This document shows positions 1-64,000 of a DNA stretch of 64,000 nucleotides, piece by piece. How positions within the stretch are numbered: the first letter of the stretch is position 1; each line of letters opens with the position of its first letter. A program made the translations under genes and the position numbers. The notes beneath the pieces are model-generated. The model was given only the letters and a program-made list of their open reading frames with translations. It was not told the origin of the DNA and did not search any database. The DNA is from Patescibacteria group bacterium (GTDB lineage: Bacteria > Patescibacteriota > Patescibacteriia > GWA2-46-9): NCBI GenBank assembly GCA_041675205.1, contig JBAYUF010000005.1, positions 6,159-70,158 on the forward strand, read 5' to 3'.

Positions 1-5
1 AAAAT

Positions 6-446
6 ATGTCTATAACACTACACAGTTTAACGGGTCAGCCTCGCCGTTCACGGCGCCGAATTGGTCGTGGAAATGCCTCGGGTCGAGGAACAACTGCGGG
101 CAAAGGTACCAAAGGGCAGCGGGCGCGAACGGGCGGTAGCCGCGGTATTGCTCGACGGGCGATGCAGCAGTACTTCCGTCGCATTCCGAAGCGGGGTGGT
201 TTCACGGTTGATCGTCAGGCCGTGGCTATCGTAAAGCTTGGCGACATGAACACCGCCTTTGCAACTGGTGCAACGGTGACGCCTGCCGTACTCGTGAAAA
301 AAGGTATGGCGCCGAGTGGAGCAATCATTAAGATATTGAATACCGGGGTCATTACCCGTGCGGTCACCGTTAAGGGGTGTCGCGTGTCGGCTACCGCTGC
401 CGCAGCTATAACGGCTGCCGGTGGTACGGTTGTCGCTAAAAAATAA
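6..446 (+). CDS. rplO: 50S ribosomal protein L15
   Basis: Gly/Arg-rich N-terminus ([23 protein letters not shown]) typical of L15; directly upstream of secY as in the spc operon. Confidence 0.9.
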
Positions 447-450
447 GCCG

Positions 451-1764
451 ATGGGTGTAATGAACGTGCTTCGGCAAATTTGGCAGGCGAAAGATTTGCG
501 CCGCAGTCTTATGATTGTGGTGGGAATGCTAGCTATTTTCCGCGTTCTTGCACACATTCCTTTGCCTGGTGTCGATCAAGAGAATTTGCGGGCGCTTTTT
601 GCCGGCAACCAGCTCCTGGGGTTTGTGAACATTTTTTCTGGTGGTGGTCTTGAGAATTTTTCTATCGTTGCTTTGGGTGTTGCGCCGTATATTACCGCCT
701 CCATCATTTTCCAGCTTTTGGCTATGGCGGTGCCGAGTCTTGAAGAGCTTTCCAAAGAGGGTGACTATGGTCGGCAAAAGATTAACCAGTACACACGCTA
801 CGCTACGGTTCCATTGGCCGCACTGCAAGGCATTGGTATTATCACCCTACTCCGTCAATCGCCAGCCTTGGGTGTACCGGTGTTGCCGGCTATCATGACC
901 CCATTTGTGTATGGGTCGCTCATCATCACCATGATTGGTGGTTCGATGTTACTCATGTGGATTGGGGAACTCATAACTGAGCGAAAAATAGGTAATGGTA
1001 TTTCGCTTCTTATCTTTGCTGGTATTGTTTCACAGTTACCATCGACCGTTATCAATACCTGGCAATTGTTACGGAGCCCAGGCGGCGGCATTGATACGGC
1101 ACAATTAATGCAAATTGGCGTCTTCTTAGCCATTGCCGTAATAACTATTTATGGGGTGGTGTATGTAACGGAAGCGCAGCGGAATGTTCCGGTGTCGTAC
1201 GCCAAGCGCGTTCGCGGGAGTAGAATGTTTGGCGGCGTTGATACGCATTTACCACTGCGGGTTAACCAAGCTGGCGTTATCCCAATTATTTTTGCCATTT
1301 CAATTTTACTATTTCCACCATTAGCCGCCCAGTTTTTTGCTGGTGCCACCACGCCATGGCTCGCAAATATGGCTAATGGCATCACGCGCCTTTTCCAGAA
1401 TCAAACGTTTTACGCCGCTAGTTATTTTGTGCTTGTTTTCATTTTCACCTACTTCTATACCGCAGTCATTTTTCAGCCAATACAAATTGCGGAGAATCTT
1501 CAGAAGCAGGGCGGTTTTATCCCTGGTATTCGTCCCGGACGACCGACGGCTGAGTATCTTGGGTACGTTATAAATAGAATTATTTTTGCGGGAGCTCTCT
1601 TCCTTGGAACCATCGCCGTTTTGCCACTGGTGATGCAGCAGACCACCGGTATTACAACGCTCGCGATTGGCGGAACGTCGCTCCTCATCGTTGTTTCGGT
1701 GGTGATTGAAACAGTGCAGCAAATCAAAGCGCAGCTTGTCATGCGCGATTACGAAAGCTTTTAG
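451..1764 (+). CDS. secY: preprotein translocase subunit SecY
   Basis: 10-TM protein with the [11 protein letters not shown] signature. ATG at 451 follows the L15 stop at 444-446; the track ORF start at 421 overlaps rplO. Confidence 0.9.
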
Positions 1765-1826
1765 ATTGCACGCGCTCTGGTTTACTGCGGAAGTTGCTTG
1801 CCTGCGTCGTGCTATACTGCACTGAT

Positions 1827-2480
1827 ATGATGACGTCCGGTAGACACCGCTATGTATTATTAGGGCCACAGGGTTCCGGCAAGGGGACGCAGGGTGCGTT
1901 GCTCTCTCAAGAAATTGGCGTAGAGCATATTTCAACTGGTATTCTTTTTCGTTCTGCTATTGCTGACCGAACTGCGTTAGGCGTAGAAATTGCGGAAACA
2001 ATGGCGCGTGGCGATTTGATTTCAGACGAGACGGTCAACAGACTCATCGCCGGCGCTTTTGCGAAGCAGTCGAGTGCTCCGTCGTATATTTTAGATGGGT
2101 ATCCACGGACGCTTCCGCAATTGGCATATCTTGAGAAGCTAGCCGCACCGCGATTGGCACTGCTGTTTACGCTTACCGATGAAGAAGCGGTGAACCGTTT
2201 GGCGGGTCGGTTAGTTTGCACGCAGTGCGAAGCGATTTATCATATTAGTCGTCGGCCGCCGAAGAGTAATGGCGTGTGCGATCAATGTGGAGGGGTAATT
2301 GCCGCCAGAAGTGACGATACGCCTGAAGCTATTCGACGGCGCTTGAAGCAGTACCACGACGAAACAGAGCCGTTACTTACTGAGTACGAACGAGCCGGTA
2401 AACTCATACGCATTGATGGGCGACCTGACGCAGACACCGTCTACGTTGAGGTTCGACGTGTGCTTGGCCTTTTACAATAG
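1827..2480 (+). CDS. adk: adenylate kinase
   Basis: P-loop LLGPQGSGKGTQ and a zinc-lid CTQC...CDQC. Start placed at the internal Met just before the P-loop. Confidence 0.85.
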   Translation: MMTSGRHRYVLLGPQGSGKGTQGALLSQEIGVEHISTGILFRSAIADRTALGVEIAETMARGDLISDETVNRLIAGAFAKQSSAPSYILDGYPRTLPQLAYLEKLAAPRLALLFTLTDEEAVNRLAGRLVCTQCEAIYHISRRPPKSNGVCDQCGGVIAARSDDTPEAIRRRLKQYHDETEPLLTEYERAGKLIRIDGRPDADTVYVEVRRVLGLLQ

Positions 2481-3264
2481 TGTGGCGCGCTACACCTCAG
2501 CGGAAATTACAATCATTCGTGAGTGCGGCCGCTTGCTTGCACAAATTTTACATGAGGTAATAGCGCAGGTGCGGCCAGGTGTTCAGACTGCGGCGCTTGA
2601 TGCGTTAGCTCGGGAACGTATGCAAGCAGTCGGTGGGGTGCCATCGTTTCTTGGGTATACTGCTGGTGGTTCTGTTCCATTTCCTTCAACGCTCTGTGTG
2701 TCTATAAATGGTGAGGTTGTTCATGGCCCTGCGTTACCATCACGAGAACTGCATGACGGCGACATCGTTGGTCTTGATATTGGTATGCGCTACCCAGCCA
2801 AGGGGGGATTCTGTACGGATATGGCAATGACCGTTCCCGTTGGACGCGTGAGTGAAGCAGACAGACGATTACTGGAAGTAACGCGTGAGGCATTGCAGCT
2901 TGGCGTGGCGGCTGCTTTACCGGGCGCTACTGTTGGCGATATTAGTCGCGCCATTGAGAAGCGGGTGAAAGCAGCTGGGTATGGAATCGTTCGCGAGCTT
3001 GTTGGTCATGGCGTTGGTCGTCAGGTCCATGAAGCCCCCGAGGTGCCGAATTTTTTTGTGCGCGGACCAATTGCGGCGACGGTATTGCAACCCGGCCTGG
3101 TTATTGCCATTGAACCAATGGTGAATGCTGGCAGTGCTGCTATTCGGACGCTGAAAGACAATTGGACCATCGCAACGCGTGACGGTTCTCGGGCGGCGCA
3201 TTTCGAGCAAACTATCGTGATTGCTGAGCATGGTCCGGCTGAAATTTTGACCCCTTTCCTGTGA
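2481..3264 (+). CDS. map: methionine aminopeptidase type I
   Basis: MAP pita-bread fold motifs (HGVGRQVHEAP, metal ligands D/D/H/E/E). Probable GTG start at 2481 right after the adk stop; an alternative ATG at 2413 would overlap adk. Confidence 0.8.
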
Positions 3265-3665
3265 CCGTCATTGCTATTGATTTTGGTGAGCGCTGGCTGG
3301 GGGTAGCCGTTGGTAGAGATGAGCCTAAAGTTTCAATGCCACTTTTTACCATTGACAGAAACAGTGAGCCTGATGCAGTTGCTCGGTTGCGAGCTGCAGC
3401 AGTGAACGAAGGTGCTGATGCAATTGTCATTGGTGCTCCAAACCCATTGCGTGCAGAACCCGGTGTTGCTGCCTCAGCCATAACACAAGCGGTTAGCGTT
3501 TTTGCTGCCTCGCTACGTGAGGCAATGCCCTACACTATCGAATTTATGGACGAGCGGTTTACCTCGAACGCGGCTGCAGTGCTTCGTCGAGATTTCCCAA
3601 CCGCTGATGAGCATGCTTTGGCGGCTATGCTCATCGCTGATAATTATTTGGGTCACCGCGCATGA
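3261..3665 (+). CDS. ruvX: Holliday junction resolvase-like protein RuvX/YqgF
   Basis: N-terminal IAIDFGERWLGVAV motif, about 134 aa. GTG start overlaps the map stop. Confidence 0.75.
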   Translation: MTVIAIDFGERWLGVAVGRDEPKVSMPLFTIDRNSEPDAVARLRAAAVNEGADAIVIGAPNPLRAEPGVAASAITQAVSVFAASLREAMPYTIEFMDERFTSNAAAVLRRDFPTADEHALAAMLIADNYLGHRA

Positions 3666-4444
3666 GCGCGTACTTGCGAACCCGTGCCGTCGTTCTGCGG
3701 CATGAGCAACCCAGAAACGCTGATGTTCGAATTCTGTTTCTGTCCGCCGCGCACGGTAAGGTAGATGCGGTTGCCCGTGGATTGCACTTACAAAAAAGTA
3801 AGCTGGCGGCGTCGCTGCAACCGTTTACGGTTATCGAAGCGTCATTTGTGCAAGGCCGGCAGCGGCGAATAGTAACTGGTTCGATCCCGGAACGACTGCA
3901 GGTGATTATTCGACAAGATCCAGCTCGGGCATTTTCGGCCGGACTCATCGTTCGTTTAGCGGATTTGATGTTGCCGATAGAGCAACCTGATGCTGCTACT
4001 TTTGAGCTAACGGTCGATGCGCTCGAGGCGCTTGATCGTCCCAAGGTCTCACCACAAGGTTTAAATATCCTGCCCTATGCCTATGCCTGGAAATTATTCA
4101 GTCGGGTAGGGTATTTACCTGATCTTGCTACTTGTCGGGTGTGTGGCCAAGCATTCGCTACGCAATCGTTGTTCCTTGATGCTCGTGGTGGCGGCGTTAT
4201 ACACCAGACGTGCGCAGCCAATGGGTTTATCGCTATGCCGATAAACGCCAGTATTATTCGGGCGCTTCTGCTACTCACGCAAGCGCCATTAGCTGAAGCC
4301 GTTCGAGCGCGTATGAGTACATCATTGCAAGACGCGATTATGCTGGTAACGAGAAGTCTCATGGAAGAGCGGTATGACGTGCCTATGCATGGCTCATTTT
4401 GGACTACGCTTTCGTTTGTCCGCCAGCCTGTCCACGAGACCTAA
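3662..4444 (+). CDS. recO: DNA repair protein RecO
   Basis: N-terminal OB-fold region plus a CRVCG...HQTC zinc-binding segment. ATGA overlap with ruvX. Confidence 0.7.
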   Translation: MSAYLRTRAVVLRHEQPRNADVRILFLSAAHGKVDAVARGLHLQKSKLAASLQPFTVIEASFVQGRQRRIVTGSIPERLQVIIRQDPARAFSAGLIVRLADLMLPIEQPDAATFELTVDALEALDRPKVSPQGLNILPYAYAWKLFSRVGYLPDLATCRVCGQAFATQSLFLDARGGGVIHQTCAANGFIAMPINASIIRALLLLTQAPLAEAVRARMSTSLQDAIMLVTRSLMEERYDVPMHGSFWTTLSFVRQPVHET

Positions 4445-4464
4445 TTTCTTGTATACTCAGGTCT

Positions 4465-5868
4465 ATGCTGAGAACACATACTGTTGCCGAACTTATTACT
4501 TTGCCAGCTGGAACAACCGTAACGGTGGCTGGTTGGGTACATCGTCGACGCGATCATGGCCCCATTCTTTTCGTAGACCTACGCAATCGAACGGATGTTG
4601 TTCAAGTCGTTGTTCGGTTGAAAGATTTTAGTGCTGAAGTACAAGAACAAATTAAGGACGGGCTCCGATCAGAATCAGTTGTGGCAATCACTGGTACCGT
4701 CACCGCTCGTCGACCAGGAACGGAAAATGCTGAGCTCTTAACGGGTAACATTGAACTTGTCGCAACCACAGTGACGGTCCTCAATCGTTCCGAGACGCCA
4801 CCATTTGTCATTGACGACCCGGCGCTCGTTGCAGGTGAAGAAGTGCGCTTAACCTATCGGTATCTTGATTTACGTCGTCAGAAGCCGCTTAGCAATATGC
4901 TACTTCGCAACAGTGTTATTCAAGCCATGCGACAGTATCTCTTAGAGCGAGATTTTATTGAAATAGAGACACCAGTCTTAAGCAAATCAACGCCAGAAGG
5001 AGCGCGAGATTATTTGGTGCCAGACCGTCGTCGGCCGGGTCAATTTTACGCCCTACCACAGTCGCCACAGCAGTATAAGCAGCTCTTGATGGTGGCCGGT
5101 CTGGAACGCTATTTCCAAATAGTGCGTTGTTTCCGTGATGAAGATACGCGAGGCGATAGGCAGCCAGAATTCACGCAATTAGATATTGAGATGAGTTTTG
5201 TTGAGCAGGAAGACTTGTTGCAGCTCATTGAGGCGCTCTACATTCATTTGGTAAAAACGTGCACACCAGAAAAAAAGATTCAAGAAATTCCGTTTCCTCG
5301 GCTCACCTACAAAGAGGCCATGGAAAAATATGGAAACGACAAACCAGATTTGCGAAAAGATAAAGATGATCCAACTGTTTTGGCGTTCTGTTTTATTCTG
5401 GATTTTCCAATGTTTGAACGCAAAGACGATGGAACACTGGGCGCCGTGCATCACCCGTTCACGAAGCCGCGGGTGGCGAACGCCGAAGCATTGCGAGCTG
5501 CTGAGCCAACATCCATTCTGGCCGATCAGTACGACTTCGTGTTGAACGGCTATGAGATCGGTGGCGGAAGCATTCGAACGCACGACCCTGAGTTGCTCGC
5601 CGCTGTGTTTGAAGTCTTAGGGCATCCACCAGAGGATGTTGAGCGACAGTTTGGGCATCTCCTGCGGGCCTTCCGCTATGGCGTTCCGCCACACGGCGGT
5701 ATTGCGCCAGGTATAGACCGATTCATAATGCTCTTGGCAAATGAACCAAACATTCGTGAAGTCATCGCGTTTCCAAAAACGGGTGATGGACGAGACCTCA
5801 TGATGGATGCACCAAGTCTTGTTTCAGATGAACAGATGAAGGAACTGCATCTTTCCGTTCGGAAGTAG
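4465..5868 (+). CDS. aspS: aspartate--tRNA ligase (compact form, no large GAD insertion)
   Basis: Class II aaRS motifs (FYALPQSPQQYKQLLM, RCFRDED, GGGSIR) and a bacterial-type HHPFT motif. Starts at the internal Met; the track ORF begins 66 nt earlier. Confidence 0.85.
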   Translation: MLRTHTVAELITLPAGTTVTVAGWVHRRRDHGPILFVDLRNRTDVVQVVVRLKDFSAEVQEQIKDGLRSESVVAITGTVTARRPGTENAELLTGNIELVATTVTVLNRSETPPFVIDDPALVAGEEVRLTYRYLDLRRQKPLSNMLLRNSVIQAMRQYLLERDFIEIETPVLSKSTPEGARDYLVPDRRRPGQFYALPQSPQQYKQLLMVAGLERYFQIVRCFRDEDTRGDRQPEFTQLDIEMSFVEQEDLLQLIEALYIHLVKTCTPEKKIQEIPFPRLTYKEAMEKYGNDKPDLRKDKDDPTVLAFCFILDFPMFERKDDGTLGAVHHPFTKPRVANAEALRAAEPTSILADQYDFVLNGYEIGGGSIRTHDPELLAAVFEVLGHPPEDVERQFGHLLRAFRYGVPPHGGIAPGIDRFIMLLANEPNIREVIAFPKTGDGRDLMMDAPSLVSDEQMKELHLSVRK

Positions 5869-5886
5869 GGTTGTTCGTCAGCGTTT

Positions 5887-6606
5887 TTGATGATGTATTC
5901 GGTAACGTTAGAACGGTTTGAAGGACCGTTAGATTTGCTTTTGAAGCTCATCGAGAAAGAAGAGCTACTCGTTACCGATATCTCGCTCGCCAAAGTTACT
6001 GAGCAGTATTTAGCCTACATTGATAACACGCCGACGCTGCGGGCTGATGATCTGGCCGATTTTTTGGTAATTGCCGCACGACTACTGCTCATTAAATCTC
6101 GTGTACTTTTGCCACACCTTTTCATGGCTGATGAAGAGGCCGTGACTGATACGCTAACAGAAGAGCTAGCGCGGTATCGACTGTATGTCTCCGCCGGGAC
6201 CTTGTTGTATCGACAGTATCGGGCGAACCAAGTCTGCTTTGTGCGTGAGCGCATGGCCAGAGTGACTGTGGCGAGCTTCAGCCCCGCGTCTAACGCTGGT
6301 TTAGAGTACCTGGAGCAAGCATACGTAGGGATTCTCGCCGAAATTGGTAGGTTGGTGCGTCCGAAGCCGGAGCTCATAACACGAACAATCAGTCTTCAAG
6401 AGCGGATTACCGTATTGCGTACGCTGTTTTCAAACGCAAATAGTGTAGACTTTAGACAGGCGCTGGCGAATACAAAAACAAGAACCGAAGTCATTGTTAC
6501 CTTTCTGGCCCTTCTCGAATTAGTGAAGCAGCGACACGTTGTCGTTGCACAAGAAGAGGGGACTGATATTATTCGTATAACTCGCTATGACAACAGCACC
6601 ACTTAA
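5887..6606 (+). CDS. scpA: segregation and condensation protein A
   Basis: N-terminal FEGPLDLLLKLIEKEEL kleisin motif. Confidence 0.8.
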   Translation: MMMYSVTLERFEGPLDLLLKLIEKEELLVTDISLAKVTEQYLAYIDNTPTLRADDLADFLVIAARLLLIKSRVLLPHLFMADEEAVTDTLTEELARYRLYVSAGTLLYRQYRANQVCFVRERMARVTVASFSPASNAGLEYLEQAYVGILAEIGRLVRPKPELITRTISLQERITVLRTLFSNANSVDFRQALANTKTRTEVIVTFLALLELVKQRHVVVAQEEGTDIIRITRYDNSTT

Positions 6607-7171
6607 ATCACAACTCGAGGCAATATTGTTCGTGGCCACTCGGCCGCTTTCAATTGATAAGTTGGCTGGTATCGTACATGCTGAAGCGGCAGCCGTTGAA
6701 ACAGCGCTCGGCGAATTGGCGGCAGAGTACGACGAACGGGTGGTGCACGCTGGTGGCGTCCAGCTGCTGCGACACGCTGGTGAAGTGCAGTTGGTCACCA
6801 GCAGTGCCGTGAGTGACGTCGTAAGAGAATTTTTAAAAGCGGAAACCACTGGCGAGCTAACGAAGCCGGCCGTGGAAACCTTGTCTATCATTGCCTACCG
6901 TGGGCCAGTAACGAAAAGTGATTTAGAAAAAATAAGAGGGGTAAATTGTACGTTGATATTGCGCAACCTCATGATGCGCGGACTAGTTATCGTTGAGGAG
7001 GATAAAAAGAAAATGCTGCTCTACTACACAGTGTCGAGTGATTTCATTCGACATTTAGGTTTAACGTCAATTCAGCAACTGCCACAGTACGAAACGCTCC
7101 ATCGTCCTGAGGTTGTCGATCAGCTTTTAGCTGAGCGGACCGATGAAATACGAACCACTGTCACTGAGTGA
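6587..7171 (+). CDS. scpB: segregation and condensation protein B
   Basis: LEAILFVATRPLSIDKLA winged-helix motif. Overlaps scpA as in scpAB operons. Confidence 0.8.
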   Translation: MTTAPLKSQLEAILFVATRPLSIDKLAGIVHAEAAAVETALGELAAEYDERVVHAGGVQLLRHAGEVQLVTSSAVSDVVREFLKAETTGELTKPAVETLSIIAYRGPVTKSDLEKIRGVNCTLILRNLMMRGLVIVEEDKKKMLLYYTVSSDFIRHLGLTSIQQLPQYETLHRPEVVDQLLAERTDEIRTTVTE

Positions 7172-8132
7172 TTCTCGGGTGGCGCTCGTTGTCGCGCTGG
7201 TGGTGCTTGCCGTGCTAGCGAATGCGTTGCTTTTCGTTGGCTCTTTTCCTGGTGTCCGTGTGTCTGCGGCTACAACAGCAACGTTACCAGTACAGCGAGA
7301 CGTATACCGACCGACTGTGCCGGGAGCGCTACTGTCCGAGGTAACAGCCATGAACGTCTATATGAGTAGTGAAGGGTCGTCACCCTTGCCGCTCATGAAA
7401 TATCATGCCGATGACCCGGTACCGTTGGCCAGTCTTACAAAGCTCATGACCGCGCTTATTGCCTTGACGTATAATCCGGCCTGGGACGAGTCGGTTACCA
7501 TTCTGGCAGAAGATAGGCGACCGGGTGCGCGGCAACGCTTGCATCCTGGTGACACGGTTACTGTGGCAGATCTTTGGAAGTTATTACTCATCGCCTCAGA
7601 CAATGATGCCGCTGCGGCGCTTGCACGAAGCTTGGCTGGGAGCGAGAGCGCGTTTGTTAATGCCATGAACGCTTTGGCGAACTCGTGGTCATTGTCAGCC
7701 GTTACGTTTGCTGATGCCAGTGGCCTGAGTGATGGGAATCGAGCATCAGCCCGAGACTTTGCGGTAATTGCTCGCAAGGCTTTTTCGGAAGAGCGCATCG
7801 TTACCGCAGCAAGTGTGACCGACAGCACAGTGTTTATCGGTGGTGAAGCTGAACGCATTTTTAATACCGATCAAGTACTGCAAGATAATGCAGAAACAGC
7901 CACCTACGGCTGGACGCTCACGGCGGGCAAAACAGGGCACACTGAGGAAGCTGGTTATAACATAGCGCTATTAGCTGGAAATGAAACAGGGGAAGCGGCG
8001 CTCATGGTTTTACTTGGCGGAAAAACAGCAACAGATCGTGCCGAGGACGTACTCCGTTTAGTACCCTGGGCACTTACCACGACAAAAAATTTGCCAACTG
8101 GTGAACGACACGATGAACGTCTGCTATACTAA
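7143..8132 (+). CDS. D-alanyl-D-alanine carboxypeptidase (serine-type, PBP5/6-like)
   Basis: Signal/TM N-terminus; SxxK (ASLTK), SxN (SDN) and KTG (KTGHT) motifs. Confidence 0.75.
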   Translation: MKYEPLSLSDSRVALVVALVVLAVLANALLFVGSFPGVRVSAATTATLPVQRDVYRPTVPGALLSEVTAMNVYMSSEGSSPLPLMKYHADDPVPLASLTKLMTALIALTYNPAWDESVTILAEDRRPGARQRLHPGDTVTVADLWKLLLIASDNDAAAALARSLAGSESAFVNAMNALANSWSLSAVTFADASGLSDGNRASARDFAVIARKAFSEERIVTAASVTDSTVFIGGEAERIFNTDQVLQDNAETATYGWTLTAGKTGHTEEAGYNIALLAGNETGEAALMVLLGGKTATDRAEDVLRLVPWALTTTKNLPTGERHDERLLY

Positions 8133-8137
8133 TTGCT

Positions 8138-8860
8138 ATGAAGATGCCGATAGTTGTCGCCAATTGGAAAATGTATTTGAACGTACCTGAAAGTGTTGCC
8201 TTGGCTCAGAAACTGGTGCGGGCACCGCGTCTGCCTGTTACGGTCGTCGTTTGCCCGAGCGCTATAAGTATCTCAGCCGTGGCTGATATTCTGCGGGGTA
8301 GCGCTACCAGCCTTGGTGCGCAGTTGGTTAACACAGCGGTACGCGGTGCGCATACGGGGGGTGTATCGGCGGCAGATTATGCTTCTCTTGGTGCCACCTA
8401 TGCCATTGTTGGCCATTCAGAGGTACGTCGACGAGAGGGAACTGATGTGCATGCTTTGCGTGAGCAGTGCCTAACAGCACTCGCCAATGGCTTGACGCCC
8501 ATACTATGCATTGGGGAGACGCTGGAGCAGCACAATGAAGCAAGCTCGATACTGCGTGAACAATATACACAAGTAGTTGGTTCAGGACTCCCTGGTTCTT
8601 TTTTGGTTGCGTATGAGCCACTATGGGCAATCAGCGCCACGTCCGGCGCGCATCCGCTGTTAATTGAAGACGTTGCCGAGTCTAGTGCACTGCTTCGGTC
8701 GTTTATTGATGACGCGGTGCCTGTTTTGTATGGCGGCAGCGTGGACCAAACAAATGCGGCAGGGTTCATCGGCGCACATGGTTTTGATGGTGTACTCGTT
8801 GGTGCGGCGAGTACCGAGGCGGTTTCATTTCAAAATATTATTGCTCAAGTAGCTCGTTAA
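8138..8860 (+). CDS. tpiA: triosephosphate isomerase
   Basis: ANWKM N-terminus; catalytic loop AYEPLWAIS/GT; about 240 aa. Confidence 0.9.
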   Translation: MKMPIVVANWKMYLNVPESVALAQKLVRAPRLPVTVVVCPSAISISAVADILRGSATSLGAQLVNTAVRGAHTGGVSAADYASLGATYAIVGHSEVRRREGTDVHALREQCLTALANGLTPILCIGETLEQHNEASSILREQYTQVVGSGLPGSFLVAYEPLWAISATSGAHPLLIEDVAESSALLRSFIDDAVPVLYGGSVDQTNAAGFIGAHGFDGVLVGAASTEAVSFQNIIAQVAR

Positions 8861-8862
8861 GT

Positions 8863-9774
8863 ATGCTGTACGACGTTTTACCCATCCTCGTTCTCTTCGG
8901 TGCTATTGTTGGTTTTGTGATAACGGTTGGCAGACGGTGGTCGGATATACGCTTAATGAAGATTGAACATCTTCCTGAAGTTATTACAGCTACGAAGAAG
9001 CGACAGTTATTGCTTCGTGGTTTGCAACGTCGTTTACGCGAGCGAACAGGGCACCTTTGGCAGCGCACTGCGGCGCTTCGCGCTGAAACGGGGGAACGTC
9101 TTGGTGACTTCTATGAACGGCTTCTCGAATTAGATCGCCGGTATCGACATGCGAATCCTTCATCCGCCGCAGATGTCTCAACGACCGATATTGCCTCGCT
9201 TTTAGCTGTTGCAAAGAACGCCGAACAGACAGGTAACAAAGAAGAAGCGGAACGCACGTACCTCGATATCATTACGCATGACCATCGCAACACGGAAGCC
9301 TACCGAGGTCTTGGCCGTATTTACTGGAACGCCGGAAACCGCGAAGAAGCTGCGCAGTCGTTCGAATATGCGCTGCGGCTTGATCCACGTGACGCCGAAA
9401 CGTATGCATTGCTCGCCGCAGTGAGCGTGGAGCTAGGTGCCTTGGCGCGAGGTTGTAGTGCCTATGAGCAAGCCGTCTCCTTTGAGCCCGATCATGTGCC
9501 GTATCGTATTGGTCTCGGTGACACGCTTGTCAGTATGGAAGACTTCCCAAGTGCCATTGCAACATTTGAAGCGGCGGTGGCGTTGGAGCCGTCAAATCCT
9601 CGTTGCCTTGACCGACTCATCGATGTTTGTATACTTGGGGGTAATAAGCGGCTTGCGACTAGCACTTTACGGCACTTAGCCACGGTTAATCCTGACAATA
9701 ATAAGCTTCAGGAGTTCGAGGATCGTATAAAAGCGATGCCTCGAAAACGCCGGACGACTGAGCCGTCGAGCTAG
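8863..9774 (+). CDS. TPR-repeat protein with N-terminal membrane anchor
   Basis: Hydrophobic N-terminus followed by repeated TPR-like helices (AYRGLGRIYWNAGNREEAAQSFEYALRLDP...). Confidence 0.6.
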   Translation: MLYDVLPILVLFGAIVGFVITVGRRWSDIRLMKIEHLPEVITATKKRQLLLRGLQRRLRERTGHLWQRTAALRAETGERLGDFYERLLELDRRYRHANPSSAADVSTTDIASLLAVAKNAEQTGNKEEAERTYLDIITHDHRNTEAYRGLGRIYWNAGNREEAAQSFEYALRLDPRDAETYALLAAVSVELGALARGCSAYEQAVSFEPDHVPYRIGLGDTLVSMEDFPSAIATFEAAVALEPSNPRCLDRLIDVCILGGNKRLATSTLRHLATVNPDNNKLQEFEDRIKAMPRKRRTTEPSS

Positions 9775-9804
9775 ACCAAACAAGCTGTTTTTTACGTCTT
9801 TGTA

Positions 9805-9880
9805 GGCCCACTTAGCTCAGTTGGTAGAGCATCTCCATGGTAAGGAGAAGGTCCGCAGTTCGAATCTGCGAGTGGGCTCC
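9805..9880 (+). tRNA. tRNA-Thr (anticodon GGU)
   Basis: Hand-folded cloverleaf: acceptor GGCCCAC/GTGGGCT, D-arm GCTCAGTTGGTAGAGC, anticodon stem TCTCC/GGAGA with loop ATGGTAA, T-arm GGTCCGCAGTTCGAATCTGCG. Confidence 0.8.
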
Positions 9881-9991
9881 ATTCGACTCGGTTTGCCTAT
9901 GGCAAACCTCGCTCATGGCAAGCCATCTATATTGAGTCGAATGTCCTGAGCGACTGTAAGGAGTCGAAGGGCGAGTGATAAGTTTTAGTCT

Positions 9992-10078
9992 GGGTGGTTA
10001 CCGAAGTAGTCAAACGGACCTGACTGTAAATCAGGTGGCCCTGTGCCTTCGAAGGTGCAAATCCTTCACCACCCACCA
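9992..10078 (+). tRNA. tRNA-Tyr (anticodon GUA), long variable arm, CCA encoded
   Basis: Acceptor GGGTGGT/ACCACCC, anticodon loop CTGTAAA, extended variable arm, T-loop TTCGAAG. Confidence 0.8.
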
Positions 10079-10214
10079 GCCTTCGCTCAAGCTTCGGCTG
10101 GCGTGCCAGCCATAGTTTCAACGACGGTTGGCGGCCAGACGATATAGTAAAGCGGCTGTTCGCCGTAGTTTTAACGAAGGAGAACAAATTGTCAGTTGCC
10201 ATAAGTAAATATAC

Positions 10215-10290
10215 GCCGCCTTAGCTCAGCTGGTAGAGCAACACTTTTGTAAAGTGAAGGTCCCCGGTTCGAGTCCGGGAGGCGGCTCCA
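10215..10290 (+). tRNA. tRNA-Thr (anticodon UGU), CCA encoded
   Basis: Acceptor GCCGCCT/AGGCGGC, anticodon loop TTTGTAA, T-arm CCCGGTTCGAGTCCGGG. Confidence 0.8.
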
Positions 10291-10389
10291 ATAGCGTACA
10301 TTTTGATTTATCAAAATGTTTGCAACGTCAGTAGTCCCGCCAGCGGGCGGGGCTCCAGTAGTGTATAAAACAGGATTAACTACTAAAAA

Positions 10390-11280
10390 ATGTTTCTTTT
10401 CTTTTTCAATCCGTTTTTGCTAGGGTACTTTATTTTACCCGCGTCATTGTTTGCTCTGGCGGTCGGTTTCTATAAATATCGTCAAAAGGAATTATCCGTC
10501 AATCAGAAAGCAAAAAAAACTGCCTTTGTTTCAGCAGTTCTGGTTTTTGTTGTGTACACTGCCTACACAATTTATCTGATTTCAATCTCGACTAATTCAA
10601 CCGCAATTTTGGGCGTAATAGAAATACCATTCTCTGGCATTCCGCTCGCATTATTTGCTTACGCAATTGAATGGTCCCTAGCATATTTGTTTTTTTCTAA
10701 AGTTACAAAGGAATCATATACCGGAGAAAATCATTCGCGACGGATAATCATTGCGGCTGTCGTAGTTGCACTCGTCGTAATTCTAGGATCGGTGGAAAGC
10801 TATAGAACCGCTCTTGCCATGAAAGTCAGCAATAGTACAAAGGCAGGGGAGATACAAAAAGTCTACGATTCTTTTTTTGTGAAGTACGATGATAAAATTC
10901 TGAGCCAAATTGCAAGTAATGAGTACACTCCTGTTGAGGTTTTAAACGAACTTGCCCACGATGATCGCGAACGTGTTCTTCACGAGGTTGCTCGTAATCC
11001 AGCAACGCCTCTCGAAGCGCTACGCTTTATGTATGAAAATCAGGGCAGCGAAAGATTTGGTGACAGATACGTAGCGTATGATCTCGCAGTTAATCCTAGT
11101 ACACCGCTCGACATATTGCTTGAACTTAGCAAGAGCGATGATGATGTGGTTCGAAGCAATAGCACATATAATCCCAATCTTCCCCTTGAAATTTTGTGTG
11201 AGCTAAGCAAAGAGCAAAAGGGCGTAGTGTCGTCGCAGGCCAAGTCAAATATCAAAGCCCGCGGGGTCGCCTGTCCTTAG
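10390..11280 (+). CDS. membrane protein with C-terminal leucine-rich-repeat-variant (LRV-like) repeats
   Basis: Four or five N-terminal TM helices, then three repeats of the NP(S/A)TPL(D/E)xLxxL...VR(S/E) type. AT-rich relative to the flanks. Confidence 0.55.
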   Translation: MFLFFFNPFLLGYFILPASLFALAVGFYKYRQKELSVNQKAKKTAFVSAVLVFVVYTAYTIYLISISTNSTAILGVIEIPFSGIPLALFAYAIEWSLAYLFFSKVTKESYTGENHSRRIIIAAVVVALVVILGSVESYRTALAMKVSNSTKAGEIQKVYDSFFVKYDDKILSQIASNEYTPVEVLNELAHDDRERVLHEVARNPATPLEALRFMYENQGSERFGDRYVAYDLAVNPSTPLDILLELSKSDDDVVRSNSTYNPNLPLEILCELSKEQKGVVSSQAKSNIKARGVACP

Positions 11281-11344
11281 TTGACAGTTACCCCATTTTC
11301 TATCACACTGTGTTGACTTACTAGTATCAAAACAATAGAACGAT

Positions 11345-11500
11345 ATGTCCCAGGATAACCTGATAAAATTGGAGTGCACGGTTTGCAAGCGTGTTAACTA
11401 CCATACTTTTAAGAATAAGAAGAAGATTAAGGAGCGTCTTGAGATCAAGAAGCACTGCGAATGGTGCAAGAAGCACACGTTGCATAAGGAAACGAAGTAA
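11345..11500 (+). CDS. rpmG: 50S ribosomal protein L33 (51 aa; absent from the ORF track because it is under 60 aa)
   Basis: Translation [51 protein letters not shown] shows the L33 CxxC...CxxC zinc ribbon and the [10 protein letters not shown]-terminus. Sits just upstream of tRNA-Trp as in many bacteria. Confidence 0.85.
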
Positions 11501-11620
11501 CTAGTCGTGGATGGCTTATGGCAAGTAGCTGTAAGTAGCATTCATTCCGGGAAAGAATTAAACTATCAGGGTGTTATGACAATCTAGCGTTGCCATTTGC
11601 CAATGGCCTTTGCTAACTAC

Positions 11621-11694
11621 GGGGGCGTAGTGAAGTGGCATCATGCGGGTCTCCAAAACCTAAGTCGTAGGTTCGATTCCTACCGCCCCTGCCA
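11621..11694 (+). tRNA. tRNA-Trp (anticodon CCA), CCA encoded
   Basis: Acceptor GGGGGCG/CGCCCCT, D-stem GTGA/TCAT, anticodon stem CGGGT/ACCTA with loop CTCCAAA, T-arm GTAGGTTCGATTCCTAC, discriminator G. Confidence 0.75.
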
Positions 11695-11695
11695 G

Positions 11696-11735
11696 AAAAA
11701 TCCGTCACCATTTGGTGTACGGATTTTTCTGTTAT
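11696..11735 (+). terminator. intrinsic terminator hairpin (AAAAATCCGT...ACGGATTTTT), A- and T-flanked
   Basis: Perfect 10-bp stem flanked by an A-run and a T-run. A second, near-identical copy lies at 14652-14690. Confidence 0.7.
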
Positions 11736-11860
11736 TGGAAGGCGGAGTCGAACCTGGGGAAGGGGTCGGGGAACGGGAGTTCCCCGTGGCGGAATTATTC
11801 AAACCGAGGGGTTTGAAAGAGTCGCGGAGCGACGATGGTTCTAGCGAAGCGGATTCTACC

Positions 11861-11882
11861 GCCCCTGCCAGTTTGAGCTAGC
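11861..11882 (+). repeat. direct repeat of the tRNA-Trp 3' end (GATTCTACCGCCCCTGCCAG), att-like
   Basis: Matches 20/21 nt of tRNA-Trp positions 11674-11695. A further partial copy (CATCTACCGCCCTTGCCA) lies at 16262-16280. Confidence 0.7.
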
Positions 11883-11996
11883 ACAAGAAGCATCGTTTCA
11901 AGAGAGTACACGTTAGGATCAATACCCAGGCGAAAGCCTGGGTATTGGCGTATTAGGGCGAAAGAATTGAATTTGCATATATGATATTATGTCCTT

Positions 11997-12755
11997 ATGC
12001 GCGATGATGAACAGCCGGTATGTCCCAACTGTGGTTGGCCACTCCACATAGGCCAGCATGGGCCCCATCCTGAAGATGCTCCGAGAGAACCAACTCATCC
12101 ATTGCCGGAGGATTTGGCTCATCGGTTTGTGAACGGCACTATTTTTAATGATGCTGAAGTAGTAGCTGAAGGAGAACATGGTGATATCTATCGAGGCTTT
12201 ATTCGGGAGGAGCCGAATATTGGTATTCAAGCGGCGAAACTTCGGATAGATTTTCAGAAATCTAGTTCTTCAAATGCTGACACTCCAAAACAGGTACGCT
12301 TTGAATACGTACAGCCGGATAAAGTTGATTCAGAAAGTGATGTATTAGTGGCAGAAATGCATATCGCTCCATGGGGTAAAAATAAATTTGTTTTACAGCA
12401 CCGTTACGTTCAACCTGAGTTTCAAGGTAAACTTGGTCTTGGGACTAAACTTTTGCAGCAGGTAGAAAGTTGGTTAGCGCAAGTGGCGAGTGAAAAGAAA
12501 GAGGATGTGATTCTCGAAGTAGATACAGGCCAGAAGGGAGTGATTTCTTGGGTCGAGAAAAATGGTTTTTCTGTTGATCCTGATCAAGTCAAAGAATTGC
12601 AGGAGGTTGTGGATCATCCTGACCGATATGCGCTCGAAGACGTTCCTGATGTTGACGGATTGACTAAACCCGAATTCATTTTTAGAAATGATACCCCGGG
12701 CAGAACCGTTATTGACGCAGTTCGTTTTACTTTTAGTAAGAAGATTTCTGGTTGA
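11997..12755 (+). CDS. GNAT-family acetyltransferase with N-terminal CxxC zinc-ribbon-like motif
   Basis: CPNCGWPLH N-terminus; GNAT motif A-like FQGKLGLGTKLLQQVE. Confidence 0.5.
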   Translation: MRDDEQPVCPNCGWPLHIGQHGPHPEDAPREPTHPLPEDLAHRFVNGTIFNDAEVVAEGEHGDIYRGFIREEPNIGIQAAKLRIDFQKSSSSNADTPKQVRFEYVQPDKVDSESDVLVAEMHIAPWGKNKFVLQHRYVQPEFQGKLGLGTKLLQQVESWLAQVASEKKEDVILEVDTGQKGVISWVEKNGFSVDPDQVKELQEVVDHPDRYALEDVPDVDGLTKPEFIFRNDTPGRTVIDAVRFTFSKKISG

Positions 12756-12765
12756 ACAGAGTCCG

Positions 12766-12856
12766 CTCGAGGTGCATTGTTTTGATCATTGAAACAAGGC
12801 CCCAAAAGCCTTACTGGTGTTGACCGATTGAGGTTCGATCTCGAGGTGGCCTGCCA
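12766..12856 (+). repeat. structured intergenic repeat, family A, copy 1 (CTCGAGGTG...GGTTCGATCTCGAGGTGGCCTGCCA)
   Basis: Aligned by eye with four other copies. Conserved ends and a central AAGGC/GCCTT hairpin; the 5' hairpin varies in sequence but keeps its structure. Confidence 0.75.
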
Positions 12857-13032
12857 AAAGAGTTCTGTCTGTGAAAGGCCTTTTTAATACAGTAATCATT
12901 GACAAGGGATGCCTTTTTCCATACAGTGCTGCTCGTCGTGGATGTAGAAGATTCGTAAGTTTCAATTCACAACTCAGGGCTTGGTCGGCTCTGACCCACA
13001 GAGAAGCCGAAGAAATTCGGCAAGGAGGAACC

Positions 13033-13614
13033 ATGACCGCAATCCGAAGAGTAGTTGATATGCTGGGGCTCAATTGCTTGCCGTTACTCGTCTCGTTCCG
13101 CAAGGCACATGACGATCGACGGCAGGGAGGTGCTCGCAAGCCGCGTCGCATCGCGCCTCGTGTGCTCATCCGCTGCGGATGCTGCAAGCAACGCGTCGAG
13201 GTGTGTGTTGATGAGCATCCGACGGGAGATCCTCATGTTGACATGCTCGAAATCAACGGCGTCTATGGCAGCATCGACCAGTGGCGACAGGTGCTGCTGC
13301 CACTCCTCGGTGTACCGATGCCGGACGCTGAGCGTCGCGAAGCTCGTCTCGCGCTCGTTCGCCGTCGTATGGTGAACGACGGCAGGATGAGGGAGGCGGG
13401 AGACTGCAGATCGTGTGGCGATCCGGCGGAAGAGCCTGAAGGCGAAGACGTTCCCGCCGGTCTCTGTTCGGAGTGCCAGGATATGCAGAAGAAGGGCTGG
13501 CTCAGCAACACGGAGCCCTCGCGACCACTGGTGCCACGCGCATCGGATCGGAGAGAGCCTCTTACCCGAAGTGGCCCGGCGTATTCGCTTTACGATCCAG
13601 CGCGTCAGGGCTGA
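13033..13614 (+). CDS. Cys-rich hypothetical protein in a high-GC cassette
   Basis: Roughly 62% GC against about 40% in neighbours. Strong SD (AAGGAGGAAccATG). Multiple CxxC pairs (CGCCKQ, CRSCG, CSECQ). The track ORF extends upstream to 12871. Confidence 0.5.
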   Translation: MTAIRRVVDMLGLNCLPLLVSFRKAHDDRRQGGARKPRRIAPRVLIRCGCCKQRVEVCVDEHPTGDPHVDMLEINGVYGSIDQWRQVLLPLLGVPMPDAERREARLALVRRRMVNDGRMREAGDCRSCGDPAEEPEGEDVPAGLCSECQDMQKKGWLSNTEPSRPLVPRASDRREPLTRSGPAYSLYDPARQG

Positions 13615-13626
13615 TCGAATGTGCGT

Positions 13627-13680
13627 GGGGCGGGTTCGGTTGGTTGCAACAAGCTTCCGACCGACCCGCCCTTCGTCCTT
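13627..13680 (+). repeat. GC-rich imperfect palindrome, family B copy 1 (GGGGCGGGTTCGGTTGG-TTGCAACAAGCTT-CCGACCGACCCGCCC)
   Basis: Long imperfect inverted repeat with a conserved loop. A second copy at 24810-24866 follows the other high-GC cassette. Confidence 0.65.
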
Positions 13681-13711
13681 TTCAAACATTTTTTTATTTG
13701 AAGTTACTGAG

Positions 13712-13803
13712 CTCGAGGTGCGGCGTTTCGTTCATCTAAAATAGACCCCAAAAGCCTTACTGGTGTTGACCGATTGGGGGTTCGGTCTCGAGGCGGCCTG
13801 CCA
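13712..13803 (+). repeat. structured intergenic repeat family A, copy 2
   Basis: Same ends (CTCGAGGTGC ... CTCGAGGCGGCCTGCCA); hairpin GACCG...CGGTC fully paired in this copy. Confidence 0.75.
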
Positions 13804-13848
13804 AAAGAGTTCTGCCCGAGGAGGGCGGGACTTTTTTGTTTTTATTTT
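13804..13848 (+). terminator. intrinsic terminator (AAAAGAGTTCTGCCCG-gagga-GGGCGGGACTTTTTT)
   Basis: GC-rich stem with G-U pairs, A-run upstream and T-run downstream. Related copies at 12857-12885 and 16281-16320. Confidence 0.65.
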
Positions 13849-13910
13849 ATTCAGATTCAATTTCTCTGTCTGATACCAGGTCTTTCGGCGAGATATGACA
13901 GTATCAGAAT

Positions 13911-14486
13911 CTATATAAAATCGGTTTTTTGAAAATGCTGCCAGTCTTTTTGTTGCCATGTTCCGCCCCAGTCCCATCCATATTTCTTAAAAAGCTTAAC
14001 CACATGGCCGTCCGCTACTATTGCTCCTGTCGCACCGGGGTCATATGTCGCCCCTGGAGGAAAGACTGTTCCATCAATCGCGACGTAAGGGTTTGTTGCC
14101 GGGTTGATATCTATAGCAAGGCCGTATGAGTGATTAGACGGCTTATTTGTGCCGTAGATCAAGCGGTAGTTAAATGCTGAAGTGTTATTCGCAGCCATGC
14201 TGTTCTCGTCAATCCAGTTGTAGGCGACAATCGGAAGCATTTTTTCAATTGGGAAGCGTATCTCATAAAGTTGCTTGAAAATCTCCAGTACTTCTTGTTG
14301 CACCTTTTTATTTATAACTAGTTGTCCTGTATGTGTTCTTTTGTCAAAAGAAATGTAGTCGATAGTCAAAAGAGCTTGGCTATGACGAACTTCGTCGGGC
14401 ATTTGTCCAGCCAAGGATTCTTCTATTGTCATTGCGCTATCAATAATTTTGCTCATGTTTGCTCTCAGCAAGGTTATAACTTGCAT
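13911..14486 (-). CDS. M15-family zinc D-Ala-D-Ala carboxypeptidase/peptidoglycan peptidase (VanY/endolysin-like)
   Basis: SNHSYGLAIDINP and DWQHF zinc-ligand motifs. Start uncertain (Met at 14486 or 14456); the track ORF runs on into repeat A3. Confidence 0.6.
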   Translation of the reverse strand: MQVITLLRANMSKIIDSAMTIEESLAGQMPDEVRHSQALLTIDYISFDKRTHTGQLVINKKVQQEVLEIFKQLYEIRFPIEKMLPIVAYNWIDENSMAANNTSAFNYRLIYGTNKPSNHSYGLAIDINPATNPYVAIDGTVFPPGATYDPGATGAIVADGHVVKLFKKYGWDWGGTWQQKDWQHFQKTDFI

Positions 14487-14560
14487 ATAAATATTATCAT
14501 AAATAGGAACTCGTGATCGGGCCGTGTCACTTTTGTCACTTTTCACTAAATCCGCAGGTG

Positions 14561-14651
14561 CTCGAGGTGTGTCGTTTTGATCATCGGAAAAAGGTTCCAA
14601 ACGCCTTACTGGTGTTGACCGATTCGGGTTCGGTCTCGAGGTGGCCTGCCA
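14561..14651 (+). repeat. structured intergenic repeat family A, copy 3
   Basis: CTCGAGGTGT...GGTCTCGAGGTGGCCTGCCA, followed directly by the AAAAATCCGT terminator copy. Confidence 0.75.
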
Positions 14652-14690
14652 GAAAAATCCGTCACCGTTTTGGTGGACGGATTTTTCTGT
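14652..14690 (+). terminator. intrinsic terminator, second copy of the AAAAATCCGTCACC...ACGGATTTTT hairpin
   Basis: Near-identical to 11696-11735. Confidence 0.65.
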
Positions 14691-14773
14691 TGTTGGGTGA
14701 AAGGAATCGAACTTGAGAAGGGGGTCGTAACTGCAAGAGGAGAAGAAAAATTAGATTATGATAGAATAAGGTT

Positions 14774-15844
14774 ATGAAAATTGCAGATATCAATAAGTAT
14801 AGTTGGATAAAAAATTGGGGTGGAAACTGGAGTTTCCTGACGTGTTTTTACTTTGCCAATTACTATACAGGTGAAATGTGGAAGCAGATGGGTAAGGGTA
14901 TAAAAAAAGCCGTCATCATTTCGAATAATGGATATGGTTTTTGTTATTTCGATCCTAGTGATCGAGAATTATATGGAAAATACATAGGACTAAAAATAGG
15001 TAAGAATAAAGCGGCAGCTTTGAAATTTAGTAATGAACTAAAAAATCAAGCCGACACCTTGATTGAATATACTCACAAGTTAAGGAAGATGAAGACCGTT
15101 TCCTCAGTAGAGTATTATGATTTTCTGAGAAAATTTCTAGCATATTCTGGCCCGCACATGAGCATTCGGCCTACAGTTGATTATCTGCCAGAAAAACAGG
15201 TGAGACTGGTTCTGCCAATTTTCGAAAAAACTAGATTGTACGTAGAGGATGTTTATTTTGCGACAGAAGTGTTTATGCGTCATTGGGCCGAACAATTATC
15301 TGAACGAATGCGAGTCAATCCAAAATTCATACTCTCTTGCACGCCGTCCGAAATTAAGAATTATTGGCTTCATCAAAAGCTACCACCAACAAAGATTTTA
15401 AAAGCGCGATTTGTATCAAGCGGTATTATTTTTGATCGATTAGAAAACAAGGTTTTTGTTGGCCGCACCGTGGAAAGAATTGAAAAACTTCTTCAAGGCA
15501 GGCCGGACAAAAAAGAAATTAAGGGCCAAACAGCCTACGGAGGATTGGTTAAAGGTAACGCAAGAATCATTTTTAATCCTACGGTTCATAGCGCGCGAGT
15601 TTTTCAGAAGGGCGATATATTAATTACTGGAATGACAAGGCCAGAATTTTTACCTTTGATGCGAAAAGCTGGTGCAGTTGTTACAGATGCTGGAGGTATT
15701 TTAAGTCACGCTGCAATTACAGCCCGTGAAATGAAAATACCGACCGTCATAGGCACTACTGTTGCGACCAAAATTTTCAAAGATGGTGATATGGTTGAAG
15801 TTGATGCCACCCACGGAGTAGTAAGAATACTAAAATCACAGTAG
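14774..15844 (+). CDS. PEP-utilizing-enzyme mobile (phosphohistidine swivel) domain protein with uncharacterized N-terminal domain
   Basis: C-terminal GDILITGMTRPEFLPLMRKAGAVVTDAGGILSHAAITAREMKIPTVIG matches the PEP-utilizer His domain (catalytic His in SHAAI). About 37% GC. Confidence 0.6.
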   Translation: MKIADINKYSWIKNWGGNWSFLTCFYFANYYTGEMWKQMGKGIKKAVIISNNGYGFCYFDPSDRELYGKYIGLKIGKNKAAALKFSNELKNQADTLIEYTHKLRKMKTVSSVEYYDFLRKFLAYSGPHMSIRPTVDYLPEKQVRLVLPIFEKTRLYVEDVYFATEVFMRHWAEQLSERMRVNPKFILSCTPSEIKNYWLHQKLPPTKILKARFVSSGIIFDRLENKVFVGRTVERIEKLLQGRPDKKEIKGQTAYGGLVKGNARIIFNPTVHSARVFQKGDILITGMTRPEFLPLMRKAGAVVTDAGGILSHAAITAREMKIPTVIGTTVATKIFKDGDMVEVDATHGVVRILKSQ

Positions 15845-15935
15845 CTCGAGGTGCATCATTTTTGCCATCAAAATAAGGCCCCAAAAAGCCTCACTGGTGT
15901 TGATTGATTGGGGTTCGATCTCGAGGTGGCCTGCC
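15845..15935 (+). repeat. structured intergenic repeat family A, copy 4
   Basis: Begins immediately after the TAG stop at 15842-15844. Hairpin 3 carries compensatory changes (GATTG/CGATC). Confidence 0.75.
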
Positions 15936-16420
15936 GTAGAAGGAGGAGTGTCCGAATGGCTGTTCGTCTTTTCTGTTATATGAGTTGTCTAGACAGGTGT
16001 GTGTGCCTTCACTATACTACTTACTATATGGATGAATCACTTATCATACAAAAGCTGGTTTCCTTGGATGAAAAGATTAGTGGTATTGCGACTCAAGACA
16101 GCCTGATAAAACTTTCTGATGACATCACGCAGGCACTTGATGACCAGCTTGTTATTTTGCAAAGATTGGATTAAGAGAGGCTTTTCACTATGGAACGAAT
16201 AAAGAGAATTGAAGCGGATGTTGAAGAATTAAAATTACAACTGAAAGTGGCTTAAGAGCTTCGACTTCATCTACCGCCCTTGCCAAAAGAGTTCTGCCCG
16301 TCGGGGCGGGACTCTTTTTACGTGAGAGAATATTGAAAAAGAGGGTATTTTTTATTGTAGAAAGATAGTACAGCGAGAATCAGAGGTATGGTAAACTGAT
16401 TTTGCTGACTAAATGACTCT

Positions 16421-16918
16421 ATGAGAACTAGAAAAGAATTAGAGAGGTATGTTACTTCAGTCGGAAAGGATATTAAGGATTGTAGAATAGCTGTCGGTTC
16501 ACTCATTTTTGACAAGGAAAATAAAGTCATACTACTTGAACGTGGAGATAGTTCACGCGATAGTGCTGGTAAGTTTGAAGGTGTAGGCGGGGGTGTTGAC
16601 GCCGCCGAAGAAAATTTGCACGAAGCGCTACAACGAGAGATACATGAGGAAATCGGTGAAGTTCAGGTTGATATAAAAGAGTTACTCACCGTAATGATTC
16701 TACCAGGCTCGACGGGCGGTACGTGGGTTGTTCCAATTTATTTATGTAGATTAAAAAGCGGGGAGCCAATAGTTATGGAGCCTGATAAGATAGTTAAAAT
16801 ACATCATTTCAAGCTGGGGGACATACCCTACAATAAGCTGAGCGCGTATCAGAAAAGTACGATGGATGCTTATCGTGAGAAGTACGGCCAAGAAGTATTT
16901 GACGTTCTTTCGAGTTGA
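16421..16918 (+). CDS. NUDIX hydrolase
   Basis: Nudix box GGGVDAAEENLHEALQREIHEEIGE. Confidence 0.7.
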   Translation: MRTRKELERYVTSVGKDIKDCRIAVGSLIFDKENKVILLERGDSSRDSAGKFEGVGGGVDAAEENLHEALQREIHEEIGEVQVDIKELLTVMILPGSTGGTWVVPIYLCRLKSGEPIVMEPDKIVKIHHFKLGDIPYNKLSAYQKSTMDAYREKYGQEVFDVLSS

Positions 16919-16939
16919 CTTGCAGAAGGGATTATCTGT

Positions 16940-18424
16940 TTGGACTCACTACGTAAGCGAAATATGAAGTTTGATAATTTTGAAATTTACGAAAGAATTT
17001 ATAGTAGCCATTGGTTTCTGACTTCCTACAATGGAATCGGATTTATTTTTGATTTCCCAAAAATCGGCGGTGGCAATTTTCTAAAGAAAGTCATTTATGT
17101 GATGGAAAATCAGATGTGTCGCTATATATTTAATCATAAGGAGTTTGAGCTGGCTGCCAACTATACTGCCGATAAATTAATCAATAATAACAAATGGAGA
17201 AAAGAAGTTTACGAAAAAATTGATTATTTTACAAAACAGTATTTTGATGCAGGAGAAAATTTAAGAGATTCAAATTTATCTTTGCTCTCTAACAAAGAGC
17301 TAATTAAACGCATTCGACGAATAATTGTTTTTCAGCATTACCATCAAGTCTACAGTGTTTTGGCCAATGGAGTAGTTTTAGATGGCCGCAATCATATGTC
17401 GAATAAAATTCGAGATGAATTACGAAATAATTTAAACTTCCCTCCGAAGTTTGAGAATTATTGGAGCACATTAACTCAAATTACGAGGATGAGTCTTCGG
17501 CAGAAAAAAGATTATGAAATTTCTCTTTTAGCAAAAAAGGTTGGAATACTAACTCAGAAACAAATTGAATCAAAATTAAAAAAGCTGCATAAAGAGTATT
17601 GTTGGCTCGACTATAATAATATGGGACCGGCAACGTCGTTTGATGCGTTTCGACAGCAACTTAAAATGGCAAAGCGGAGCGATAAGGACTTGAATGTACC
17701 GAAGCGTTTGGCAGTTTTGAAGAAAAAACAAAGACAATTGATGTCTACATTGAAATTTAACCGAAGGTCTAGATTTTTGATTGCATTAGCCCAACAGGTG
17801 ATTTGGCAGAAAGGGTATCGAAAGGATGTTCAGTATCATGGATTTTATTGCTATGAGCCCTTGTTGCAAGAGCTCGTAAGAAGAAAAAAAGTTTCTGATT
17901 GGCAAACATTGAGTTTCCTATTCCCTTGGGAACTTGAGGGTTATATAAAATCAAATAAACCGACCACTGCTGAATTGGAACAAAGGCGCAAGCTTTCAGT
18001 CTTTATGGTGACAAGAGCGGGACATTCAATCATGGTAGGAAAAAAAGCAAAGATGACTGTAAAAAAATTTGGATCACTTGAAAATTTTACAAGTGTAACC
18101 GAAGTAAGGGGTCAAGTTGCGTATACAGGATTAGTTCGCGGTAAGGTTAAAATCATTCAAACTCCGTCAGACATGGTCAAAATGAACAAAGGGGATGTTC
18201 TCATGTCCCAGGCAACCAGTCCTGATTTACTGCCCGCAATGAAAAAAGCTGGTGCAATTGTTACGAATACCGGTGGTTTAATTTGCCATGCTGCAATAAC
18301 TTCTCGCGAATTAAAGATTCCTTGTGTAGTTGGCACAGCAAAAGCAACCTTAGTCTTTAAAGACGGAGATTTGGTAGAGGTTGATGCAACTAGCGGAGTC
18401 GTAAAAATAGTAAAATCAGAATAG
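16940..18424 (+). CDS. PEP-utilizing-enzyme mobile-domain protein, paralog 2, with larger uncharacterized N-terminal region
   Basis: C-terminal GDVLMSQATSPDLLPAMKKAGAIVTNTGGLICHAAITSRELKIPCVVG is homologous to the C-terminus of 14774-15844. AT-rich. Confidence 0.6.
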   Translation: MDSLRKRNMKFDNFEIYERIYSSHWFLTSYNGIGFIFDFPKIGGGNFLKKVIYVMENQMCRYIFNHKEFELAANYTADKLINNNKWRKEVYEKIDYFTKQYFDAGENLRDSNLSLLSNKELIKRIRRIIVFQHYHQVYSVLANGVVLDGRNHMSNKIRDELRNNLNFPPKFENYWSTLTQITRMSLRQKKDYEISLLAKKVGILTQKQIESKLKKLHKEYCWLDYNNMGPATSFDAFRQQLKMAKRSDKDLNVPKRLAVLKKKQRQLMSTLKFNRRSRFLIALAQQVIWQKGYRKDVQYHGFYCYEPLLQELVRRKKVSDWQTLSFLFPWELEGYIKSNKPTTAELEQRRKLSVFMVTRAGHSIMVGKKAKMTVKKFGSLENFTSVTEVRGQVAYTGLVRGKVKIIQTPSDMVKMNKGDVLMSQATSPDLLPAMKKAGAIVTNTGGLICHAAITSRELKIPCVVGTAKATLVFKDGDLVEVDATSGVVKIVKSE

Positions 18425-18514
18425 CTCGAGGTGCGTCGTTTTCGTCTTCGAAACAAGGCTCCAAACGCCTTACTGGTGTTGACCGACCGGGGTTCGATCT
18501 CGAGGTGGCCCGCA
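18425..18514 (+). repeat. structured intergenic repeat family A, copy 5
   Basis: Starts right after the TAG stop. Its 3' end is degenerate (GGCCCGCA instead of GGCCTGCCA). A terminator hairpin CTGCC-ttaaac-GGCAG-TTTTTT follows at 18523-18551. Confidence 0.7.
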
Positions 18515-18598
18515 GCAACAAATCTGCCTTAAACGGCAGGTTTTTTATTACTCAAAACGACAGGCATCGTGAAGTTAGAACTGTGATAGAATGTATGT

Positions 18599-18934
18599 AT
18601 GACCTTTTTACAAAAAACTATATTTGTTCTGATTATCCTGCTTATCCCCATAGCCTTTTTGCTAGGAGGTTTTCTTGGCAATTTGAAATATGCAGCACCT
18701 TTGGCACACTGTAATCCTGCCTCCGTGCCATATGAAAACGCTGAAACCCAAGAAGTATCTCTACCGATGAGTACTATGTTCAGAAACTATTATGGACATA
18801 CGTATAATTTTAGTGGTCATATTGTGCCTAAAGGGGTCAGTCTAAAAGATTATTATTCAACATTTAACTCTGGTGGTTTTCATTATCTTAAAACTACCAA
18901 TGGAGAGGTAGTCGCTTGTGGATTTTATAAGTAG
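18599..18934 (+). CDS. small membrane-anchored hypothetical protein
   Basis: Hydrophobic N-terminus. ATG lies 7 nt after an extended -10 element (TGATAGAAT, 18584-18592), implying a leaderless transcript. Confidence 0.45.
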   Translation: MTFLQKTIFVLIILLIPIAFLLGGFLGNLKYAAPLAHCNPASVPYENAETQEVSLPMSTMFRNYYGHTYNFSGHIVPKGVSLKDYYSTFNSGGFHYLKTTNGEVVACGFYK

Positions 18935-19015
18935 CGAGCGGGGACTAATCGCAAATCAGGAACATAAATAAACTCACACTGCCGCTGAATAATGGTTTTG
19001 ACGTCCTCCACGATG

Positions 19016-19099
19016 CCCTGCCATCAGAAACGACCCGTAAACTCGGGTCGTTTCTGGTAGAGGGGAGTGGGACATAGAACTGTGATAGAATATTTAAGT
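19016..19099 (+). promoter_or_regulatory. terminator-promoter junction module (CCCTGCCA / 13-bp hairpin / extended -10 TGATAGAAT)
   Basis: Perfect hairpin CAGAAACGACCCG-taaact-CGGGTCGTTTCTG, then GGACATAGAACTGTGATAGAAT. ATG of the next gene is 9 nt after the -10. Confidence 0.6.
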
Positions 19100-20278
19100 A
19101 TGCAAAAAATTACTACAAGCGAGTACGCGGATTTGACACAGCACGAACTAGAGGCGCTGAAACATGAGTTTAACCTTGCGGATGCACATACTCATCAATC
19201 GCAATCGCTCACCCAGCGGAAGATTATAAGTCGACTACCAAGCCTCTGGTACCAATCGGAAAGAGCCACACAGGTCGAAATGGAGAATAAATTTATTCGT
19301 TCTTTTTTTCAGTATCATCAACAGCCTACGGCATTGAAAACACCTTCATTGTTAGTCTATGCAGCCTCCATTGGGATGGTAATTGTCTCTAACTATTTCA
19401 AGAAAAAACAACTGTCCGTTCAGCTGATAACCCCTTGTTTTGATAATCTTCCTGACCTACTAAGAAATCTTGGAGTACCAATTAAGCCGTTGCGAGAAGA
19501 GTTATTAGAGGACGCTAGTGCTATTTATCAGAATCTAGAGCGACATTGTAAAAGTGACGTTATTTTTCTTGTCTCTCCCAATAATCCGACGGGGTTTGAA
19601 CTTACAGGTAACGTAGGCACTGACTATAAGGCACGATTTAAGGAACTGATTCGCTTTGCCAAGAATCATAATAAAATCCTTGCGTTCGACTTTTGTTTTG
19701 CTTCGTTTATAGTGCAGGATGCAAAAGTACCTACGTTTGATGTCTACAGCCTGCTAGAAAAATCGGGTGTGAGCTATATTGCCATTGAGGACTCTGGGAA
19801 AACGTGGCCGCTGCAAGATGCCAAGGTGGCACTTATTAAAGCGAGCAAGAATCTTTATCCTGAGCTCCACAATATTCATACGGCGTATTTGCTCAACGTT
19901 TCACCATTTATTTTGAATCTTGTAAGCGAGTATTGTGAAGATTCGATAAAAGACAAGGGTTCTAGTATCAAGAACCTGCTTGAACGAAATCGCAAGATTG
20001 TTAAAAAGGAATTAAGCGGAGACCTGCTTGAGTTTATGGAACCTGGCACACTTGTTAGTGTCGCGTGGTTCAAGATTAGAAATTCGAAGATTATGGCAAC
20101 GACCTTGCAGAAGCATCTCTATCGCAAGGCAAGGGTGTACGTATTGCCAGGAACATACTTTTTTTGGGATAAGCCGACCAGGGGAGAAAGGTATATACGA
20201 ATTGCCTTAGCGCGTGACACGATTATGTTCAAAAAAGCAATCGCAAAAGTTAAGAAGGCTCTCTATGCATACAGGTAA
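19100..20278 (+). CDS. PLP-dependent aminotransferase (class I/II fold)
   Basis: SPNNPTG motif and a candidate PLP-lysine in EDSGKTW. Start moved to the ATG at 19100 because the track start at 19067 lies inside the promoter element. Confidence 0.6.
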   Translation: MQKITTSEYADLTQHELEALKHEFNLADAHTHQSQSLTQRKIISRLPSLWYQSERATQVEMENKFIRSFFQYHQQPTALKTPSLLVYAASIGMVIVSNYFKKKQLSVQLITPCFDNLPDLLRNLGVPIKPLREELLEDASAIYQNLERHCKSDVIFLVSPNNPTGFELTGNVGTDYKARFKELIRFAKNHNKILAFDFCFASFIVQDAKVPTFDVYSLLEKSGVSYIAIEDSGKTWPLQDAKVALIKASKNLYPELHNIHTAYLLNVSPFILNLVSEYCEDSIKDKGSSIKNLLERNRKIVKKELSGDLLEFMEPGTLVSVAWFKIRNSKIMATTLQKHLYRKARVYVLPGTYFFWDKPTRGERYIRIALARDTIMFKKAIAKVKKALYAYR

Positions 20279-21023
20279 AGAACTCGCGATTCCTTTAGTA
20301 TCCCCTATGCTTGACGGGGCGATAGATAAAGAGTCCATCAGACGCCTTGTGTCATTCTGCGAACCGTATGTGGATATATATGTTCCATGTCTTTCTTCGG
20401 GTGAAGGTGAGAAACTTAGTTCGAGTCAGTGGTCAGAAGTGGTTAGTGCAGTGAGAAGCGAAACAGACAAACCCGTCTATTGTGGGATTTTGAAAGAGGG
20501 AAAAGAAGAGGTACAACAGTATTTGGTTTTGGCGGCCAAGTATGGGTGTGAGGGCGTTGTTATTAAGGTGGAGATGCTTCATCCAAACAATGGTTTGGAT
20601 TTTTCTGGCCTGAAGCTCATTCTTTATAATCAAGAGGGGTCTAAAGCAACGGCGGCTGAATTACTACAACTATCAAGGCATCCTCAAGTAGTCGCAATTA
20701 AAGACAGTTCTGAGAATGTAAGTTTATTCAACGAGCTCTCGGAGTCTTTAGCTCGGGAGGGGAGTGCGGTGAAATTATATCAAGGAATGGAAACCACGAT
20801 TCTTCAAACGCCTGACGCCGATGGGATGCTCATTTCATTGGCTAATGTAGAGCCGAGCTTTTGTAGAAAACTGCTATCGGAGCAAGGTGGAAAGGCTGCA
20901 CAAGAGCTCGATGGCTACATTGAGCGCTATAATCTAAAAGACGGTCAGTGGTATAAGTCCTTAAAAGAAGCCCTGTATAGTATGAAAGTCATTAACTCTC
21001 CGCAACTTGTTGGCCAGGAGTAA
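20264..21023 (+). CDS. DapA/N-acetylneuraminate-lyase family class I aldolase-like protein
   Basis: AIPLVSPMLDG, SSGEGEKLS and VAIKDSS (Schiff-base Lys context). Overlaps the aminotransferase stop, suggesting an operon. Confidence 0.5.
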
Positions 21024-21024
21024 T

Positions 21025-21510
21025 ATGAAAAATATTTACGTAGATTCAGGCGTATTTTTGGCGATGCATAGCATTGATGAAAAAATCCGTGTTACGTGCA
21101 AGAACTTTTTTGTTGCCAATTTTTCAAAGCAGTTGTTCATGTTGCTGGAAGATGTTGGGCAGTGTGATGCCGTGATTTGGAAGGAAGAAAGAGAATTGCA
21201 GGATGCTTATTATCCATTCATGGACAACTTGCATACGTTGATGAAAATCGAGCGAGTTCCTTATAATAAGGGCGCCTTAGAGAATATTGATGAGCTACGG
21301 ATAATTGATAGTAGTTTCTCTATCAGCGACCTTCTGACCTTGTCTCATGTTAAAGCGAGTGGTGCAGTACTGTATACACTTGGGGTATCTCGTTTGAAAA
21401 TTGATAGCATATGTAAAGCCTTGCCTGAACAGGAGGCGAGTGAACTTAGTTTCGAGCAGCAGCTTGAGCGACTATATCAAGAGTCTTTAAAACTAAGAGT
21501 GGGTCAGTAG
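21025..21510 (+). CDS. hypothetical protein
   Basis: ORF continuing the operon with no recognizable motifs. Start ambiguous (21007 or 21025). Confidence 0.4.
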   Translation: MKNIYVDSGVFLAMHSIDEKIRVTCKNFFVANFSKQLFMLLEDVGQCDAVIWKEERELQDAYYPFMDNLHTLMKIERVPYNKGALENIDELRIIDSSFSISDLLTLSHVKASGAVLYTLGVSRLKIDSICKALPEQEASELSFEQQLERLYQESLKLRVGQ

Positions 21511-21613
21511 CTCCGTGTATACATATCAGGACGGTAACTAGATAAAGCAAAGTTCTGCAGTTGAAGTTCTAGTTTGATAGCTACCCAATTCTAGGTTCAA
21601 ACTTGTGTACTAG

Positions 21614-21692
21614 CCCTGCCATCAGAAATGACCTATAAACTCGGGTCGTTTTTGATAGAGCGAAACAGGACATGGAACTGTGATAATATAAC
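21614..21692 (+). promoter_or_regulatory. terminator-promoter junction module, copy 2 (degenerate hairpin; extended -10 TGATAATAT)
   Basis: GCCCTGCCATCAGAAATGACC...GGACATGGAACTGTGATAATAT. ATG at 21696 is about 7 nt after the -10. Confidence 0.55.
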
Positions 21693-22373
21693 TTGATGAA
21701 AGACAAAGTCATTGTTATTACGGGTGGAAGCAAAGGCCTCGGCAAGGGTCTCGCTAATATTTTGGCAAATAACAGTAATAGAGTAGTCATTTGCGCTCGA
21801 CATGAAGTTGAATTAGATAAGACTGCGAAAGAGATTGGCGCAATCCCTTTTCTTGCGGATGTGGCAAAAGAAGAGGATGTAGAATTGCTTGCCGCCTATG
21901 CTGTAAAAGAATTTGGATGCATTGATTTATGGATAAACAATGCCGGCATTTGGTTGCCCCATGCATCGATTGAAGACACCGATCTAAAAAAAGTGCAAGA
22001 GATGTTTTTGGTTAATGTGTTTGGTACGATGAATGGCTCAAAGATTGCGCTTACGCAAATGAGGAAACAGGGTCATGGAACGGTCGTTAACATTATTTCA
22101 ACAAGCGGATTAATTGCTCGGCCTCAGTCGTCAGGATATGCGGCAAGTAAGTGGGCAGTTCGTGGATTTACTGATTCAATTCGTGAAGAAGTTAAGGGCA
22201 CGGATATCCATGTTCTGAGTGTGTACCCCGGGGGCATGCAAACAGATCTATTTGGCGAACAGAAACCGGAAGAGATGAATAAGTATATGACGTTCGAATC
22301 AGTGGCAGAGAAAATTATTGAAAATTTAGATGCCCTGGAACCATTGACGGAACTAATCATCAAGCGCACGTAA
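21693..22373 (+). CDS. SDR-family short-chain dehydrogenase/reductase
   Basis: TGGSKGLGKG cofactor motif, NNAG, and catalytic YAASK. Confidence 0.75.
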   Translation: MMKDKVIVITGGSKGLGKGLANILANNSNRVVICARHEVELDKTAKEIGAIPFLADVAKEEDVELLAAYAVKEFGCIDLWINNAGIWLPHASIEDTDLKKVQEMFLVNVFGTMNGSKIALTQMRKQGHGTVVNIISTSGLIARPQSSGYAASKWAVRGFTDSIREEVKGTDIHVLSVYPGGMQTDLFGEQKPEEMNKYMTFESVAEKIIENLDALEPLTELIIKRT

Positions 22374-22396
22374 GTTCTGTTCGTTTTTGATAGAAG

Positions 22397-23347
22397 GTGA
22401 CGATGATTCTAGTCCCGCTGTGCGGGACGGATTCAACTATTTCCGAGCCGCTCCTTGTTACGATACGAGACATAGTTGAGTACCTCAAAATCCTATTTAT
22501 GCGATACGATTACAAAATTAGCCGCGCTGTTTCATTCGCCATTGAAACGCACGAAATTAACCAAAAACAAAAGCGGAAGGGAAAAGATATTGCCTACATC
22601 ACGCATCCTCTCACTGTTGGGCTTATATTGTCGCGCTGCGGTGCTAGTGACGAGGTCGTAGTGGCGGGCATACTGCATGATACTGTTGAGGATAGCGTTG
22701 ACGATCACAAAGTAACTATCGCGATGCTTCAAGAACGTTTTGGTAAGAAAGTTGCTGAACTCGTTACTAGTGTCACCGAAACAAACCGAGCGCTGCCATG
22801 GAGTGAGCGCAAGCGTGAAGCACTCGAACATGTTGCATCATTTTCACATGAGGCGTTGCTGGTGAAATCCGCCGATGTCATTAGTAATGCAACCGAAATC
22901 ATAGATGACCACAAGCATGATGGCGACTCAGTGTTTGCTCGTTTTAATGCGCCAAAGATTGATGTTCTTCAGAACTACTTATGGGTAATTACGGCCATTA
23001 TTAAATGTTGGCCAGACAGCCCACTTGCAGAAGACTTGCGTTCCGTTGCTAATGGACTACAGGATATGGCTGCGCTTCATTTCATGCAGAACCATCGAGC
23101 TATTGTTATTGAGTATCGGGATTACAGTGAAGACATGCCTATTCAGTGCCCGGTGTGTGATTGGAGTGGTACGCCCAAGGAAAGTGGACTCCTCAATACT
23201 GACAGCCAGGCAGCGCTTGATGTCTCCTGCCGTAATTGCGACAAGATTCTGCTCGTCGTAGAGTATGCCTCTGGCAATGAGGTGGGTAACGAAAGTGAGA
23301 TTGCATTTATTCCCAAGATGAAAAAGAAAATGGACGAAAGTAGCTAG
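22397..23347 (+). CDS. HD-domain phosphohydrolase (RelA/SpoT-type ppGpp-hydrolase-like) with C-terminal CxxC...CxxC zinc ribbon
   Basis: AVSFAIETHE...GKDIAYITHPLTVGLIL...GILHDTVED (HD motif); CPVCDW...CRNCDK at the C-terminus. True start may be the Met at 22499. Confidence 0.55.
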   Translation: MTMILVPLCGTDSTISEPLLVTIRDIVEYLKILFMRYDYKISRAVSFAIETHEINQKQKRKGKDIAYITHPLTVGLILSRCGASDEVVVAGILHDTVEDSVDDHKVTIAMLQERFGKKVAELVTSVTETNRALPWSERKREALEHVASFSHEALLVKSADVISNATEIIDDHKHDGDSVFARFNAPKIDVLQNYLWVITAIIKCWPDSPLAEDLRSVANGLQDMAALHFMQNHRAIVIEYRDYSEDMPIQCPVCDWSGTPKESGLLNTDSQAALDVSCRNCDKILLVVEYASGNEVGNESEIAFIPKMKKKMDESS

Positions 23348-23611
23348 GCATTGCTTCGAAGCACTTTCTTTTTAAGCTAGAGTGATCCTGGATCAAGCAC
23401 CGCAAGCGTTTTCAAGTCTGGTACATAAAATCCGTTTGACTGCCGTATACTGGTTCTAACGTCCTCTATGATGCCCGCCAGTTTGAGCTAGCACGAGAAG
23501 CATCGTTTCAAGATAGTTAGAAATCAACACCCAGGTGAAAGCCTGGGTGTTGATGTTTGATAGGTAAACCAGAAAAGTTTGGAACTGTGATAAAATTACA
23601 TAATGCAAGAT

Positions 23612-24101
23612 GTTAACTTTTCAGTTGATGGAAAAAAGCTCACAGGTAACACTTTTTTCCAGAAACACTTCAGTTAAAAAATCCAGCCGCTTTGATTATT
23701 CATGGATGGGAGAGTAAACAGGACAGAGGTTTTTTATTAGCGGAGGCGCTCGCTGAACAACGTGACTAAAAAGTTTTATCACAAATTGCCAGGAGGGGGA
23801 GTTGAGGAAGGTGAAGACATTGAGACTGGATTGCGTCGAGAATCGTTTGAGGAGATTGGTTGTACAATTGAGTATATTCATGAGCTAGGAACTATTGAAG
23901 AATATCGAAATGAATGCAGAAACGGGGGAGGTCGGCATCAAATCTCACATTGCTTCATCGCCGAAATTGCTGGAGATACTTGAAGTTGCTATCGAGAAAT
24001 TAGAAAGCGAGGCAAGTGTTGAAGATTATGAGGGCAAATTTATAAGATTAAGAGATCTTTTGTTTCTTAAAGAAGCAAGTTCGTGGATGCAGATCAATTG
24101 A
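23612..24101 (+). pseudogene. NUDIX hydrolase pseudogene (at least two frameshifts)
   Basis: The Nudix box LPGGGVEEGEDIETGLRRESFEEIG lies in one frame while the N-terminal and C-terminal segments continue in other frames (23612-23677, 23762-23983, 23895-24101). Confidence 0.55.
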
Positions 24102-24259
24102 AGCCCCTTCTTGATAGCTGTTGTTCTGCTGTGAGGTGGTTTTTAATAATAAAGTAATCATTGACAAAGAAAGTTTTTTTCAATAAGGTGTTGCTCGTCG
24201 TGGATGCGGAACGATTTTTAAAAACGAAGAAAGATTCAAATATTCGGTACGGAGGAATC

Positions 24260-24778
24260 ATGAACGAGGTGAAAACATTGGCACAGGTCTTGGCAAGGAT
24301 GACCTCAGAATTCATGCAAAGCGAAGCATTCAGGTTTCTCGCGAACCGGAGGCAGTATACGAATGAAGTGGTGCGTCGCGTCGATACATCCATCCCTGAG
24401 CTGAGGGTATTCGTTCAGGCAGTTATCTGTGTCTTCGGTAACAGAGGTGCTAGTGGGCTCACATTTGCCCTGGGTATCATCTTCCACTTGGTGGACCAGG
24501 ATACACCAAGTCGGGTGTGGCTTGAAAAGCACTTGCTGTTGCTTGATGACGAGATTGTCGAGAGGGCCGTCGACACGTTGCAGGAGGAGCCCCGCTGTCT
24601 CGTTGCTGCGGGTGAGCGTTCATCCGCAGGTGCTTATGAGGTTGCGGGCACTATAGAAGGCATGGGTACTTTCGAGGGTGAAGATGCAGCCAGGGGCGCA
24701 TTTGCAATCTTCGGATTACTGCAACAACTCGACAATGCACCCGCTGATGACGATCCTGGCTCTGCGTACTTGATTTAA
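24260..24778 (+). CDS. hypothetical protein in the second high-GC cassette
   Basis: About 60% GC. Strong SD (ACGGAGGAATCATG). Upstream promoter and leader are homologous to those of the 13033 cassette. Confidence 0.5.
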   Translation: MNEVKTLAQVLARMTSEFMQSEAFRFLANRRQYTNEVVRRVDTSIPELRVFVQAVICVFGNRGASGLTFALGIIFHLVDQDTPSRVWLEKHLLLLDDEIVERAVDTLQEEPRCLVAAGERSSAGAYEVAGTIEGMGTFEGEDAARGAFAIFGLLQQLDNAPADDDPGSAYLI

Positions 24779-24809
24779 TCACCACGGGTAACACTCAGTG
24801 GTGCTGACA

Positions 24810-24866
24810 GGGGGGCGGTCTGATTGGTTGCAACAAGCTTCCAAACGGCCCGCCCCTCGTCCTGTC
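24810..24866 (+). repeat. GC-rich imperfect palindrome, family B copy 2
   Basis: GGGGGCGGTCTGATTGG-TTGCAACAAGCTT-CCAAACGGCCCGCCCC, with the same loop as 13627-13680. Confidence 0.65.
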
Positions 24867-24908
24867 CAAATATTTAATTTTCATTTGAAACCATAGTTCT
24901 CAAGGTGG

Positions 24909-24991
24909 CCTGCCATCAGACATGACCCGTGAACTCGGGTCTTTTTTGGTAGAGAGGAGTAGCACATGGAACTGTGATAGTATTCGTACGT
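24909..24991 (+). promoter_or_regulatory. terminator-promoter junction module, copy 3 (extended -10 TGATAGTAT)
   Basis: GGCCTGCCATCAGACATGACCCGTGAACTCGGGTC...CACATGGAACTGTGATAGTAT. ATG at 24992 lies 8 nt after the -10. Confidence 0.55.
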
Positions 24992-25615
24992 ATGGAACTA
25001 TTTCTAACATCGAGCGTTCACGCTGTGGCGCAAGACATTGCCAAGAAGATTAACCTTGTTAAGGCAAACAAGCTAGTGTTTATCACTACTGCCGCTGAGC
25101 CGAAAGAGGAAGGGGATTTAACCTGGCTTTATAACGATAGACAGGCGTTGGTCGATGCTGGCTTTAATGTCGTTGATTATACAATTACTAATAAGAACAA
25201 AAGCGAGCTAGAGCGTGACCTTGAGGGTTTCGACTACATCTATCTCTCAGGAGGGAATACCGCTTATCTTTTACAACAATCTCAAAAATCAGGATTTGTT
25301 GCTTTGGTAAAAGAACTCGTTCAGAAGAAAGGTAAAGTCTACATCGGGACTAGTGCAGGCTCAGTCATTGCCGGGCCGAGACTCTCTGATTACTACATTG
25401 ACGAATCAACAGAGTTGGAAGACAAAAAAGGATATGGGTTTGTAAATTTTACAATTGTTCCGCATTGGGGTTCTGGTGATTTTAGAAAAACGTACTTAGG
25501 CGAGAGATTGAAGATTGTGTATAAAGAAGATCAAGTGCCCCTACTTCTTCTTACTGATAATCAATACGTTCACATAAAAGATGAGCAGATGAAGATCATT
25601 GATGTGAAAGAGTAA
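24992..25615 (+). CDS. S51-family peptidase (dipeptidase E/cyanophycinase-like)
   Basis: LSGGNTAYLL and GTSAGSVIAGP motifs. Confidence 0.6.
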   Translation: MELFLTSSVHAVAQDIAKKINLVKANKLVFITTAAEPKEEGDLTWLYNDRQALVDAGFNVVDYTITNKNKSELERDLEGFDYIYLSGGNTAYLLQQSQKSGFVALVKELVQKKGKVYIGTSAGSVIAGPRLSDYYIDESTELEDKKGYGFVNFTIVPHWGSGDFRKTYLGERLKIVYKEDQVPLLLLTDNQYVHIKDEQMKIIDVKE

Positions 25616-25629
25616 ATCGTGAGTTTTTT

Positions 25630-25740
25630 ATGAAGTTGCTAAAAACAATAAGTGATACAGAAAACCCACCCTGGGGGTGGGTGGGTGGGAAAAGGTGAGG
25701 ATATAGAGACCGGGTTGCGCACGAGACAATCTGCTAGAAG
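25630..25740 (+). pseudogene. NUDIX gene remnant carrying a G-quadruplex-type G-run
   Basis: GEDIETGLRTRQ Nudix-box fragment, homologous to 23800-23860, placed out of frame behind GGGGGTGGGTGGGTGGG (25673-25690). Confidence 0.45.
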
Positions 25741-25822
25741 ATAGTGAGTAGCAACCTTGTTGAATAGTAGGACAGCGATTATTCCGTAAGGCTTGATGTA
25801 GGACGGAGCCCCATACCTCGAT

Positions 25823-26128
25823 TCAGGGGCCTAAGGTGAGCAACAACAATTGAAACAGCAAGGGAACACCGAGCAACACGATACCCCAGCCAATACCTCG
25901 CCCGAGTTGGATCCATGGAAAGGGGAGCCTTTTGGCCAGTACACCCGGAAGCAAGATGCCTATTACGATCAGAGGCAACCAGATAATCTCGCTGCGAACA
26001 CTCGACCTGAATGTAGCCTGAAAGAACAAGAAAACGGTAACAGTGAGCAGGAGTAGAGAAGGGCTTACCAGAAAGCCGACTACGTATTGAATCAACGGGT
26101 AACGATATCGGGGTGTCATATGAATCAA
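25823..26128 (-). CDS. small multi-TM hypothetical membrane protein
   Basis: Strongly hydrophobic 101-aa ORF, preferred over the overlapping 169-aa frame. Low confidence. Confidence 0.3.
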   Translation of the reverse strand: MIHMTPRYRYPLIQYVVGFLVSPSLLLLTVTVFLFFQATFRSSVRSEIIWLPLIVIGILLPGVLAKRLPFPWIQLGRGIGWGIVLLGVPLLFQLLLLTLGP

Positions 26129-26334
26129 GTATACGCTTGGTGGACCGGTGACTGTGTGGATAAGTGGTGTCGAGCCGGCCGGAGAGTGAACGTCGGGATC
26201 TTGGCGGTTCCAGCCGTCGACGGGGCGGATTGGCTTCGTTCAGCAATTCTTCCGACTGACCTGCTCCTCGTCCTTCTCTGACCTCCAAAATAGTTCTCGC
26301 TAGGATGAAATTTTAATTATGTTAGAATAAAATC

Positions 26335-27015
26335 ATGAAAGATAAAGTCATCGTTATTACTGGCGGTAGTAGAGGTCTTGGGAAAGGGATGGCACAGCTT
26401 CTTGCGTCTAAAAAGAATACAGTAGTAATTTGTTCAAAAAATAAAACAGAAGTTGAAAAGACGGCGAAAGACATAAATGCCACTGCCTTCGTTGCGGACG
26501 TTACCAAAGAAAGCGATGTTAAAGCCCTGGCTGATTTTACAGTGAAACAATTTGGAGGTATTGATGTTTGGATAAACAATGCTGGCGTATGGTTGCCACA
26601 TGCAACAATTGAAGAGGTAGACATGAAACGAGTAGACGGTATCTTTGCGGTAAATGTGTTCGGCACTATGTATGGCGCAAAAACCGCCTTGCTTCAAATG
26701 AGGAAACAGCAATGCGGAACCGTTGTTAATATCGTTTCTACGAGTGGTCTTGATGCGAGGCCGACATCCTCAATCTATGCAGCCAGTAAATGGGCGGTAC
26801 GAGGCTTTACGGATTCCATCAGAGAAGAGTACAGAGAGACGAACATTAAGATACTGGCAGTATATCCAGGCGGAATGCAGACGGCTTTGTTTGATGAGAA
26901 AAAGCCAAATGATATAAACACATACATGAGCTTTGAATCCGTTGCAGAAAAAATCGTTGCCAACCTGGAGTTGGCGGAACCTTTAGAGGAATTGATTATT
27001 AAACGGCCATCTTGA
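26335..27015 (+). CDS. SDR-family short-chain dehydrogenase/reductase, paralog of 21693-22373
   Basis: TGGSRGLGKG, NNAG, YAASK. About 55-60% identical to the first SDR over its full length. Confidence 0.75.
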   Translation: MKDKVIVITGGSRGLGKGMAQLLASKKNTVVICSKNKTEVEKTAKDINATAFVADVTKESDVKALADFTVKQFGGIDVWINNAGVWLPHATIEEVDMKRVDGIFAVNVFGTMYGAKTALLQMRKQQCGTVVNIVSTSGLDARPTSSIYAASKWAVRGFTDSIREEYRETNIKILAVYPGGMQTALFDEKKPNDINTYMSFESVAEKIVANLELAEPLEELIIKRPS

Positions 27016-27025
27016 GGGCGGGTAT

Positions 27026-27373
27026 ATGAAACATTACATGAAATTATCAGCAGAACCTTTTCAAAAAATTAAGAGCGGCTCCAAAGTAATAGAGTCACGA
27101 TTATATGATGACAAGAGAAAACTAATTTCGGTGGGCGATGAAATTGAATTTAGTGAGAATGAGTATCCAGAAAGTAAGGTATGCACGAAAGTTTTAGAAC
27201 TCCTACGTTATCCAACCTTCGCTGAGCTTTTTGCAGACAATAATCCGGTTCTATTCGGTGACAGCAGCAGAGATTCTCTTTTGAAAATAATTAGAAAGTA
27301 TTACTCCGACGACGACGAGAAAAAGTTTGGGGTGGTTGGCATTCGTATTGCTTTAGTTGACAAAACCGCATAA
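27026..27373 (+). CDS. ASCH-domain protein
   Basis: PUA-like ASCH pattern (F..I..G.K..E.R; GDEIEF). Confidence 0.5.
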   Translation: MKHYMKLSAEPFQKIKSGSKVIESRLYDDKRKLISVGDEIEFSENEYPESKVCTKVLELLRYPTFAELFADNNPVLFGDSSRDSLLKIIRKYYSDDDEKKFGVVGIRIALVDKTA

Positions 27374-27469
27374 ATTCAGTAGGTTTTCGCCGTACCCAAT
27401 CACGGGTACCAAAACCCTAGTTGCTTAAGGGTTGATGCCCTAGCAACACACAGAGAGGGGTTCTTTCAA

Positions 27470-28792
27470 ATGGTAGACATTCGAAATGTCACACGCGATG
27501 ACTTACCTGTTGTCGCCGAGATGATGCACGAGGCGCTCGATCCGTACTACGGAGGAGATCACCGTGCACACGCGAAACGTATCGTCGAAACCGCCGCAGA
27601 AGGGAGTGCGGATACGAAGGGGCATTTTTCAGCAGCGCAGATCATGTACGTGGCGGAAGAAGAAGGGCAGATTATCGGCCTTCTCAACTTCGTGGTCAAG
27701 CATCAAGGGACGCTGAAGGTCAGTCCGCTCATCGTCCTCGAAGCTGCGCGAGGGAAAGGCGTCGGTCGTCTTCTGTTGCAGAAAATGGAAGCGTACGCGA
27801 AGGAGTACGGTATTCGGCAGATTTACTGTACCGTTGCAGCTCAGAACAAGCTCGCGTTGTCGTACTTCCTCGGCCATGGCTTCATTCGGGCGGGCATGGC
27901 GCATGGACACTACCGGCCCAACGCAGACGAGTGCATGCTGTACAAAGTTGTTGAACATGGACCGCTTCCCGAGGAACGTCTCATCTCCGTGCTACCGATG
28001 ATTGACGACGAAAAACCGCAAGTGCGCGCGTTCGTCAAGGCTCGTCTTGCGCCATACTTCGAAGGCGTCGATGACCGGTGGATGGATGCTCTCTTCGCAG
28101 GGTACGCGCGCAAAGACAGTCGTGACCCCAATGAAAAGTACAAGATCATTTGGGTTGCCAAAGCATCCGACGGCACTGTCCTTGGTGTTGCCGCGGCCAC
28201 ACCGAAGAAGGGGGAGCCAATCAAGTTGATGCCACTCGTGGCAGAAGACATCCGGGCATTCTCAGCCCTCGTTGCGGAGCTCCCTGGTTTACTCCGCGAG
28301 TATGGGCATAAGCTCTACACGCATACCGTACCAACGAGTGTTGAAGCTGAGACGCTTCAGCACCATGGATGGCAGGTGGAAGCGATGATGCCCGAGGCAT
28401 ACAAATGTGGCGTGGTCACCCAACAATGGGGACTCGCACTAGAGGAGAAGGTTATGAAAACAATGCGAGTGAAGCGACAGTATTTCGACGCGATCATGGC
28501 TGGCACTAAGCCGATCGAAGCTCGCGTGGGGTACGACAACATCCGGCGGATCCAGGGCGGAGACAATATTCAGTTGGAATGTGGACGACTCTCGGGGGTC
28601 GTGCAAGTTGTCGACGTACGCGTCTACCGCACGTTCGAGGAGATGCTCCAGACGGAAAATGCTAGGAACATCGTTCCTGACAATCCGGTTGGCGCGCTGG
28701 AAGTTCTCCAGCACATCTATCCACCCGAGAAGGAAAAGCTTGGTGTCTACGTGTTTGAGCTGATGGTGCTGAGGGGTCCGGTTTCTCGGTAG
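27470..28792 (+). CDS. GNAT acetyltransferase fused to a C-terminal ASCH domain (high-GC gene)
   Basis: N-terminal GNAT motif ARGKGVGRLLL; C-terminal YFDAIMAGTKPIEAR ASCH pattern. About 60% GC. Confidence 0.55.
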   Translation: MVDIRNVTRDDLPVVAEMMHEALDPYYGGDHRAHAKRIVETAAEGSADTKGHFSAAQIMYVAEEEGQIIGLLNFVVKHQGTLKVSPLIVLEAARGKGVGRLLLQKMEAYAKEYGIRQIYCTVAAQNKLALSYFLGHGFIRAGMAHGHYRPNADECMLYKVVEHGPLPEERLISVLPMIDDEKPQVRAFVKARLAPYFEGVDDRWMDALFAGYARKDSRDPNEKYKIIWVAKASDGTVLGVAAATPKKGEPIKLMPLVAEDIRAFSALVAELPGLLREYGHKLYTHTVPTSVEAETLQHHGWQVEAMMPEAYKCGVVTQQWGLALEEKVMKTMRVKRQYFDAIMAGTKPIEARVGYDNIRRIQGGDNIQLECGRLSGVVQVVDVRVYRTFEEMLQTENARNIVPDNPVGALEVLQHIYPPEKEKLGVYVFELMVLRGPVSR

Positions 28793-28808
28793 GTCGGTTT
28801 CGTAGAGC

Positions 28809-28852
28809 GGGCGGTTATCAGTAATGGTAACCGCCCGCCAGTTTTTTCCTAC
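28809..28852 (+). terminator. intrinsic terminator (GCGGGCGGTTA...TAACCGCCCGC + T6)
   Basis: 11-bp perfect stem followed by TTTTTT. Confidence 0.75.
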
Positions 28853-28934
28853 CTTCCATGGACAGGATTTTTTCTTTTGTTAACTACAGCCTATTCGTAA
28901 AGTTTACAATGCGGTAGTCTGAACTCAATAGATT

Positions 28935-30068
28935 ATGCGTACAAATTCACAAGTTATATTAGGAGTGATTGTGGGCGCTGTTGTTGTTGCCGCCTTGGTT
29001 TATGCTTGGCAGCGTTTCGCAGTGTCTGACGAACCGCAGCCAATTAATTCAATTAATAAACTGGGCGAAGCCTTTCAGCAGGAGGGGAACCTTGTTAAAG
29101 ATGGTCCAGGCTTCAAGCCAGGTGTTTGGTATCTCATATATGAAGCGCCGGGGCAGCCGGGTTTGAGTGTTGAACTTTCTTTTGATGCAAATAGTACCTG
29201 TGTGATATTAGAAAAAAGCTCGGCTTGTCAGCTGTCCGATTTACAAATAGGGGACCGCGCAGCAGTGGAAGGCTATATCTTGGAATCGTTAGTGAATGTA
29301 GAAAAAATAATAGTGATTTCGCGAGCAGACCAAGTTCCGGATAAAAGCGATCTCATTCAAGCAACCATGCCTGTCGCAAATCAAGTCGTTGCCAGTCCGC
29401 TTGTGATTGCAGGAAAAGCGCGTGGCACCTGGTACTTCGAGGCATCATTTCCCGTAAGTTTGTATGACGCCAATAATAAACTTTTGGGGTCCACGCCTGC
29501 GCAAGCCGAGAGCGACTGGATGACGACGGAATTCGTGCCATTTAGGACAACGTTAACGTTTACGAAACCAACAACCGCAATCGGAACGTTAGTGCTTCAA
29601 AAAGATAATCCATCCGGCCTGCCAGAGCATGACGATGAGCTTCGCATTCCTGTTACGTTTTCAACGGCAACGCGACCCATAAAACTCTATTACTATAATC
29701 CCAATCTCGATAAAGACGGCAGCGGTAACATTTTATGTTCTGCCAACGGGTTAGTGTCTGTTGAGCGAGTAATTCCCGTTACCACAGTACCCATTCAAGA
29801 CACGGTTCGACAGCTGTTACGTGGGGACCTAACGGTTACGGAAAAAATACTGGGCATCTCAACCGAGTTTCCGCTGGCAGGTGTTGAGTTGGAGGGAGTG
29901 TCACTTTTGAACGGCGTCCTTACATTAAATTTCAGCGATCCTCAGAACAGGACGGGTGGCGGTTCTTGTCGGGTGGGCATTTTGTGGGCGCAAATTGAAG
30001 CTACTGCCAAGCAATTTCCCGAAGTGAAAAGTGTCCGTTTTACGCCAGAAGAGCTTTTTCAACCGTAA
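28935..30068 (+). CDS. membrane-anchored GerMN/Gmad2-like domain protein
   Basis: N-terminal TM; C-terminal GerMN-like segment (LLRGDLT...GVSLLNGVLTLNFSD). Confidence 0.5.
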   Translation: MRTNSQVILGVIVGAVVVAALVYAWQRFAVSDEPQPINSINKLGEAFQQEGNLVKDGPGFKPGVWYLIYEAPGQPGLSVELSFDANSTCVILEKSSACQLSDLQIGDRAAVEGYILESLVNVEKIIVISRADQVPDKSDLIQATMPVANQVVASPLVIAGKARGTWYFEASFPVSLYDANNKLLGSTPAQAESDWMTTEFVPFRTTLTFTKPTTAIGTLVLQKDNPSGLPEHDDELRIPVTFSTATRPIKLYYYNPNLDKDGSGNILCSANGLVSVERVIPVTTVPIQDTVRQLLRGDLTVTEKILGISTEFPLAGVELEGVSLLNGVLTLNFSDPQNRTGGGSCRVGILWAQIEATAKQFPEVKSVRFTPEELFQP

Positions 30069-30090
30069 TATTTTTCCATAAACTCAGTTT

Positions 30091-30753
30091 ATGGAAATCG
30101 ACGAATTACAACCTATTGCAGGTGAAAAGAAGTATATAATTTTCGATCTTTCTGAAGTTTTATTAACGGGCATTAAAGATACTGGTTTAGCGCTTGCTGA
30201 GAAGCATCAACTGAGCGTTGCAAAAGAGCATACCGCCGCATGGACTCACCACGCGACACCCTTGTTGACGCCGTTAGTAAAGGAATTTTTCAATGGGAAC
30301 GTGAGCGAAGATGAATACATCAACGAAGTTCTCGCCACCTATCCGCAACTTGGTGAGGCTGAGTCACTGAAGCAACATATTAGAAATAACTTTAAGGAAG
30401 TCGAAGGAACGAGGGATATTATTATAAATCTAAAAACATCAGGTTACACGCTGGCTCTATTCTCCGTCCATGCGAAAGAATGGGTGGACTATTGTGAACA
30501 GAAATTTAACTATCATGACCTGTTTGATGTGCGTGTTTATTCCTATGAAGACAAGGTTTCTAAACCAGATCCTGTTTCATTCCAAAAAGTACTTTCACGT
30601 CTCGCAGCTGATCCAGCAGAGTGCCTCTTTATCGACGATTCAGTGTTCAATATTGAAGCCGCAAGAAATTTAGGCATTCATTCTATTTTATTCACAACGG
30701 CCGATGAGCTGCAGAGTGAGTTGAGGATAATGCTGCCAGATCTCGCACCATAG
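30091..30753 (+). CDS. HAD-superfamily hydrolase
   Basis: N-terminal IIFDLSEVL (motif I variant) and C-terminal LFIDDS (motif IV). Confidence 0.5.
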   Translation: MEIDELQPIAGEKKYIIFDLSEVLLTGIKDTGLALAEKHQLSVAKEHTAAWTHHATPLLTPLVKEFFNGNVSEDEYINEVLATYPQLGEAESLKQHIRNNFKEVEGTRDIIINLKTSGYTLALFSVHAKEWVDYCEQKFNYHDLFDVRVYSYEDKVSKPDPVSFQKVLSRLAADPAECLFIDDSVFNIEAARNLGIHSILFTTADELQSELRIMLPDLAP

Positions 30754-30824
30754 TGCGCCATTTATACCAGTTTTGCTGTTTTGCGAACCACGACCTACAG
30801 AAGAGAACATGATAAACTTCAATT

Positions 30825-32591
30825 ATGAACGCTGAACAACAGGGCGTTAATTTTACATCCTGGCAACTAATTAAGGATATTTTTCAACTGACTAAGCCTT
30901 ATAAGTTTAGGTTTATTGTCGCGTCGTTAATTAGAGTAGCGGGCGACCTTGCGCAACTTTATCCGGCGTTTGCTTTTGCCTCTACTGTTGTATTTCTGAC
31001 TCACTATAGTGCCGGGCAGTCGCTAACTCCTTTATGGGTGATTATAGGTTTATGGTTTGGGGCAACAATAATTCGAGCACTCAGTCAGTTTTTCTCGAAA
31101 TTTAGCGGCTACTGGATTGCTGAAAGAGTCGCCTTAGACGTTACCTTAAAAGCAGTTCAGCACCTGTTTCTTCTTGATATGGTGTGGCATGAGCGAGAGA
31201 ATTCCGGAAATAAAATAAAGAGGGTTCAGAATGCCGCAGATGCCTACACTAAGATTTTACGTCTTTGGTTTAACAGCATTATTGAGGTTATTGTAAACCT
31301 TGTTGCCATCAGCATAATCATTTCACGGTTTGACCATACGGTATTAGGGGTATTAATAGTTTTTTTGATTAGCTACTTCATTATCTCCGCAATCATGACC
31401 CGAAGGGCGGGGAATGCATCGTATGCGGTGAACGCCCGTGAGGAAGATGTGAACGGATTGTTATTTGAAGCAATCAATAATATCCGAACAGTTAAGGTCA
31501 TGGCCATGGCGAAAACGTTATATGCAACGATTGTAAAGGGTACCGAAGCTTTGTTTGGCAAGATACTCATACGAATCTTTTGGTATCAATCAAGAAATTC
31601 CTTCCTCTCGTTTTGGGCAGCAGCATTTAAAATTGGCATCATTGTAATAATCGTCAAAGGCATTATGGTGGGCAACTATGAAATAGGATTTCTCATTTTG
31701 TTCAATAGTTATTTTTCAGATTTGAGGGAGTCAATTGATGAACTTTCTGTCGCGAGCGTAGATTTTGTAACCTCACGTTTTAGTATAGCGAGAATGAGGA
31801 CCATTCTAGACGAACCAGTGACGATAGATGATGAAAATAAAAAAAATATACTTCCCACAGAGTGGCAAAAAATTGTATTGAAGAATGTATCGTTTGCCTA
31901 TGGCGAGAATGAAGTTCTGAATGACATATCCTTTGAAGTACGACGTGGGGAAAAAGTTGGCATTGTTGGACTTTCCGGAGCCGGAAAATCAACATTGTTT
32001 AAACTGCTTCTTAAAGAGCGAGAAGATTATAGTGGCGATGTCTTCTTTGACGATTTATCAATTAAATTAATTAGCAAAATTGACTACTTCAAACATGTTT
32101 CCGTTGTGCTTCAGGATACAGAGGTTTTCAACTTTTCTCTCAAAGATAACATTACAATCACAAATAATAAGAAGAAAACAAATCAAAAATTACTGCAACA
32201 GGCGCTCACAACCGCCCACATGGCTGAGGTGGTTAACAAACTCCCCAACGGCCTAGATACGATTATAGGAGAAAAAGGCGTGAAACTTTCCGGTGGGGAA
32301 AGACAGCGGTTGGGTATCGCTCGAGCGGTGTTTAAGGAGCCACAAATTCTCCTTCTCGATGAAGCTACTTCACACTTAGATTTGGAATCAGAACAGAAAA
32401 TTCGTGATTCGCTACACAAGTTTTTTGAAAATGTAACTGCAATTGTCATCGCCCATAGGCTCACAACAATTAAAGAGATGGACAAAATATTAGTTATTGA
32501 AGACGGAAAAATTGTCGAAAGCGGCACTTTTGACGAACTTCAGGCACGCGGCGGTAGATTCCGAGAACTGTGGGATAAACAGAAATTGTAA
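30825..32591 (+). CDS. ABC exporter, fused permease/ATP-binding protein
   Basis: Six TM helices followed by Walker A GLSGAGKST, signature LSGGERQR and Walker B LLLDEATS. Confidence 0.85.
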   Translation: MNAEQQGVNFTSWQLIKDIFQLTKPYKFRFIVASLIRVAGDLAQLYPAFAFASTVVFLTHYSAGQSLTPLWVIIGLWFGATIIRALSQFFSKFSGYWIAERVALDVTLKAVQHLFLLDMVWHERENSGNKIKRVQNAADAYTKILRLWFNSIIEVIVNLVAISIIISRFDHTVLGVLIVFLISYFIISAIMTRRAGNASYAVNAREEDVNGLLFEAINNIRTVKVMAMAKTLYATIVKGTEALFGKILIRIFWYQSRNSFLSFWAAAFKIGIIVIIVKGIMVGNYEIGFLILFNSYFSDLRESIDELSVASVDFVTSRFSIARMRTILDEPVTIDDENKKNILPTEWQKIVLKNVSFAYGENEVLNDISFEVRRGEKVGIVGLSGAGKSTLFKLLLKEREDYSGDVFFDDLSIKLISKIDYFKHVSVVLQDTEVFNFSLKDNITITNNKKKTNQKLLQQALTTAHMAEVVNKLPNGLDTIIGEKGVKLSGGERQRLGIARAVFKEPQILLLDEATSHLDLESEQKIRDSLHKFFENVTAIVIAHRLTTIKEMDKILVIEDGKIVESGTFDELQARGGRFRELWDKQKL

Positions 32592-32796
32592 ATTACGTCG
32601 TAGCGTTTTTGCTCTACATGTGCGAAAATTAAACTGAACAGAGTAGAATATAATGGCACGCTAGACTCGTTTCGGGAGAATAAGAAATTCACGAGAAGTT
32701 TAATAGGGGCTGTTTGAAGTTAACTGTGATAAACTCAAAATGAAGATTTTATAATGGTAGTATTTATATTGTTTAATACATTCATAGCGAGTATAT

Positions 32797-33183
32797 ATGG
32801 ATACAACGATTTTCCTCGCCAAGATATGGGGACCTGTTATCTTAGCTGTTGGGCTTGGCGTTTTTGTGAGTCGTAGCTACTACATTAAAATATATAGAGA
32901 CTTAGAAAAGGAAACGCTCGCTGTGCTTATCTTTGGCATGGTAGGGATGGCCGCCGGTATTGCCCAGGTACTTTCGCATAACGTTTGGGGCACACTTTCA
33001 CAAATTATTATCAGCCTGCTCGGCTGGGGGCTACTTATTAAAGGTTTAACATTTGCCATTACTCCTCGAATCGTTGATTGGAGCGGCAATTTGGTTAGCA
33101 ACACCAAGCTGATTTCTTTCGTGGGAGTATTCACTCTTGTAGTTGGTGCGTATCTCTCCTCGGTTGGTTATTTCGGTTTTTAG
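32797..33183 (+). CDS. hypothetical membrane protein
   Basis: Four predicted TM helices and no other motif. Confidence 0.4.
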   Translation: MDTTIFLAKIWGPVILAVGLGVFVSRSYYIKIYRDLEKETLAVLIFGMVGMAAGIAQVLSHNVWGTLSQIIISLLGWGLLIKGLTFAITPRIVDWSGNLVSNTKLISFVGVFTLVVGAYLSSVGYFGF

Positions 33184-33207
33184 CTATAAAGCAAAGAGCT
33201 ACATTGC

Positions 33208-33624
33208 GTGATGTCTTTTTTATCTGAAAGAACATGGGCACGACACGCTAACCCATGGAGCGGATGGACGCGGGTGCTGACTATGCCTGTGCTTGCCGCA
33301 GGACTCTACAGGCATAGTTTTTTAATTCTTGGAGCGGCGGTGGTTTGGATGGTAATTAATCCGATGGTTTTTTCGAAACCAAAAAGAGTAAATAACTGGA
33401 TGAGCAAGGGAGTACTTGGTGAGCAACGGTACTACCGAGAGGGAAAGAAATTTAAAAGGGATTTACCAACATTATTGAACGTTATCAACGTTCCTGTTTT
33501 TGTTTCTTTTTTGTACTTTGGTTGGCAACAAGAGTTTGTGCCGATGATTCAGGCGGGTCTACTCACCATGACTATTAAGTTCTGGTTTATTGATCGGATG
33601 TATCGTTTGGCTGATGAGGTTTAG
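33208..33624 (+). CDS. hypothetical membrane protein
   Basis: Hydrophobic helices. Confidence 0.4.
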   Translation: MMSFLSERTWARHANPWSGWTRVLTMPVLAAGLYRHSFLILGAAVVWMVINPMVFSKPKRVNNWMSKGVLGEQRYYREGKKFKRDLPTLLNVINVPVFVSFLYFGWQQEFVPMIQAGLLTMTIKFWFIDRMYRLADEV

Positions 33625-33810
33625 TAAGTCAACGTATGAAGCTATAACGCGCAAGCCCCAGTCAAAAAAGTTCTGCTCATGAGGGCGAAACTTTTGTTAT
33701 CCTCATATTCTAAAATGTAAAGTCAACTTGACATACAAATTGTGAAGGTTTACGCTAAGGACAGTATTCAAAGTGTCTCTTGGTTCACTTGAGACGCTGC
33801 TAATAATTTT

Positions 33811-34398
33811 ATGAATAACAAAATAATCGCAATTGCAGTTACCGCGCTTGTCGTGATTGGTGGTGTCATTATGTACGCCAACCGCCCAGGTACAGCACCC
33901 GTAGACACGTCCGATAGCATGATGAATGAGGATAGTAACGTACCGGCTGACGCTATGATGGGCGACGAGGCAACAGAAGAAGGAGAAAAAATGATGCTCG
34001 ACGACGGCACGTCAAAAGACAAAAATAGCATGATGGAGCAAAAGGATGATAGCGCCATGATGAAGTCATCGGCTGGAACTTACGTCGACTTTTCCCCAGA
34101 AGTTTTAGCGGCGGCGCAAAACGAACAAAAAGAGGGACGTAAAATTGTACTCTTTTTTCACGCAGCATGGTGCCCTTTTTGTATAGCGGCGGACAAGGAT
34201 TTTCGTGAGACGCTTGCAATGAATAGTTTTCCAGCCAATGTGACGCTCATAAAAACTGATTACGATACGCAAAAGGAGCTAAAGAAGAAATACGGCGTAA
34301 CCAATCAACACACTTTTGTGCAAATCGATTCAAACGGCAATCAGATTACAAAGTGGGTGAGTGGGGAAACTGCGTCGCTCATTGCTAACGTTCGGTAG
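33811..34398 (+). CDS. membrane-anchored thioredoxin-like protein with Met-rich low-complexity linker
   Basis: WCPFC active site; Met-rich region between the TM anchor and the Trx domain (MMNEDS..MMGDE..KMMLDD..SMMEQKDDSAMMKS). Confidence 0.6.
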   Translation: MNNKIIAIAVTALVVIGGVIMYANRPGTAPVDTSDSMMNEDSNVPADAMMGDEATEEGEKMMLDDGTSKDKNSMMEQKDDSAMMKSSAGTYVDFSPEVLAAAQNEQKEGRKIVLFFHAAWCPFCIAADKDFRETLAMNSFPANVTLIKTDYDTQKELKKKYGVTNQHTFVQIDSNGNQITKWVSGETASLIANVR

Positions 34399-34415
34399 TC
34401 GTTCAACAGATTTCT

Positions 34416-36041
34416 ATGGTACATATTGCCCTTGCATTCGTTGCCGGCGTCTTAACCATAGCGGCGCCGTGTATTCTCCTGCCTCTGCCAATTATCTTTG
34501 GTGGCTCTGTCGGAGTGAGAAGTAAAACCCGGCCGTTGTTTATCACGTTAGGATTCGTGGTCAGCTTTTCGGTGGTGGCCTTGCTGATCTCCTATTTAAC
34601 GCAGCACCTCGGGCTTGATCCGAACACATTGCGTACGGCCGCCGTCGTGTTGCTTGGGGCCTTTGCATTGTTCATGATTTGGCCGACGCCGTTTGAGCGG
34701 CTCATGGCGCACTTCAGTGGGTTACTGAATCGAGCAGCAGTGATGGGACAGCAAACAGGACAAGGAAACCTTGGCGGGTTTGTACTCGGTATGATTATTG
34801 GGATTTTGTGGGCTCCTTGTGCTGGCCCAATTCTCGGGTCCATATTGACGCTGGTCGCTTTGCAAGAGAATCTCGGCGAAGCAAGCCTGCTGTTGGTTGC
34901 CTATGCAGTTGGTGCTGGTTTACCTATGCTGGCAATTGCGTATGGAGGACAGGCACTAACGACAAAAATTAAGAGTATATCCAAGTACGCACAGCGATTG
35001 CAGCAGGGTTTCGGTATCATTCTTTTACTTTTGGCCACAGCTGTTTATTTTCAATACGATACGGTTGTTCAGGCCGCCTTGGTCAAGCGACTGCCTGTAT
35101 TTAGTGTGACGCTTGAAGAAAAACTTACGTCAGCCTTTTCTCCTGCAGCACCTGGTACGAAGAACGATTACGGCGCTGCACCGGATTTTGTCGGCATAGC
35201 GAACTGGCTAAACACTGATCCTCTAAAAATCGCCGATTTGCGCGGCAAGGTTGTCCTTGTCGATTTCTGGACCTATAGCTGCATTAACTGTATTCGTACT
35301 TTACCGTACATTACAAAGTGGTATGACAAATACCAGGACGAGGGTCTTGTCATTGTGGGTGTGCATACCCCTGAATTTGCATTCGAAGAAAATACCAATA
35401 ACGTGGCTACTGCTTTGGTGCAGCACGGAATTAGGTATCCTGTGGCTCAAGATAATGATTATCAAACCTGGCGGGCGTACAACAATCGCTACTGGCCTGC
35501 TAAGTATCTCATTGACCAAAATGGACGCATTGTTTACACCCATTTTGGTGAAGGAAACTATGAGGAGACAGAGGCGGCAATTCGGTCGTTGCTAGGACTT
35601 AGTTCGGTCGATGGCGAAGAAGAAAAGCCTCGCGCTAGCAGTAAGTCCCCGGAAATGTATTTGGGAACTGATCGCATTGCGAACCTAGCACCCCAGCAAA
35701 AACCATCGGCTGATGCAGCAACGTACATTTTACCCCCATCGCTACTACTCAATCAGTTTGCACTGGCGGGGGAGTGGCGATTTAGTCCGGAGTTTGTATC
35801 GACGGTGGCACCTGGTGCTCGTGTGCGTTTACGATTTAACGCTGGTAAAGTTTTTATGGTTGCTAGCGCATCGAAACCAGCAACCATCTCGGTGCTGGTC
35901 GACGACGAGCCGCAACCCGATGTTGTTGTTAGCGCCGCAACACTGTATACATTATTTGATTCGGATGATTATCGTGAACATACCCTTGAGTTCATTGTCC
36001 CAGAGTCTGGTTTTGAACTCTTTACGTTTACCTTCGGATAG
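34416..36041 (+). CDS. CcdA/DsbD-type transmembrane disulfide-transfer domain fused to a TlpA-like thioredoxin domain
   Basis: Multi-TM N-terminal half with a conserved Cys pair; FWTYSCINC thioredoxin CxxC motif. Confidence 0.65.
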   Translation: MVHIALAFVAGVLTIAAPCILLPLPIIFGGSVGVRSKTRPLFITLGFVVSFSVVALLISYLTQHLGLDPNTLRTAAVVLLGAFALFMIWPTPFERLMAHFSGLLNRAAVMGQQTGQGNLGGFVLGMIIGILWAPCAGPILGSILTLVALQENLGEASLLLVAYAVGAGLPMLAIAYGGQALTTKIKSISKYAQRLQQGFGIILLLLATAVYFQYDTVVQAALVKRLPVFSVTLEEKLTSAFSPAAPGTKNDYGAAPDFVGIANWLNTDPLKIADLRGKVVLVDFWTYSCINCIRTLPYITKWYDKYQDEGLVIVGVHTPEFAFEENTNNVATALVQHGIRYPVAQDNDYQTWRAYNNRYWPAKYLIDQNGRIVYTHFGEGNYEETEAAIRSLLGLSSVDGEEEKPRASSKSPEMYLGTDRIANLAPQQKPSADAATYILPPSLLLNQFALAGEWRFSPEFVSTVAPGARVRLRFNAGKVFMVASASKPATISVLVDDEPQPDVVVSAATLYTLFDSDDYREHTLEFIVPESGFELFTFTFG

Positions 36042-36046
36042 TCGTT

Positions 36047-36247
36047 ATGCCTGTGTATAATGACATCAAGAAAATGAGGATGGCCAAAGGTATCACGCAA
36101 GATGAATTGGCAACTGCAGCTGGCGTCTCTCGTCAAACGATTGTGGCTATAGAGAAGGGGAACTATACACCCTCGCTCCTACTTGCCATGGACTTGGCCC
36201 ACATTTTTAAGGTGCCGGTCGAAAGGCTTTTTAGTATAAAAAAATAG
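36047..36247 (+). CDS. XRE-family helix-turn-helix transcriptional regulator
   Basis: ITQDELATAAGVSRQTIVAIEKG HTH. Confidence 0.75.
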   Translation: MPVYNDIKKMRMAKGITQDELATAAGVSRQTIVAIEKGNYTPSLLLAMDLAHIFKVPVERLFSIKK

Positions 36248-36249
36248 TT

Positions 36250-36612
36250 ATGAAAATAATTTATTACAATCTGTTCCTTCTGATTTTCTTTATACTTTTT
36301 GCAGGTTTTTTGATGAGTACCCCCATGGCAACAATGAGTATGACTGAGGGCGTGACCATCGCTATCGTACTCGGTTTGTATGTTGTAGCGATGTCGCTTG
36401 TTGGTGAGGGCAAAGTTGTTGATGAACGAGGAATGCTTCACCGATACCTAGCCAATCGTTGGGCTCTTGTGTCCGGAACGACCGTGTTAACCCTCGGAGT
36501 CGTATATCAGCTATTTGTCAGTCATGAACTCGACTACTGGCTACTCAGCACCTTAATTGCTATTAATGTCGTCAAAATTGTCGGTCTAATATATTCTGAG
36601 TACCGGCGATAA
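36250..36612 (+). CDS. small membrane protein co-transcribed with the XRE regulator
   Basis: Three or four TM helices, 3 nt after the XRE stop. Confidence 0.45.
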   Translation: MKIIYYNLFLLIFFILFAGFLMSTPMATMSMTEGVTIAIVLGLYVVAMSLVGEGKVVDERGMLHRYLANRWALVSGTTVLTLGVVYQLFVSHELDYWLLSTLIAINVVKIVGLIYSEYRR

Positions 36613-36662
36613 ACACTTCTGAGTTACTAGATTTTTTTAAATTCTAATGTGCTCACGCTGTG

Positions 36663-38495
36663 TCATCGGTTCCACTCAATAGGAAGTTGGCCTGTAAAAG
36701 GTTTAAGACCAAACAGTACGTCGGCCACTCCTTGCCCTTCGCTCCCTGGCAGCCATGAGGCTACGACACCATCCCAGGTGCTACTGTAGGGTGAAATTTC
36801 TAGTGGTCTTCCAGCAACAATTAGTACAACCAACTTCTTACTTTGCTTTTTTAATTTATTGATTGCTGCCAGGTCTTCGTTACTTAAGCGAGGATGTTCA
36901 TTGTCACCCCATCCTTCGGCGTAGGTTTTTTCTGAAACCACCGCGATACCTACATCTGCAAGACTCTGTTTTGATGCAAAATTAGCATCTACGTTGTATT
37001 CAACCTGTGTGTCCTTCGATACAGTGTTTTTTATCCCTGCCAGTATTGTGGTGCCTGGCAGCCAGTTACCATCGACCCCTTGCCACTCTACTGTCCACCC
37101 GCCGCTCTGGCGCCCTAAATTATCGGCCCCTGAGCCAGCGACAAAGATTTTCTTTACAGACGAAGACAGTGGCAGAATATCGTTACTGTTTTTCAATACT
37201 ACTTGCGACGCTGCAACGGCTTGTCGTGCTAACTCTTTATGCTTTTGATTACCAATCACAGAAAGACCGTTCGCCGTTGCAGCCGGCCGATCAAACAGAC
37301 CTGTTTTAAATTTCACAGTGAGAATTCTACGGACGGCATCATCCAGACGGTCTCTCGATATGTCACCGTTGTGTATGGCCGCTTGCATATTTGATACAAA
37401 ATCTTTGTACTCAAACGGGGTCATTACCATGTCTACCCCTGCATTAATAGCCATGACAAGAGACCGATATCTATCGTTATCTAATATATATACGGCATAC
37501 CAGTCCGAAACGATAAATCCAGAAAATCCGAGCTCCTTTTTTAAGACGTCGGTTAACAGGTACTGATTTGAAGGATTTTTAATCCCATTCCATGCAGCGG
37601 TACCCACCATGATTGTTTGTACGCCTTCGGTGACGGCTTTATGAAAGGGGGTTAAATGAGTTCCGCGTAATGCTTGTTCGTCGAGCGTGATATTTCCTTC
37701 CTCTATTTTAAAATCCTTATTGCGTGACGTTCCGTATTCCATGGCGCCGCCGCCAAGAAAATGTTTCGCCGTCGCTAGGACGTTAAAATAACCAGTAGAC
37801 GATTCTTGCGTCCCGGCTAAGTACGCCGCACCTAATTGCGTGACGTTGTCCGTATCTGACCCAAAGGTTTCGTATGTTTTGCCCCACCGGCTATCTTGAG
37901 GAACGTCGAGGTTAGGGGAGTAACTCCAGTAAATTCCCGTGGCAGCCATCTCTTCAGCAGTAGCTTTGGCAATGCGTCGTACAAGGTCTGCGTCTCTCGT
38001 GGCGCCTAATGCGATAGCGTGAGGAAAAATGGTGGCACCGAAAACGTTATTGTGACCATGAATTGCGTCAGTCCCATAGAGAAGTGGAATGCCTAAGCAC
38101 GTATTAGCAGCTGCAGACTGAAACGTTTGTACCATTGCAAGCCATGCTTGTGGGGTATTCTCTTTCGGCGCACCACCACCACCGCTTAACAGGGCACCCA
38201 GGTTGAAGTGGCTAATGTCGTTAACATTTTGAATACTATCTTTTTCAATGATTACCATTTGGCCAATTTTCTCTGCGTCGTTCATCCGCTTCATCAAGTC
38301 GTCTACCCGTTCCTCTGTCGATAGTGCTGCGTTCAGGTACTTGGCGTCCACGCCGTCGCAACGAGGCTCTGAAGAAAAATCAATAGGTACGATGGCAGAT
38401 TTCTGATTCTGAACGAGGAAAAAAGCAATCATCGCTCCGATTAGCGTCATGAGCAGAACACCATATATCATGACGGTATGTTTGAATTTGAACAT
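36663..38495 (-). CDS. glycoside hydrolase family 3 (beta-glucosidase/beta-hexosaminidase-like), membrane-anchored
   Basis: GFSGFIVSDW catalytic Asp motif; N-terminal TM; 610 aa. Confidence 0.8.
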   Translation of the reverse strand: MFKFKHTVMIYGVLLMTLIGAMIAFFLVQNQKSAIVPIDFSSEPRCDGVDAKYLNAALSTEERVDDLMKRMNDAEKIGQMVIIEKDSIQNVNDISHFNLGALLSGGGGAPKENTPQAWLAMVQTFQSAAANTCLGIPLLYGTDAIHGHNNVFGATIFPHAIALGATRDADLVRRIAKATAEEMAATGIYWSYSPNLDVPQDSRWGKTYETFGSDTDNVTQLGAAYLAGTQESSTGYFNVLATAKHFLGGGAMEYGTSRNKDFKIEEGNITLDEQALRGTHLTPFHKAVTEGVQTIMVGTAAWNGIKNPSNQYLLTDVLKKELGFSGFIVSDWYAVYILDNDRYRSLVMAINAGVDMVMTPFEYKDFVSNMQAAIHNGDISRDRLDDAVRRILTVKFKTGLFDRPAATANGLSVIGNQKHKELARQAVAASQVVLKNSNDILPLSSSVKKIFVAGSGADNLGRQSGGWTVEWQGVDGNWLPGTTILAGIKNTVSKDTQVEYNVDANFASKQSLADVGIAVVSEKTYAEGWGDNEHPRLSNEDLAAINKLKKQSKKLVVLIVAGRPLEISPYSSTWDGVVASWLPGSEGQGVADVLFGLKPFTGQLPIEWNR

Positions 38496-38817
38496 ACTGC
38501 GAGCGTAGCACCCTTTGCTTGGAATGTCTTATGCTGTATTAAAAAATAGCTTCGCAGAAGGTTTTTGGATGAATGTAGCGTATAGAACAGCATTCAGCGT
38601 AGTGCTGAGGGGGGATTTTGAACAGAACTTATTTCTTTTTGACTTTTTACTCAGCTTTCATTGGCTGGTTTTTTATGTAATTAAACATACAAGAATATTA
38701 AGATTGGTTGTGTCGGCGCGTATCTGGGTGTACGGTAGTAATTGCATATAGAGATTTGTGCTCATCTCGACAACGTGACAGAACCTTGCATAATTTATTT
38801 ATTATAAGTTTATTTCA

Positions 38818-39366
38818 ATGGATGTAGAAAAAGGTTGGCATACAAAGATAACGATGTGGCAGTGGCTGGCACTCCTTGTCGCCGCAGCGGTCGTAGTTTC
38901 GGCGGTAACGTACTATGCTCTTCCAATATCAGATTCTGAGAATAATGACGTGGCTTCAGATCAGGCTGCCCCTATCGAGAACGAGCAGCAAGAGACAACC
39001 GATGTCGGTACGCCAGAGGCAACTACTTCTGACAAGCCCGGTGTTTCAGTAAAGGCACCTGTGGTTTCGTCAAAGCTTACCTATGAGCAAGCGATAGCGG
39101 TTTCAGAGTATCGTTTCCAGTTTGATAACAATTGTAACGGTAGCACAGGAATTACGAGTGGCGGAGCACTGAATGTGAAGCAAGGGGCCAATATCATGCT
39201 GGAGAATCACGGTGATGCTTCGCACGTAATCGCGCTTGGCAATGACGCACACACCATTGCCGCTGGTGGTTTTGTGGTGACGAAAGCTCCGAAGGTCACC
39301 AAGACAACAGGGCTCTATATTACGTGCGACGGTGGAGGAGCCGGTAACCTTTTCGTGAATCCGTAA
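38818..39366 (+). CDS. hypothetical secreted/membrane-anchored protein
   Basis: TM or signal anchor followed by an acidic linker. Confidence 0.4.
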   Translation: MDVEKGWHTKITMWQWLALLVAAAVVVSAVTYYALPISDSENNDVASDQAAPIENEQQETTDVGTPEATTSDKPGVSVKAPVVSSKLTYEQAIAVSEYRFQFDNNCNGSTGITSGGALNVKQGANIMLENHGDASHVIALGNDAHTIAAGGFVVTKAPKVTKTTGLYITCDGGGAGNLFVNP

Positions 39367-39530
39367 ACGAGAATTGGTCATAAAAACGAGTAAAGTAGTT
39401 AGTGACAAACGAGCGACCATACGGCCGCTCGTTTGCGGTATGTATTGGCGGGAAGGAACGGTCACTTTTTCTGAATAGACCCGGCGTGCTATTATTAAAT
39501 CATTATTAATAAGTTCGTAGCGTACCGAAT

Positions 39531-39596
39531 ATGGCAAAGGGAAATAACGCCCAGCAAAGGAACAAGAAAAAGCCCAAGAAAGAGAAGGCTAAGTAG
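39531..39596 (+). CDS. possible 21-aa Lys-rich micro-ORF (MAKGNNAQQRNKKKPKKEKAK)
   Basis: Too short for the ORF track; strongly basic. No further support. Confidence 0.2.
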   Translation: MAKGNNAQQRNKKKPKKEKAK

Positions 39597-39618
39597 TTGA
39601 GGCAATAACTCGCCAACA

Positions 39619-39816
39619 ATGACTGGACGAGATAGAGCAGCCGTAGCGGTCGGCAAGGTGGTAGAGGTTGTCTTGAAAGCAGACCAAGAAAGTGGCAAGC
39701 GAACAAAAGGTGTTGTTGCTGAAATATTGACGAGTTCATCGTTTCATCCTCGGGGCATTAAAGTGCGTTTAGAAAATGGATTGGTGGGCAGGGTGCAGGA
39801 GATAATTACGCAATAG
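39619..39816 (+). CDS. YwbE-like small conserved protein
   Basis: G.V..V.K.DQ..G..T.G.V..IL....H.RGIKV.L.NG.VGRV pattern. Confidence 0.45.
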   Translation: MTGRDRAAVAVGKVVEVVLKADQESGKRTKGVVAEILTSSSFHPRGIKVRLENGLVGRVQEIITQ

Positions 39817-39845
39817 TCGTGAATACGGTAGTGCAAAGAAAATAG

Positions 39846-40406
39846 ATGCGAGCTGAAAAAAACAGTGCCTACAGTTTTCGTGTCAGTAATCGTTCTCGTC
39901 GAACGCGCATTACTATTTATCCTGATGCGAGCGTGGTCGTTAGTGCTCCGAAAGAAGTGAGTGCGCATCAAGTTGAACAGTTTATAGCGAAGAAAGCGCA
40001 TTGGATATTAAAAAAAGTTGCTTATTTCAAGCGCCAGCATTCTTTACCGTCTGTTTTCGCAAAAAATAATCATTTTCAAGACCATAAGGAACAAGCGCTT
40101 CTATTGGCGCGCGAGCGAGTCACGTATTTTAATGAGAAGTATAATTTCGTATTTAAAAAAATCTACATTAAAAACCAAAAAACAAGGTGGGGAAGTTGTT
40201 CAAAAAATGGGAATTTAAATTTTAACTACAAAATTGCGTTGCTCCCGCAGCACTTTGCAGATTATGTAATCGTGCATGAATTGTGTCATCTAGGGGAGTT
40301 CAATCATTCTGCAAAGTTTTGGGCATTGGTGGCGCGTACTGTTCCGGATTACTTGGACATTCGAAATATGATGAAAAAGGAAACGATCAATGTATATGCA
40401 AGGTAG
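39846..40406 (+). CDS. YgjP/DUF45-type metal-dependent hydrolase
   Basis: HELCHL (HExxH) with a WGSCS upstream motif. Confidence 0.65.
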   Translation: MRAEKNSAYSFRVSNRSRRTRITIYPDASVVVSAPKEVSAHQVEQFIAKKAHWILKKVAYFKRQHSLPSVFAKNNHFQDHKEQALLLARERVTYFNEKYNFVFKKIYIKNQKTRWGSCSKNGNLNFNYKIALLPQHFADYVIVHELCHLGEFNHSAKFWALVARTVPDYLDIRNMMKKETINVYAR

Positions 40407-41646
40407 TCGAACGGGTCGTGTTTCTTGGGATGCTGTTGTCATTGGTGGTGGCCCAGCCGGAATGATGGCGGCTGGCCGCGCCGCAGAGTGTGGCCATTCT
40501 GTTTTGTTACTGGAAAAAAATGCCACGCTTGGTAAAAAATTACTTATTACTGGCGGCGGGCGATGTAATGTGACGAACAATAAAGAACTTCGCATTATGC
40601 TGGCCAAATATAAAGGGAAAGATAAATTTCTTTTCTCAGCTTTTTCACAATTTAGTATCGAGGATGCACTGTCATTTTTTCACCGTCGTGGTATGGCGAC
40701 CAAAGAAGAAGCGGAAGGCCGTATTTTTCCAGTTTCAAACAGCGCACAGTCCGTCTGGAATGTTTTGGTACAGTATATGAAAGAAGGGGGAGTGCGAGTG
40801 CAGACAGCAGCTGCGGTGATGGCGGTAGAGGCTCGAGACGGGCAATTCATAATAAAATTAAAGGATAAAAGTGAGATTAGCGCGAAGGCGTGCATCATCG
40901 CCGCCGGTGGCATTTCACGGCCGGAAACAGGCTCAACCGGTGAAGGTTTTTTGTGGCTTAAAAAAATGGGTCACCGTATAGTGGAGAATGATTTTGCACT
41001 TGTCCCCGTTGCGTTGAAAGATTCTTGGGTAAAAAAGCTGGCCGGTGTATCACTGCGAGATTGTAAACTCACCACATTTCAAAACGGGCAAAAACAGGAA
41101 GCCAGTAAAGGGACACTTCTTTTTACTCATGTTGGCATAAGCGGCCCGATGGTATTGAATATGAGTAGAGGTATCGGTGAGCTGCTGAAGTATGGTGAAG
41201 TTAGTATCATGCTCGATCTGTTCCCTAAAGTTGATGGGGGCGAACTGAAACAGCAGCTGCAGACGCTACTCGTGACAGAAAGTAATAAGAAGATTAAAAA
41301 TGTTCTTGGTAAAGTAATACCAAATGCCCTTGTGCCGGTTTTGCTGTCGCTAGCTGGCATCGACGGCGAAACACCAAATCACAGCGTGCGGTCCGAATCA
41401 CGAAAAGCGCTTATACGCTTAATGAAAGCAGTTCCACTCTCTGTTAAGGGCCTTCTTGGCAAAGATAAGGCGGTTGTTTCGTCTGGTGGCGTTTCTTTAG
41501 AAGAAGTTAATTTTAAAACAATGGAATCTCGCACCGTGCCGGGTTTGTACGTAGTAGGGGACATGTTAGATATTGACCGTCCGTCGGGTGGCTATAGCTT
41601 GCAGTTGTGTTGGACAACCGGCTTTGTGGCGGGAAGCAGCTGCTAG
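40390..41646 (+). CDS. HI0933/BaiN-family flavoprotein (FAD-dependent)
   Basis: VIGGGPAGMMAA dinucleotide-binding motif and GGGRCNVTN family signature. Confidence 0.75.
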   Translation: MYMQGSRTGRVSWDAVVIGGGPAGMMAAGRAAECGHSVLLLEKNATLGKKLLITGGGRCNVTNNKELRIMLAKYKGKDKFLFSAFSQFSIEDALSFFHRRGMATKEEAEGRIFPVSNSAQSVWNVLVQYMKEGGVRVQTAAAVMAVEARDGQFIIKLKDKSEISAKACIIAAGGISRPETGSTGEGFLWLKKMGHRIVENDFALVPVALKDSWVKKLAGVSLRDCKLTTFQNGQKQEASKGTLLFTHVGISGPMVLNMSRGIGELLKYGEVSIMLDLFPKVDGGELKQQLQTLLVTESNKKIKNVLGKVIPNALVPVLLSLAGIDGETPNHSVRSESRKALIRLMKAVPLSVKGLLGKDKAVVSSGGVSLEEVNFKTMESRTVPGLYVVGDMLDIDRPSGGYSLQLCWTTGFVAGSSC

Positions 41647-41678
41647 GGTGGAACAAATAAATAGCGCATACTGTAGCT

Positions 41679-42269
41679 ATGAACAACTATTCGCCAAACT
41701 ATCCAAGCGGTTTTGTCTTTGTCGGTTTTGTTATTGCCATAGGGCTTTTTGCAGCTTTTGTGCTCCGAAGCTTTTATGGCAACCAGGCAGCTGGTCAGCA
41801 ATCTATTTTCTCAGTCGGTCAGAAAGCGATTAATCAAATTAAAGCGCTGCCTGTGCCGAGCGTCCCTGACGAGTTATCAGACGGCAATGTGGGCAGTAAA
41901 GAGCTTCTTGATTTAAGTAATCAGAACCTCGACAAAGTTCCTGTGTACGCATTGCAAATGAAAGAATTAGAGGTGCTTGATTTGTCTGGTAATAAACTCA
42001 CTGGTGCACTGCCAGGAGAGATACGTTTTCTACAAAACCTCCGAGAGCTCAAACTGAGCGGTAACAATATGACTGGTATTCCGTCAGAAATTGGTCAGCT
42101 GAGCAAACTCGAATCACTCGATTATTCGTACAATAAAATCAATGGCTTACCGAATGAGCTCGCTAATCTAAAAAATTTAAAAACGCTGAACCTGACGGGT
42201 AATCAGTTTTCACAGCAAGACCTTGATGGCATTGTAAAGCAACTACCCAATCTCCAGGTTATTTATTAA
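41679..42269 (+). CDS. leucine-rich-repeat protein with N-terminal membrane anchor
   Basis: Tandem LxxLxLSGNxLTG repeats. Confidence 0.65.
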   Translation: MNNYSPNYPSGFVFVGFVIAIGLFAAFVLRSFYGNQAAGQQSIFSVGQKAINQIKALPVPSVPDELSDGNVGSKELLDLSNQNLDKVPVYALQMKELEVLDLSGNKLTGALPGEIRFLQNLRELKLSGNNMTGIPSEIGQLSKLESLDYSYNKINGLPNELANLKNLKTLNLTGNQFSQQDLDGIVKQLPNLQVIY

Positions 42270-42294
42270 TTGACGGGCACGAAAAGATTGTTTT

Positions 42295-43176
42295 ATGAGC
42301 GAACAACCAATAGACGCACAAAAAACAAAAGGCATGTGTCCACACGGAAATTTTTTTTCTTCACCCTGTGGGGCTTGCAAGCTCGAAGCGGGTAGTGGCG
42401 TGGAAGACGCGCAAGAGCTAGCTGTTCCCGAACTTTCAAGGGTAGATGCGGCAGACCGAGCGGCGATTGCGGCGTATTATCAATTTGAACTTGATCAAGG
42501 GTTTTCTACCGTGCGACCAGAAACAACGCTTGATAGAATGATTGATTTTCGACAGCAACAGATTGCCGAAAATAAGTTGCGAGTCGTCATGGTTAAAGAT
42601 GGAAATAAACTTGTGGCGACCAGTGTTGTTGTGCTTGAGAGCGGCACTATGGGAAAAAGTATTTTAGACAATGAAGCCTATGCGGCTGGCGCGGTCGTCG
42701 ACCCAAGTTTTCGTAGCGGCGGCATTGGTAAGCGCGTAGCAGCAGAGCAGGAAAAGATTGCCAGAGAGGCTGGTAGGGATTCCATGGTAACGATAATTAA
42801 AGACGACAATTATCCGAGCATGCGGCTGCGCATGGGCGTGGGCTATCAGCTAGATGGCGTTGAGGAAAGAGAAGACGAAGTAGATTATCATTATCGGAAG
42901 GATTTGCAGAAGGAGATGGGGGAAGCCAGAGATTGGAAAAGAGAAATGGAGAGTGGTAACTTGAATTTTATAGAAGATGAAATCAGTGGTGACTCGCCTG
43001 ACCAGTTTTTACTTCGGCCAAATGATTTGCCACGCATTAAAGAAGCGCTACAGAATAACTATCGTGGCGTTTACTTATTACGTCCTGAAGATTTTTCTGA
43101 AACTACGGTATTGACCGAAAATGCAGTTGTTTTTGTGAAGCAAAAAAGCGAGGTTAAAAATAATGCTAGTAGTTGA
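42295..43176 (+). CDS. GNAT-family acetyltransferase with N-terminal Cys cluster
   Basis: CPHGNFFSSPCGAC at the N-terminus; GNAT motif A-like FRSGGIGKRVA. Confidence 0.45.
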   Translation: MSEQPIDAQKTKGMCPHGNFFSSPCGACKLEAGSGVEDAQELAVPELSRVDAADRAAIAAYYQFELDQGFSTVRPETTLDRMIDFRQQQIAENKLRVVMVKDGNKLVATSVVVLESGTMGKSILDNEAYAAGAVVDPSFRSGGIGKRVAAEQEKIAREAGRDSMVTIIKDDNYPSMRLRMGVGYQLDGVEEREDEVDYHYRKDLQKEMGEARDWKREMESGNLNFIEDEISGDSPDQFLLRPNDLPRIKEALQNNYRGVYLLRPEDFSETTVLTENAVVFVKQKSEVKNNASS

Positions 43177-43320
43177 GATTACCATAAAGCCACTGCCTTA
43201 TGTGTGGGTTATTTACTAAATTGCGCATCGTGTTAAGTAGATAAGCATCTTTTCCTTTCCCCACTTCATTGCTTTAAAGCATTGACAGGGGGAGGGGGGT
43301 GGTGTTATGGTGGGGAACAT

Positions 43321-43665
43321 ATGGCACGAAGACGTTTTTCCGAAGATGAATACAGACAGAATCCCTGGTTCCGGCAACTCTGCCAGGCGCTCTTGTCGTG
43401 CCGGACAGAGGCCGAATTAGCTGATTTTTTGCGTGACATAGCCACCCTGCCAGAGTTGCAGTCCTTAGGTGAGCGGCTAGAAGTTGCTAAGCAATTAGCA
43501 AAAGGGAAAACCTATCGCGACATAGTTGATACAACAGGAGCAAGTTCAGCAACAATTTCACGAGTGTATAGTTTTTTGAGTGACGGCGCAGGTGGGTACA
43601 AACGAATCTTAAAGAAAGAGCATACCGGCAAATCACCCTCCAGGGTTGGTTTGCGTCGTTCTTAA
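43321..43665 (+). CDS. TrpR-like/YerC-YecD family DNA-binding protein
   Basis: FLRDIATLPELQSLGERLEVAKQLAKGKTYRDIVDTTGASSATISRV HTH. Confidence 0.55.
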   Translation: MARRRFSEDEYRQNPWFRQLCQALLSCRTEAELADFLRDIATLPELQSLGERLEVAKQLAKGKTYRDIVDTTGASSATISRVYSFLSDGAGGYKRILKKEHTGKSPSRVGLRRS

Positions 43666-43750
43666 TTTTTTTAAGCACGTTGTTAACGAGCCCTGTCACG
43701 AGGGCTTGTTTTCGTTTGTGGTCAACGAAAAAATAGTGTGGAGTTGAAAA

Positions 43751-44050
43751 GTGTCGAAAAGAATACTTGTGGTTAACCCTCCCCGCATCGGGCGTGAGGA
43801 CTATGGCGATGTCGCTTTTGACGAGCACGGAGTTGAGGTGACCCCAACGCAGGGTGAAACTGCCACGAGATTGGTTTATCCGCCGTCGGTTGAAGTTCTT
43901 ACCAATTCGAGTGGGATCACCAACCGCCGGCTTCGTCTTAATCTTCAGCCGACCAGTGAGGAGCAAGTTACGTTCGACTGCATCTTTGGCTGGTACTCCT
44001 GGGAGGAAGGGTTCGAGAATCGACAAACCGATCCGCGTCTGGCGCCGTAG
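43751..44050 (+). CDS. hypothetical protein
   Basis: 99-aa ORF, preferred over the antisense 243-aa ORF at 43487-44218, which overlaps the TrpR-like gene. Confidence 0.3.
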   Translation: MSKRILVVNPPRIGREDYGDVAFDEHGVEVTPTQGETATRLVYPPSVEVLTNSSGITNRRLRLNLQPTSEEQVTFDCIFGWYSWEEGFENRQTDPRLAP

Positions 44051-44100
44051 AAGGTGACAGTCGCAAGATTTCACGTCGTTACCATTGGAGGTAAACAGCA

Positions 44101-44988
44101 ATGGATCCTTTAAAGTTGGTACTTTGTAATGGTTCTCTTTCGGCCAGTCTGCGTGTGTATCTCGGACGGGCAGGCTACGACATAGGTAAGGCTGATCGCA
44201 GAGGATATTGTGGAACATCCACAGATGGAAGCATCGAATTTTGGGAACGAGACCGTCGTATGGTTCCGTATCTTGTGGCAGGTGGGTACGACGCTGGTAT
44301 CACTGGCCTTGATCTCACGCTTAACAGCTGTGTTCAAGGTCTGCGACAGATAGCTGGTCTCTGCTTTTCAAGAGCGACCAACAATCCAACGCGTTGGGTG
44401 CTGGCAAGCAAGGGTACGTGTGATCTATCCGGCTCGCTACGAATCGGATGCGAGCTAGAGAATTTACCCGCGCTTCTTCTGCCGGCATGTCCTTACCCAA
44501 TTCGTGATTACCAAGTGGTGAAGCTTGAAGGCAATGAAGAAATGGCCATTGAAGAAGGTCTCTGTGATCTGATTCTCGTGGTTACTGAAACTGGCAGCAC
44601 ACTTCAAGCCCTCAGTCTTACCATCCTGCCTGGTTGCGAACGTTTGCTCGTTAGCGTTCCTCAAATCATCGCAAAAGGTAATCTCTGTGATGAGAAAGAG
44701 GAGGCCTTGCAAGCGCTTAGCTTCGCTCTTACGGCAGTGATCGGAGGGTCGGCTCATGTAATGCTAACGTTCGACATTCCCAAATTTGCCCTCAGTTCGC
44801 TTCAGCTGCCTGGTGAGGTAGCGCCCACGGTATCACCGCTTTTACGCGAAGGCTGGTGTGCCGTGCAGATTTGTATCGATAGAAGCGATATTGGGAAGGT
44901 CGGTCGTTTAGTTGAGTTGGCAGGAGGTCGTGCCATCGTCGCACAAGACATCCTGGCCTACTCCGACTCAAGTCGTACAGCGAGGTAA
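44101..44988 (+). CDS. hisG: ATP phosphoribosyltransferase (HisG long-form)-like protein
   Basis: HisG-like core (WERDRRMVPYLVAGGYDAGITGLDLTLN) plus a C-terminal regulatory-domain-like segment (TVSPLLREGWCAVQICI...GGRAIV). No other his genes are present in the window. Confidence 0.5.
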   Translation: MDPLKLVLCNGSLSASLRVYLGRAGYDIGKADRRGYCGTSTDGSIEFWERDRRMVPYLVAGGYDAGITGLDLTLNSCVQGLRQIAGLCFSRATNNPTRWVLASKGTCDLSGSLRIGCELENLPALLLPACPYPIRDYQVVKLEGNEEMAIEEGLCDLILVVTETGSTLQALSLTILPGCERLLVSVPQIIAKGNLCDEKEEALQALSFALTAVIGGSAHVMLTFDIPKFALSSLQLPGEVAPTVSPLLREGWCAVQICIDRSDIGKVGRLVELAGGRAIVAQDILAYSDSSRTAR

Positions 44989-45053
44989 CAAGGGAATTTC
45001 AGCGTAAAAAGGGGCTGTCTGACAATGTTCAGACAGCCCCAACTACTATTAAC

Positions 45054-45638
45054 GTGGACATCAAATTGTGGAGTATAATGAAAGAACAAGTAAAAAAAGT
45101 ATTTATGGACGAGAAAAGACACACACCAATTGATGAGATTGAAAAAGATCTCGACCATGCGGCGCTAAAAGAAGCCGAGCATAGTAAGATGTTAGCCTAT
45201 TTAGAGAAGGCAAGAGATCTTGGAAAGTTTGATGCAACAAATCCAGGCATAGATCAGAGTATGACGCCTAGGGAACACCTTCACATCGGAAGCTCAGTTG
45301 AGGGGTTGGGTTATCATCCAAATTTACCGTTCGGCTTTCTTGGTGGTAGCTCACTAGAAGTAATCAATAGAGTTCGAGAGGAAATGAATAAAGATGGAGC
45401 ACGTCGGTTTTTTTGTGAAACCCCCGAAGGGAAACCCATGTATGTATTAGTTGAGTTTCTTCCACTGACAGAACAGGCATTACTAAGCGAAGAGCCAACG
45501 GTAACGTTTAAAATAGTGGGTGCGATGTCCCACGTAGATGAACCAATGCCAATTCCAGCGAATGCTGAAGCGTACCTGATTGCAAAAATGCAAAAAGTGC
45601 AAATTGCAGCAAAGAAGGAACCAAAGTCGTATGGGTGA
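45054..45638 (+). CDS. hypothetical protein
   Basis: ORF with a charged N-terminus and no motif. Confidence 0.4.
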   Translation: MDIKLWSIMKEQVKKVFMDEKRHTPIDEIEKDLDHAALKEAEHSKMLAYLEKARDLGKFDATNPGIDQSMTPREHLHIGSSVEGLGYHPNLPFGFLGGSSLEVINRVREEMNKDGARRFFCETPEGKPMYVLVEFLPLTEQALLSEEPTVTFKIVGAMSHVDEPMPIPANAEAYLIAKMQKVQIAAKKEPKSYG

Positions 45639-45644
45639 ATACCC

Positions 45645-46412
45645 ATGATTAGACAAGAAAAAATACCAACGGACAATGGTGGATATATTGCTGCGGCTAT
45701 ACATCACCCACCACAGACGACAGATTGCTTAGCCATTCTTTGCCCTGGCTGGTTAGATTCAAAAGAGTATAATCATTTGGTATTTTTGGCCGACGATTTA
45801 GCAAACGAGGGTTACACGGTTGTTCGTTTTGATCCAACAGGCACTTGGGAAAGTGAAGGCGATACACCACATACCGTTTCTGAATACCTCAATGATATAA
45901 GATCTGTTTTGGAATATATGCTTGAAACGGGCAGTTTCAAGCACGTGCTTCTCGGTGGGCATAGCCGTGGGGGAATGGTTTCTATTCTTTACGCTATTCG
46001 TGATTCTAGAATCTCTACTGTCCTGGCCATAATGACCCCCTACAGTATTGTCAGAACACAAACAAAAGACACCATTGAAGCATGGAAAAGTAAGGGTTAC
46101 CGCATTTCTTTACGAAACGTACCAAATAGTAAAGAAATAAAAGAATTTCGCGTGCCGTATTCACACGCCGAAGATGCAGAGATGTATAATGTTCTAGAAG
46201 AGGTTAAAAATCTTCACACGCCATTGCTTCTTGTGACAGGGGATGTAGACACAGTTGTGTCACCCGATGATGTTAAGCAGATTTATGACAAAGCCAATGA
46301 GCCAAAGCAGTTCTTGACCCTGGAAGGCATTGGGCACGATTATCGTCATAATGATGATGAAATTAAAATCGTGAATGAAGCTGTATTGAAAGCTTTAGAA
46401 TCTTTCGAGTAA
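45645..46412 (+). CDS. alpha/beta-fold hydrolase
   Basis: Nucleophile elbow GGHSRGG; downstream Asp and His (GIGHD) candidates. Confidence 0.65.
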   Translation: MIRQEKIPTDNGGYIAAAIHHPPQTTDCLAILCPGWLDSKEYNHLVFLADDLANEGYTVVRFDPTGTWESEGDTPHTVSEYLNDIRSVLEYMLETGSFKHVLLGGHSRGGMVSILYAIRDSRISTVLAIMTPYSIVRTQTKDTIEAWKSKGYRISLRNVPNSKEIKEFRVPYSHAEDAEMYNVLEEVKNLHTPLLLVTGDVDTVVSPDDVKQIYDKANEPKQFLTLEGIGHDYRHNDDEIKIVNEAVLKALESFE

Positions 46413-46414
46413 CT

Positions 46415-47137
46415 ATGACAAAATTTTTTCTTGCCGCTCTTTTAGTCATTGGATTATTTATTACGTACCAGTGCGTTCGGACGATGCGCTACATTCGTAT
46501 TGGGAGAGCCATTGAACAAAAAACAATTCCTTTTTCACGTTCGGTGGAATCTCCTCAACTGCGCATACTTGTTATCGGGGATAGTAGTGCGGTTGGGGTT
46601 GGGGCAGGAGCGCCAGAAGAATCAGTGGCAGGTCGACTTGGAGCATTTTATCCAGATGCAGAAATTGTGAATGACGGCGTGAGCGGCGCTAGAACCGCCG
46701 AGCTCATCCCACGTTTAGCCGCTCGTGCTGGTCAGCATTTCGACCTCGTTCTTCTTCAGATTGGCGGCAATGATATTGTTCGGCTGACGGACGTCGATGA
46801 ACTTGCGAAAAGTATTGAGGGCGTTCTCGACGGTGCTGTCGCAATTAGTGACCACGTTGTACTTGTCAGCTGCGGTAATGTTGGCACAGCAAAACTGTTT
46901 CCACCCGGAGTGCGTGCGATTCACGAGCGACGGACGCGAGTTGTGAGGGAACTATTTATGCGCACCGCGAACGAAAAACGGGTTCCATACATTGATCTTT
47001 TTCGTGAGGCATATGCGGACCCCTTTGCCCGAGAACCGAAGCGGTTTTATGCGGCAGATTGGTTTCATCCAAGTGGCGAAGGATATGGGGACTGGTTCGG
47101 TTTCATAGAGCGTGCTTTGCCAGATTTGGCAAAATAG
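46415..47137 (+). CDS. SGNH/GDSL hydrolase, membrane-anchored
   Basis: GDSS (block I) and GGND (block III). Confidence 0.7.
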   Translation: MTKFFLAALLVIGLFITYQCVRTMRYIRIGRAIEQKTIPFSRSVESPQLRILVIGDSSAVGVGAGAPEESVAGRLGAFYPDAEIVNDGVSGARTAELIPRLAARAGQHFDLVLLQIGGNDIVRLTDVDELAKSIEGVLDGAVAISDHVVLVSCGNVGTAKLFPPGVRAIHERRTRVVRELFMRTANEKRVPYIDLFREAYADPFAREPKRFYAADWFHPSGEGYGDWFGFIERALPDLAK

Positions 47138-47188
47138 CAGTGCTTCTCGCAACTGGATTTTAAGTCGAAAAGATGCTAGAATAACTCA

Positions 47189-47632
47189 ATGAAATTGAAT
47201 ATACAAACAAAGTTGCTTGTCCTTTTGCGCGTCACTTTGGGCGCGCTATTTGTGTATACCGGCCTACTTAAACTGTTTACGCCGGGCTGGTCGGCGGCGG
47301 GTTATTTAGCCGGTGCAAAGAATTTTACTGCTCTGTATGCCTTTCTTGGTCAGCCGGGCATTATCGAATGGGTCAGTCTTATAAACGAGTGGGCGCTCAC
47401 GCTTTTGGGCGTGGCACTTATTACTGGTTTGTTCCTTCGGGTGGCTGCACCTCTCGGCGCCTTACTCATGCTGCTGTATTACGCCGTTTTACCTTTTCCT
47501 TTCCAAAGTCCAAATAGCTTTTTAATCGATGAGCACATTATTTACGCGCTAGTACTCCTGGTGTTGGCATCTGCGAACGCGGGTCGTCATTTAAGCATTC
47601 AGGCACTTTGGCGGTCACGTCGTACACTATGA
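47189..47632 (+). CDS. DoxX-family membrane protein
   Basis: LLRVTLGALFVYTGLLK and four TM helices. Confidence 0.6.
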   Translation: MKLNIQTKLLVLLRVTLGALFVYTGLLKLFTPGWSAAGYLAGAKNFTALYAFLGQPGIIEWVSLINEWALTLLGVALITGLFLRVAAPLGALLMLLYYAVLPFPFQSPNSFLIDEHIIYALVLLVLASANAGRHLSIQALWRSRRTL

Positions 47633-49383
47633 GCACAGTCATTACTTGGATTCGAACCCACTACGTTTGGTCGGCTGTTATTGCGGTTGTCATAGTTGGT
47701 ATTGGTTTCGGCATTGTTCGAAGTCGTTCGGGTGGAGATACGACGTTTGAAACGATTGTTGCGCGTAAGCAAAATATAACGCAGACCGTTGAAGTAACCG
47801 GCAAGGTGAAGCCTGCGTCGGCGGTGGACCTGGCGTTTGAAGGCACGGGGCGAGTGGCGGCGGTTAGCGTTATCGTTGGCGCCAAAGTGGCACAAGGGGA
47901 TACGCTGGTTCGATTGGAAGGTGCCACATTGTCTGCCTCGGTTTCTGAAGCGAATGCAAATGTCACGAGTGCCTTAGCTCGACTTAAGCAACAAGAGGCA
48001 TTATTGGATGCGGCTCGGGCAGAGTATGACGAGCTTCTTCGTGGCCCAAGAACTGAGGAGCGAACTATTTCTGCTACGAAGGTGGCTCGTGCTGAGCAGA
48101 CATTGGCGGACAGTAAGAAAAAATTAATTGATTCCACAAGCACCTCTGACACGGCGCTGCGTAACGTTTACGCCAGTGCTGGTGACACACTGCAAGATGC
48201 GTATCGAGTCGCAGACGATGCGTTGGCGAAGCAAGTTGATGATTTTTTTCTTGACCAAGGTTCAGGTACGCCACGACTTTCTTACGTAACCGCTGACACA
48301 CAATCTGGAATCGATGCCGAGAATCAGCGTCTGGCGGCTGGCTTGGCAGTGCAGTCGCTAGCCACACTTGCAACTGTCGACGTTACAAACGGTGCTGCGG
48401 TTACAAGTGCGCTTTCTGTTGCTGTTAGTAAGCTGCGAATTGTGCAAGCTATGTTGGAACGTTTAGCCGACACCTTGAATGTATCGACTAGTTTAAACAG
48501 CACTTCACTCGCAACGTATAAAGCTAATCTCAACACGGCTCGAACAAATATTAATGCGTCAATTAGTGCAATTAATTCACAGTCGCAGAGTATAAGTGCT
48601 CAGCAGGCCACAAACCAGGCCGCTACCACCACAGCGCAGGCAGCGGTAAATGATGCGGAGCAAGCCGTAATGGCTGCTAAAAATGAGCTAGCCTTACTTG
48701 ACGCCGGGGCGTCTTCGGAAAAATTGAGAAGCGAAGCCGCCGCGGTAAAGCAGGCAGAAGCGAATGTCGCTTCGCAGCGGGGAGATGTCGAGCGTGCGCA
48801 AGCTGCTGCGGCAAGCGCTCGAGCAGAGTTGGCGAAGGCAACGCTACGGGCGCCGATAGCCGGCGTCGTGACGGCCGTTGCTATTGAACCGGGAGAAATA
48901 GTGTCTGCCAATAAAACTATCGTTTCGCTTATAGGTGACAGCGCCTATGAAGTTGAATCATTTGTACCAGAGGCAGAAATCTCTAAAGTCAAAATAGGGG
49001 ATGATGCAGCTATTACGCTGGACGCTTATGGCAGCGATGTTGTTTTAACGGCAGTGGTCACCAGTGTTGATCCTGCGGAAACTGAAGTTGAAGGGGTAGC
49101 AACGTACAAGATGGTACTACAATTTACCGGGCAAGATGAACGCATTAAATCAGGCATGACCGCTAACATAGTGCTCACGACTGGCGAACGTACAAATGTT
49201 TTGGCAATTCCTCAACGAGCAATTTTTAGTCGCGATAGAATAAAGTACGTTCGGGTGCTGGTGGGCGAGTTACCAGAAGAGGTAAAAGTAACAACGGGCC
49301 TTAATGATATTTTGGGCAACGTTGAAATTCTTGAAGGCTTAGAGGAGGGTGACACCGTTATTGTTTCGGAAAAAGCAAAGTAG
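47608..49383 (+). CDS. HlyD-family/efflux membrane-fusion (periplasmic adaptor) protein with long coiled coil
   Basis: N-terminal TM, lipoyl-like beta segments flanking a long Ala/Gln-rich coiled coil, and a C-terminal beta-barrel. Confidence 0.7.
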   Translation: MAVTSYTMSTVITWIRTHYVWSAVIAVVIVGIGFGIVRSRSGGDTTFETIVARKQNITQTVEVTGKVKPASAVDLAFEGTGRVAAVSVIVGAKVAQGDTLVRLEGATLSASVSEANANVTSALARLKQQEALLDAARAEYDELLRGPRTEERTISATKVARAEQTLADSKKKLIDSTSTSDTALRNVYASAGDTLQDAYRVADDALAKQVDDFFLDQGSGTPRLSYVTADTQSGIDAENQRLAAGLAVQSLATLATVDVTNGAAVTSALSVAVSKLRIVQAMLERLADTLNVSTSLNSTSLATYKANLNTARTNINASISAINSQSQSISAQQATNQAATTTAQAAVNDAEQAVMAAKNELALLDAGASSEKLRSEAAAVKQAEANVASQRGDVERAQAAAASARAELAKATLRAPIAGVVTAVAIEPGEIVSANKTIVSLIGDSAYEVESFVPEAEISKVKIGDDAAITLDAYGSDVVLTAVVTSVDPAETEVEGVATYKMVLQFTGQDERIKSGMTANIVLTTGERTNVLAIPQRAIFSRDRIKYVRVLVGELPEEVKVTTGLNDILGNVEILEGLEEGDTVIVSEKAK

Positions 49384-49481
49384 AGTTTTTGCCAGCGCAT
49401 TGGTCGAGGAAAAAAAGAAGCCCGCGCCTAAAGGTCGACGCGGGCACAACGGACTGGCCTACCGGCCGGTGGACTAGCGCG

Positions 49482-49700
49482 CTACTCGCCACACCTGCTG
49501 CAGAAGACTCTGCTCTCAGTGAGCGCCCGCGCCGTTTCCAGCAGGGCTTCGTATGAAATCGGGAGGGACTTCCTCCCACATCCCGCGCATTCCAGCACGT
49601 ACGTTGCGCCCGCAGGCAGCGCTGGCACGTCCAGCTGCTGCGTGTCGATCCGCATGACGGCACGAATGCTCGGTTGAGTACCCTCGGTTGTTGCGTTCAT
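49482..49700 (-). CDS. small CxxC...CxxC zinc-ribbon protein in a high-GC islet
   Basis: Strong SD (AGGAGGTG) 7 nt upstream of the ATG. ECAGCG...CSRCGE. About 62% GC. Confidence 0.5.
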   Translation of the reverse strand: MNATTEGTQPSIRAVMRIDTQQLDVPALPAGATYVLECAGCGRKSLPISYEALLETARALTESRVFCSRCGE

Positions 49701-49778
49701 AAGCCACCTCCTGTGGCGTCGCCGGTCTGTTTATTGGCGACTATTCTACCCTAGCATTCCAAAAGGAAAAGGCAAGAG

Positions 49779-50390
49779 CTAGCCAATATCCATGGCTGAG
49801 GGGTCTTTTTGGCGCCGAGGGGGTGGTGCAAGTTGCGGTAGGATGTGTGGGGCAGCACGTTCCTCAATCTCAGTTTCTTCATCAGGATACTTCTCATCAT
49901 CCGACTCAGTTACGCTCTCAACAGGTAGTCGCGTTAGTGGAGCGTTGTGAAGTTCCACCGGTGCAGCGCGCGCTGTTGGCGTCGCCGTCGATTCGTGCTG
50001 CCGCACAAGACGATGCAGCTCAGGAACGTGCTCTGCGCTTAACGCGTTAACAATTTTTTTTAAATCTTTTCTATCTGACGAACTAATTACTCCAGCCCGT
50101 TGCGCTTTCCAGCCCGCTTTCTGCATCCGTCGTCGAGCGAAGTAAGAAATACTCGTTGCGCCAGTGGGCAAGCGTTTTAGTTCGTCACCAATAATATTTG
50201 CAATTGTGCTGAGATCTTTTTTTGAAAGGTTTTTGGCTTCTCGGCGGACAGCTCCACCCGACCATTTAAAACGTCGGAGCTGACCAGCCAATCCCTTGTG
50301 GCGAGCATCACCAAACCGGCCAGATTGAAAATGGCTGCCCGTGCCGGCTTTAGACAGGTCAACGCTTGCGTCTTCTTTATGAGATTGCAT
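49779..50390 (-). CDS. hypothetical protein
   Basis: 203-aa ORF, basic with an acidic C-terminal tail. Confidence 0.4.
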   Translation of the reverse strand: MQSHKEDASVDLSKAGTGSHFQSGRFGDARHKGLAGQLRRFKWSGGAVRREAKNLSKKDLSTIANIIGDELKRLPTGATSISYFARRRMQKAGWKAQRAGVISSSDRKDLKKIVNALSAEHVPELHRLVRQHESTATPTARAAPVELHNAPLTRLPVESVTESDDEKYPDEETEIEERAAPHILPQLAPPPRRQKDPSAMDIG

Positions 50391-50434
50391 TTTTTAGACG
50401 TAACTTGAATGTTTTGCTGGTAACGTATACAATT

Positions 50435-51262
50435 ATGACATATTTCATGGGTTTTTTCAATATGACTACTACAAAAAAATACAGTATTGCATTGGTTCTT
50501 GTGGTGCTCATAGGTCTTTTTGGGCTGAAAGTAGTACTGAACCAAGGCACAACACCACCACAAACTGAAACACCGGACAGACCTGTTGTGGATTTGGTGA
50601 CACCAAGCGAGGGCGAAACAGAACAACCCGCGGCGCCAGTACAGCCACCGGTAGATGAACCTGTCGCAGAAACGAAACTTCCCGTGAAAATAAATATTAC
50701 TGTTCCTTTTACTTCGCAAGCGCCATTTGGCGATTGGGATGATCAACGACAGCAAGATGGTTGTGAGGAGGCGTCAACGTTGATGGCGGCGAGATGGATT
50801 ACTGGCGAGTCATTAAATCCAACAACGGCATTGGCGGAGCTAATGAAAATTTTTTCTTGGGAGGTTGAAGCCTTTGGAGCCTCGAATGACACCAATGCGG
50901 CAGATACTGCTCGCATTTTGACTGACTATTTTAAAGTCCCACAGGTCACGGTGAGTCGAGACGTTTCGGTTGCCAGTATTCGTAGTGCGTTGGCTTCTGG
51001 TAAGGTCGTCATTGTGCCTACTGACGGTCAAGCCTTGGGGAACCCATATTTTAGTGGTGATGGACCAGAGCGCCACATGCTTATCATTATTGGGTACGAT
51101 GATTCGACAAAACGCTTTATAGTGAATGACCCAGGTACAAAGCGGGGTGCTTCGTATCAGTATAACTACGACGTGCTTTTCGACGCTATTCGAGAGTACC
51201 CGTCGGGTGTGCATCAGCCAATCGTTGCGGATCGAAAAGCAATGATTATAGTTGCCAAATAG
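50435..51262 (+). CDS. membrane-anchored C39-like (papain-fold) peptidase-domain protein
   Basis: QQDGCEEAST (Cys context) and ERHMLIIIGYDD (His context) resemble the Peptidase_C39_2 family. N-terminal TM. Confidence 0.5.
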   Translation: MTYFMGFFNMTTTKKYSIALVLVVLIGLFGLKVVLNQGTTPPQTETPDRPVVDLVTPSEGETEQPAAPVQPPVDEPVAETKLPVKINITVPFTSQAPFGDWDDQRQQDGCEEASTLMAARWITGESLNPTTALAELMKIFSWEVEAFGASNDTNAADTARILTDYFKVPQVTVSRDVSVASIRSALASGKVVIVPTDGQALGNPYFSGDGPERHMLIIIGYDDSTKRFIVNDPGTKRGASYQYNYDVLFDAIREYPSGVHQPIVADRKAMIIVAK

Positions 51263-51295
51263 TAATTTACTCATCTTTTTTCTTGCAAAACGAAA

Positions 51296-52216
51296 ATGGA
51301 AAAGAAAAAACCATTGACTCCAGAAGAGGAATTGCAACGACTTGCCACAGAGTTTTACGAACGCTTTCAGCGTGGTGGTAGCGGCATACGCTCTGTTGTT
51401 CGAAACATTGCGCTGGTCGTTGGTCTGCTCATTATTGTTATAAATAACCCCTTACTTTTAAGTTTACTTCCTATGGACATTACTTTTGTTCCAGTACTTA
51501 TAGTTTTGTTTGTTGTACTCATAAGTATTCGGCAGGTTAACCAGTACGAGCGGGGAGTGAAGTTTCAATTTGGAAAATTTCGACGCATGGTAGAACCAGG
51601 TTGGCGTTTGGTTTGGCCAATTATTCAAAACATGACCAAGGTGGATATCCGCGTAAAGGTTACTGACGTCCCGTATCAAGAAACGATTACGCGCGACAAC
51701 GTTTCGGCGCGTATTAACGCTGTTCTTTTCTACAAAATTACTGACGTAGAAAAAGTGATTATTGAAGTTGAAAATTTTCGAGATGCTGTTTCTCAGCTGG
51801 CGCAAACCACCATGCGGAATGTTATTGGTGAAATGACGTTAGACGAGTTGCTTTCAAATCGCGATGCTGCCGCCGAGCGTATTCGAGAAATCATTGATAA
51901 AGCCAGTGATCCATGGGGCATTAAAGTAGAGTCCGTTGAGTTAAAAGATATTGTGCTTCCTGAAGATATGGTGCGCACTATTGCGAAGCAAGCAGAAGCC
52001 GAGCGAGAACGACGAGCAGTTATCATTAACTCTGAAGGTGAAGTATCGGCCGCTGAGAATTTGCGGAAAGCTGCGGAAATATTGTCTGGCTCCCCAGGCG
52101 CACTGCATCTCCGTACATTGAATAGCATCAACGACATTTCGAGCGACGCATCAAACACCATAGTATTCGCCGTGCCACTCGAGGTACTCAAAGCATTTGA
52201 ACGGTTAGGTAAATAG
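51296..52216 (+). CDS. SPFH/Band-7 (stomatin/HflK-like) protein
   Basis: TM followed by an SPFH core (KVDIRVKVTDVPYQETITRDNV...). Confidence 0.75.
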   Translation: MEKKKPLTPEEELQRLATEFYERFQRGGSGIRSVVRNIALVVGLLIIVINNPLLLSLLPMDITFVPVLIVLFVVLISIRQVNQYERGVKFQFGKFRRMVEPGWRLVWPIIQNMTKVDIRVKVTDVPYQETITRDNVSARINAVLFYKITDVEKVIIEVENFRDAVSQLAQTTMRNVIGEMTLDELLSNRDAAAERIREIIDKASDPWGIKVESVELKDIVLPEDMVRTIAKQAEAERERRAVIINSEGEVSAAENLRKAAEILSGSPGALHLRTLNSINDISSDASNTIVFAVPLEVLKAFERLGK

Positions 52217-52225
52217 GTCGTTTCT

Positions 52226-52993
52226 TTGGCGATGCTCTTTGGTAAAAAAATAGTTGTCGTCATGCCGGCGTATAACGCCGAGCAAACAGTGCGACAAACG
52301 TATGAAGAAGTACCAAAAGATTTTGTTGATGAGGTAGTTCTTGTTGACGACCAGAGTGTTGATCAAACAGCCGCCGTTGCCGCTTCGCTTGGCATACGGA
52401 CAATCAGCCATCCGAAGAATACGGGGTATGGTGGCAATCAAAAGACATGCTATCGAGAAGCTTTGCGACTCGGGGCGGATGTTGTTGTTATGTTGCATCC
52501 GGATTATCAGTATTCGCCAAAACTTGTACTACCCATGGCGGCGCTCATTGCCAGCGGACAGTATGATGCTGTGCTCGGCTCACGATTTATTTCGGAAGGC
52601 GCCATGAAAAACGGTATGCCGTTGTATAAGTATGTTTCAAACCGTTGTCTGACCTTGTTTGAAAATTTGTGCACCGGCAAACGACTTTCAGAGTATCACA
52701 CGGGCTATCGTGCCTTCTCGCGACGTGTACTCGAGTCGCTGCCGCTTGCCGAGAACTCTGACGATTACGTATTTGATAGCCAGATGCTAGCGCAGGTGTT
52801 GTATGCAGGTTTCAAAGTAGGTGAAATTTCTTGCCCGGCGCGATACTTTCCTGAAGCTTCATCCATAAATTTTCGCCGTTCGGTTCACTATGGGTTTGGT
52901 GTGCTAGCAACGTCACTGCAATATCGACTCAATAAACTTGGGGTAATGAAGACTGGTCGGTTTCAGAATATTCAATTTCCCGACACGTTGTAG
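52226..52993 (+). CDS. family 2 glycosyltransferase (DPM1-like)
   Basis: VVMPAYNAE and [10 protein letters not shown] (DxD) motifs. Confidence 0.75.
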
Positions 52994-53523
52994 CGCTCAG
53001 CATTCTCTAGATGAATGAGCGCGGTCTGTAGTGCCTGGTAGCTGTAGTCAATTCGCGTAATTCTGTTTTTTGTAAGGACACCAATGATGCCGAGATTTTC
53101 ACGGAAAGAACCGTCTTTGCTGTAGCCGAGTTCGACCGCTGCATCGGTTGCTTCCAGGCCGGCTTTCATTTTTGCAATTATTTCAGATTGATACTCAAAG
53201 CAGCTGGACAACCCAAGGTGTACATTTGTGCCATCCCAGATGGCGCATGCGGTTGTATCCATGTGTCCAGTTTTTGTATAGGGGACGTCAATAAGTCCGG
53301 ATTCAAGGCCAACGCCATAGTCTCCACCTAGCTCCATAAGGGCGGCACGAGCACGGTCAGCCGCTCCACGAATTGTTTCTTCAAGGTTCATTGGTTGTGC
53401 TGGCACAGAAGTTTTAACACTGACACCAATAACTTCGGCGTTTGCTAATAGTGGGTATTCACGAACAGCTCTTCGAACGGCTTCCAGCTTCGCTTCGTTT
53501 TTTGTGCCGACGATAATTCGCAT
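52972..53523 (-). CDS. inosine/xanthosine triphosphatase-like NTPase (YjjX family)
   Basis: N-terminal [16 protein letters not shown]. Start trimmed to the ATG at 53523. Confidence 0.5.
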
Positions 53524-53606
53524 AGTTACTATTGGTTGCTGCTTTGCAGTATAGCAAATAAATTGAACGCACTTGTCTTCTGCGCCTGACAAGCTACTAT
53601 ACAACC

Positions 53607-54524
53607 ATGTTTATTGTGGAAATTGCAATCGTTGTTTTTGGCCTCTGCCTTTTTGAGGTAATTTCTAGCATTGATAACGCCATAATCAATGCCGAAGTTT
53701 TAAGTGGCATGGGTGCTAAAGCGAGAAAGTGGTTTTTGTTGTGGGGTTTGTTATTGGCAGTTTTTGTCGTTCGAGGGTTGTTGCCCCTATTCATTGTTTG
53801 GGTCACCGCGCCCGAGCTTGGGTTTTGGGGAGCGTTAACCGCAACGTTTAGTAGTGACCCTCAGGTGCTCGCCGCGGTGGAAATGGCAGCGCCGATACTA
53901 CTCACCGGCGGCGGTGTCTTTTTGATTTTTTTATTTTTCCATTGGTTGTTCTTGGAAGATAAGAATTATGGTCTACCACATGAAAAGTTTTTTTATCGTT
54001 ATGGCCTGTGGTTCTATACCGTGGTTTCGATAATACTTGCAGCAATAGTATGGTTTACTATTCATGAAAATCCCTTGATGGCGTTTAGTGCCGTGGTTGG
54101 GTCAACGGCGTTTTTTATTACCCACGGGTTTAAACAGAACGCCGAATTGGCTGAAAAGGATTTATTGACGTCGCACCGTTCGGATATGAGCAAGATTCTT
54201 TATCTGGAGGTTATTGACGCCACTTTTTCGGTTGACGGAGTTCTCGGTGCATTTGCATTCACCTTATCCGTGCCGCTTATTTTCTTTGGGAATGGTGTGG
54301 GTGCCTATGTTGTGCGGGAGCTTACAATTAGAAATGTCGAGAATATAAAAAAGTATTTGTTTTTGAAAAATGGTGCGATGTATTCGATTCTTTTCTTGGG
54401 AACCATAATGCTGCTTGACGCTTTTGGTGTGCACGTGCCAAGTTGGGTGTCGCCACTGACCACGTTTGGAGTGGTCGGGTATTTCTTTATGAAGTCGAAG
54501 CGGGAGATGGTGGTTAGTGGTTAG
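53607..54524 (+). CDS. DUF475-family integral membrane protein
   Basis: Multi-TM protein with FEVISSIDNAIINAEVL N-terminus. Confidence 0.5.
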   Translation: MFIVEIAIVVFGLCLFEVISSIDNAIINAEVLSGMGAKARKWFLLWGLLLAVFVVRGLLPLFIVWVTAPELGFWGALTATFSSDPQVLAAVEMAAPILLTGGGVFLIFLFFHWLFLEDKNYGLPHEKFFYRYGLWFYTVVSIILAAIVWFTIHENPLMAFSAVVGSTAFFITHGFKQNAELAEKDLLTSHRSDMSKILYLEVIDATFSVDGVLGAFAFTLSVPLIFFGNGVGAYVVRELTIRNVENIKKYLFLKNGAMYSILFLGTIMLLDAFGVHVPSWVSPLTTFGVVGYFFMKSKREMVVSG

Positions 54525-54538
54525 TAGCGGGTGGTCTA

Positions 54539-54952
54539 TTATGGAGTCGTCTTTATAGCCCGCGAAGAAGTGTCTAGCCAGGATTCAGGAAGAAGTTCAA
54601 ACATTTTTATATTTCTATCTTGCGCTACGTGAACAAGCGTTTCTTTGTTGTTGGCGTGTATTTGAAGCAGTAGTTCTCGACAGCGACCACAGGGTGGAAT
54701 AACAGTTCCGGAATTTTTAACCGCCAACATTTCTACAACTTCAGATTCACCTGATTTTAACATTTCAGCCACTGCTGCGTGTTCAGCGCAAAAGCCAAGA
54801 CTGCAGTCAGTATCAATGCAGATTCCCGTATAAATATTTCCATCCTTCGTTTTTAGGGCGGCTCCGACCCCGCCACAACTTGCAAAAGGGGTTAGTTGAC
54901 GGCCAGCACTTATCGCAAATGCTTTTTGGTAGAGTTCTTCAAAATTATTCAT
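54539..54952 (-). CDS. cdd: cytidine deaminase
   Basis: CAEHAA...PCGRCRELL zinc-binding motifs. Confidence 0.8.
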   Translation of the reverse strand: MNNFEELYQKAFAISAGRQLTPFASCGGVGAALKTKDGNIYTGICIDTDCSLGFCAEHAAVAEMLKSGESEVVEMLAVKNSGTVIPPCGRCRELLLQIHANNKETLVHVAQDRNIKMFELLPESWLDTSSRAIKTTP

Positions 54953-54994
54953 ATTACCTTAAAAAAATTTCGATTGTTCGAAATGTATATTAAT

Positions 54995-55240
54995 GACGTT
55001 GGGCTGGTCCCGCTGCTGCGGGACTACTAGCTGTTGAAACATTCTGACTACATCAGAATGATCATTATCGTTGCGGGACCATATTCCCGGGGTTCGTCGG
55101 CCATGGGCATCGCCGAACCCTTCGAGTCCCGACGCACAACAAACTGTTGTTGTCCTCCAGCCCTCAGTCACGATGTTCTCCCGCCCTGTGGCGGGACTAC
55201 TGACTTTCAAAACATTATGACAACGTCATAATGCACGTTA
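54995..55240. repeat. tandem duplicated hairpin module sharing GTCCCGCC with the adjacent tRNA-Pro T-arm
   Basis: Two units of about 95 nt: TCCCGCTGCTGCGGGACTACT...CATTCTGACTACATCAGAATG and TCCCGCCCTGTGGCGGGACTACT...CATTATGACAACGTCATAATG. The hairpin arms carry compensatory substitutions. Confidence 0.55.
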
Positions 55241-55244
55241 GTGT

Positions 55245-55321
55245 GGTCGGGCTGGCGGGACTCGAACCCGCGACCTCGTCGTCCCGAACGACGCGCGCTA
55301 GCCAACTGCGCTACAGCCCGA
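55245..55321 (-). tRNA. tRNA-Pro (anticodon CGG), CCA encoded
   Basis: Reverse complement folds as CGGGCTG acceptor, GCGCAGTTGGCTAGCGC D-arm, anticodon loop TTCGGGA, T-arm GCGGGTTCGAGTCCCGC. Confidence 0.8.
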
Positions 55322-55425
55322 TATGAGGAAATTTGGAACCTAGTTTATTCGTCATTAAACAAGGTTAGCCAAGTATAGCTGGCACAACGTTTTTACTCAA
55401 TTAGCGGGATTGACCGTAAAAGCCA

Positions 55426-56769
55426 TTAATCTTCCACAAAATGTATAAGCTTCTGTTGAAGCACTTCAATTTTATCCGGTAATTTTGCAGCCATTGCGAG
55501 CGCCAGTTTTGCTGCCTCAGCGTCAGTTGGTCCTTCTCGAAGTGAAATACCAAGCTGCTGTGCAGTTTCTAGTATTTCGTCAGACTTTGTTTTTCGATTT
55601 TTTAACATCAGTTCAAGTGGCTCCAAAATGAACTGTCTTTGATTCGGAATAAAGTTTTTTGCAAGCTTGAGAAGCGCTGAGCAGTAGCTATAAATAGCGT
55701 CGTCATCAAATCCGCTTAAAGCCGCCTTGCCTTGTAAAGTAAAACGGACATGACTATCTGGCGGAACAAAAATTGTTTTACGGTCAAAAGTAAAAGGTTC
55801 AGGAATGGCACTGTCGCTTGGTTGCACGGTAAGCCCTTTTTCGTACACCGCTGTTGCTAAAAATTTAATTAACTGTGAAATGGCGACTAAAATTTCGGGG
55901 TCGTTCATGTCTGGCGCACGATGTTCAATCGTGCCTACAGAATTTATTCGTATTGGATTCCATGAGGCGTCTAGCAGGGAGCCACGTTTTGCAAGTGAGC
56001 GTGCCTGTATACCAAGCTTATGTAGAGTAGCTTTCCAGTTGTGGGATCGTTGCTGAATAACATGTAGTAAATTCCCTCCGGTAGCTTCGTATGGTTGAAG
56101 TGCTCCAAGGTCTTGATAATTTGCATAGAGACCACCGGGATAATTAAATGGTTTTCCGCCTCGGTAGGCAATTATTCGGCTAGCTTTCCCGAGTCGTGTT
56201 CCTTGGTAAAAAGGTGATGATTGAGAAAAAGCAATCAGTGCCGGGTCCATGGCTATAAACAGATTATGTACATTCACGAGGTTCGTCTGTTGATTAGAAA
56301 AAAATCTATATACAAGATTCTTTGCAGTTTTACTATATACACCGCGCGGTAATGTAAAGTGGCAGTGCATGCCAGCGCACCGGCCAGCAATTGCAAAGCG
56401 TTGTTTACCAAAAATTTCTTCTTGTGCTCTATATCGTGGGGCATTCCGAATCGCCGGCGTGAATGTTCCCGGGTATGTTCCGAGATGGTAAATAACTAAC
56501 TCCTCCTTTTCTGCGGCGGCTAGCAAAGCTTTAAAGTCCTCCATGGACTGCCACATAATATTTGGCAAGTTTGTATGCGGCTTCGTTCGTAGCTCAATCA
56601 GGTTTTCAGATGCCTCGTATGTTGCATCTACGCTCGGGCTATCTGCACGTAATCGTTTAAGTAAACGGTCTGCGCCATTATGAATATACCCATCCTTGTC
56701 AAGAATGTGGAATTCAAATTCAATACCGAATGTTAGGTGTTTCAGCGGAACAGCGTTTATTTTTGTCAT
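55426..56769 (-). CDS. carboxylate-amine ligase (glutamate-cysteine ligase family 2, YbdK-like)
   Basis: N-terminal TFGIEFEFHILD and overall GCS2-like organization. Confidence 0.6.
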   Translation of the reverse strand: MTKINAVPLKHLTFGIEFEFHILDKDGYIHNGADRLLKRLRADSPSVDATYEASENLIELRTKPHTNLPNIMWQSMEDFKALLAAAEKEELVIYHLGTYPGTFTPAIRNAPRYRAQEEIFGKQRFAIAGRCAGMHCHFTLPRGVYSKTAKNLVYRFFSNQQTNLVNVHNLFIAMDPALIAFSQSSPFYQGTRLGKASRIIAYRGGKPFNYPGGLYANYQDLGALQPYEATGGNLLHVIQQRSHNWKATLHKLGIQARSLAKRGSLLDASWNPIRINSVGTIEHRAPDMNDPEILVAISQLIKFLATAVYEKGLTVQPSDSAIPEPFTFDRKTIFVPPDSHVRFTLQGKAALSGFDDDAIYSYCSALLKLAKNFIPNQRQFILEPLELMLKNRKTKSDEILETAQQLGISLREGPTDAEAAKLALAMAAKLPDKIEVLQQKLIHFVED

Positions 56770-56916
56770 AACACAAAAACCGAGTTTTGCTCGGTCTTAA
56801 AAGTTAAAACGATAAATTTTGTACCTGCATATAGACACATACTTATTATAGTTCAGCACCGTCTCTTTTGTCGAGCACCATTGCACGATTTTTTTTGTGA
56901 CGTACACTGGAATTAT

Positions 56917-57183
56917 ATGTGGGAGAACGAGCGCGAAACGCTCATGCGACAGGGGTCTATTGTGCTGCGCCTTATGGCAACAGCAGAGAAAAGTCGCACC
57001 ATGGCGAGAGGTCAGCAAAAGAATGGCGTTGTTAAAATAGACGTTAGAGAGCCTGCTTCGAAAGGACAAGCCAATCGCGCCATTCGTGCCTATCTTGCCG
57101 ATGTCTTTCGAGTACCGGTTGAGAATGTTCGTTTGCTTTTGGGCGTACGCAGTCCACGCAAACAATTTAAAATAATGCTTTAG
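56917..57183 (+). CDS. YggU/DUF167-family protein
   Basis: EPASKGQANRAIRAYLADVF...LLLGVRSPRK conserved core. Start ambiguous (56917 or 56944). Confidence 0.55.
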   Translation: MWENERETLMRQGSIVLRLMATAEKSRTMARGQQKNGVVKIDVREPASKGQANRAIRAYLADVFRVPVENVRLLLGVRSPRKQFKIML

Positions 57184-57186
57184 GGT

Positions 57187-58476
57187 GTGGCTATACAACA
57201 AGCCGATTCAAGTGACGATTTGTTTGCCGCTCGCGGCATAGAAGAAAAAAAGCAATTCGCACCACTAGCAGACCGCATGCGGCCGAGTACGCTTGCTGAA
57301 TTTTTTGGGCAAACACATTTGGTTGGTGAAGGCACGTCACTGCGTCAGGTGCTCGAGGCTGATGCGGTGCCTTCAATGATTTTGTGGGGGCCGCCAGGGT
57401 CGGGGAAGACAACGTTGGCTCGCATTGTCGCTCATATGACTGGTTCGACGTTTATTTCTTTCCACGCAGTAACGGAAGGGGTGGCGGCATTACGGAAAGT
57501 TATTGCCGAAGCCGCCGAGCGGCTTAACTTATATCATTCGAGAACGATTTTATTTATTGATGAGATTCATCGCTGGAGTAAGGCGCAGCAAGACGCCCTG
57601 TTGCCGCATGTTGAAAATGGAACCATCACCTTAATCGGAGCGACAACGGAGAATCCATCATTTGAAGTCGTCAGCGCTTTGCTATCTCGTTGTCGTGTTT
57701 TTACGTTTCAAAAACTTACCACCGATGAAGTTGCGGCTATCATACATCGGGCGTTGTCTGATCGCACGATGGGTTTGGGTAATATTCGTGTGGCTGCGCC
57801 AACAGTTTTGTTTTTGGCAGCCGCGGCGGATGGTGACGCGCGTGTGGCGCTCAACGCATTAGAATTTGCTGTAAAAGCAGCGGTGCGACAAGGACGTATG
57901 GACATTACAAAAGAAGACATTATCCAGGCGTTATCCTCACCACAACTACCGTACGACAAAAATGGCGAAGAACATCACAATATAATCTCAGCGCTTCATA
58001 AAAGTATGCGTGGCTCAGACGCTAATGCGTCGCTCTATTGGCTGGGTCGAATGCTCGAGGCAGGGGAGGATCCGCTCTACGTGGCTCGGCGATTGGTTCG
58101 TTTTGCGAGTGAAGATATTGGCTTGGCGGATCCGAACGCCTTAGTGGTGGCGGTTGCCGGTTTTCAAGCGACGCACGTCATTGGCATGCCCGAGGCGAAC
58201 GTCGTGCTGGCTGAAGTTGCGGCGTATTTAGCGCGGGCACCAAAATCTAATGCGGTGTACACGGCTTATGGAGCGGTGCAGGAAGCTATTCGTGACACTG
58301 GCGCTCTTCCTGTGCCGCTCCACCTTAGGAATGCGCCAACTGCACTTATGCGAGAATTGAATTATGGAAAAGGGTACCAATATACGCCAGAAGCAAAAAA
58401 GCGTGGAGAAGCATTAGCGCAGACCTATTTGCCAGATGAAATCAGTGACCACGAATTTTTTAAAGCGGACGCTTAA
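57187..58476 (+). CDS. rarA: replication-associated recombination protein A (AAA+ ATPase RarA/MgsA)
   Basis: Walker [10 protein letters not shown], Walker B FIDEIHRW, sensor and C-terminal MgsA domains. Confidence 0.85.
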
Positions 58477-58482
58477 AAAAGA

Positions 58483-58530
58483 CCGGCCGGCTACCTCGAG
58501 AGAGAGCGTAGCCGGCCTTGGTGCGGGGGA
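58483..58530. terminator. GC-rich hairpin terminator (GACCGGCCGGCTAC...GTAGCCGGCC), probably bidirectional
   Basis: Perfect 14-bp stem between the convergent rarA and minus-strand genes. Confidence 0.6.
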
Positions 58531-58553
58531 GCGGTTGTCCTGACGGCGCGGCG

Positions 58554-58721
58554 TCAGGAGGTGGGGAATAGGACCGACCAGATGATCGGTCCGGCGACAA
58601 AGATGAAGATGAAGGTGAGGCCGATGATGCCGACCTTCCTCTTGGTCTCTTCACTCCAGCCGATGTTCGAAGGTGCCTTGGAAGGTACGATGACCTGTCG
58701 CTTCTGTCGGTTTCGACTCAT
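58554..58721 (-). CDS. small high-GC membrane protein (55 aa), absent from the ORF track
   Basis: Strong SD (AAGGAGG) 6 nt upstream of the ATG. MSRNRQKRQVIVPSKAPSNIGWSEETKRKVGIIGLTFIFIFVAGPIIWSVLFPTS. Confidence 0.45.
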   Translation of the reverse strand: MSRNRQKRQVIVPSKAPSNIGWSEETKRKVGIIGLTFIFIFVAGPIIWSVLFPTS

Positions 58722-58739
58722 GGCGTTGCCTCCTTGTTG

Positions 58740-59003
58740 CTATTTGGCGATTGTTTTCTGTGCGAGCGTCTGTCGCCTCGCGCGGGAACGATTCGCAATG
58801 ACTTGCAGTCGCACGATTCCGAAAATCGAAACGACGATGAACGCGAGTGGGAACCACGCGTCCTTCTTGAATTGTTCGGCGACCAGAACTATCGCGCTCG
58901 CGAGCGCCACAATTCCAAAGCCGAGTTGGTACGCACGAAGCAGTTGCACGTTTCTCTTGCCTCCTTGTCTATCGCTAAGCGAGTCGACTCGCTTTTTTAT
59001 CAT
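58740..59003 (-). CDS. small two-TM hypothetical membrane protein
   Basis: 87-aa ORF with two hydrophobic helices. Confidence 0.4.
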   Translation of the reverse strand: MIKKRVDSLSDRQGGKRNVQLLRAYQLGFGIVALASAIVLVAEQFKKDAWFPLAFIVVSIFGIVRLQVIANRSRARRQTLAQKTIAK

Positions 59004-59029
59004 TTCACAGCCACTTTGTCAACGCTTCT

Positions 59030-59377
59030 TTGAGTTGGTATACTGTGGTTACTATGACTGATGAACGTTGGGACGAATTAATCGGACAATTGAAAGATGC
59101 TGGTGTTGTTGAGTCGGAAGTTGAGGAGACGCTGGAAGACCGGCCGGGTGTGGTAATTCGGGTTATCGCTAAAACTCCCGCTGGGCGTGTTTGCTTATCT
59201 CGCACAACACAGCCGCGCAAAATAGGCGAAAAAACTTTTTTTGCTAAACGGTCTAGTTCCACGGCCGCAGTAGAAAACGTTTATGACGAAAAAGACGTTG
59301 TGCATGTTTTCACCGTAGAACGTGAAATAGACGGTGAATGGTCGGAAATTAGGGCAAGTGACTTTGGCCTTGGATAA
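59030..59377 (+). CDS. hypothetical protein
   Basis: ORF with no motif. Start may be the Met at 59054. Confidence 0.4.
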   Translation: MSWYTVVTMTDERWDELIGQLKDAGVVESEVEETLEDRPGVVIRVIAKTPAGRVCLSRTTQPRKIGEKTFFAKRSSSTAAVENVYDEKDVVHVFTVEREIDGEWSEIRASDFGLG

Positions 59378-59379
59378 CT

Positions 59380-59799
59380 ATGAAAAAACACGACCTACTA
59401 CTACTTTTTCTTGCCGTCATCACCATACTTGCGGTAAATGTTTCCGTACAAGCTATGAATGCAGTGGTTCTGACACAAGCGACACAGGTTGCTTCAAAAC
59501 CGTCTCCCGTTGACACGAAAGCGTACCAAAATGGTGCGGCCGCAGCGCTTACAAGTTTCGTGGTGGCGTATCAAGCTGACAGTAAAGAAGAGCGTGTGGT
59601 TGCGATAACAAATGCCCGAACCGCACTCCTCGCATTGCGCGTACCGATGGATCTTAAAGACGTGCATTTGGATTTGGTGCTAGCGCTCGATGCTTTAGCA
59701 GCGGCTGAAGCAGCAGAAAACGAAGTAGCCATGAGCAGTGCCCTGGCTGGGTTACGAGCCATTAGTGTTGCTAACCCGTGGTTAGCGGCTGGGCAATAA
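59380..59799 (+). CDS. Ala-rich secreted hypothetical protein
   Basis: Signal-peptide-like N-terminus (MKKHDLLLLFLAVITILAVNVSVQA). Confidence 0.45.
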   Translation: MKKHDLLLLFLAVITILAVNVSVQAMNAVVLTQATQVASKPSPVDTKAYQNGAAAALTSFVVAYQADSKEERVVAITNARTALLALRVPMDLKDVHLDLVLALDALAAAEAAENEVAMSSALAGLRAISVANPWLAAGQ

Positions 59800-59806
59800 G
59801 TATTCT

Positions 59807-60691
59807 GTGCGCAACTACGCTTTAGGTTTACTACAATGGTTGCGCCAGCTATACAACCGTTTGCGATACGCTGGCCGGGGGTTTCTTTTGACGCTGCGTC
59901 AGCAACCAGCACGGCGACTACTACCAATAATAAGTGGCGTCGTTTCTATTAGTCTTTTTGAATTTGTACTGTTTCGCCCCGACCTTTGGGCAATAGTGAT
60001 TCTGCTCATTATCGCCATGGCTGTTACCACGGGTATTGGTCTTATGAACACCCGGCTCACTTTACCAGGTTGGTGGCACACGCTTATTACCCCGGCGCTT
60101 CTGGGTATTACCTCGGTCGGGCTTTTGCTTTTTCTCCCTACTGCAACCAGTCGTCAGGTAACCATTATTCTCGTTGCCGCCTTGTTTTTACTGTTTTGGG
60201 AAAACATTTGGCGCTATTACTGGGATAGGGCGCGGTATCATGATGAGGCACTTGAAAATATATCGCTGGCGTTAAACACCGCCATCATCTGGTTCTTTTC
60301 TCTCTTTGCGTTTAATGCACTACTCGACGCCACGATTTTCCCTGGCATTATTGCAAGCAATGCACTCCTCATTGGTTCAGGGTTAGTGGTGGCAATCGTT
60401 TTCTTTATCGATTACCGCACAATTTGGGTGCAACGGTACAATGCAGAAACCGTCTGGCTGCTGCAAGTATCGCAAGCGTTAATTTTAGGCGAACTATTTT
60501 GGGTAACCAATTTCTTACCGCACAGTGTTGAAGTAAAGTCTTTCTTGCTGGTTTTGGCGTACTATCTATTTACAAATATTGGCCGGTCATACTTAGACGG
60601 CACCCTGCGGTCGTCTGTGCTTCGTCGGTATCTGTACCTTGGCACGTTTACCTTGCTTGCTGTCTTTATTACTGCTAATTGGTTTGTTTAG
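59807..60691 (+). CDS. polytopic hypothetical membrane protein
   Basis: Eight or more predicted TM helices. Confidence 0.5.
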   Translation: MRNYALGLLQWLRQLYNRLRYAGRGFLLTLRQQPARRLLPIISGVVSISLFEFVLFRPDLWAIVILLIIAMAVTTGIGLMNTRLTLPGWWHTLITPALLGITSVGLLLFLPTATSRQVTIILVAALFLLFWENIWRYYWDRARYHDEALENISLALNTAIIWFFSLFAFNALLDATIFPGIIASNALLIGSGLVVAIVFFIDYRTIWVQRYNAETVWLLQVSQALILGELFWVTNFLPHSVEVKSFLLVLAYYLFTNIGRSYLDGTLRSSVLRRYLYLGTFTLLAVFITANWFV

Positions 60692-60852
60692 GGCGGTGTA
60701 GATAGGGTAGTTACCATTGACTTTTTGAATAAAAAGTAGTAATTTCTTTGGTCGCCTACAGTCGTAGGGGGCCAGCTTTTCTCGTGAGTAACGAGACTAA
60801 GTTGAGCTGAATGTTCACTGACAATCAAAGGTTTTTAGAAGGAGAAATTCCG

Positions 60853-61056
60853 ATGGCCGAGAAATCTGAGACGAAACAGCCGATGGGGTTTGTTTGCCCT
60901 GGCTGGGCAAAGCCTCACTGGAATGCCCTCGAGTGCACTATCGAAGAGTGCACCGACGGCAGTCACGTCGTGCTGGACCACTCGTTGAACGGCGTGACCA
61001 TTTATGCCGGTGCAACGCGTAAAGATTGCAGCGACTGGCTGAATCCCTACTGCTAA
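60853..61056 (+). CDS. small Cys-containing hypothetical protein (high-GC module, gene 1)
   Basis: SD (AGAAGGAGAAAT) before the ATG at 60853. About 58% GC. Confidence 0.4.
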   Translation: MAEKSETKQPMGFVCPGWAKPHWNALECTIEECTDGSHVVLDHSLNGVTIYAGATRKDCSDWLNPYC

Positions 61057-61096
61057 CCTTCGCTACTGCGAAGCTGACTAAGAAACTGGAGGAACC

Positions 61097-61684
61097 ATGA
61101 ACGGGATATTTTCCATGACCCAGTTCCTCCAGGAATACCCTGAGGTGCTGGACCCACGTCGATTAGTCGACGATGAGGAACATTACCGGCGATGGATTGC
61201 GGCGCGAGAAACGCTCGTCTGGAAGGCCTACGCCGCCAGAGAACGAGCAATTTCGTATCGCGGCTTTAAGGTAGGGTGCGCCGTTTACGCATGGCGACCA
61301 TATCGAGAAGCCAAAGAAGCATGGCAGGTTAGCGAAGACCCCGCTGACTACATGGGTGTCCGGTGGACGACGTTCACTGGGGCAAACATGAAGACGGCAG
61401 AGGATATTCGCCCAGTTTGCGCCGAACAAGTGGCAGTTTCCGCAGCTCGTATGGCTGGCTATACCCGTATCATTGGGATTGTCGTTGTCGGCGAACCGCA
61501 AACTGACCACGATAGTGGACTCAGCCACAGAACGCTGCACCCGTGTGGCGTTTGCAGACGAACCCTTGCTGCACTTCCAGAGGTGCATGGCGACACTCCA
61601 ATTCTGACCGGAGGAATCGATGGAGACGTCATTCATCTCGAAGAGTTCAGCTTGGACGAGCTCGTGCAGTTGCACGAGATTTGA
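61097..61684 (+). CDS. CDA-fold zinc-dependent nucleotide/nucleic-acid deaminase-like protein (high-GC module, gene 2)
   Basis: CAEQVAVSAA (C/H-A-E) and HPCGVCRRTL (PCxxC) zinc motifs. Strong SD (CTGGAGGAACCATG). Confidence 0.55.
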   Translation: MNGIFSMTQFLQEYPEVLDPRRLVDDEEHYRRWIAARETLVWKAYAARERAISYRGFKVGCAVYAWRPYREAKEAWQVSEDPADYMGVRWTTFTGANMKTAEDIRPVCAEQVAVSAARMAGYTRIIGIVVVGEPQTDHDSGLSHRTLHPCGVCRRTLAALPEVHGDTPILTGGIDGDVIHLEEFSLDELVQLHEI

Positions 61685-61710
61685 TGGTCAACCAACAAGG
61701 AGAAGAAACC

Positions 61711-62013
61711 ATGAAACCAACACGTGTGGTCGTCATCGACGACGGCCCCGAAGGCCTGAAAGCGTACCTCGGTACGCTGGATGGAACGGGGACTGTCTAC
61801 TTCACCCGTTGCGGTGACGGTGGATGCCCGGTGACTCAAGCCGACCCCTCCGAACTTCCGGCGGACGGCTGGGTCGAGAGTGTCGGCGGCGACGAGCTGC
61901 ACGTCGACGTCGAGAACGTCCGGATTAGTCTGGACGACGGCCGCATCAAGTGGGACGTCAGCTGTGACTGGTTCGAAGTCTCACCGCAGCCCCTGAGCCC
62001 CGACGAAGCCTGA
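61711..62013 (+). CDS. small hypothetical protein (high-GC module, gene 3)
   Basis: SD (CAAGGAGAAGAAACC) before the ATG at 61711. 100 aa, acidic. Confidence 0.4.
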   Translation: MKPTRVVVIDDGPEGLKAYLGTLDGTGTVYFTRCGDGGCPVTQADPSELPADGWVESVGGDELHVDVENVRISLDDGRIKWDVSCDWFEVSPQPLSPDEA

Positions 62014-62168
62014 GTCAGCCACCCGGCGACGAAGACAACCTACAATCAGAAGACCCCCGCATCGCTTGAAATAATAGTGGTGTCGGGGTCTTTAAACTTT
62101 ATGAAGTAAAAATGGCGTTTAATGATAGGCTCGCCCCACAGCGAGCCTTCTGCTATTATTCTTTCACT

Positions 62169-63260
62169 ATGGAACAAACAGAGATACCAACGTTTCCACT
62201 CGAGCGCAAAGCAGGCGTTCCAGTGCCGGTGTTAATCATTCTGTCGCTGGCTGGCGGTATGGCTGGAGCGGCGCTTCTTTTTTCGTTGTTTCCGGAACTC
62301 AGAAAAGCAGTAATCCCACCGGGTACAGAGTCTGTCATTGTGTCGTCTCCTGGTACGGTGGTGGTTGAAGAGGGGGCACGAGTGGTGGATGTTGTTCGGC
62401 AGAGCAAAACAGTTGTCGCTTCGATATTTAAGAAAGGTAATACCACCCGTCTTGGCAGCAGTGTTGTTTATCCACACTCCTCGGCAAGTGGCTCGGCAAT
62501 TATGCTGACAGCGGATGGTTGGTTTGGAACTGTTCAAAACGCCAATGTTTTGGTTGGGGATATCTTGATTGTGGATAATGTTCCTTTCGAAATTAAGACT
62601 GTGTATAAAGACAGTGCTAGCCCATTCGTGCTCGGCAAGGTTGAAGGTGCCCATTTCGCCTCTGTTACTTTTTCAGAACCAGATAACGTAGCGGTCGGAA
62701 TGACCGTTGTCGCCACAACCGGCGAGGAAGATGGCGAGCGTCTTTCACTTGTTTCTTTGACCACACCTTTCGATAGTAGCGACAAGGTACTCACGAGTGA
62801 CCGCCTCACCTATGGGTATGGGGTTTCCTCACTTCGGTTATCGACCGTTGGAATTCCGGTTTTCAGTTTACGCGGTGACCTCGTGGGCCTGACAACAAGC
62901 TCTACGTCTGGCGCAACGGTTTTGGTTCCGGCGGACGTATTGCAGTCACTTCTTGATCAGCAAATTCAATTCTCGAATAGTAAGCGAGCGAGCCTGGGTA
63001 TTACCTACGTGCGGGCATCAGTGCAGGGGGATGTGAGCGGCATGATTAGAACTGTTGTCGCTAGTGCTGCAAAGAGTGCTTCCATACCGGTTGGTAGCAT
63101 CATTGTTTCAATTGATGAAGAAATAGTTGAAGACGCAGATATTTTTCGGGTGATATCTAAAAAACAACCTGGTCAAACAGTTACGTTGAAATATCGCTCT
63201 GGTGTGGAAAGTTCTCAAATCATTGAGAAGACAGTAATCCTTGGTGAGTTATCCACCTGA
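62169..63260 (+). CDS. HtrA/DegP-like trypsin-fold protein with C-terminal PDZ domain, catalytic motifs degenerate
   Basis: N-terminal TM, a trypsin-like beta-barrel region, and a PDZ-like C-terminus (GSIIVSIDEEIVEDADIFRVISKKQPGQTVTLKY). No recognizable GNSGG or TNxHV motifs. Confidence 0.5.
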   Translation: MEQTEIPTFPLERKAGVPVPVLIILSLAGGMAGAALLFSLFPELRKAVIPPGTESVIVSSPGTVVVEEGARVVDVVRQSKTVVASIFKKGNTTRLGSSVVYPHSSASGSAIMLTADGWFGTVQNANVLVGDILIVDNVPFEIKTVYKDSASPFVLGKVEGAHFASVTFSEPDNVAVGMTVVATTGEEDGERLSLVSLTTPFDSSDKVLTSDRLTYGYGVSSLRLSTVGIPVFSLRGDLVGLTTSSTSGATVLVPADVLQSLLDQQIQFSNSKRASLGITYVRASVQGDVSGMIRTVVASAAKSASIPVGSIIVSIDEEIVEDADIFRVISKKQPGQTVTLKYRSGVESSQIIEKTVILGELST

Positions 63261-63289
63261 GGATAACGTTATTTCCAGCCTTACAGGGA

Positions 63290-63480
63290 TGGAAATAACG
63301 TGCCGTATGCAGGTACGACTTACGCTATACGTTATACGGGAGATAGAGGCTATACGGCATACGCCGTAGGTTATACGCCTTACGCTATAGGCTGTACGGA
63401 AAGTCACCGTTGGCCGTAAACTACTTGGCGTACTGCGTACTGCGTATGGCGTATAACGTACTTTTCCGCTATACTTTTTA
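63290..63480. repeat. TACG-rich degenerate short tandem/palindromic repeat tract
   Basis: Reiterated TACGCTATACG, TATACGG and GCGTACTGCGTACTGCGTATGGCGTATAACGTAC units upstream of the ECF sigma gene. Confidence 0.6.
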
Positions 63481-63616
63481 GGTATTTTGTGTTGAAAAGG
63501 GCCTGTTTTTAATTATGAATTCACGGGTGTAACATAACCCTCTTTTTTTCGTCTTATTTATTGTCAGCTTACTGCATCTGCAAAGCTCTCCTTGGCAAGA
63601 AAAGATACTGCTGTAC

Positions 63617-64000
63617 CGATTGTACGACGGAGACCCGTCGGCTTTCGCAGAGCTCTATGACGCATATGCGCCAAAGATTTACCGCTTCATCTACTTCAAA
63701 GTAGGAACACAAGCGGAAGCAGAAGACCTGGCAAGTGAAGTGTTCCTTAAAACGTGGGAGTACGTGAAGCGACGAGAACGACGGATTAAGAATTTTCGGC
63801 CGTTCGTTTATCGACTCGCCCACAACGCTGTCATCGACCATTACCGTTCACGCAGTCAACAGCCGCAAACGCAAATCGATGAACAGCTAGCCACGTTCCC
63901 GGCCGAGATAGATTTAGCAGCCGATGCCGTTCGAAGTTCAGATTTGGAAATAGTTAGACGAGCATTACTGCTCATTAAAGAAGAGTACCGAGATATTATT
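63617..64000 (+). CDS. ECF-type RNA polymerase sigma-70 family factor (3'-truncated by window end; start uncertain)
   Basis: Region 2 pattern: LYDGDPSAFAELYDAYAPKIYRFIYFKVGTQAEAEDLASEVFLKTW...FRPFVYRLAHNAVIDHYR. There is no in-frame ATG, so a TTG at 63617 is proposed. Confidence 0.6.

Follow-up and report, generated by a model that had tools for sequence, protein, structure and literature searches.

Tiny genomes are characteristic of the Patescibacteria (CPR), and how these bacteria acquire and express new genes is poorly understood. A 64-kb stretch of a Patescibacteria MAG chromosome (hereafter the window), which contains secY, adk, map, recO, aaRS, tpiA and rpmG, raises this question at two loci. 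An earlier note had proposed that the promoter, leader core and 3' palindrome around a high-GC ORF near 13 kb recur near 24 kb around a different, foreign ORF. Is the second locus a repeat of the first, what exactly is repeated, and how did two genes come to share it? The features of the first locus (unit 1), the second locus (unit 2) and their surroundings are collected in Table 1.

Table 1. Features of the two units and of the adjoining array (positions in the window).
Feature	Position	Strand	Description	Basis
tRNA-Trp gene	11621-11694	+	array anchor	
Unit 1, paralogous shell	12862-13803	+	promoter 12899-12927, core 12930-12944, SD 13024-13029, cargo ORF 1, hairpin B1, D1 unit	
Cargo ORF 1	13033-13614	+	193 aa, GC3 0.63, C-terminal TraR/DksA-like zinc finger	
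Hairpin B1	13623-13676	+		
Unit 2, left limit of homology	24123-24160	+	weak hairpin and T-run (GTTCTGCTGTGAGGTGGTTTTT), AT-rich stretch 5' of -35 box	local alignment limits
Unit 2, predicted sigma-70-type promoter	24161-24189	+	TTGACA (24161-24166), 17-nt spacer, TAAGGT (24184-24189)	consensus match
Identical 15-nt core TGCTCGTCGTGGATG	24192-24206 (= 12930-12944)	+	spans predicted discriminator, start (~24196) and first transcribed bases	exact shared string
Unit 2, predicted 5' UTR	24196-24259	+	~64 nt; SD GGAGGA at 24251-24256, 3 nt 5' of ATG	
Cargo ORF 2	24260-24778	+	172 aa, GC3 0.57, all-helical	
Hairpin B2	24806-24866	+	long imperfect GC-rich stem-loop, internal mismatches, 13-nt conserved loop region	folding
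Unit 2, 3' tail	24867-24915	+	homologous to unit 1 (CAAAYATTT...CATTTGAA); end CTCAAGGTG-GGCCTGCCA (24899-24915), tRNA-3'-end-like junction	
D2 module of next gene	24916-24991	+	terminator hairpin and T-run 24924-24947; promoter motif GAACTGTGATAGTAT 24969-24983	
Decayed third hairpin-B copy	26222-26286	+		score 47 vs background maximum 33

Two units with one framework

Unit 2 (24123-24915) was found to be a repeat of the non-coding framework of unit 1, with about 92 nt on the 5' side and about 76 nt on the 3' side in common. The 5' modules (12862-12953 and 24123-24216; repeat family D6) align with a local score of 80, compared with a median of 16 and a 95th percentile of 21 for random pieces of the window, and contain a 65-nt ungapped stretch of 82% identity. 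For the 3' modules (13627-13702 and 24812-24889) the score is 84, with a background that reaches 33 at most. The proteins encoded by the two cargo ORFs are unrelated (BLASTP E 1.9). Alignment of the shells and comparison of the cargos thus bear out the proposed second copy of one architecture with a different gene inside. Both alignments lie far beyond chance, and the resemblance is not restricted to short motifs: it reaches well past them, taking in the weak hairpin 5' of the promoter, the spacer, and the 3' tail as far as the seam that joins the next unit of the array. This argues for common descent of whole modules. The local alignment limits place the start of the homology in unit 1 some 6-8 nt past its left seam and the end at its right seam.

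The 5' and 3' modules of the two units have diverged by about 18-20%, and at roughly 18% divergence any exchange between them is not recent. We estimate the chance of a 19-nt mismatch-free run within 65 nt at this divergence as about 0.2, and on these figures the identical cores appear not to be conserved beyond what an overall divergence of ~18% permits.

Promoter, start site and leader

A pseudogene fragment lies upstream of unit 2, and homology begins 21 nt past its stop codon. The predicted promoter of unit 1 (TTGACA-17-TACAGT) is the best-scoring promoter-like site between 11 and 30 kb. The two promoters had been described as the same; the -35 box and the 17-nt spacer length do agree, whereas the -10 boxes differ at two positions (TAAGGT and TACAGT). 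A shared leader core had also been described, as a 17-mer. The run that is exactly shared measures 15 nt and the two 17-mers differ at one base, and the core would lie at about -6 to +10 of the predicted transcription start, which places it next to the promoter and not deep in the leader.

No significant fold common to the two leaders was detected (z -1.4 and +1.4), and a shared leader structure or riboswitch was rejected. Also rejected was the possibility that the 5' module encodes the start of a longer protein, as the NCBI model of 205 aa implies by starting at a TTG within the -35 box. Since the conserved DNA falls in a different reading frame in each unit, this start is probably wrong for cargo ORF 2.

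The 3' hairpin

Both cargo ORFs are followed by a stable hairpin B, with folding energies of -39.8 kcal/mol for B1 (z -6.4) and -36.2 kcal/mol for B2 (z -4.75). The two share a 19-nt identical stretch, TTGGTTGCAACAAGCTTCC, in the loop; by chance, 0.02 such matches would be expected. Because of G·U pairs, the sense strand folds better by 4-6 kcal/mol (about 4 for B2), which points to RNA. Thus the shared 3' element that had been called a palindrome is present in both units, as an imperfect hairpin of RNA type and not as a perfect DNA palindrome.

Hairpin B2 is probably a terminator, an attenuator or a 3'-end stabiliser, judging from its predicted fold and position. Beside the short terminators typical of the host, the B hairpins are unusually long, and a terminator scan did not call them. 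Unit 1 and the unit of a cargo-1 homologue (locus L155, below) have UUUU(U) shortly past the stem; B2 has no proper U-tract, so that its function as a terminator is doubtful. A conventional terminator is found 58 nt past it. The third copy of hairpin B in the window is decayed and does not fold (z +0.74), and no matching 5' module, intact ORF or relics of one were found upstream of it.

Cargo genes and their foreign features

Homologues of both cargos were detected in small numbers, two for cargo 1, on two other contigs, and four for cargo 2. The C-terminal half of cargo 1 gave a weak match to a DksA-like family (phrog_54, E 4.6e-4), and its profile matched the TraR chains 5w1s_M and 6n57_M over nearly the full length of TraR (E 0.04). 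When the pattern CxxC-x17-CxxC after a helix was tested, the finger was found as CRSC...CSEC, which is conserved in L155; it has no Pfam or NCBIfam match. Plasmids and phages often encode proteins of the TraR/DksA type. Cargo 2 is a member of a rare family (about 170 aa); its helical fold is predicted with confidence, and no known domain or fold relative was found for it. The protein was first regarded as an orphan, a view dropped when an exhaustive HMMER search found its homologues; a match to a giant protein (P0007) was a repeat artefact. PADLOC defence models gave no matches.

The architecture is not confined to the window. Two cargo-2 homologues (P0006 and P0008) also lie in units of promoter, leader, SD, ORF and long hairpin. 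The L155 unit, from the one of the two cargo-1 contigs that was analysed in full, has the layout of unit 1, with a promoter TTGATA-17-TAAGGT, an identical SD context CAAGGAGGAAC and a hairpin GGGGCGGG...CCCGCCCCTCGTC, and its GC content is 0.57-0.61 in a context of 0.35-0.46. Its host is poor in SD sequences, which were seen in 3/14 genes, two of the three within this unit.

The cargo ORFs had been called foreign, and three independent signals agree with this. First, their GC3 values are the highest in the array, where neighbours have 0.29-0.47, and core genes have 0.45-0.51; their overall GC is likewise 0.53 and 0.62, compared with 0.36-0.46 in array neighbours. Secondly, both carry GGAGGA. 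In a survey of about 46 genes, for which we chose the start codons, no other annotated gene had GGAGG at 4-nt spacing, and most lacked any SD core. Strong SD sites were restricted to the two cargo ORFs and a third high-GC unit (60.7-62.1 kb), and the other genes are mostly SD-less, often with a -10 box 5-9 nt 5' of the ATG, and thus apparently leaderless. Thirdly, their terminal hairpins are longer than the host-type terminators. Outside its coding sequence, the third SD-led unit scored at background against units 1 and 2, and homology there was rejected. Among Parcubacteria, an anti-SD motif is detectable in just 48% of 16S genes (PMC9297842).

The surrounding array

Units 1 and 2 lie inside a one-directional accessory array that is anchored at a tRNA-Trp gene and extends over about 17 kb, possibly more. 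At least five families of intergenic modules recur in it; between 11.7 and 26.3 kb there are two copies of the 5' module, three of hairpin B and three to four of the D2 terminator-promoter. The 3' end of tRNA-Trp, CTACCGCCCCTGCCA, recurs exactly at 11856-11870 and with one mismatch at 16271-16285 (3 found, against 0.07 expected), and the terminator 3' of tRNA-Trp has a duplicate past the seam at 14651. Units measured from seam to seam are just ~0.5-2.6 kb long, and pseudogene fragments lie at 23.6-24.1 kb.

Past hairpin B, the sequence of both units continues to CTCRAGGTG-GGCCTGCCA, with which the five D1 repeats also close. Such D1-type ends occur six times in the array, against 0.10 expected. 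In unit 1 the end belongs to a full D1 unit (13711-13803), and in unit 2 it is a short form followed by a D2 module, whose promoter motif lies 8 nt 5' of the ATG of an S51 peptidase gene at 24992. The junction thus links the element families, as had been claimed. GGCCTGCCA flanks unit 1 on both sides (12848-12856 and 13795-13803) and closes unit 2 (24907-24915), and no GCCTGCCA seam was found on the left of unit 2. Most seams are this different tRNA-like end within the 106-nt repeat D1 and not copies of the resident tRNA-Trp end: the D1-type end is identical to the tRNA-Trp 3' end at 17/25 positions, and its T-arm is unable to pair. Two other readings of D1 were given up, namely a structured RNA (the RNAalifold covariation term was positive and compensatory pairs numbered 1/30) and a MITE with target-site duplication (the flanking 9-mer is identical in all copies).

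Searches beyond the two units

A wider search for cassettes of this type had been suggested. Scans of species-representative genomes, metagenomes and viral collections yielded no copies of the modules beyond the window, and within it only the decayed hairpin B was added. The hairpin-loop 17-mer had 33 matches in 185,579 species-representative genomes, all of them chance and none with stem arms. A degenerate hairpin pattern found 97 loci in metagenomes, almost all on contigs of uniformly high GC (0.6-0.76), which are generic GC-rich terminators; two of the metagenome hairpin loci (L234 and L237) were judged unrelated, and a reverse-complemented match to the loop 10-mer (L225), in a high-GC phage structural region, was treated as coincidence. 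In viral collections, neither the loop and the hairpin pattern nor the D1 core and D2 gave a match; the 15-mer leader core gave at least 120, which are due to chance as the query is too short. Rfam searches with the leader, the hairpin and D1 returned nothing but tRNAs.

A link to phages was likewise sought. No phage-type Pfam domains occur among the window ORFs, PHROG gave just the weak DksA-like finger, and a collection of 50,697 phage records yielded no megablast or tblastn match. Also, no recombinase, integrase or transposase of any family was found in the scanned ORFs of the window. An empty site was looked for via the S51 neighbour, whose best relatives are 75-78% identical at that protein and not syntenic. 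The term cassette fits the shared architecture; in the sense of a mobile unit it is conjectural, and no recombinase, empty site or extra genomic copy was found.

Comparison with known systems

Phage morons of the HK97 gene 15 type (PMC3594210) are independent units with their own promoter, one ORF and their own terminator hairpin; the present units have a similar layout, with a predicted promoter and with hairpin B as a candidate terminator. As in morons, the composition of the cargos (GC 0.53 and 0.62) departs from that of the neighbours. Their functions are accessory or unknown, and the finger domain of cargo 1 is common on phages and plasmids. Unlike morons, the units lie on a Patescibacteria chromosome outside any phage or recognisable prophage, share promoter and terminator sequences with each other, which is no defining moron feature, and differ from their host in the mode of initiation (SD-led versus SD-less).

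PeSL promoter/stem-loop cassettes border ORFans in hyperplastic regions of T4-type phages and mediate their shuffling (PMC2839356). They are single compact intergenic motifs, about 50 per genome, and recombination among the copies gives insertions, deletions, replacements and mini-circles (PMC2839356; PMC4122927). The array resembles these systems in its recurrent sigma-70 promoter and stem-loop modules beside ORFan-like genes of a variable region, in the G·T pairs of the stems, and in the gene swapping by recombination between copies, with retention of the regulatory shell, that is proposed for both. The D2 module, with a terminator and a promoter, is the closest anatomical match. In contrast, the promoter part and the large hairpin of units 1 and 2 stand at opposite ends of the ORF, only two to three copies are known, the replicon is a bacterial chromosome and not a T4-type phage, and no mini-circles or indel polymorphisms were observed.

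Islands anchored at tRNA genes, such as the tycheposon islands of Prochlorococcus, collect partial tRNAs (bioRxiv 10.1101/2020.12.28.424599). Like these, the array starts at an intact tRNA gene of a streamlined genome, contains scattered partial tRNA 3' ends and small unrelated cargo genes, and shows decay in its pseudogenes and degenerate repeats. It differs in the lack of an integrase or other hallmark gene in the window, in the small size of its units, and in that most seams derive from the tRNA-like end embedded in D1 and not from the resident tRNA-Trp end.

The array is also reminiscent of the gene cassettes of sedentary chromosomal integrons, being a one-directional series of small ORFs that are unrelated to one another, with a related imperfect palindrome after each and with repeats that are more alike than the genes. 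Integron cassettes are mostly promoterless, and the tyrosine recombinase gene intI lies adjacent with attI and Pc. The present units have their own promoters and tRNA-3'-end-like seams, and no attC signature, intI, attI or Pc was found. A genome with REP/BIME elements has tens to hundreds of them, often together with a RAYT transposase; hairpin B is present in three copies within the 64 kb.

Origin of the units

On balance, we lean towards self-contained, horizontally acquired expression units of moron- or PeSL-like kind that were built on a shared regulatory chassis and spread by recombination within a tRNA-anchored island. The 5' side of the chassis would consist of a weak insulator hairpin, a sigma-70 promoter, a conserved start-site sequence and a 60-100-nt 5' UTR with a strong SD. 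On the 3' side, the long imperfect GC-rich RNA hairpin would stop or attenuate transcription and protect the 3' end, and the tRNA-3'-end-like CTCRAGGTG-GGCCTGCCA would double as the seam to the neighbouring unit. Different ORFs would fill this chassis, cargo 1 with its TraR/DksA-like zinc finger and cargo 2 with a novel helical protein. In our view, elements inserted one after another at the tRNA 3' end would have built up the array, and later recombination among the recurrent regulatory modules would have reshuffled it and left unrelated genes in near-identical shells. Promoter and terminator activity of the shell are consensus predictions; from which donor the units came, in which direction they moved and by what mechanism are likewise postulated from sequence.

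An explanation that we consider unlikely is that the units are site-specific mini-cassettes, small circularisable elements placed at tRNA-Trp-type ends by a recombinase encoded elsewhere, in an integron-like or satellite-tycheposon-like manner. Their backbone would be hairpin B, CTCGAGGTG-GGCCTGCCA as an att site mimicking the tRNA 3' end, a weak terminator and a promoter. The occurrence of GGCCTGCCA on both sides of unit 1 and the common 17-mer at the end of both units are consistent with this, as is the homology that starts just inside the left seam of unit 1 and stops at the right one; however, unit 2 has no left seam, and neither a circular junction nor an empty site was seen. Similarly, the complete tRNA-Trp at the start of the array, the exact and near-exact partial 3' ends within it and the terminator duplicated past 14651 recall serial integration that leaves partial tRNAs in islands, for which there is precedent (10.1101/2020.12.28.424599), but the 64 kb encode no integrase of any family, the D1-type end matches the tRNA-Trp end only in part with an unpaired T-arm, and the modules have diverged by ~18-20%. 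A bolder form, in which the shells are the backbone of a hitherto undescribed class of tiny integrative cassettes of Patescibacteria, inserted serially at tRNA-Trp by a recombinase acting in trans, is improbable; its circular form may comprise hairpin B, the tRNA-3'-end-mimicking att site, the insulator, the promoter and one SD-led ORF.

It is quite unlikely that the two genes instead form a host regulon, that is, resident co-regulated genes with locally duplicated regulatory regions, whose shared elements are kept by a host regulator or RNA-binding factor. The best-conserved stretches are indeed the -35 box with its upstream region, the discriminator with the start site, and the hairpin loop, although the similarity reaches well beyond such motifs and the identity runs fit a uniform divergence of 18%. 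In both leaders, the GUCGUG of the core could base-pair with CAUGA(A)C around the start codon, as would suit a translational switch, yet the leaders show no significant folding. Around an identical loop, the changes between the hairpin stems are in part compensatory. Against residence, both ORFs depart from the rest of the genome in GC3 and initiation signals, and the cargo-1 unit is again a compositional island in another host.

A DNA-level role for hairpin B as a REP/BIME, an integron attC or an IS200/IS605-type end, with the promoter similarity secondary, is highly improbable: the element is imperfect, has bulged bases, lies 3' of ORFs and occurs in three copies in 13 kb, one decayed, but it stands at one end of the units only, folds better as the sense-strand RNA, has no true match in the species-representative genomes and no IntI, RAYT-like ORF or TnpA in the window, and a search for RYYYAAC...GTTRRRY on both strands of 11.7-30 kb found no such framing at hairpin B, D1, D2 or any intergenic module, the two pairs obtained (22431-22481 and 29827-29889) being within coding regions.

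Significance for Patescibacteria

The window holds a tRNA-anchored island of reusable regulatory modules in which unrelated foreign genes occupy one shell of promoter, SD and hairpin. The dialect of this shell, with a -35/-10 promoter, a long leader, a strong SD and a long hairpin, contrasts with that of the host, which is SD-less and apparently leaderless with short terminators. If the mini-cassette class were true, it would be an analogue of the integron that brings its own promoter and ribosome-binding signal into SD-less or leaderless hosts, and the shells might mark genes with a different route of initiation, or genes that pass between hosts that have an anti-SD and hosts that do not.

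The shared shells suggest that reusable regulatory cassettes help reduced genomes to gain and express new genes. If confirmed, they would be a concrete case, open to testing, of gene flux in CPR bacteria that is driven by modular regulatory cassettes, and would offer a way into translation initiation in lineages for which absence of the anti-SD is reported. They would also bring to light two uncharacterised protein families, one TraR-like (cargo 1), which may act on RNA polymerase, and the other (cargo 2) a confident new helical fold for study.

The shared shell of the two cassettes

Cassettes 1 and 2 (12862-13803 and 24123-24915) each hold a cargo ORF within a common non-coding shell, which comprises a 5' module (promoter and leader) and a 3' module (hairpin B). 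An earlier note had described the second (24140-24866) as a copy of the first (12890-13680) with a different cargo, and the alignments bear this out. The 5' modules (12862-12953 versus 24123-24216, ~92 nt) and 3' modules (13627-13702 versus 24812-24889, ~76 nt) gave local alignment scores of 80 and 84; random pieces of the same window scored 15-16 at the median, 22-23 at the 99th percentile and at most 33. The two ORFs, of 193 and 172 aa, have no relationship to each other (E 1.9). With a repeat finder, 65 ungapped nt at either end were 82% identical (families D6 and D3). In addition, the 15-mer TGCTCGTCGTGGATG and the 19-mer TTGGTTGCAACAAGCTTCC (0.02 chance matches expected) are common to both cassettes, each with exactly two occurrences. 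Relative to the ORFs, the frame of the conserved 5' DNA differs between the cassettes, which makes this DNA non-coding.

The promoters share TTGACA and a 17-nt spacer, as the earlier note stated, but not the -10 box (TACAGT in cassette 1, TAAGGT in cassette 2); no other promoter-like site within 11-30 kb scores as well as that of cassette 1. Similarly, the leader core stands as the identical 15-mer, but its 17-nt version has a one-base mismatch between the cassettes and spans the predicted start of transcription. The supposed 3' palindrome is homologous between the cassettes, but its structure is an imperfect hairpin. Past hairpin B, both cassettes run via a similar tail into CTCRAGGTG-GGCCTGCCA, a junction that also closes the D1 repeats and forms part of the D2 modules of the surrounding gene array and ties the element families together, as had been proposed. 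The first interpretation is essentially right and the finding is real.

Hairpin B has sense-strand folding energies of -39.8 kcal/mol (z -6.4) in cassette 1 and -36.2 kcal/mol (z -4.8) in cassette 2. The opposite-strand fold is 4-6 kcal/mol weaker because several pairs are G·U, and this asymmetry points to action at the RNA level. A U-run lies a few bases past the stem in cassette 1; cassette 2 has none after the stem, and a conventional terminator follows later (24924-24947). A third, decayed copy of hairpin B at 26222-26286 scored 47 against the background maximum of 33, with its fold lost (z +0.74). Neither the 5' module nor the ORF was found there, and a third cassette has probably left this copy as a remnant. 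Within 25616-26290, the 600 nt upstream of the copy contain no intact plus-strand ORF, and a 169-aa minus-strand ORF called by gene finders is unlike a real protein. No further true copies were found in the species-representative genomes, metagenomes or viral contigs searched.

Expression signals of cargo and host genes

Strong Shine-Dalgarno (SD) sequences precede both ORFs (CAAGGAGGAACC-ATG in cassette 1, ACGGAGGAATC-ATG in cassette 2). The database model of cargo 2 (205 aa; 24161-24778) begins at a TTG within the -35 hexamer and is probably a mis-start; the SD-preceded ATG at 24260 (172 aa) agrees with four homologues in length and N-termini. No significant fold is common to the two leaders. 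In both cassettes the start-codon region can base-pair with the conserved 5' core, GUCGUG(G), and such pairing of the 5' end with the AUG could gate translation; the leader folds not being significant, the complementarity may be coincidence. A 6-bp hairpin whose sequence is not conserved stands directly 5' of the SD in the cargo-1 units of two genomes and is absent from cassette 2.

The GC3 of the cargos is 0.63 and 0.57, against 0.29-0.47 in neighbouring genes and 0.45-0.51 in core genes. Among ~46 annotated starts, GGAGG lies 4 nt 5' of the ATG only at the two cargos and in a high-GC unit at 60.7-62.1 kb; hisG has GGAGG at 9-nt spacing. Most of the ~46 genes lack an SD core altogether, and in 15 the ATG is preceded at 5-9 nt by a -10-like box (a copy of GAACTGTGATAnnAT in five), which suggests that host transcripts are leaderless at these genes. 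At four of five array genes the ATG lies 6-8 nt past GAACTGTGATAnnAT; at the 18578 copy, the annotated start is 6 nt later and an out-of-frame ATG 2 nt later. The SD scarcity is in keeping with a report on Parcubacteria in which just 48% had a detectable 16S anti-SD motif (PMC9297842). Among homologues of the S51 peptidase neighbouring cassette 2, the closest are from Parcubacteria-type lineages, and in one such relative 1 of 17 genes has an SD. The same poverty recurs in L155, a contig with a cargo-1 homologue, and in a Yanofskybacteria relative. The terminal hairpins of the cargo units are also much longer than host-type terminators. Composition, translation signals and terminal hairpins agree in making both cargos look foreign. 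Cargo units and host use different expression dialects, an observation added by this analysis.

The unit at 60717-62093 is likewise high in GC, SD-led and self-contained, with a TTGACT-17-TAATTT promoter and a ~90-nt leader. It belongs to the same architecture class as the cassettes, but shows no homology to them in its non-coding parts.

Features of the cassettes, their relatives and the surrounding array
Feature	Position	Details
SD-less host genes (examples)	8138, 11997, 14774, 18599, 19101, 21699, 24992, 26335, 30825	
GAACTGTGATAnnAT copies, five array genes	18578, 19077, 21675, 23582, 24969	
Third unit, ORF	60853-61056	67-aa Cys-rich protein; AGGAG or GGAGGA
Third unit, ORF	61097-61684	195-aa cytidine-deaminase-family protein; AGGAG or GGAGGA
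Third unit, ORF	61711-62013	100-aa protein; AGGAG or GGAGGA
Third unit, terminal hairpin	62049-62093	long, two-tier; -33 kcal/mol
Core/start complementarity, cassette 1	12935-12941 with 13031-13037	pairs with CCAUGAC
Core/start complementarity, cassette 2	24196-24202 with 24259-24266	pairs with CAUGAACG, one bulge
SD-adjacent hairpin, cassette 1	13006-13021	GCCGAA-GAAA-TTCGGC
SD-adjacent hairpin, L155	5857-5873 (L155)	GCAGAC-ATGAC-GTCTGC
L155 unit, in order		TTGATA-17-TAAGGT; extra 58-aa ORF; hairpin by SD; CAAGGAGGAACT-GTG; 172-aa ORF; end GGGGCGGGA...TCCCGCCCCTCGTCTTTTT
tRNA-Trp	11621-11694	small, mutually unrelated accessory genes follow, all in one direction
D1 copies	12765-12870, 13711-13816, 14560-14665, 15845-15950, 18424-18529	
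X module (seam and terminator)	11874-11947, 23483-23552	75 nt, 90-93% identity, 11.6 kb apart
Terminator after tRNA-Trp, duplicated	11695-11740, 14652-14690	second copy follows seam at 14651
Partial tRNA-Trp 3'-end copies	11856-11870, 16271-16285, 23474-23482	exact or near-exact

Cargo proteins and their relatives

Two homologues of cargo 1 were found. Contig L155 keeps the whole unit layout, and its 172-aa ORF is 57% identical to cargo 1 in a MAFFT alignment; in BLASTP the figure for the truncated P0003 model was 53%, with 61% of the query covered. The L155 unit is a patch of GC 0.57-0.61 amid GC 0.35-0.46 and contains two of the three SD sequences found among 14 genes of that host. Its DNA aligns with cassette 1 in short stretches only, which is what proteins this diverged would lead one to expect. 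The motif CxxC-x16/17-CxxC lies in the C-terminal half of cargo 1, and this half matches a DksA-like PHROG (E 4.6e-4) and TraR structures (E 0.04, almost the whole of TraR covered), weakly but concordantly.

Cargo 2, annotated in a 'Patescibacteria group bacterium' MAG, was apparently an orphan in a word-indexed search; an exhaustive HMMER scan found four homologues (~170 aa, 22-35% identity). A fifth match, to a giant protein, was rejected as a repeat artefact. AlphaFold with the homologue sequences gave a confident all-helical model (pLDDT 91, pTM 0.86), which had no significant match in the PDB or viral structure libraries. The family likewise had no sequence match to solved structures and none in Pfam, PHROG, PADLOC or NCBIfam. 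Two homologue loci, L257 and L266, are again promoter-long-leader-SD-ORF-long-hairpin units; no repeated modules were found in L257.

Genomic setting

The left 11 kb carries core genes (secY, adk, map, recO, class II aaRS, scpA, tpiA, tRNAs and rpmG). Downstream of rpmG and tRNA-Trp the usual order is secE-nusG-rplK-rplA. These genes were not found in the ~52 kb downstream of rpmG/tRNA-Trp (11345-11694), and the accessory array stands in that place; some CPR lineages are reported to lack uL1 (PMC9297842). Array genes include GNATs, PEP-utilizer proteins, NUDIX, SDRs, HD, S51 peptidase and ASCH, and are separated by recurrent modules, namely D1, D2, X, the tRNA-Trp terminator duplicate and the 5' and 3' shell modules.

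D1 (106 nt, n=5) begins at most ~10 nt past the upstream stop codon and ends in GGCCTGCCA and a terminator; six D1-type ends occur in the array against 0.10 expected. It carries an internal direct repeat, CTCGAGGTG...CTCGAGGTG, and the tRNA-3'-end-like GGTTCGATCTCGAGGTGGCCTGCCA before the terminator, and cassette 2 ends in a short form with a single CTCAAGGTG+GGCCTGCCA. D1 had no Rfam match, its structure was without covariation support, and it may be an att remnant, a 3' UTR element or a small RNA. D2, in three to four copies, joins a seam (the tRNA-like junction), a terminator and a promoter. Copies of the tRNA-Trp 3' end lie at 11856-11870 and 16271-16285 (3 found versus 0.07 expected). Together, the partial tRNA ends, duplicated terminator and X module point to repeated insertion and recombination at tRNA-Trp. 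Hydrolase and NUDIX gene fragments just upstream of cassette 2 (23610-24101) indicate gene decay inside the array; the N-terminal hydrolase-like piece has in-frame stops and the NUDIX domain is split across two frames. Across all ORFs of the window, searches for integrase, transposase and phage genes came back negative, and the window has no match among phage records.

Origin of the cassettes

The best fit, which we hold to be somewhat probable, is that the cassettes were acquired horizontally as autonomous expression units, that they are built on one common regulatory chassis, and that they lie in a flexible island anchored at a tRNA gene. Either homologous recombination among the modules or a site-specific reaction at the tRNA-like seams would have spread the shell. 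That seam-directed recombination spread the shells as a distinct mini-cassette system seems unlikely. A purely regulatory origin, in which the shells mark a regulon, is doubtful to a slightly greater degree: it accounts for the conserved functional positions but leaves the extent of homology, the foreign signals and the L155 replicate unexplained. Hairpin B is very improbable as a DNA palindrome (REP, attC or IS end), since it failed the test for an attC signature, its fold differs in strength between the strands and a cognate enzyme is absent from the window.

As horizontally acquired expression units, the cassettes resemble several known systems. With their predicted promoters, putative terminators and deviant GC, they match the operational description of phage morons, which have their own promoter, their own terminator and deviant GC (PMC3594210), but lack the phage context. 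T4-type phages have PeSL cassettes in which genes are exchanged by recombination from module to module (PMC2839356); there too, promoter and stem-loop modules recur around ORFan-like genes in a variable region, as in this array. The partial tRNA ends of the array have a parallel in islands that grew by successive integrations at tRNA genes (10.1101/2020.12.28.424599). Judged from sequence, the units would be moron-like or PeSL-like cassettes of known kinds, a variant in an unusual host, with putative mobility and function.

Follow-up and report, generated by a model that had tools for sequence, protein, structure and literature searches.

The 290-nt spacer between tRNA-Pro(CGG) and the cytidine deaminase gene cdd carries diverged copies of a two-hairpin module, with compensatory base pairs in the stems, together with partial copies of the tRNA 3' end. 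Another copy of the module follows tRNA-Thr(UGU) elsewhere in the 64,000-nt stretch of Patescibacteria DNA analyzed here (the window), one more lies on an unrelated metagenome contig, and an island of accessory genes follows tRNA-Trp in the same genome. The repeat family is real and lineage-specific, and it is not clearly a new system. Our preferred explanation, tentative and in our judgment somewhat short of an even chance, is that the spacer is a stack of att-type units, each a tRNA 3' end, a trailer, and a terminator hairpin, which insertions at the T-loop would have left behind and whose hairpins may still terminate transcription.

Layout of the tRNA-Pro-cdd spacer

The tRNA-sense strand of the locus is the minus strand. 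A promoter-like site, TTGAGT-17-TATACT (55372-55400, minus strand, consensus match only), lies 5' of tRNA-Pro(CGG), which ARAGORN placed at 55244-55320 on the minus strand with an encoded CCA and which scored 67.1 bits against the Rfam tRNA model. On the far side of the hairpin stack lies cdd (54539-54952, minus strand, 137 amino acids). The spacer is GC rich, as originally predicted, with a GC content of 0.51-0.61 versus about 0.31-0.47 in adjacent coding sequence and 0.47 in the whole window. Its minus strand contains two full modules, A and B (55243-55168 and 55070-54994), and a third, partial unit next to cdd. The modules are about 77 nt each and 75% identical, they lie 173 nt apart from start to start, and both match the covariance model with E values of about 1e-22 to 1e-24. 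The original prediction described a tandem duplication of units of about 95 nt. Both hairpins that it drew in each unit exist, but the shared unit is about 55 to 77 nt, with a direct repeat of 55 nt at 75% identity (55013-55067 versus 55186-55240), and the two copies are separated by an unrelated 97-nt insert; Tandem Repeats Finder returned no tandem repeat at the spacer. The feature is also larger than the predicted span and runs to 54956, where it includes a third hairpin and a run of seven U residues (U7).

Each module has the same order: an AU-rich hairpin of the form CAUU..AAUG, UUU, a conserved linker, and AGUAG followed by a GC hairpin, UCCCGC(C)/(G)GCGGGA. Module A (55168-55243, minus strand; 90.3 bits, fold z = -4.0) begins directly 3' of the tRNA CCA and comprises a 10-nt trailer, hairpin 1A with arms CATTATGAC/GTCATAATG (55233-55213), UUUU, the linker GAAAGUC, AGUAG, and the GC hairpin UCCCGCC-ACAG-GGCGGGA (55197-55179). 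Module B (54994-55070, minus strand; 82.1 bits, fold z = -4.8) comprises a trailer, hairpin 1B with arms CATTCTGA/TCAGAATG (55060-55040), UUU, the linker CAACAGCU, AGUAG, and the GC hairpin GUCCCGC-AGCA-GCGGGAC (55024-55007). The third unit (55010-54956, minus strand) consists, from 54996 onward, of an AU-rich trailer, a hairpin with the sequence AUUUCGA-ACAA-UCGAAAU (54984-54967; -4.9 kcal/mol by folding), and U7, and it ends at the cdd ribosome-binding site, AAGGU. This hairpin and its U7 look like a putative terminator just before cdd. ORFs of 83 and 65 amino acids also cross the spacer; both read through the repeated hairpins, and neither has a ribosome-binding site.

The insert between modules A and B (55071-55167, minus strand) is GC rich and nonrepeated. 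Inverted-repeat search and folding place GGGCUGG at 55163-55157, a hairpin, ACAACAA-CAGU-UUGUUGU, at 55153-55136, and an 11-nt inverted T-arm copy from the tRNA at 55131-55121; a second hairpin, GGGUUCG..CGAACCC, spans 55121-55091, and GGUCCCGC at 55080-55073 is an orphan string. Together with module B, the insert is predicted from the single sequence to fold into a five-way-junction domain (54994-55170, minus strand; minimum free energy -74.5 kcal/mol, z = -4.7) closed by UGAC..GGGCUG/CAGCCC..GUCA.

Might the spacer instead hide an RNA gene, either a permuted, two-piece tmRNA or an insertion-bearing pseudogene of tRNA-Pro? With thresholds relaxed to 80%, ARAGORN called a permuted tmRNA from the tRNA 3' half and GGGCUGG, the latter being able to pair with either CCAGCCC, and at 60% it called a second tRNA-Pro(CGG) at 55033-55124; the Rfam tmRNA_permuted model scored 17.7 bits. 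That score compares with a gathering threshold of 47 bits and has an E value of 0.45, however, and the 60% setting gives six calls in 500 nt. Moreover, VPQQRDQPNVINIHFEQSKFF, the tag that such a tmRNA would encode, does not resemble tmRNA tags, what would have to be its acceptor piece is a whole, functional tRNA, and the alignment of the insert with tRNA-Pro is not significant, as 69 of 500 shuffles score as high. Because both calls arise solely at relaxed ARAGORN thresholds and neither is reported at default, we consider the permuted tmRNA and the second tRNA-Pro effectively refuted. Of tRNAs and tRNA pseudogenes, only the true tRNA-Pro scores here (Rfam RF00005 and ARAGORN at default), and Rfam searches of the spacer at E <= 10 and of the whole window at gathering thresholds returned tRNAs only.

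Copies of the tRNA 3' end and a possible origin by insertion

The T-loop and 3' end of tRNA-Pro(CGG) read GGTTCGAGTCCCGCCAGCCCGACCA, and it is this segment that is copied downstream. GC hairpins open with the T-loop/T-stem string AGUCCCGCC, and the units repeat the T-arm as originally predicted, with AGTCCCGCCA (10 nt, 55197-55188) common to the proximal copy and the tRNA and AGTCCCGC (8 nt, 55024-55017) common to the distal copy and the tRNA. A 10-nt direct match to the tRNA equals the maximum among 200 shuffles. Strings of 10 and 12 nt in module A and in module C, the copy beside tRNA-Thr(UGU), are identical to tRNA-Pro from the T-loop onward. The GC hairpin of module B abuts CCAGCCCAACG (55007-54997), a copy of the 3' strand of the tRNA acceptor, within which CCAGCCCAAC (55007-54998) is a further repeat of the tRNA 3' segment. 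Moreover, when CCAGCCCAAC, its trailer, hairpin, and U7 are aligned with the true tRNA end, its trailer, hairpin 1A, and U4, the score is 29, versus 15.4 ± 3.2 for shuffles, 2 of 500 of which reach 29. The hairpin of module B reads GTCCCGC[AGCAGCGGGAC]CAGCCCAAC versus GTCCCGC-CAGCCCGAC in the tRNA, and copy B reads as a tRNA 3' end with a putative 11-nt inverted insertion. As at att sites, a 3' segment of the tRNA recurs as a direct repeat away from the intact gene.

How such copies came to be stacked may be explained by repeated site-specific recombination that placed DNA into the tRNA T-loop. Each insertion would have pushed an older unit of 3' end, trailer, and terminator downstream, and the cargo would have been lost since. 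A unit would consist of a tRNA 3'-end segment (from the 3' half of the T-loop to the acceptor 3' strand), a short AU-rich trailer, an AU-rich hairpin, and a U-run, and the spacer would hold three diverged copies. The first would be the real tRNA end with hairpin 1A, while the second and third would be orphan 3'-end copies in which short inverted additions made GTCCCGC(C) into perfect GC hairpins, the 97-nt insert lying inside the second. The T-loop GGTTCGAGTCC, where crossover may have occurred, is common to tRNA-Pro and the module-bearing tRNA-Thr(UGU), and Williams is said to have described, in 2002, integrase sublocation classes at the T-loop. Selection would keep the AU hairpin and U-run of each unit as an intrinsic terminator, and three terminators in series could shield cdd from transcription that starts at the strong tRNA promoter.

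Judged from their sequence, the AU hairpins are probably transcription terminators. Hairpins 1A, 1B, and 1C, with stems of 8 to 9 bp, lead into UUUU, UUU, and UUU, respectively, and the 7-bp third hairpin leads into U7. A hairpin and U-run directly 3' of a tRNA, a stem kept by compensatory change, and a third hairpin with U7 resemble intrinsic terminators and the functional 3' external transcribed spacers (3'ETS) of tRNA operons, such as the 3'ETS of leuZ in Escherichia coli. Unlike those elements, the modules have AU-rich stems and U-runs of only 3 to 4 nt, the latter arguing against termination at hairpins 1A, 1B, and 1C, and a second, sequence-invariant GC hairpin comes after and lacks a U-run. 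Moreover, no hairpin of a module or of the third unit passed a generic terminator scan, which demands 3 or more GC pairs in the stem and 5 or more T residues in 8.

That the repeats might be partial att copies of a tRNA-targeting element had been proposed originally, and the comparison with attL/attR sites and tRNA islands cuts both ways. Copies of the tRNA 3' segment from the T-loop onward lie 3' of the intact tRNA, and several are stacked as after serial integrations; the tRNA-Trp island and the serine recombinase of a relative, both described below, lend indirect support. Against it, the spacer holds no integrase, cargo, or att-flanked element. Pfam found no integrase, recombinase, or transposase domain in the 58 ORFs covering the window, only 70 to 250 nt of noncoding sequence lies between repeats, and neither an empty site nor an allele lacking the insert was found, the sole other occurrence of the spacer being identical. 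The orphan copies, too, are remodeled to perfect hairpins, unlike island att sites, and the conserved trailer, hairpin, and linker travel along with them. Module C adjoins tRNA-Thr yet has a tRNA-Pro-like 12-mer, and the metagenome copy follows a non-tRNA element; thus, the module behaves as a portable or conserved entity and not simply as a local scar. If insertion scars are nonetheless what the spacer preserves, then this locus and the neighboring tRNA-Trp island would indicate that very small Patescibacteria genomes gain and lose genes by tRNA-targeted insertion and keep a 3'-end copy with a terminator at every junction, which would aid the finding of flexible islands in poorly understood, uncultured bacteria.

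Pairing and distribution of the module

Stems co-vary while loops vary freely among copies of the module. All pairs of the AU hairpin are intact in 5 of 5 copies, with compensatory exchanges at three stem positions, and the predicted offset of a C-to-A change in one arm by G-to-T in the other is truly compensatory, C:G and A:T being exchanged between the two hairpins. Nearly all stems are perfectly Watson-Crick, and the G·U pairs (the top pair of hairpin 1B, and U·G in the GC hairpin of module C and the metagenome copy) occur on the tRNA-sense strand only. The whole spacer folds far better than shuffled sequence on both strands (z = -6.2 and -6.4).

Perfect palindromes, equal folding of both strands, and the 11-nt inverted T-arm copy are also what a functionless local duplication would produce, if slippage or template switching at the palindromic T-arm had made copies in direct and inverted orientation too recently for them to have decayed. 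Similar direct and inverted copies of tRNA ends do lie 3' of other Patescibacteria tRNAs. Although the copies are only about 75% identical, all stem pairs are intact, and compensatory changes are double at three stem positions. Moreover, the module recurs 45 kb away and in another organism, and the spacer sequence is identical in two independent samples. We therefore regard neutral duplication as improbable.

The original prediction suggested a search for further copies of the hairpin, and these were found, so the module is not confined to the locus. The second tRNA to precede a module is tRNA-Thr(UGU) (10215-10290, plus strand, by ARAGORN), about 45 kb from the spacer. Module C, at its 3' end (10289-10368, plus strand; 80.3 bits, fold z = -5.8), comprises an 8-nt trailer, CAUUUUGA-UUUA-UCAAAAUG, UUUGCAACGUC, the GC hairpin AGUCCCGCC-AGCG-GGCGGGGCU, and CCA. 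The fourth copy lies on the unrelated metagenome contig Ga0315286_10584779 (L015), where it follows a non-tRNA element and precedes tRNA-Leu. In A, C, and L015, a CCA end lies 8 to 10 nt before the start of hairpin 1, and the hairpin always leads into UUU(U). The linker UUUnnAAnGYYAGUAG, AGUAGUCCCGC, and UCCCGC are invariant in 4 of 4 copies, which a decaying scar does not predict.

Four known copies in two genomes make up the family, and the covariance model finds three of them in the 64 kb of the window, all adjacent to a tRNA and co-oriented. Scans for the pattern AATGTTT-N8-AGTAGTCCCGC gave 7 matches in 185,579 species-representative genomes, all by chance, 8 in JGI metagenomes, of which only L015 is real, and none in viral contigs. 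Nothing but chance matches and a generic phage GC hairpin (L048, L050, and L051) came out of looser scans of viral contigs, and BLAST of the spacer against phage genomes gave no match. Nor does the module occur in about 106 kb of loci from related Patescibacteria. Comparison of the tRNA-Pro flank with relatives, likewise proposed originally, found neither the module nor, in the nearest relatives, synteny. GCS2 homologs are at most 50% identical and cdd homologs at most 66%, none adjoining tRNA-Pro. Relatives of the L015 phosphatase (71 to 84% identity) lie in other contexts, where the module was not found. As the family is tiny, its general importance is limited for now.

The original prediction offered a structured RNA or a tRNA-linked regulatory repeat as its alternative, and covariation and strand-specific G·U pairs speak for this. 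A dedicated tRNA-trailer cassette, cotranscribed with the tRNA as a functional 3'ETS, is possible though on balance unlikely. Hairpin 1 with its UUU and the GC hairpin would steer 3' processing, termination, or protection. Gene conversion at the common T-loop would have carried the cassette from one tRNA locus to another, a local duplication would have occurred besides, and the five-way junction would be a tRNA-shaped RNA. In keeping with this, every copy lies immediately 3' of an RNA that ends in CCA and has the orientation of that RNA, fold z-scores are strong, and stems covary and loops vary freely while the linker and UCCCGC are invariant. Moreover, the GC hairpin of C and L015 (AGUCCCGCC/GGCGGGGCU) is a 9-bp helix followed by CCA (in module C-type form, AGUCCCGCCAGCGGGCGGGGCU-CCA), which resembles a minihelix. 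RNA-processing signals of tRNA-like shape include the tRNA-like domain of tmRNA, the t-elements of plant mitochondria, and minihelix substrates of RNase P and the CCA-adding enzyme, and for the insert with module B, too, a cloverleaf-like junction is predicted, with tRNA-Pro acceptor sequence at its closing stem. Unlike such signals, the module has no T-loop or D-loop motifs and is not recognized by tRNA or tmRNA models, and CCA is missing from copies A and B. The cassette is further disfavored by the small number and narrow distribution of its copies, and nearly all-Watson-Crick stems that fold equally on both strands fit young DNA palindromes equally well. Were it correct, the module would be a new, conserved element of tRNA trailers whose CCA hairpin resembles a minihelix, and it would bear on tRNA 3' end formation in bacteria whose set of RNases is reduced.

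Alternatively, the module could be a mobile hairpin of the REP or MITE kind, moved by a RAYT or IS200/IS605-type single-strand transposase that recognizes GTAG and the GC palindrome and prefers tRNA 3' flanks. REP elements have GTAG 5' of a GC-rich palindrome, and REP/BIME elements are mobilized by RAYT transposases. The intergenic, dispersed module does carry GTAG directly 5' of its GC-rich palindrome in 4 of 4 copies (AGTAG plus TCCCGC(C)..(G)GCGGGA; AGUAG-UCCCGC in the RNA), and a similar hairpin, TCTAGTCCCGC-TGT-GCGGGAC, occurs in another intergenic spacer (22408-22428). Unlike REP elements, the module has a very low copy number, at three per 64 kb, is strictly linked to tRNAs in tRNA orientation, and forms no inverted, BIME-like pairs. 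The window has no RAYT gene, its ORFs yielded no HUH/Y1 transposase domain, and hairpin 1 is unrelated to the GC hairpin. Transposase-driven mobility of the module is quite improbable.

Nor does the structure readily serve as a riboswitch or attenuator in the cdd leader, a role that we consider very improbable. A weak hairpin with U7 directly 5' of cdd AAGGU-N5-AUG, and a large predicted junction domain upstream, would suit a structured 5' untranslated region, but zero Rfam families matched even at E <= 10. Moreover, the regions upstream of the closest cdd homologs in other Patescibacteria (58 to 66% identity) are short or unrelated, tRNA-Pro does not adjoin those homologs, and the module also precedes an unrelated ORF at 10390 and the tRNA-Leu of L015.

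Repeats beside tRNA-Trp and other tRNAs

The tycheposons of Prochlorococcus are tRNA-seeded additive genomic islands, and scattered tRNA fragments along with degenerated elements have been described in such islands (bioRxiv 10.1101/2020.12.28.424599). Like degenerated islands, the tRNA-Trp-proximal island of the present genome has scattered partial tRNA ends and no integrase. There, tRNA-Trp is followed by a run of roughly 13 kb of accessory genes whose 3' boundaries end in tRNA-Trp-3'-like strings (15 of 15 nt at 11856-11870, 14 of 15 nt at 16271-16285, and five repeats, the W repeats). In 8 of 9 examined copies of these strings, a strong hairpin comes directly after, mostly as a canonical terminator with an A-tract, hairpin, and U-tract. 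The tRNA-Trp boundaries are units of the same type as those of the tRNA-Pro spacer, but with cargo. The W repeats end in GGCCTGCCA or a near variant and resemble tRNA-Trp solely in their 3' ends and loop motifs; as tRNA-Trp pseudogenes they were rejected, as overall similarity is not significant (z = 1 to 2.6) and the tRNA model does not see them. A 17-mer core of element E, 3' of tRNA-Trp, gave chance matches or unrelated phage repeats in viral contigs.

Might the modules, element E, and the W repeats of about 95 nt that close each gene of a 12- to 25-kb island all be sites of one uncharacterized, Patescibacteria-specific system? Mimics of the tRNA 3' end (T-loop to CCA) with a terminator would then be the junctions at which small gene cassettes recombine and/or their RNA is processed, in an integron-like, tRNA-seeded arrangement with a recombinase encoded elsewhere in the genome. 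We think such a system decidedly unlikely. In a relative, the ORF of a large serine recombinase overlaps the 3' end of tRNA-Pro(CGG), and no partial tRNA-Pro copy of at least 11 nt was found to mark the far end of the recombinase-bearing element (L036/L037). Copies of a tRNA's own 3' end, direct or inverted, lie downstream of 5 of the 18 Patescibacteria tRNAs examined and essentially never upstream.

Organization of the tRNA-Pro–cdd spacer

Both tRNA-Pro(CGG) (55320-55244; ARAGORN, Rfam 67 bits) and cdd (54952-54539; a 137-aa ORF call) lie on the minus strand, and thus the 290-nt spacer between them is at once the tRNA 3' flank and the cdd 5' flank and is read on that strand. The spacer was predicted to be GC rich, and indeed, its GC content is 0.51-0.61, against about 0.31-0.47 in adjacent coding sequence and 0.47 in the window. 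On either strand, its predicted fold is far more stable than those of shuffles (z = -6.2 and -6.4).

On the minus strand, the tRNA-Pro 3' end (...GGUUCGAGUCCCGCCAGCCCGACCA) is followed by a 10-nt trailer and by hairpin 1A (CAUUAUGAC-GUU-GUCAUAAUG), then UUUU, the linker GAAAGUC, AGUAG, and GC hairpin A (UCCCGCC-ACAG-GGCGGGA). A 97-nt GC-rich insert comes next and contains GGGCUGG, an ACAACAA hairpin, a GGGUUCG hairpin, an orphan GGUCCCGC, and, by repeat search, a perfect 11-nt inverted copy of the tRNA-Pro T-arm. A further trailer leads to hairpin 1B (CAUUCUGAU-GUA-GUCAGAAUG), UUU, the linker CAACAGCU, AGUAG, and GC hairpin B (GUCCCGC-AGCA-GCGGGAC), directly after which come CCAGCCCAACG, an AU-rich trailer, a third hairpin (AUUUCGA-ACAA-UCGAAAU) with U7, and the cdd start region, AAGGU-N5-AUG. 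The fold predicted from this single sequence joins the insert and module B in a five-way junction closed by GGGCUG/CAGCCC.

The two hairpins of the original prediction are both perfect, and the C:G to A:T exchange between the stems of the two units is compensatory. The repeat search returned a 55-nt direct repeat (55013-55067 and 55186-55240; 75% identity), and Tandem Repeats Finder reported no tandem repeat in the spacer. The start-to-start spacing is 173 nt, with an unrelated 97-nt insert splitting the copies, and thus they are a dispersed pair and not the tandem duplication proposed. Upstream of tRNA-Pro is a gene for a GCS2-family glutamate-cysteine ligase (55426-56769, minus strand), whose homologues reach at most 50% identity. 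Among the best matches are DPANN archaea (Woesearchaeota, Nanoarchaeota, and Aenigmatarchaeota), which suggests that the gene was acquired horizontally.

Conservation and distribution of the two-hairpin module

Further copies of the module were found. GCGGGACTACT recurs at 10330-10340, 40 nt downstream of tRNA-Thr(UGU), within a whole module, copy C (CAUUUUGA-UUUA-UCAAAAUG, UUUGCAACGUC, AGUAGUCCCGCC-AGCG-GGCGGGGCU, CCA). A covariance model built from the module copies and run with filters off gave exactly three full matches in the window (55168-55243 and 54994-55070, minus strand; 10289-10368, plus strand) and no other site above noise. When 185,579 representative genomes, JGI metagenomes, and viral contigs were scanned with an exact pattern, only chance matches came back, except for L015, a 1.15-kb metagenome contig whose module is flanked by a structured element, E (end ...CCGCUCCA), and by tRNA-Leu. 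The window comes from a Patescibacteria metagenome-assembled genome. The sequence of its tRNA-Pro–cdd spacer was identical in a second sample, and across about 106 kb of other Patescibacteria loci, the covariance model found no module. The known copies in the window and the collections scanned number only four, in two organisms, and no Rfam family matches them. A REP/MITE-like element is suggested by the GTAG just ahead of the GC palindrome; with this handful of copies, we consider it quite unlikely. The stack might instead be a leader of the gene that it precedes, which we think very unlikely; among cdd homologues in other Patescibacteria (≤66% identity), none adjoin tRNA-Pro or have a comparable leader. 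Features of this general kind, partial tRNA copies beside tRNA genes, are known. To our knowledge, the conserved two-hairpin module itself, with stems that co-vary and orphan tRNA ends that form hairpins, is undescribed.

Hairpin 1 is available in five versions (modules A, B, C, and L015, plus the third hairpin, ahead of cdd), and every stem pair is intact in each: position 5 is A-U, C-G, or U-A, position 6 is U-A or C-G, and position 8 is A-U or G-C. The loops vary freely (GUU, GUA, UUUA, UUC, and ACAA). In the GC hairpin, the stem sequence is retained around a variable loop (ACAG, AGCA, AGCG, or CGU), and individual modules fold with z = -4.0 to -5.8. We take these patterns as evidence for selection on the hairpin structure. 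Neutral duplication might account for repeated units as such; set beside the intact stems, it seems unlikely.

The sole non-Watson-Crick pairs are G·U on the tRNA-sense strand, namely, the top pair of hairpin 1B and a U·G in the GC hairpins of C and L015, and the opposite strand would turn them into A·C mismatches. All four modules share AAUGUUU and AGUAGUCCCGC without any change. These strand-specific pairs, the invariant linker, and a 9-bp helix plus CCA in C and L015 favor the main rival to the reading developed below, a dedicated trailer cassette acting at the RNA level, which we hold to be possible and somewhat doubtful.

Likeness to tRNA 3' ends and origin of the spacer

The units repeat the tRNA-Pro T-arm segment as predicted, in that the GC hairpins open with the string running from T-loop into T-stem: tRNA-Pro shares AGUCCCGCCA (10 nt) with module A, AGUCCCGC with module B, and AGUCCCGCCAGC (12 nt) with module C. 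Read directly against tRNA-Pro (GTCCCGC-CAGCCCGAC), module B (GTCCCGC[AGCAGCGGGAC]CAGCCCAAC) reads as the tRNA 3' end plus an inverted addition of 11 nt, which forms the hairpin. The segment after B (CCAGCCCAAC, trailer, hairpin, and U-run) can be aligned to the genuine tRNA end with its trailer, hairpin 1A, and U-run; the score is 29, versus 15.4 ± 3.2 in shuffles, 2 of 500 of which reached it. Judging from this alignment and the tRNA-end strings, the spacer is three diverged copies of one unit composed of a tRNA 3' segment, trailer, AU hairpin, and U-run. A hidden tmRNA or pseudo-tRNA might also carry tRNA-like ends, and is extremely improbable; the 97-nt insert shows no significant likeness to tRNA (its score was equaled by 69 of 500 shuffles). 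The T-loop string GGTTCGAGTCC is common to both module-bearing tRNAs, tRNA-Pro(CGG) and tRNA-Thr(UGU), and absent from the three without a module (Thr-GGU, Tyr, and Trp), a hint, from five tRNAs only, that it is tied to module presence.

We infer the function and origin of the spacer from these features, and the best-supported reading, tentatively held, is a stack of attachment-site-type units whose AU hairpins were kept as putative terminators. Insertions at the tRNA T-loop would push older units of 3' end, trailer, and terminator downstream, and the inserted cargo would since have been lost. The AU hairpins and U-runs would still be selected as terminators, which would account for the hairpin covariation, and three terminators in series may shield cdd from the tRNA promoter. 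This reading fits what has been published on tRNA-seeded islands, where partial tRNAs lie scattered among degenerated elements (bioRxiv 10.1101/2020.12.28.424599). The proposed partial att copies are plausible in view of the tRNA 3'-segment copies and such islands, but no recombinase, cargo, or empty-site allele was found, and no integrase, recombinase, or transposase domain occurs in any of the 58 window ORFs. Also against this reading, the copy beside tRNA-Thr has a Pro-like core, unpaired linker bases are invariant, and the U-runs are short and were not called by a generic terminator scan.

Related patterns at other loci

A related pattern on a larger scale occurs downstream of tRNA-Trp (11621-11694) in the same genome. 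A canonical terminator (11695-11729, plus strand) is followed by E (about 135 nt; about 11737-11870), which starts with the T-arm-antisense-like GGCGGAGTCGAACC and whose last 15 nt, CTACCGCCCCTGCCA, are those of tRNA-Trp. L015 has a homologous E (1082-933, minus strand; 79% column identity), the end of which copies the 3' end of the tRNA that opens the contig. E has no Rfam match.

A run of accessory genes then extends to about position 25 kb of the window, and their 3' boundaries carry further repeats and five W repeats of about 95 nt (12765-12867, 13711-13814, 14560-14654, 15844-15935, and 18424-18513, plus strand; 81-87% identical; consensus GCTCGAGGTG...GGGGTTCGATCTCGAGGTGGCCTGCCA) ending in GGCCTGCCA or a near variant. 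The majority sit a short way past a plus-strand ORF, and those at 12765, 15844, and 18424 start within 10 nt of its stop codon; most precede a hairpin, and the repeats are predicted to fold into a four-way junction. They bound genes for GNAT, M15 peptidase, two PEP-utilizer proteins, and NUDIX, a placement like that of cassette junctions. Rfam did not recognize W repeats as tRNA, and their overall similarity to tRNA-Trp was not significant. At 16262-16325 (plus strand), the stop codon of a small ORF is directly followed by TTCGACTTCATCTACCGCCCTTGCCA, a tRNA-Trp 3'-end copy (16271-16285; 14 of 15 nt), and then by a strong terminator, AAAGAGTTCTGCCCGTCGGGGCGGGACTCTTTTT. Of the nine island copies examined, eight lead straight into a strong hairpin, in most cases a canonical A-tract/hairpin/U-tract terminator. 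The tRNA-Trp terminator and first 40 nt of E (11688-11768) are repeated after the third W repeat (14645-14727; 83%), and the E 3' flank with its 12-bp hairpin CAATACCCAGGCGAAAGCCTGGGTATTG (11864-11947) recurs at 23474-23552 (84%); together they bracket an accessory-gene block of about 12 kb without an integrase. Other dispersed intergenic repeats (75-95 nt; 78-85% identity), some just upstream of ORF starts, occur within the 12-25 kb block (19014-19105, 21613-21685, and 24906-24997; 12862-12953 and 24123-24216; 13627-13702 and 24812-24889).

Significant direct and/or inverted copies of the tRNA's own 3' end lie within 260 nt downstream of 5 of 18 Patescibacteria tRNAs, and the upstream flanks of the same 18 have essentially none. 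A tRNA-Tyr (L018, about 545-700, minus strand) is followed by a terminator and by a perfect 20-nt inverted and an 11-nt direct copy, a tRNA-Ser (L023, about 1515-1650, plus strand) by 12-nt inverted and 13-nt direct copies, and a tRNA-Thr (L038, about 640-745, plus strand) by a partial T-arm and acceptor copy about 120 nt downstream. The motif GAGCGACG..GGTT.TAG.CGAAG is common to the L018 element and E. A relative (L037, 5000-6615; L036, 7600-9202) carries a 520-aa ORF for a large serine recombinase that is convergent with tRNA-Pro(CGG) and shares about 22 nt with the 3' end of that tRNA gene; an HTH_17 (excisionase-like) gene is nearby. This is probably an element integrated at tRNA-Pro(CGG), and no second partial tRNA copy was found within the locus.

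The trailer of tRNA-Thr(GGU) (9879-9991, plus strand) is highly structured (z = -4.7), with a 10-bp stem (CAUUCGACUC/GAGUCGAAUG) that starts within CCA and encloses two hairpins; GGAGUCGAAGGGCGAGUG, after the stem, repeats 7 nt of that tRNA's 3' end, and the trailer shares the CAUU...AAUG style of the module hairpin. Upstream of a histidine phosphatase gene (L043, 364-600, and L044, 403-640, plus strand), a GC-rich non-coding stretch of about 240 nt, dense in hairpins and called as part of the ORF, includes GAGGAAGTCC, similar to the RNase P RNA CR-I motif; the stretch has no Rfam match at E ≤ 0.1. An intergenic hairpin, TCTAGTCCCGC-TGT-GCGGGAC (22408-22428, plus strand), 35 nt past an SDR gene stop, has nearly the stem of GC hairpin B, without an AU hairpin or nearby tRNA. 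Finally, AAGTAGTCCCGCC-N4-GGGCGGGACT, with the stem of the module GC hairpin, occurs between genes of three viral contigs (L048, 1930-1970; L050, 13720-13760; L051, 510-545), and since its context is unrelated, it is probably a generic terminator-type hairpin.

Follow-up and report, generated by a model that had tools for sequence, protein, structure and literature searches.

Does a short GC-rich stretch with three adjacent genes, the central one coding for a deaminase, represent a toxin-immunity or nucleotide-modifying module, as a sequence-only reading had proposed, or is it an accessory islet without functional ties between its members? The window, i.e. the whole stretch of DNA that was analysed, has a length of 64,000 nt, derives from a Patescibacteria group bacterium and carries the three ORFs in the same orientation on the plus strand. 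The features relevant to the discussion are the following.

54539..54952, - strand: canonical-type tetrameric cytidine deaminase (housekeeping cdd), given for comparison (NF004064, TIGR01354)
59807..60691, + strand: DUF5656 membrane protein, left flank, native, marking the presumed insertion site (Pfam PF18900, 33 bits)
60853..61056, + strand: ORF1, cysteine-rich acidic orphan of 67 aa (start by SD position; the alternative longest-ORF start at 60811 gives 81 aa)
61097..61684, + strand: ORF2, stand-alone zinc deaminase of 195 aa, CDD/CDA clade, divergent family (PF00383, 30.1 bits)
61711..62013, + strand: ORF3, strongly acidic protein of 100 aa (pI 4.05) from a very small family (start by SD position; three homologue clusters)
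62049..62102, + strand: strong hairpin and, after it, UUUAAACUUU, probably terminating the three-gene unit (RNA fold, inverted repeat)
62112..63260, + strand: HtrA/PDZ-like protein of 382 aa, right flank, native (weak Trypsin_2 and PDZ matches)

Composition and layout of the three-gene unit

The start codons were chosen by homology and by the position of the Shine-Dalgarno (SD) site, which resulted in 60853 for ORF1, 61097 for ORF2 and 61711 for ORF3. All three ORFs called earlier are real, but the start formerly given for ORF1, 60811, is a longest-ORF start without an SD, and 60853 is favoured. The N-terminus of ORF2, counted from the first ATG, is kept in the closest homologues. An AAGGAG is located 8 nt 5' of 60853, a GGAGG 4 nt 5' of 61097 and a second AAGGAG 8 nt 5' of 61711. 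This confirms that each of the three ORFs has a canonical SD, unlike most local genes, as only about 6 of the 71 other long ORFs (approximately 8%) show an SD core of at least 5 nt at the first start codon. A more generous scan, which allowed alternative starts, counted 19 of the 72 long ORFs.

With a GC content of 56.4% as opposed to 46.6% for the window, the three-gene unit is the GC-richest 1.2 kb in the window, which supports the earlier description of a GC-rich module, although the values then given were about 58% and about 48%. Only 0.2% of the windows of the same length reach this GC content, and the top one, at 57.3%, corresponds to the module (60841-62043); values of 54-56% are attained elsewhere in the window, the composition of which is heterogeneous. 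The GC3 values of 0.69 (ORF1), 0.56 (ORF2) and 0.74 (ORF3) exceed the mean of 72 long ORFs (0.45, sd 0.07) by about 3.3, 1.5 and 4 sd, respectively. In 15 of 18 homologous loci the deaminase gene is likewise richer in GC than its neighbours, so that part of the GC excess of ORF2 is a family trait and not proof of recent transfer.

The intergenic gaps are short, with 40 nt between ORF1 and ORF2 and 26 nt between ORF2 and ORF3. The hairpin at the end of the unit (62049-62093) has a predicted energy of -33.4 kcal/mol (z = -4.7 compared to shuffles) and was also recovered as an inverted repeat, while a simple terminator scan, owing to the loop of more than 8 nt, passed over it. Given the compact co-directional layout, the strong SD of each gene and the closing hairpin, ORF1, ORF2 and ORF3 probably form a single transcript.

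Position between two native genes

The DUF5656 and HtrA/PDZ-like genes, which are 1,420 nt apart in the window, are separated by 42 nt in a distant syntenic relative (L039), in which homologues of window genes follow each other in the order p59030, p59380, DUF5656, the 42-nt gap and the HtrA-like gene. The DUF5656 protein of L039 is 34% identical to that of the window, and its Trypsin_2+PDZ protein of 383 aa is homologous to the HtrA/PDZ-like protein (E 3e-14). Since the flanking genes are so close to each other in L039, the three-gene unit reads as an insertion. Comparators for synteny were collected via MgsA, which yielded 80 loci, all with at most 60% identity, and local synteny is kept only in L039, a distant comparator with an MgsA 56% identical to that of the window. 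With this single comparator, a deletion in the L039 lineage may explain the difference instead of an insertion here. The HtrA-like protein as query gave no match among metagenome contigs, and for a comparison of divergence with housekeeping genes no orthologues shared with the deaminase-homologue loci L001 and L003 were found within the 64-kb window.

Neither a tRNA, an integrase nor repeats were detected at the islet. The tRNA scan found no tRNA target there, the nearest tRNA being 5.5 kb off; the repeat scan gave no meaningful flanking direct repeats or target-site duplication; the search for an integrase or transposase revealed no integrase-like ORF in the region of 58-64 kb; and the Rfam scan showed no RNA family near the module. 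The horizontal acquisition that had been proposed from composition is borne out by composition, by SD usage and by the one synteny comparison. L111, a high-GC contig (58.6% GC), carries a deaminase with 61% identity to ORF2, the composition of which looks native and the SD context of which is nearly identical, and the same sample includes a contig of 61% GC with a homologue of ORF3. Both would fit a donor lineage of the islet genes that has a higher GC content and uses SD sites.

The ORF2 deaminase and its family

The zinc motifs that had been noted in the central protein are present as C108-A-E110 and P149-C150-G-V-C153-R154, and Foldseek, profile and Pfam searches agree on an enzyme of the cytidine-deaminase fold that differs from the housekeeping cdd. 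PF00383 is the only Pfam domain that reaches its threshold (cutoff of 25 bits). The AF2 model of ORF2 (pLDDT 94.1) has as top Foldseek matches the homotetrameric cytidine deaminases (TM 0.75-0.84, target-normalised; E 5e-9), followed by blasticidin-S deaminases (BSD) as a second group (E 6e-6 to 4e-5; TM 0.65-0.71), and the best 50 PDB matches comprise CDD and BSD structures exclusively; neither TadA nor a dCMP deaminase occurs among them. The family profile matches the CDAs of the PDB with E 9e-12. ORF2 clusters with housekeeping-type cytidine deaminases and not with TadA or dCMP deaminases, yet it belongs to a separate family. Its description as unrelated to the cdd of the window (NF004064 72.9 bits, cutoff 74; TIGR01354 55.5 bits) goes too far, as both belong to one clade and are distantly homologous (BLASTP E 3e-4, with the zinc motifs covered; 28% identity over 50 aa).

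Table 1 of Iyer et al. (2011; PMC3239186) gives three synapomorphies for the CDD/CDA clade, namely C[H]AE in helix 2, PCxxCR in helix 3, and a Glu ending strand 5, which pairs with strand 4 as an antiparallel hairpin at the C-terminus. All three are found in ORF2. In the AF2 prediction, the C[H]AE motif lies within helix 109-119, PCxxCR goes with helix 151-159, and E182 is located in the last strand (178-185), which directly follows strand 168-175; no helix, the helix-4 feature of the TadA/dCMP division, occurs between these last two strands in the model. We are confident in placing ORF2 among the zinc deaminases of the CDD/CDA clade. C108, C150 and C153 are the predicted zinc ligands, and E110 is predicted to act as the proton shuttle. 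Since the zinc and catalytic residues, the base-stacking Phe (F57) and the sugar-pocket Asn (N97) are kept, ORF2 is predicted to be active on a sugar-borne cytosine ring.

The sugar pocket itself is altered. In three independent HMMER alignments, N97-x-K99 of ORF2 aligns with the N-x-E motif of the CDAs, in which the side chains of the Asn and the Glu bind the ribose O3' (N44 and E46 in EfCDA; PMC11007441); the Asn is kept and the Glu is replaced by K99. With the homotetrameric CDAs (Cdd/CDA, EC 3.5.4.5; B. subtilis 1JTK, B. anthracis 2D30, E. faecium 8X6U) ORF2 shares the fold with its C-terminal beta-hairpin, the three-Cys zinc site (CAE...PCxxCR), the catalytic Glu, the stacking Phe, the sugar-pocket Asn and the Glu that closes strand 5. 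It differs from them in its low identity of 21-28%, about 45 additional N-terminal residues predicted as helices, insertions after strand 1 and before PCxxC, the Lys in place of the O3'-binding Glu, and the Arg following CAE, which is Gln or variable.

These data bear on the assumption that ORF2 is simply a second cytidine/deoxycytidine deaminase (EC 3.5.4.5), a redundant salvage isozyme for which the small ORFs would be irrelevant. The best matches in sequence and structure are all bona fide cytidine deaminases, the catalytic and zinc residues together with F57 and N97 are kept, the homologues carry the JGI annotation "cytidine deaminase", and CPR bacteria rely on nucleoside salvage. However, a canonical-type cdd is already present about 6 kb away in the same window, all seven NCBIfam cytidine-deaminase models remain far under their cutoffs (e.g., 35.7 vs 74 and 33.2 vs 113.65; the TadA and dCMP-deaminase models gave no match), the O3'-binding Glu is a Lys in 90% of the family, and the family has insertions and an N-terminal extension of its own. 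We therefore regard a plain isozyme as rather unlikely.

The family comprises 164 clusters at E<1e-30 and roughly 700 members, and 14 of its 16 matches among the GTDB representative genomes are Patescibacteria. Of 175 members, 85% have C and 15% have H at the first motif position, and E110 (99%), C150 and C153 (both 99%), R154 (90%), E182 (87%), K99 (90%) and R55 (98%) are largely conserved; R22 and R32 in the N-terminal helical extension do not vary in the 12 closer relatives aligned in A2. In one member the deaminase is joined to a LOG/SLOG domain, a family that includes nucleoside-5'-monophosphate-processing enzymes, and this single fusion hints at nucleotide substrates. A literature search for a deaminase family with the motifs SYRxF, GxNxK and TLHPCxxCR in Patescibacteria retrieved nothing relevant. 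The ORF2 family, which occurs mainly in Patescibacteria, is an uncharacterised side branch of the common cytidine deaminases.

Two other divergent groups of the clade are suitable for comparison. The blasticidin-S deaminases (2Z3G, 1WN6, 3OJ6) are, like ORF2, stand-alone enzymes derived from CDD/CDA with a sugar-pocket motif that departs from N-x-E, and they show that the clade readily retargets to unusual cytosine nucleosides. Going by the descriptions of BSD alone, the ORF2 family is set apart by SYRxF, GxNxK, GxPQxD and TLHPC, which are absent from them. By analogy, ORF2 might be a resistance or tailoring deaminase for a cytosine nucleoside antibiotic, acquired for self-protection. The BSDs form the second structural match group (E ~1e-5), uronic-acid nucleosides have a carboxylate with which the sugar-pocket Lys could pair, the gene is horizontally mobile and stand-alone in habit, and the L111 homologue has as neighbours an ABC exporter and a membrane protein gene tightly coupled to it. 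On the other hand, the similarity to BSD is lower than that to CDA, no biosynthetic genes are located near the deaminase in any locus surveyed, and the family is concentrated in the small-genome Patescibacteria, which are not known to produce antibiotics. We consider an antibiotic-directed enzyme very unlikely. The second group, the LmjF36.5940-like deaminases (PF14421), is also a divergent CDD/CDA offshoot, to which ORF2 (13.6 bits) and one homologue (18.6 bits) show matches below the cutoff of 27.1. This family is mainly eukaryotic, and its members have either CCCH domains or an N-terminal Rossmann-fold domain as fusion partners (PMC3239186), none of which is present in ORF2.

Neighbourhoods, small ORFs and the role of the unit

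The earlier proposal of a toxin-immunity or nucleotide-modifying module rested on the arrangement of a deaminase between small genes. In its strongest form, the deaminase would attack nucleic acid or the nucleotide pool, thereby arresting growth or depleting nucleotides, and would be neutralised through direct binding by the acidic ORF3 and/or by ORF1, as a toxin-immunity, toxin-antitoxin or defence pair. The layout is tight, with the very acidic ORF3 beginning 26 nt past the deaminase stop, and acidity together with a position directly 3' of an enzyme gene fits the pattern of a protein inhibitor. Moreover, the islet appears to be horizontally acquired, the deaminase family is accessory-like, with varied contexts and a GC content above that of the host in 15 of 18 loci, single homologous loci have an integrase or a Gp49/HTH pair nearby, and the conserved basic residues could bind nucleic acid.

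Against this, a tblastn survey of about 24 other homologous deaminase loci revealed neighbours that are all different and none that is related to ORF1 or ORF3, the 84 proteins neighbouring the deaminase homologues showed no Pfam enrichment, and most copies of the deaminase are monocistronic units beside genes in divergent or convergent orientation. For ORF1, an orphan, the database search gave only the protein itself, and it has no credible match in Pfam, NCBIfam, PHROG, PADLOC or the PDB. ORF3 forms three homologue clusters (99, 58 and 52% identity), of which the two divergent ones, the only relatives outside this strain, are found in loci without any deaminase. Neither small ORF is a conserved core gene. 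The AF2 model of ORF3 is unusable (pLDDT 40, from a 4-sequence alignment), and its profile has no match among the PDB sequences. Membership of a known immunity family (SUKH, SUFU, Imm1-6 and others) was tested by the Pfam search, in which neither ORF1 nor ORF3 had a match at E<=0.1.

The deaminase does not resemble a secreted toxin either. Polymorphic-toxin deaminases (DYW-like, SCP1.201/DddA, YwqJ, MafB19, BURPS668_1122) have the deaminase fold and belong to the C-terminal hairpin division as ORF2 does, and a small gene directly downstream and a compositionally foreign locus are common to both. However, they are C-terminal domains of large trafficking proteins or have conserved, tightly linked immunity genes (PMC3239186), whereas ORF2 is a stand-alone protein of 195 aa from a metabolic clade without a conserved neighbour. 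Pfam detected no trafficking or secretion domain in it, its N-terminus appears by inspection to be a hydrophilic helical extension and not a signal peptide, and no toxin-clade Pfam family reached its gathering score. With no conserved neighbours, no trafficking domain, a metabolic clade and no defence match, the toxin-immunity module was rejected, and we consider any toxin, antitoxin or defence pair at this locus quite improbable.

A defence, phage or plasmid origin was rejected as well, since PADLOC, PHROGs, IMG/VR, BFVD, INPHARED and PLSDB lent no support. PADLOC had no match for ORF1, ORF2 or ORF3 at E<=1, and the PHROGs search, the IMG/VR pattern scans with all three proteins and the BFVD fold search found nothing. 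The tblastn search of ORF2 and ORF3 against INPHARED phages and PLSDB plasmids gave only two weak matches, both for ORF2: a Sphingomonas plasmid gene annotated as cytidine deaminase and an unannotated phage record.

We consider it probable that the unit is a horizontally acquired accessory islet between native genes, with ORF2 as an accessory deaminase of altered sugar recognition and ORF1 and ORF3 as unlinked passengers. A small islet of about 1.4 kb would have entered between the DUF5656 and HtrA/PDZ-like genes, which would normally be adjacent. ORF2 would be a cytoplasmic, stand-alone, zinc-dependent hydrolytic deaminase of the CDD/CDA clade. Because of the K99 substitution, the conserved basic residues and the single domain fusion, its substrate may be a cytosine nucleoside or nucleotide in which the sugar moiety is anionic or altered in another way, e.g., a phosphorylated form such as CMP or dCMP, and its role would be that of an accessory enzyme of pyrimidine salvage or detoxification, not of a toxin. 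ORF1, an orphan, and ORF3, the family of which also stands alone, would be co-resident passengers with no demonstrable functional tie to the deaminase. The deaminase between small genes in this GC-rich islet is not part of a conserved toxin-immunity module; the islet would be a mosaic of independently distributed accessory genes.

A more far-reaching reading is that the family with SYRxF, GxNxK and TLHPCxxCR is mobile and centred on Patescibacteria, acts on a novel substrate (CMP, 3'-CMP, cCMP, or cytosine in RNA or DNA) and forms, with ORF3 as inhibitor, a new toxin-antitoxin or nucleotide-signal-quenching pair, which we regard as speculative and very improbable. Under the accessory-islet interpretation, the family may be of interest for the metabolism of its hosts. 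Patescibacteria (CPR) have tiny genomes and use scavenged nucleotides as their supply; because of this dependence, a widespread second cytidine-deaminase-like family with an altered sugar-binding residue may mark an unrecognised step of pyrimidine salvage or of the detoxification of modified cytosine compounds. In addition, enzymes of the CDD/CDA clade that are compact are useful biocatalysts and candidates for engineering.

Layout and composition of the islet

The deaminase gene (ORF2) stands between two small genes, ORF1 and ORF3, all on the same strand and each with its own Shine-Dalgarno (SD) sequence:

60853-61056 (longest form from 60811), + strand: ORF1, ATG at 60853 preceded by AAGGAG 8 nt upstream
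61097-61684, + strand: ORF2, deaminase of 195 aa, GGAGG 4 nt upstream
61711-62013, + strand: ORF3, 100 aa, AAGGAG 8 nt upstream

The intergenic gaps measure 40 nt (ORF1-ORF2) and 26 nt (ORF2-ORF3). The ORF2 start at 61097 is supported by the N-terminal M-x-G-[IV]-x-S-M, which is kept in the alignment of the closest homologues, and the ORF3 start at 61711 by its homologues, which begin at the aligned MRVVVI. On the 3' side of ORF3, a 17-bp hairpin at 62049-62093 followed by UUUAAACUUU (folding energy -33.4 kcal/mol; z = -4.7 against shuffles) is a plausible terminator, and the three genes are probably co-transcribed.

The three-ORF module is moderately unusual for the window. Its GC content is 56.4%, as opposed to 46.6% for the window (sd 4.2% over windows of the same length), a value reached by just 0.2% of same-length windows, the top one being the module itself; 54-56% GC is also attained by other stretches. 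The real GC3 outliers are the two small ORFs (ORF1 0.69, ORF3 0.74; ORF2 0.56), the mean of the 72 long ORFs being 0.45 (sd 0.07). A strong SD core lies 5' of the first start codon in only about 6 of the 71 other long ORFs, and in 19 of 72 if a generous scan includes alternative starts; the chance probability of three consecutive strong SDs is low, at roughly 6e-4 to 2e-2. The description of a GC-rich, SD-bearing three-ORF unit with a central deaminase, given in the sequence-only reading, is thus confirmed by GC, GC3, the SD scan and the motifs.

The ORF at 27470-28792 (440 aa), which encodes a GNAT acetyltransferase domain, is a second compositional outlier and may be of foreign origin; its GC3 of 0.635 is the highest of the long ORFs, and its GC is 55.6%. 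Directly downstream of mgsA, a stretch of 54-56% GC (58476-59030) contains ORFs overlapping on both strands:

58561-59061, + strand: ORF overlapping an opposite-strand ORF
58740-59003, - strand: ORF with hydrophobic segments

The deaminase subfamily and its predicted substrate

ORF2 scores barely above the threshold of Pfam PF00383 (30.1; threshold 25), and all seven cytidine deaminase models of NCBIfam match it far under their own cutoffs. Among PDB sequences it matched tetrameric cytidine deaminases and one blasticidin-S deaminase, the sole others being two RpoD sequences at chance level, and the family profile reached an E-value of 9e-12 against the PDB. The AF2 model, predicted with 29 homologues, is confident (pLDDT 94.1, pTM 0.88). 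In a Foldseek search of the PDB with this model, the top 35 matches were homotetrameric cytidine deaminases (E 5e-9; target-normalised TM 0.75-0.84), blasticidin-S deaminases entered at rank 36, and neither TadA nor dCMP deaminases appeared, which places the protein with the cytidine deaminase type. The synapomorphies of the CDD/CDA clade are C[H]AE, PCxxCR and a Glu ending strand 5 (Iyer et al., 2011, PMC3239186, Table 1). ORF2 has all of them, as C108-A-E110, P149-C150-x-x-C153-R154 and E182, and the final two strands are predicted by AF2 to pair as a hairpin, so that every clade-defining feature tested is present. Since it nevertheless lies below the family score cutoffs and lacks the N-x-E sugar motif of cytidine deaminase equivalogs, ORF2 is regarded here as a new, uncharacterised member or subfamily of the CDD/CDA deaminases. 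The deaminase had been called unrelated to the cdd gene of the window (54539-54952); the two are indeed distinct, but as distant homologues of one clade they are not unrelated. This canonical-type cdd (- strand) lies less than 1 kb from an inosine/xanthosine triphosphatase-like gene (52972-53604, - strand), separated from it by a membrane-protein gene on the + strand, and 52972-54952 may represent a small cluster of native genes for nucleotide housekeeping, distinct from the islet.

The family is distinct, sizeable and uncharacterised. A word-indexed search with ORF2 returned 32 homologues of 81-32% identity, and an exhaustive profile search 164 clusters (50% identity) at E<1e-30, a number that rises to 724 with a threshold of E<1e-10, with source names such as "cytidine deaminase" (JGI) and "hypothetical protein" (NCBI). 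In GTDB representative genomes, 14 of the 16 matches are from Patescibacteria (Doudnabacteria, Saccharibacteria, Yanofskybacteria, Falkowbacteria, Paceibacterota, Parcubacteria), the remaining two being MAGs labelled Gammaproteobacteria.

Conservation in 175 family sequences (ORF2 numbering)
R55 (S-Y-R-x-F-x-V-G): 98%
N97: 100%
K99 (G-x-N-x-K): 90%
C/H108: C 85%, H 15%
E110: 99%
Q135: 89%
D137: 84%
H148 (T-L-H-P-C): 83%
C150 and C153: 99% each
R154: 90%
E182: 87%
H193: 81%

In contrast to cytidine deaminases, the family has insertions following strand 1 and ahead of PCxxC, and an extra N-terminal helical extension of about 45 aa. Two residues of this extension, R22 and R32, are invariant in alignment A2, which comprises 12 sequences of closer relatives. 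F57 is the counterpart of the stacking Phe. Judging from these residues, ORF2 retains the catalytic machinery and the base pocket, with a sugar pocket switched from acidic to basic, because each of three independent alignments by HMMER places N97-x-K99 where cytidine deaminases have N-x-E. Of the domain fusions in the family, only that of the library representative P0168 (377 aa) was informative; it carries a C-terminal LOG ("Lysine_decarbox") SLOG domain. The LOG/SLOG family includes enzymes that process nucleoside 5'-monophosphates, and the fusion hints at nucleotide-level chemistry. From the sugar-pocket change and this fusion, we infer that the substrate is a nucleoside or nucleotide of cytosine whose sugar is anionic or otherwise altered, for which the predicted mechanism would be zinc-dependent hydrolytic deamination of the cytosine. 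To a specialist the three-gene islet is not surprising; the ORF2 family does raise a specific question for the enzymology of nucleotide salvage in CPR bacteria.

Gene neighbourhoods of the deaminase homologues

The neighbours differ at all of the approximately 24 loci inspected, ranging from ribosomal proteins, haem biosynthesis and ABC transporters to an integrase and a Gp49/HTH pair, among others. Most of the homologues are monocistronic and adjoin genes in divergent or convergent orientation, and tblastn found no relatives of ORF1 or ORF3 at these loci. Different genes surround even the most similar homologues (L110, 81% identity; a Uhrbacteria copy, ~78%; L001, 62%; L111, 61%). In the few cases of tight coupling to a downstream gene (L011, L012, L111), these genes are related neither to each other nor to ORF3, and Pfam enrichment among 84 neighbouring proteins gave nothing meaningful (top: generic ABC_tran, 6/84). 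The sole database entry for ORF1 is ORF1 itself; its name, a Patescibacteria group bacterium MAG, and the DUF5656 of the gene upstream of the islet identify the host as a Patescibacteria (CPR) MAG. No match was found for the three ORFs in PADLOC, no informative match in PHROG and no relatives in IMG/VR; INPHARED phages and PLSDB plasmids contained no relatives of ORF2 or ORF3 except two weak deaminase matches, and BFVD no structural relative of the deaminase. The proposed toxin-immunity or other functional three-gene module is therefore without evidence, its partners not being conserved. An inhibitor role of ORF3 would fit where the gene lies and how acidic its product is (pI 4.05; family 4.0-4.5), the only remaining points in favour; however, of its three homologue clusters, one is the same strain and the relatives of 58% and 52% identity both occur in loci without a deaminase, one of them downstream of a coiled-coil ORF of 59 aa and the other adjoining metG, and ORF3 is absent from the other deaminase loci.

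Genes of mobility or addiction type occurred near deaminase homologues in single instances, namely a divergent tyrosine integrase about 350 nt upstream of a deaminase homologue (L013, 88-2084) and a Gp49/HTH toxin-antitoxin-like pair 1.7 kb downstream of another (L010, 6001-9018). In L111 (30-3290), the deaminase overlaps an upstream 59-aa ORF by 4 nt, a multi-pass membrane protein begins 2 nt past its stop and an ABC exporter lies upstream, a possibly transport-linked context not seen at other loci. In the Candidatus Uhrbacteria deaminase gene (L003 5747-6342 = L004 1738-2333), a frameshift close to codon 50 splits the reading frame, and the gene caller reports the 113-aa C-terminal part alone; the split recurs in contigs of at least two independent assemblies (ENA, JGI) and may represent a pseudogene or a recoding site.

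Probable insertion and origin of the islet genes

Searching with MgsA, which is encoded nearby, yielded 80 metagenomic loci for synteny comparison, none closer than 60% identity, and the local gene order is kept in one, L039. There, genes homologous to those at 59030 and 59380 in the window are followed by DUF5656, a 42-nt gap and a 383-aa Trypsin_2+PDZ protein homologous to the 382-aa HtrA/PDZ-like protein of the window (E 3e-14). In the window, the gene carrying DUF5656, upstream of the islet, and that of the 382-aa protein are 1,420 nt apart, the gap being occupied by ORF1-ORF3; the deaminase-ORF3-HtrA arrangement is identical in a contig of a near-identical strain (L009). The best reading, based on one distant comparator and composition, is an insertion between these two genes. 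The flanks were also checked for tRNA, integrase and repeats, as proposed from sequence, and none marks the islet: no integrase was found around it, no flanking direct repeats and no nearby Rfam family in the respective scans, and the nearest tRNA (55244-55320) is 5.5 kb away. Horizontal acquisition itself is supported by composition, SD use and the L039 synteny.

Of 18 loci compared, 15 have a deaminase gene that exceeds its neighbours in GC and GC3 (mean z +1.7 and +1.05; set listed as L001, L010-L013, L015-L028 and the window), so its GC excess is partly a family trait. This is suggestive of repeated horizontal spread out of GC-richer lineages; recurrent transfer or selection on the gene could produce the oddity. 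In the 58.6% GC contig L111, the deaminase does not differ from the adjacent genes in GC or GC3, and its SD context is almost that of the window copy (AAAGGAGGAACCATG vs CTGGAGGAACCATG). A 61% GC contig of the same metagenome (L005) contains an ORF3 homologue preceded by AAGGAGG. The ORF3 family seems to be mobile by itself, since the 52% relative (L008, 1591-1860) forms a one-gene GC-rich islet (58.5% vs ~47% GC in the flanks; GC3 0.74; SD GAGGAGG) next to the methionyl-tRNA synthetase gene. On this circumstantial evidence, the window islet resembles a mosaic of accessory genes that move independently of one another, and their source would be higher in GC and use SD sites.
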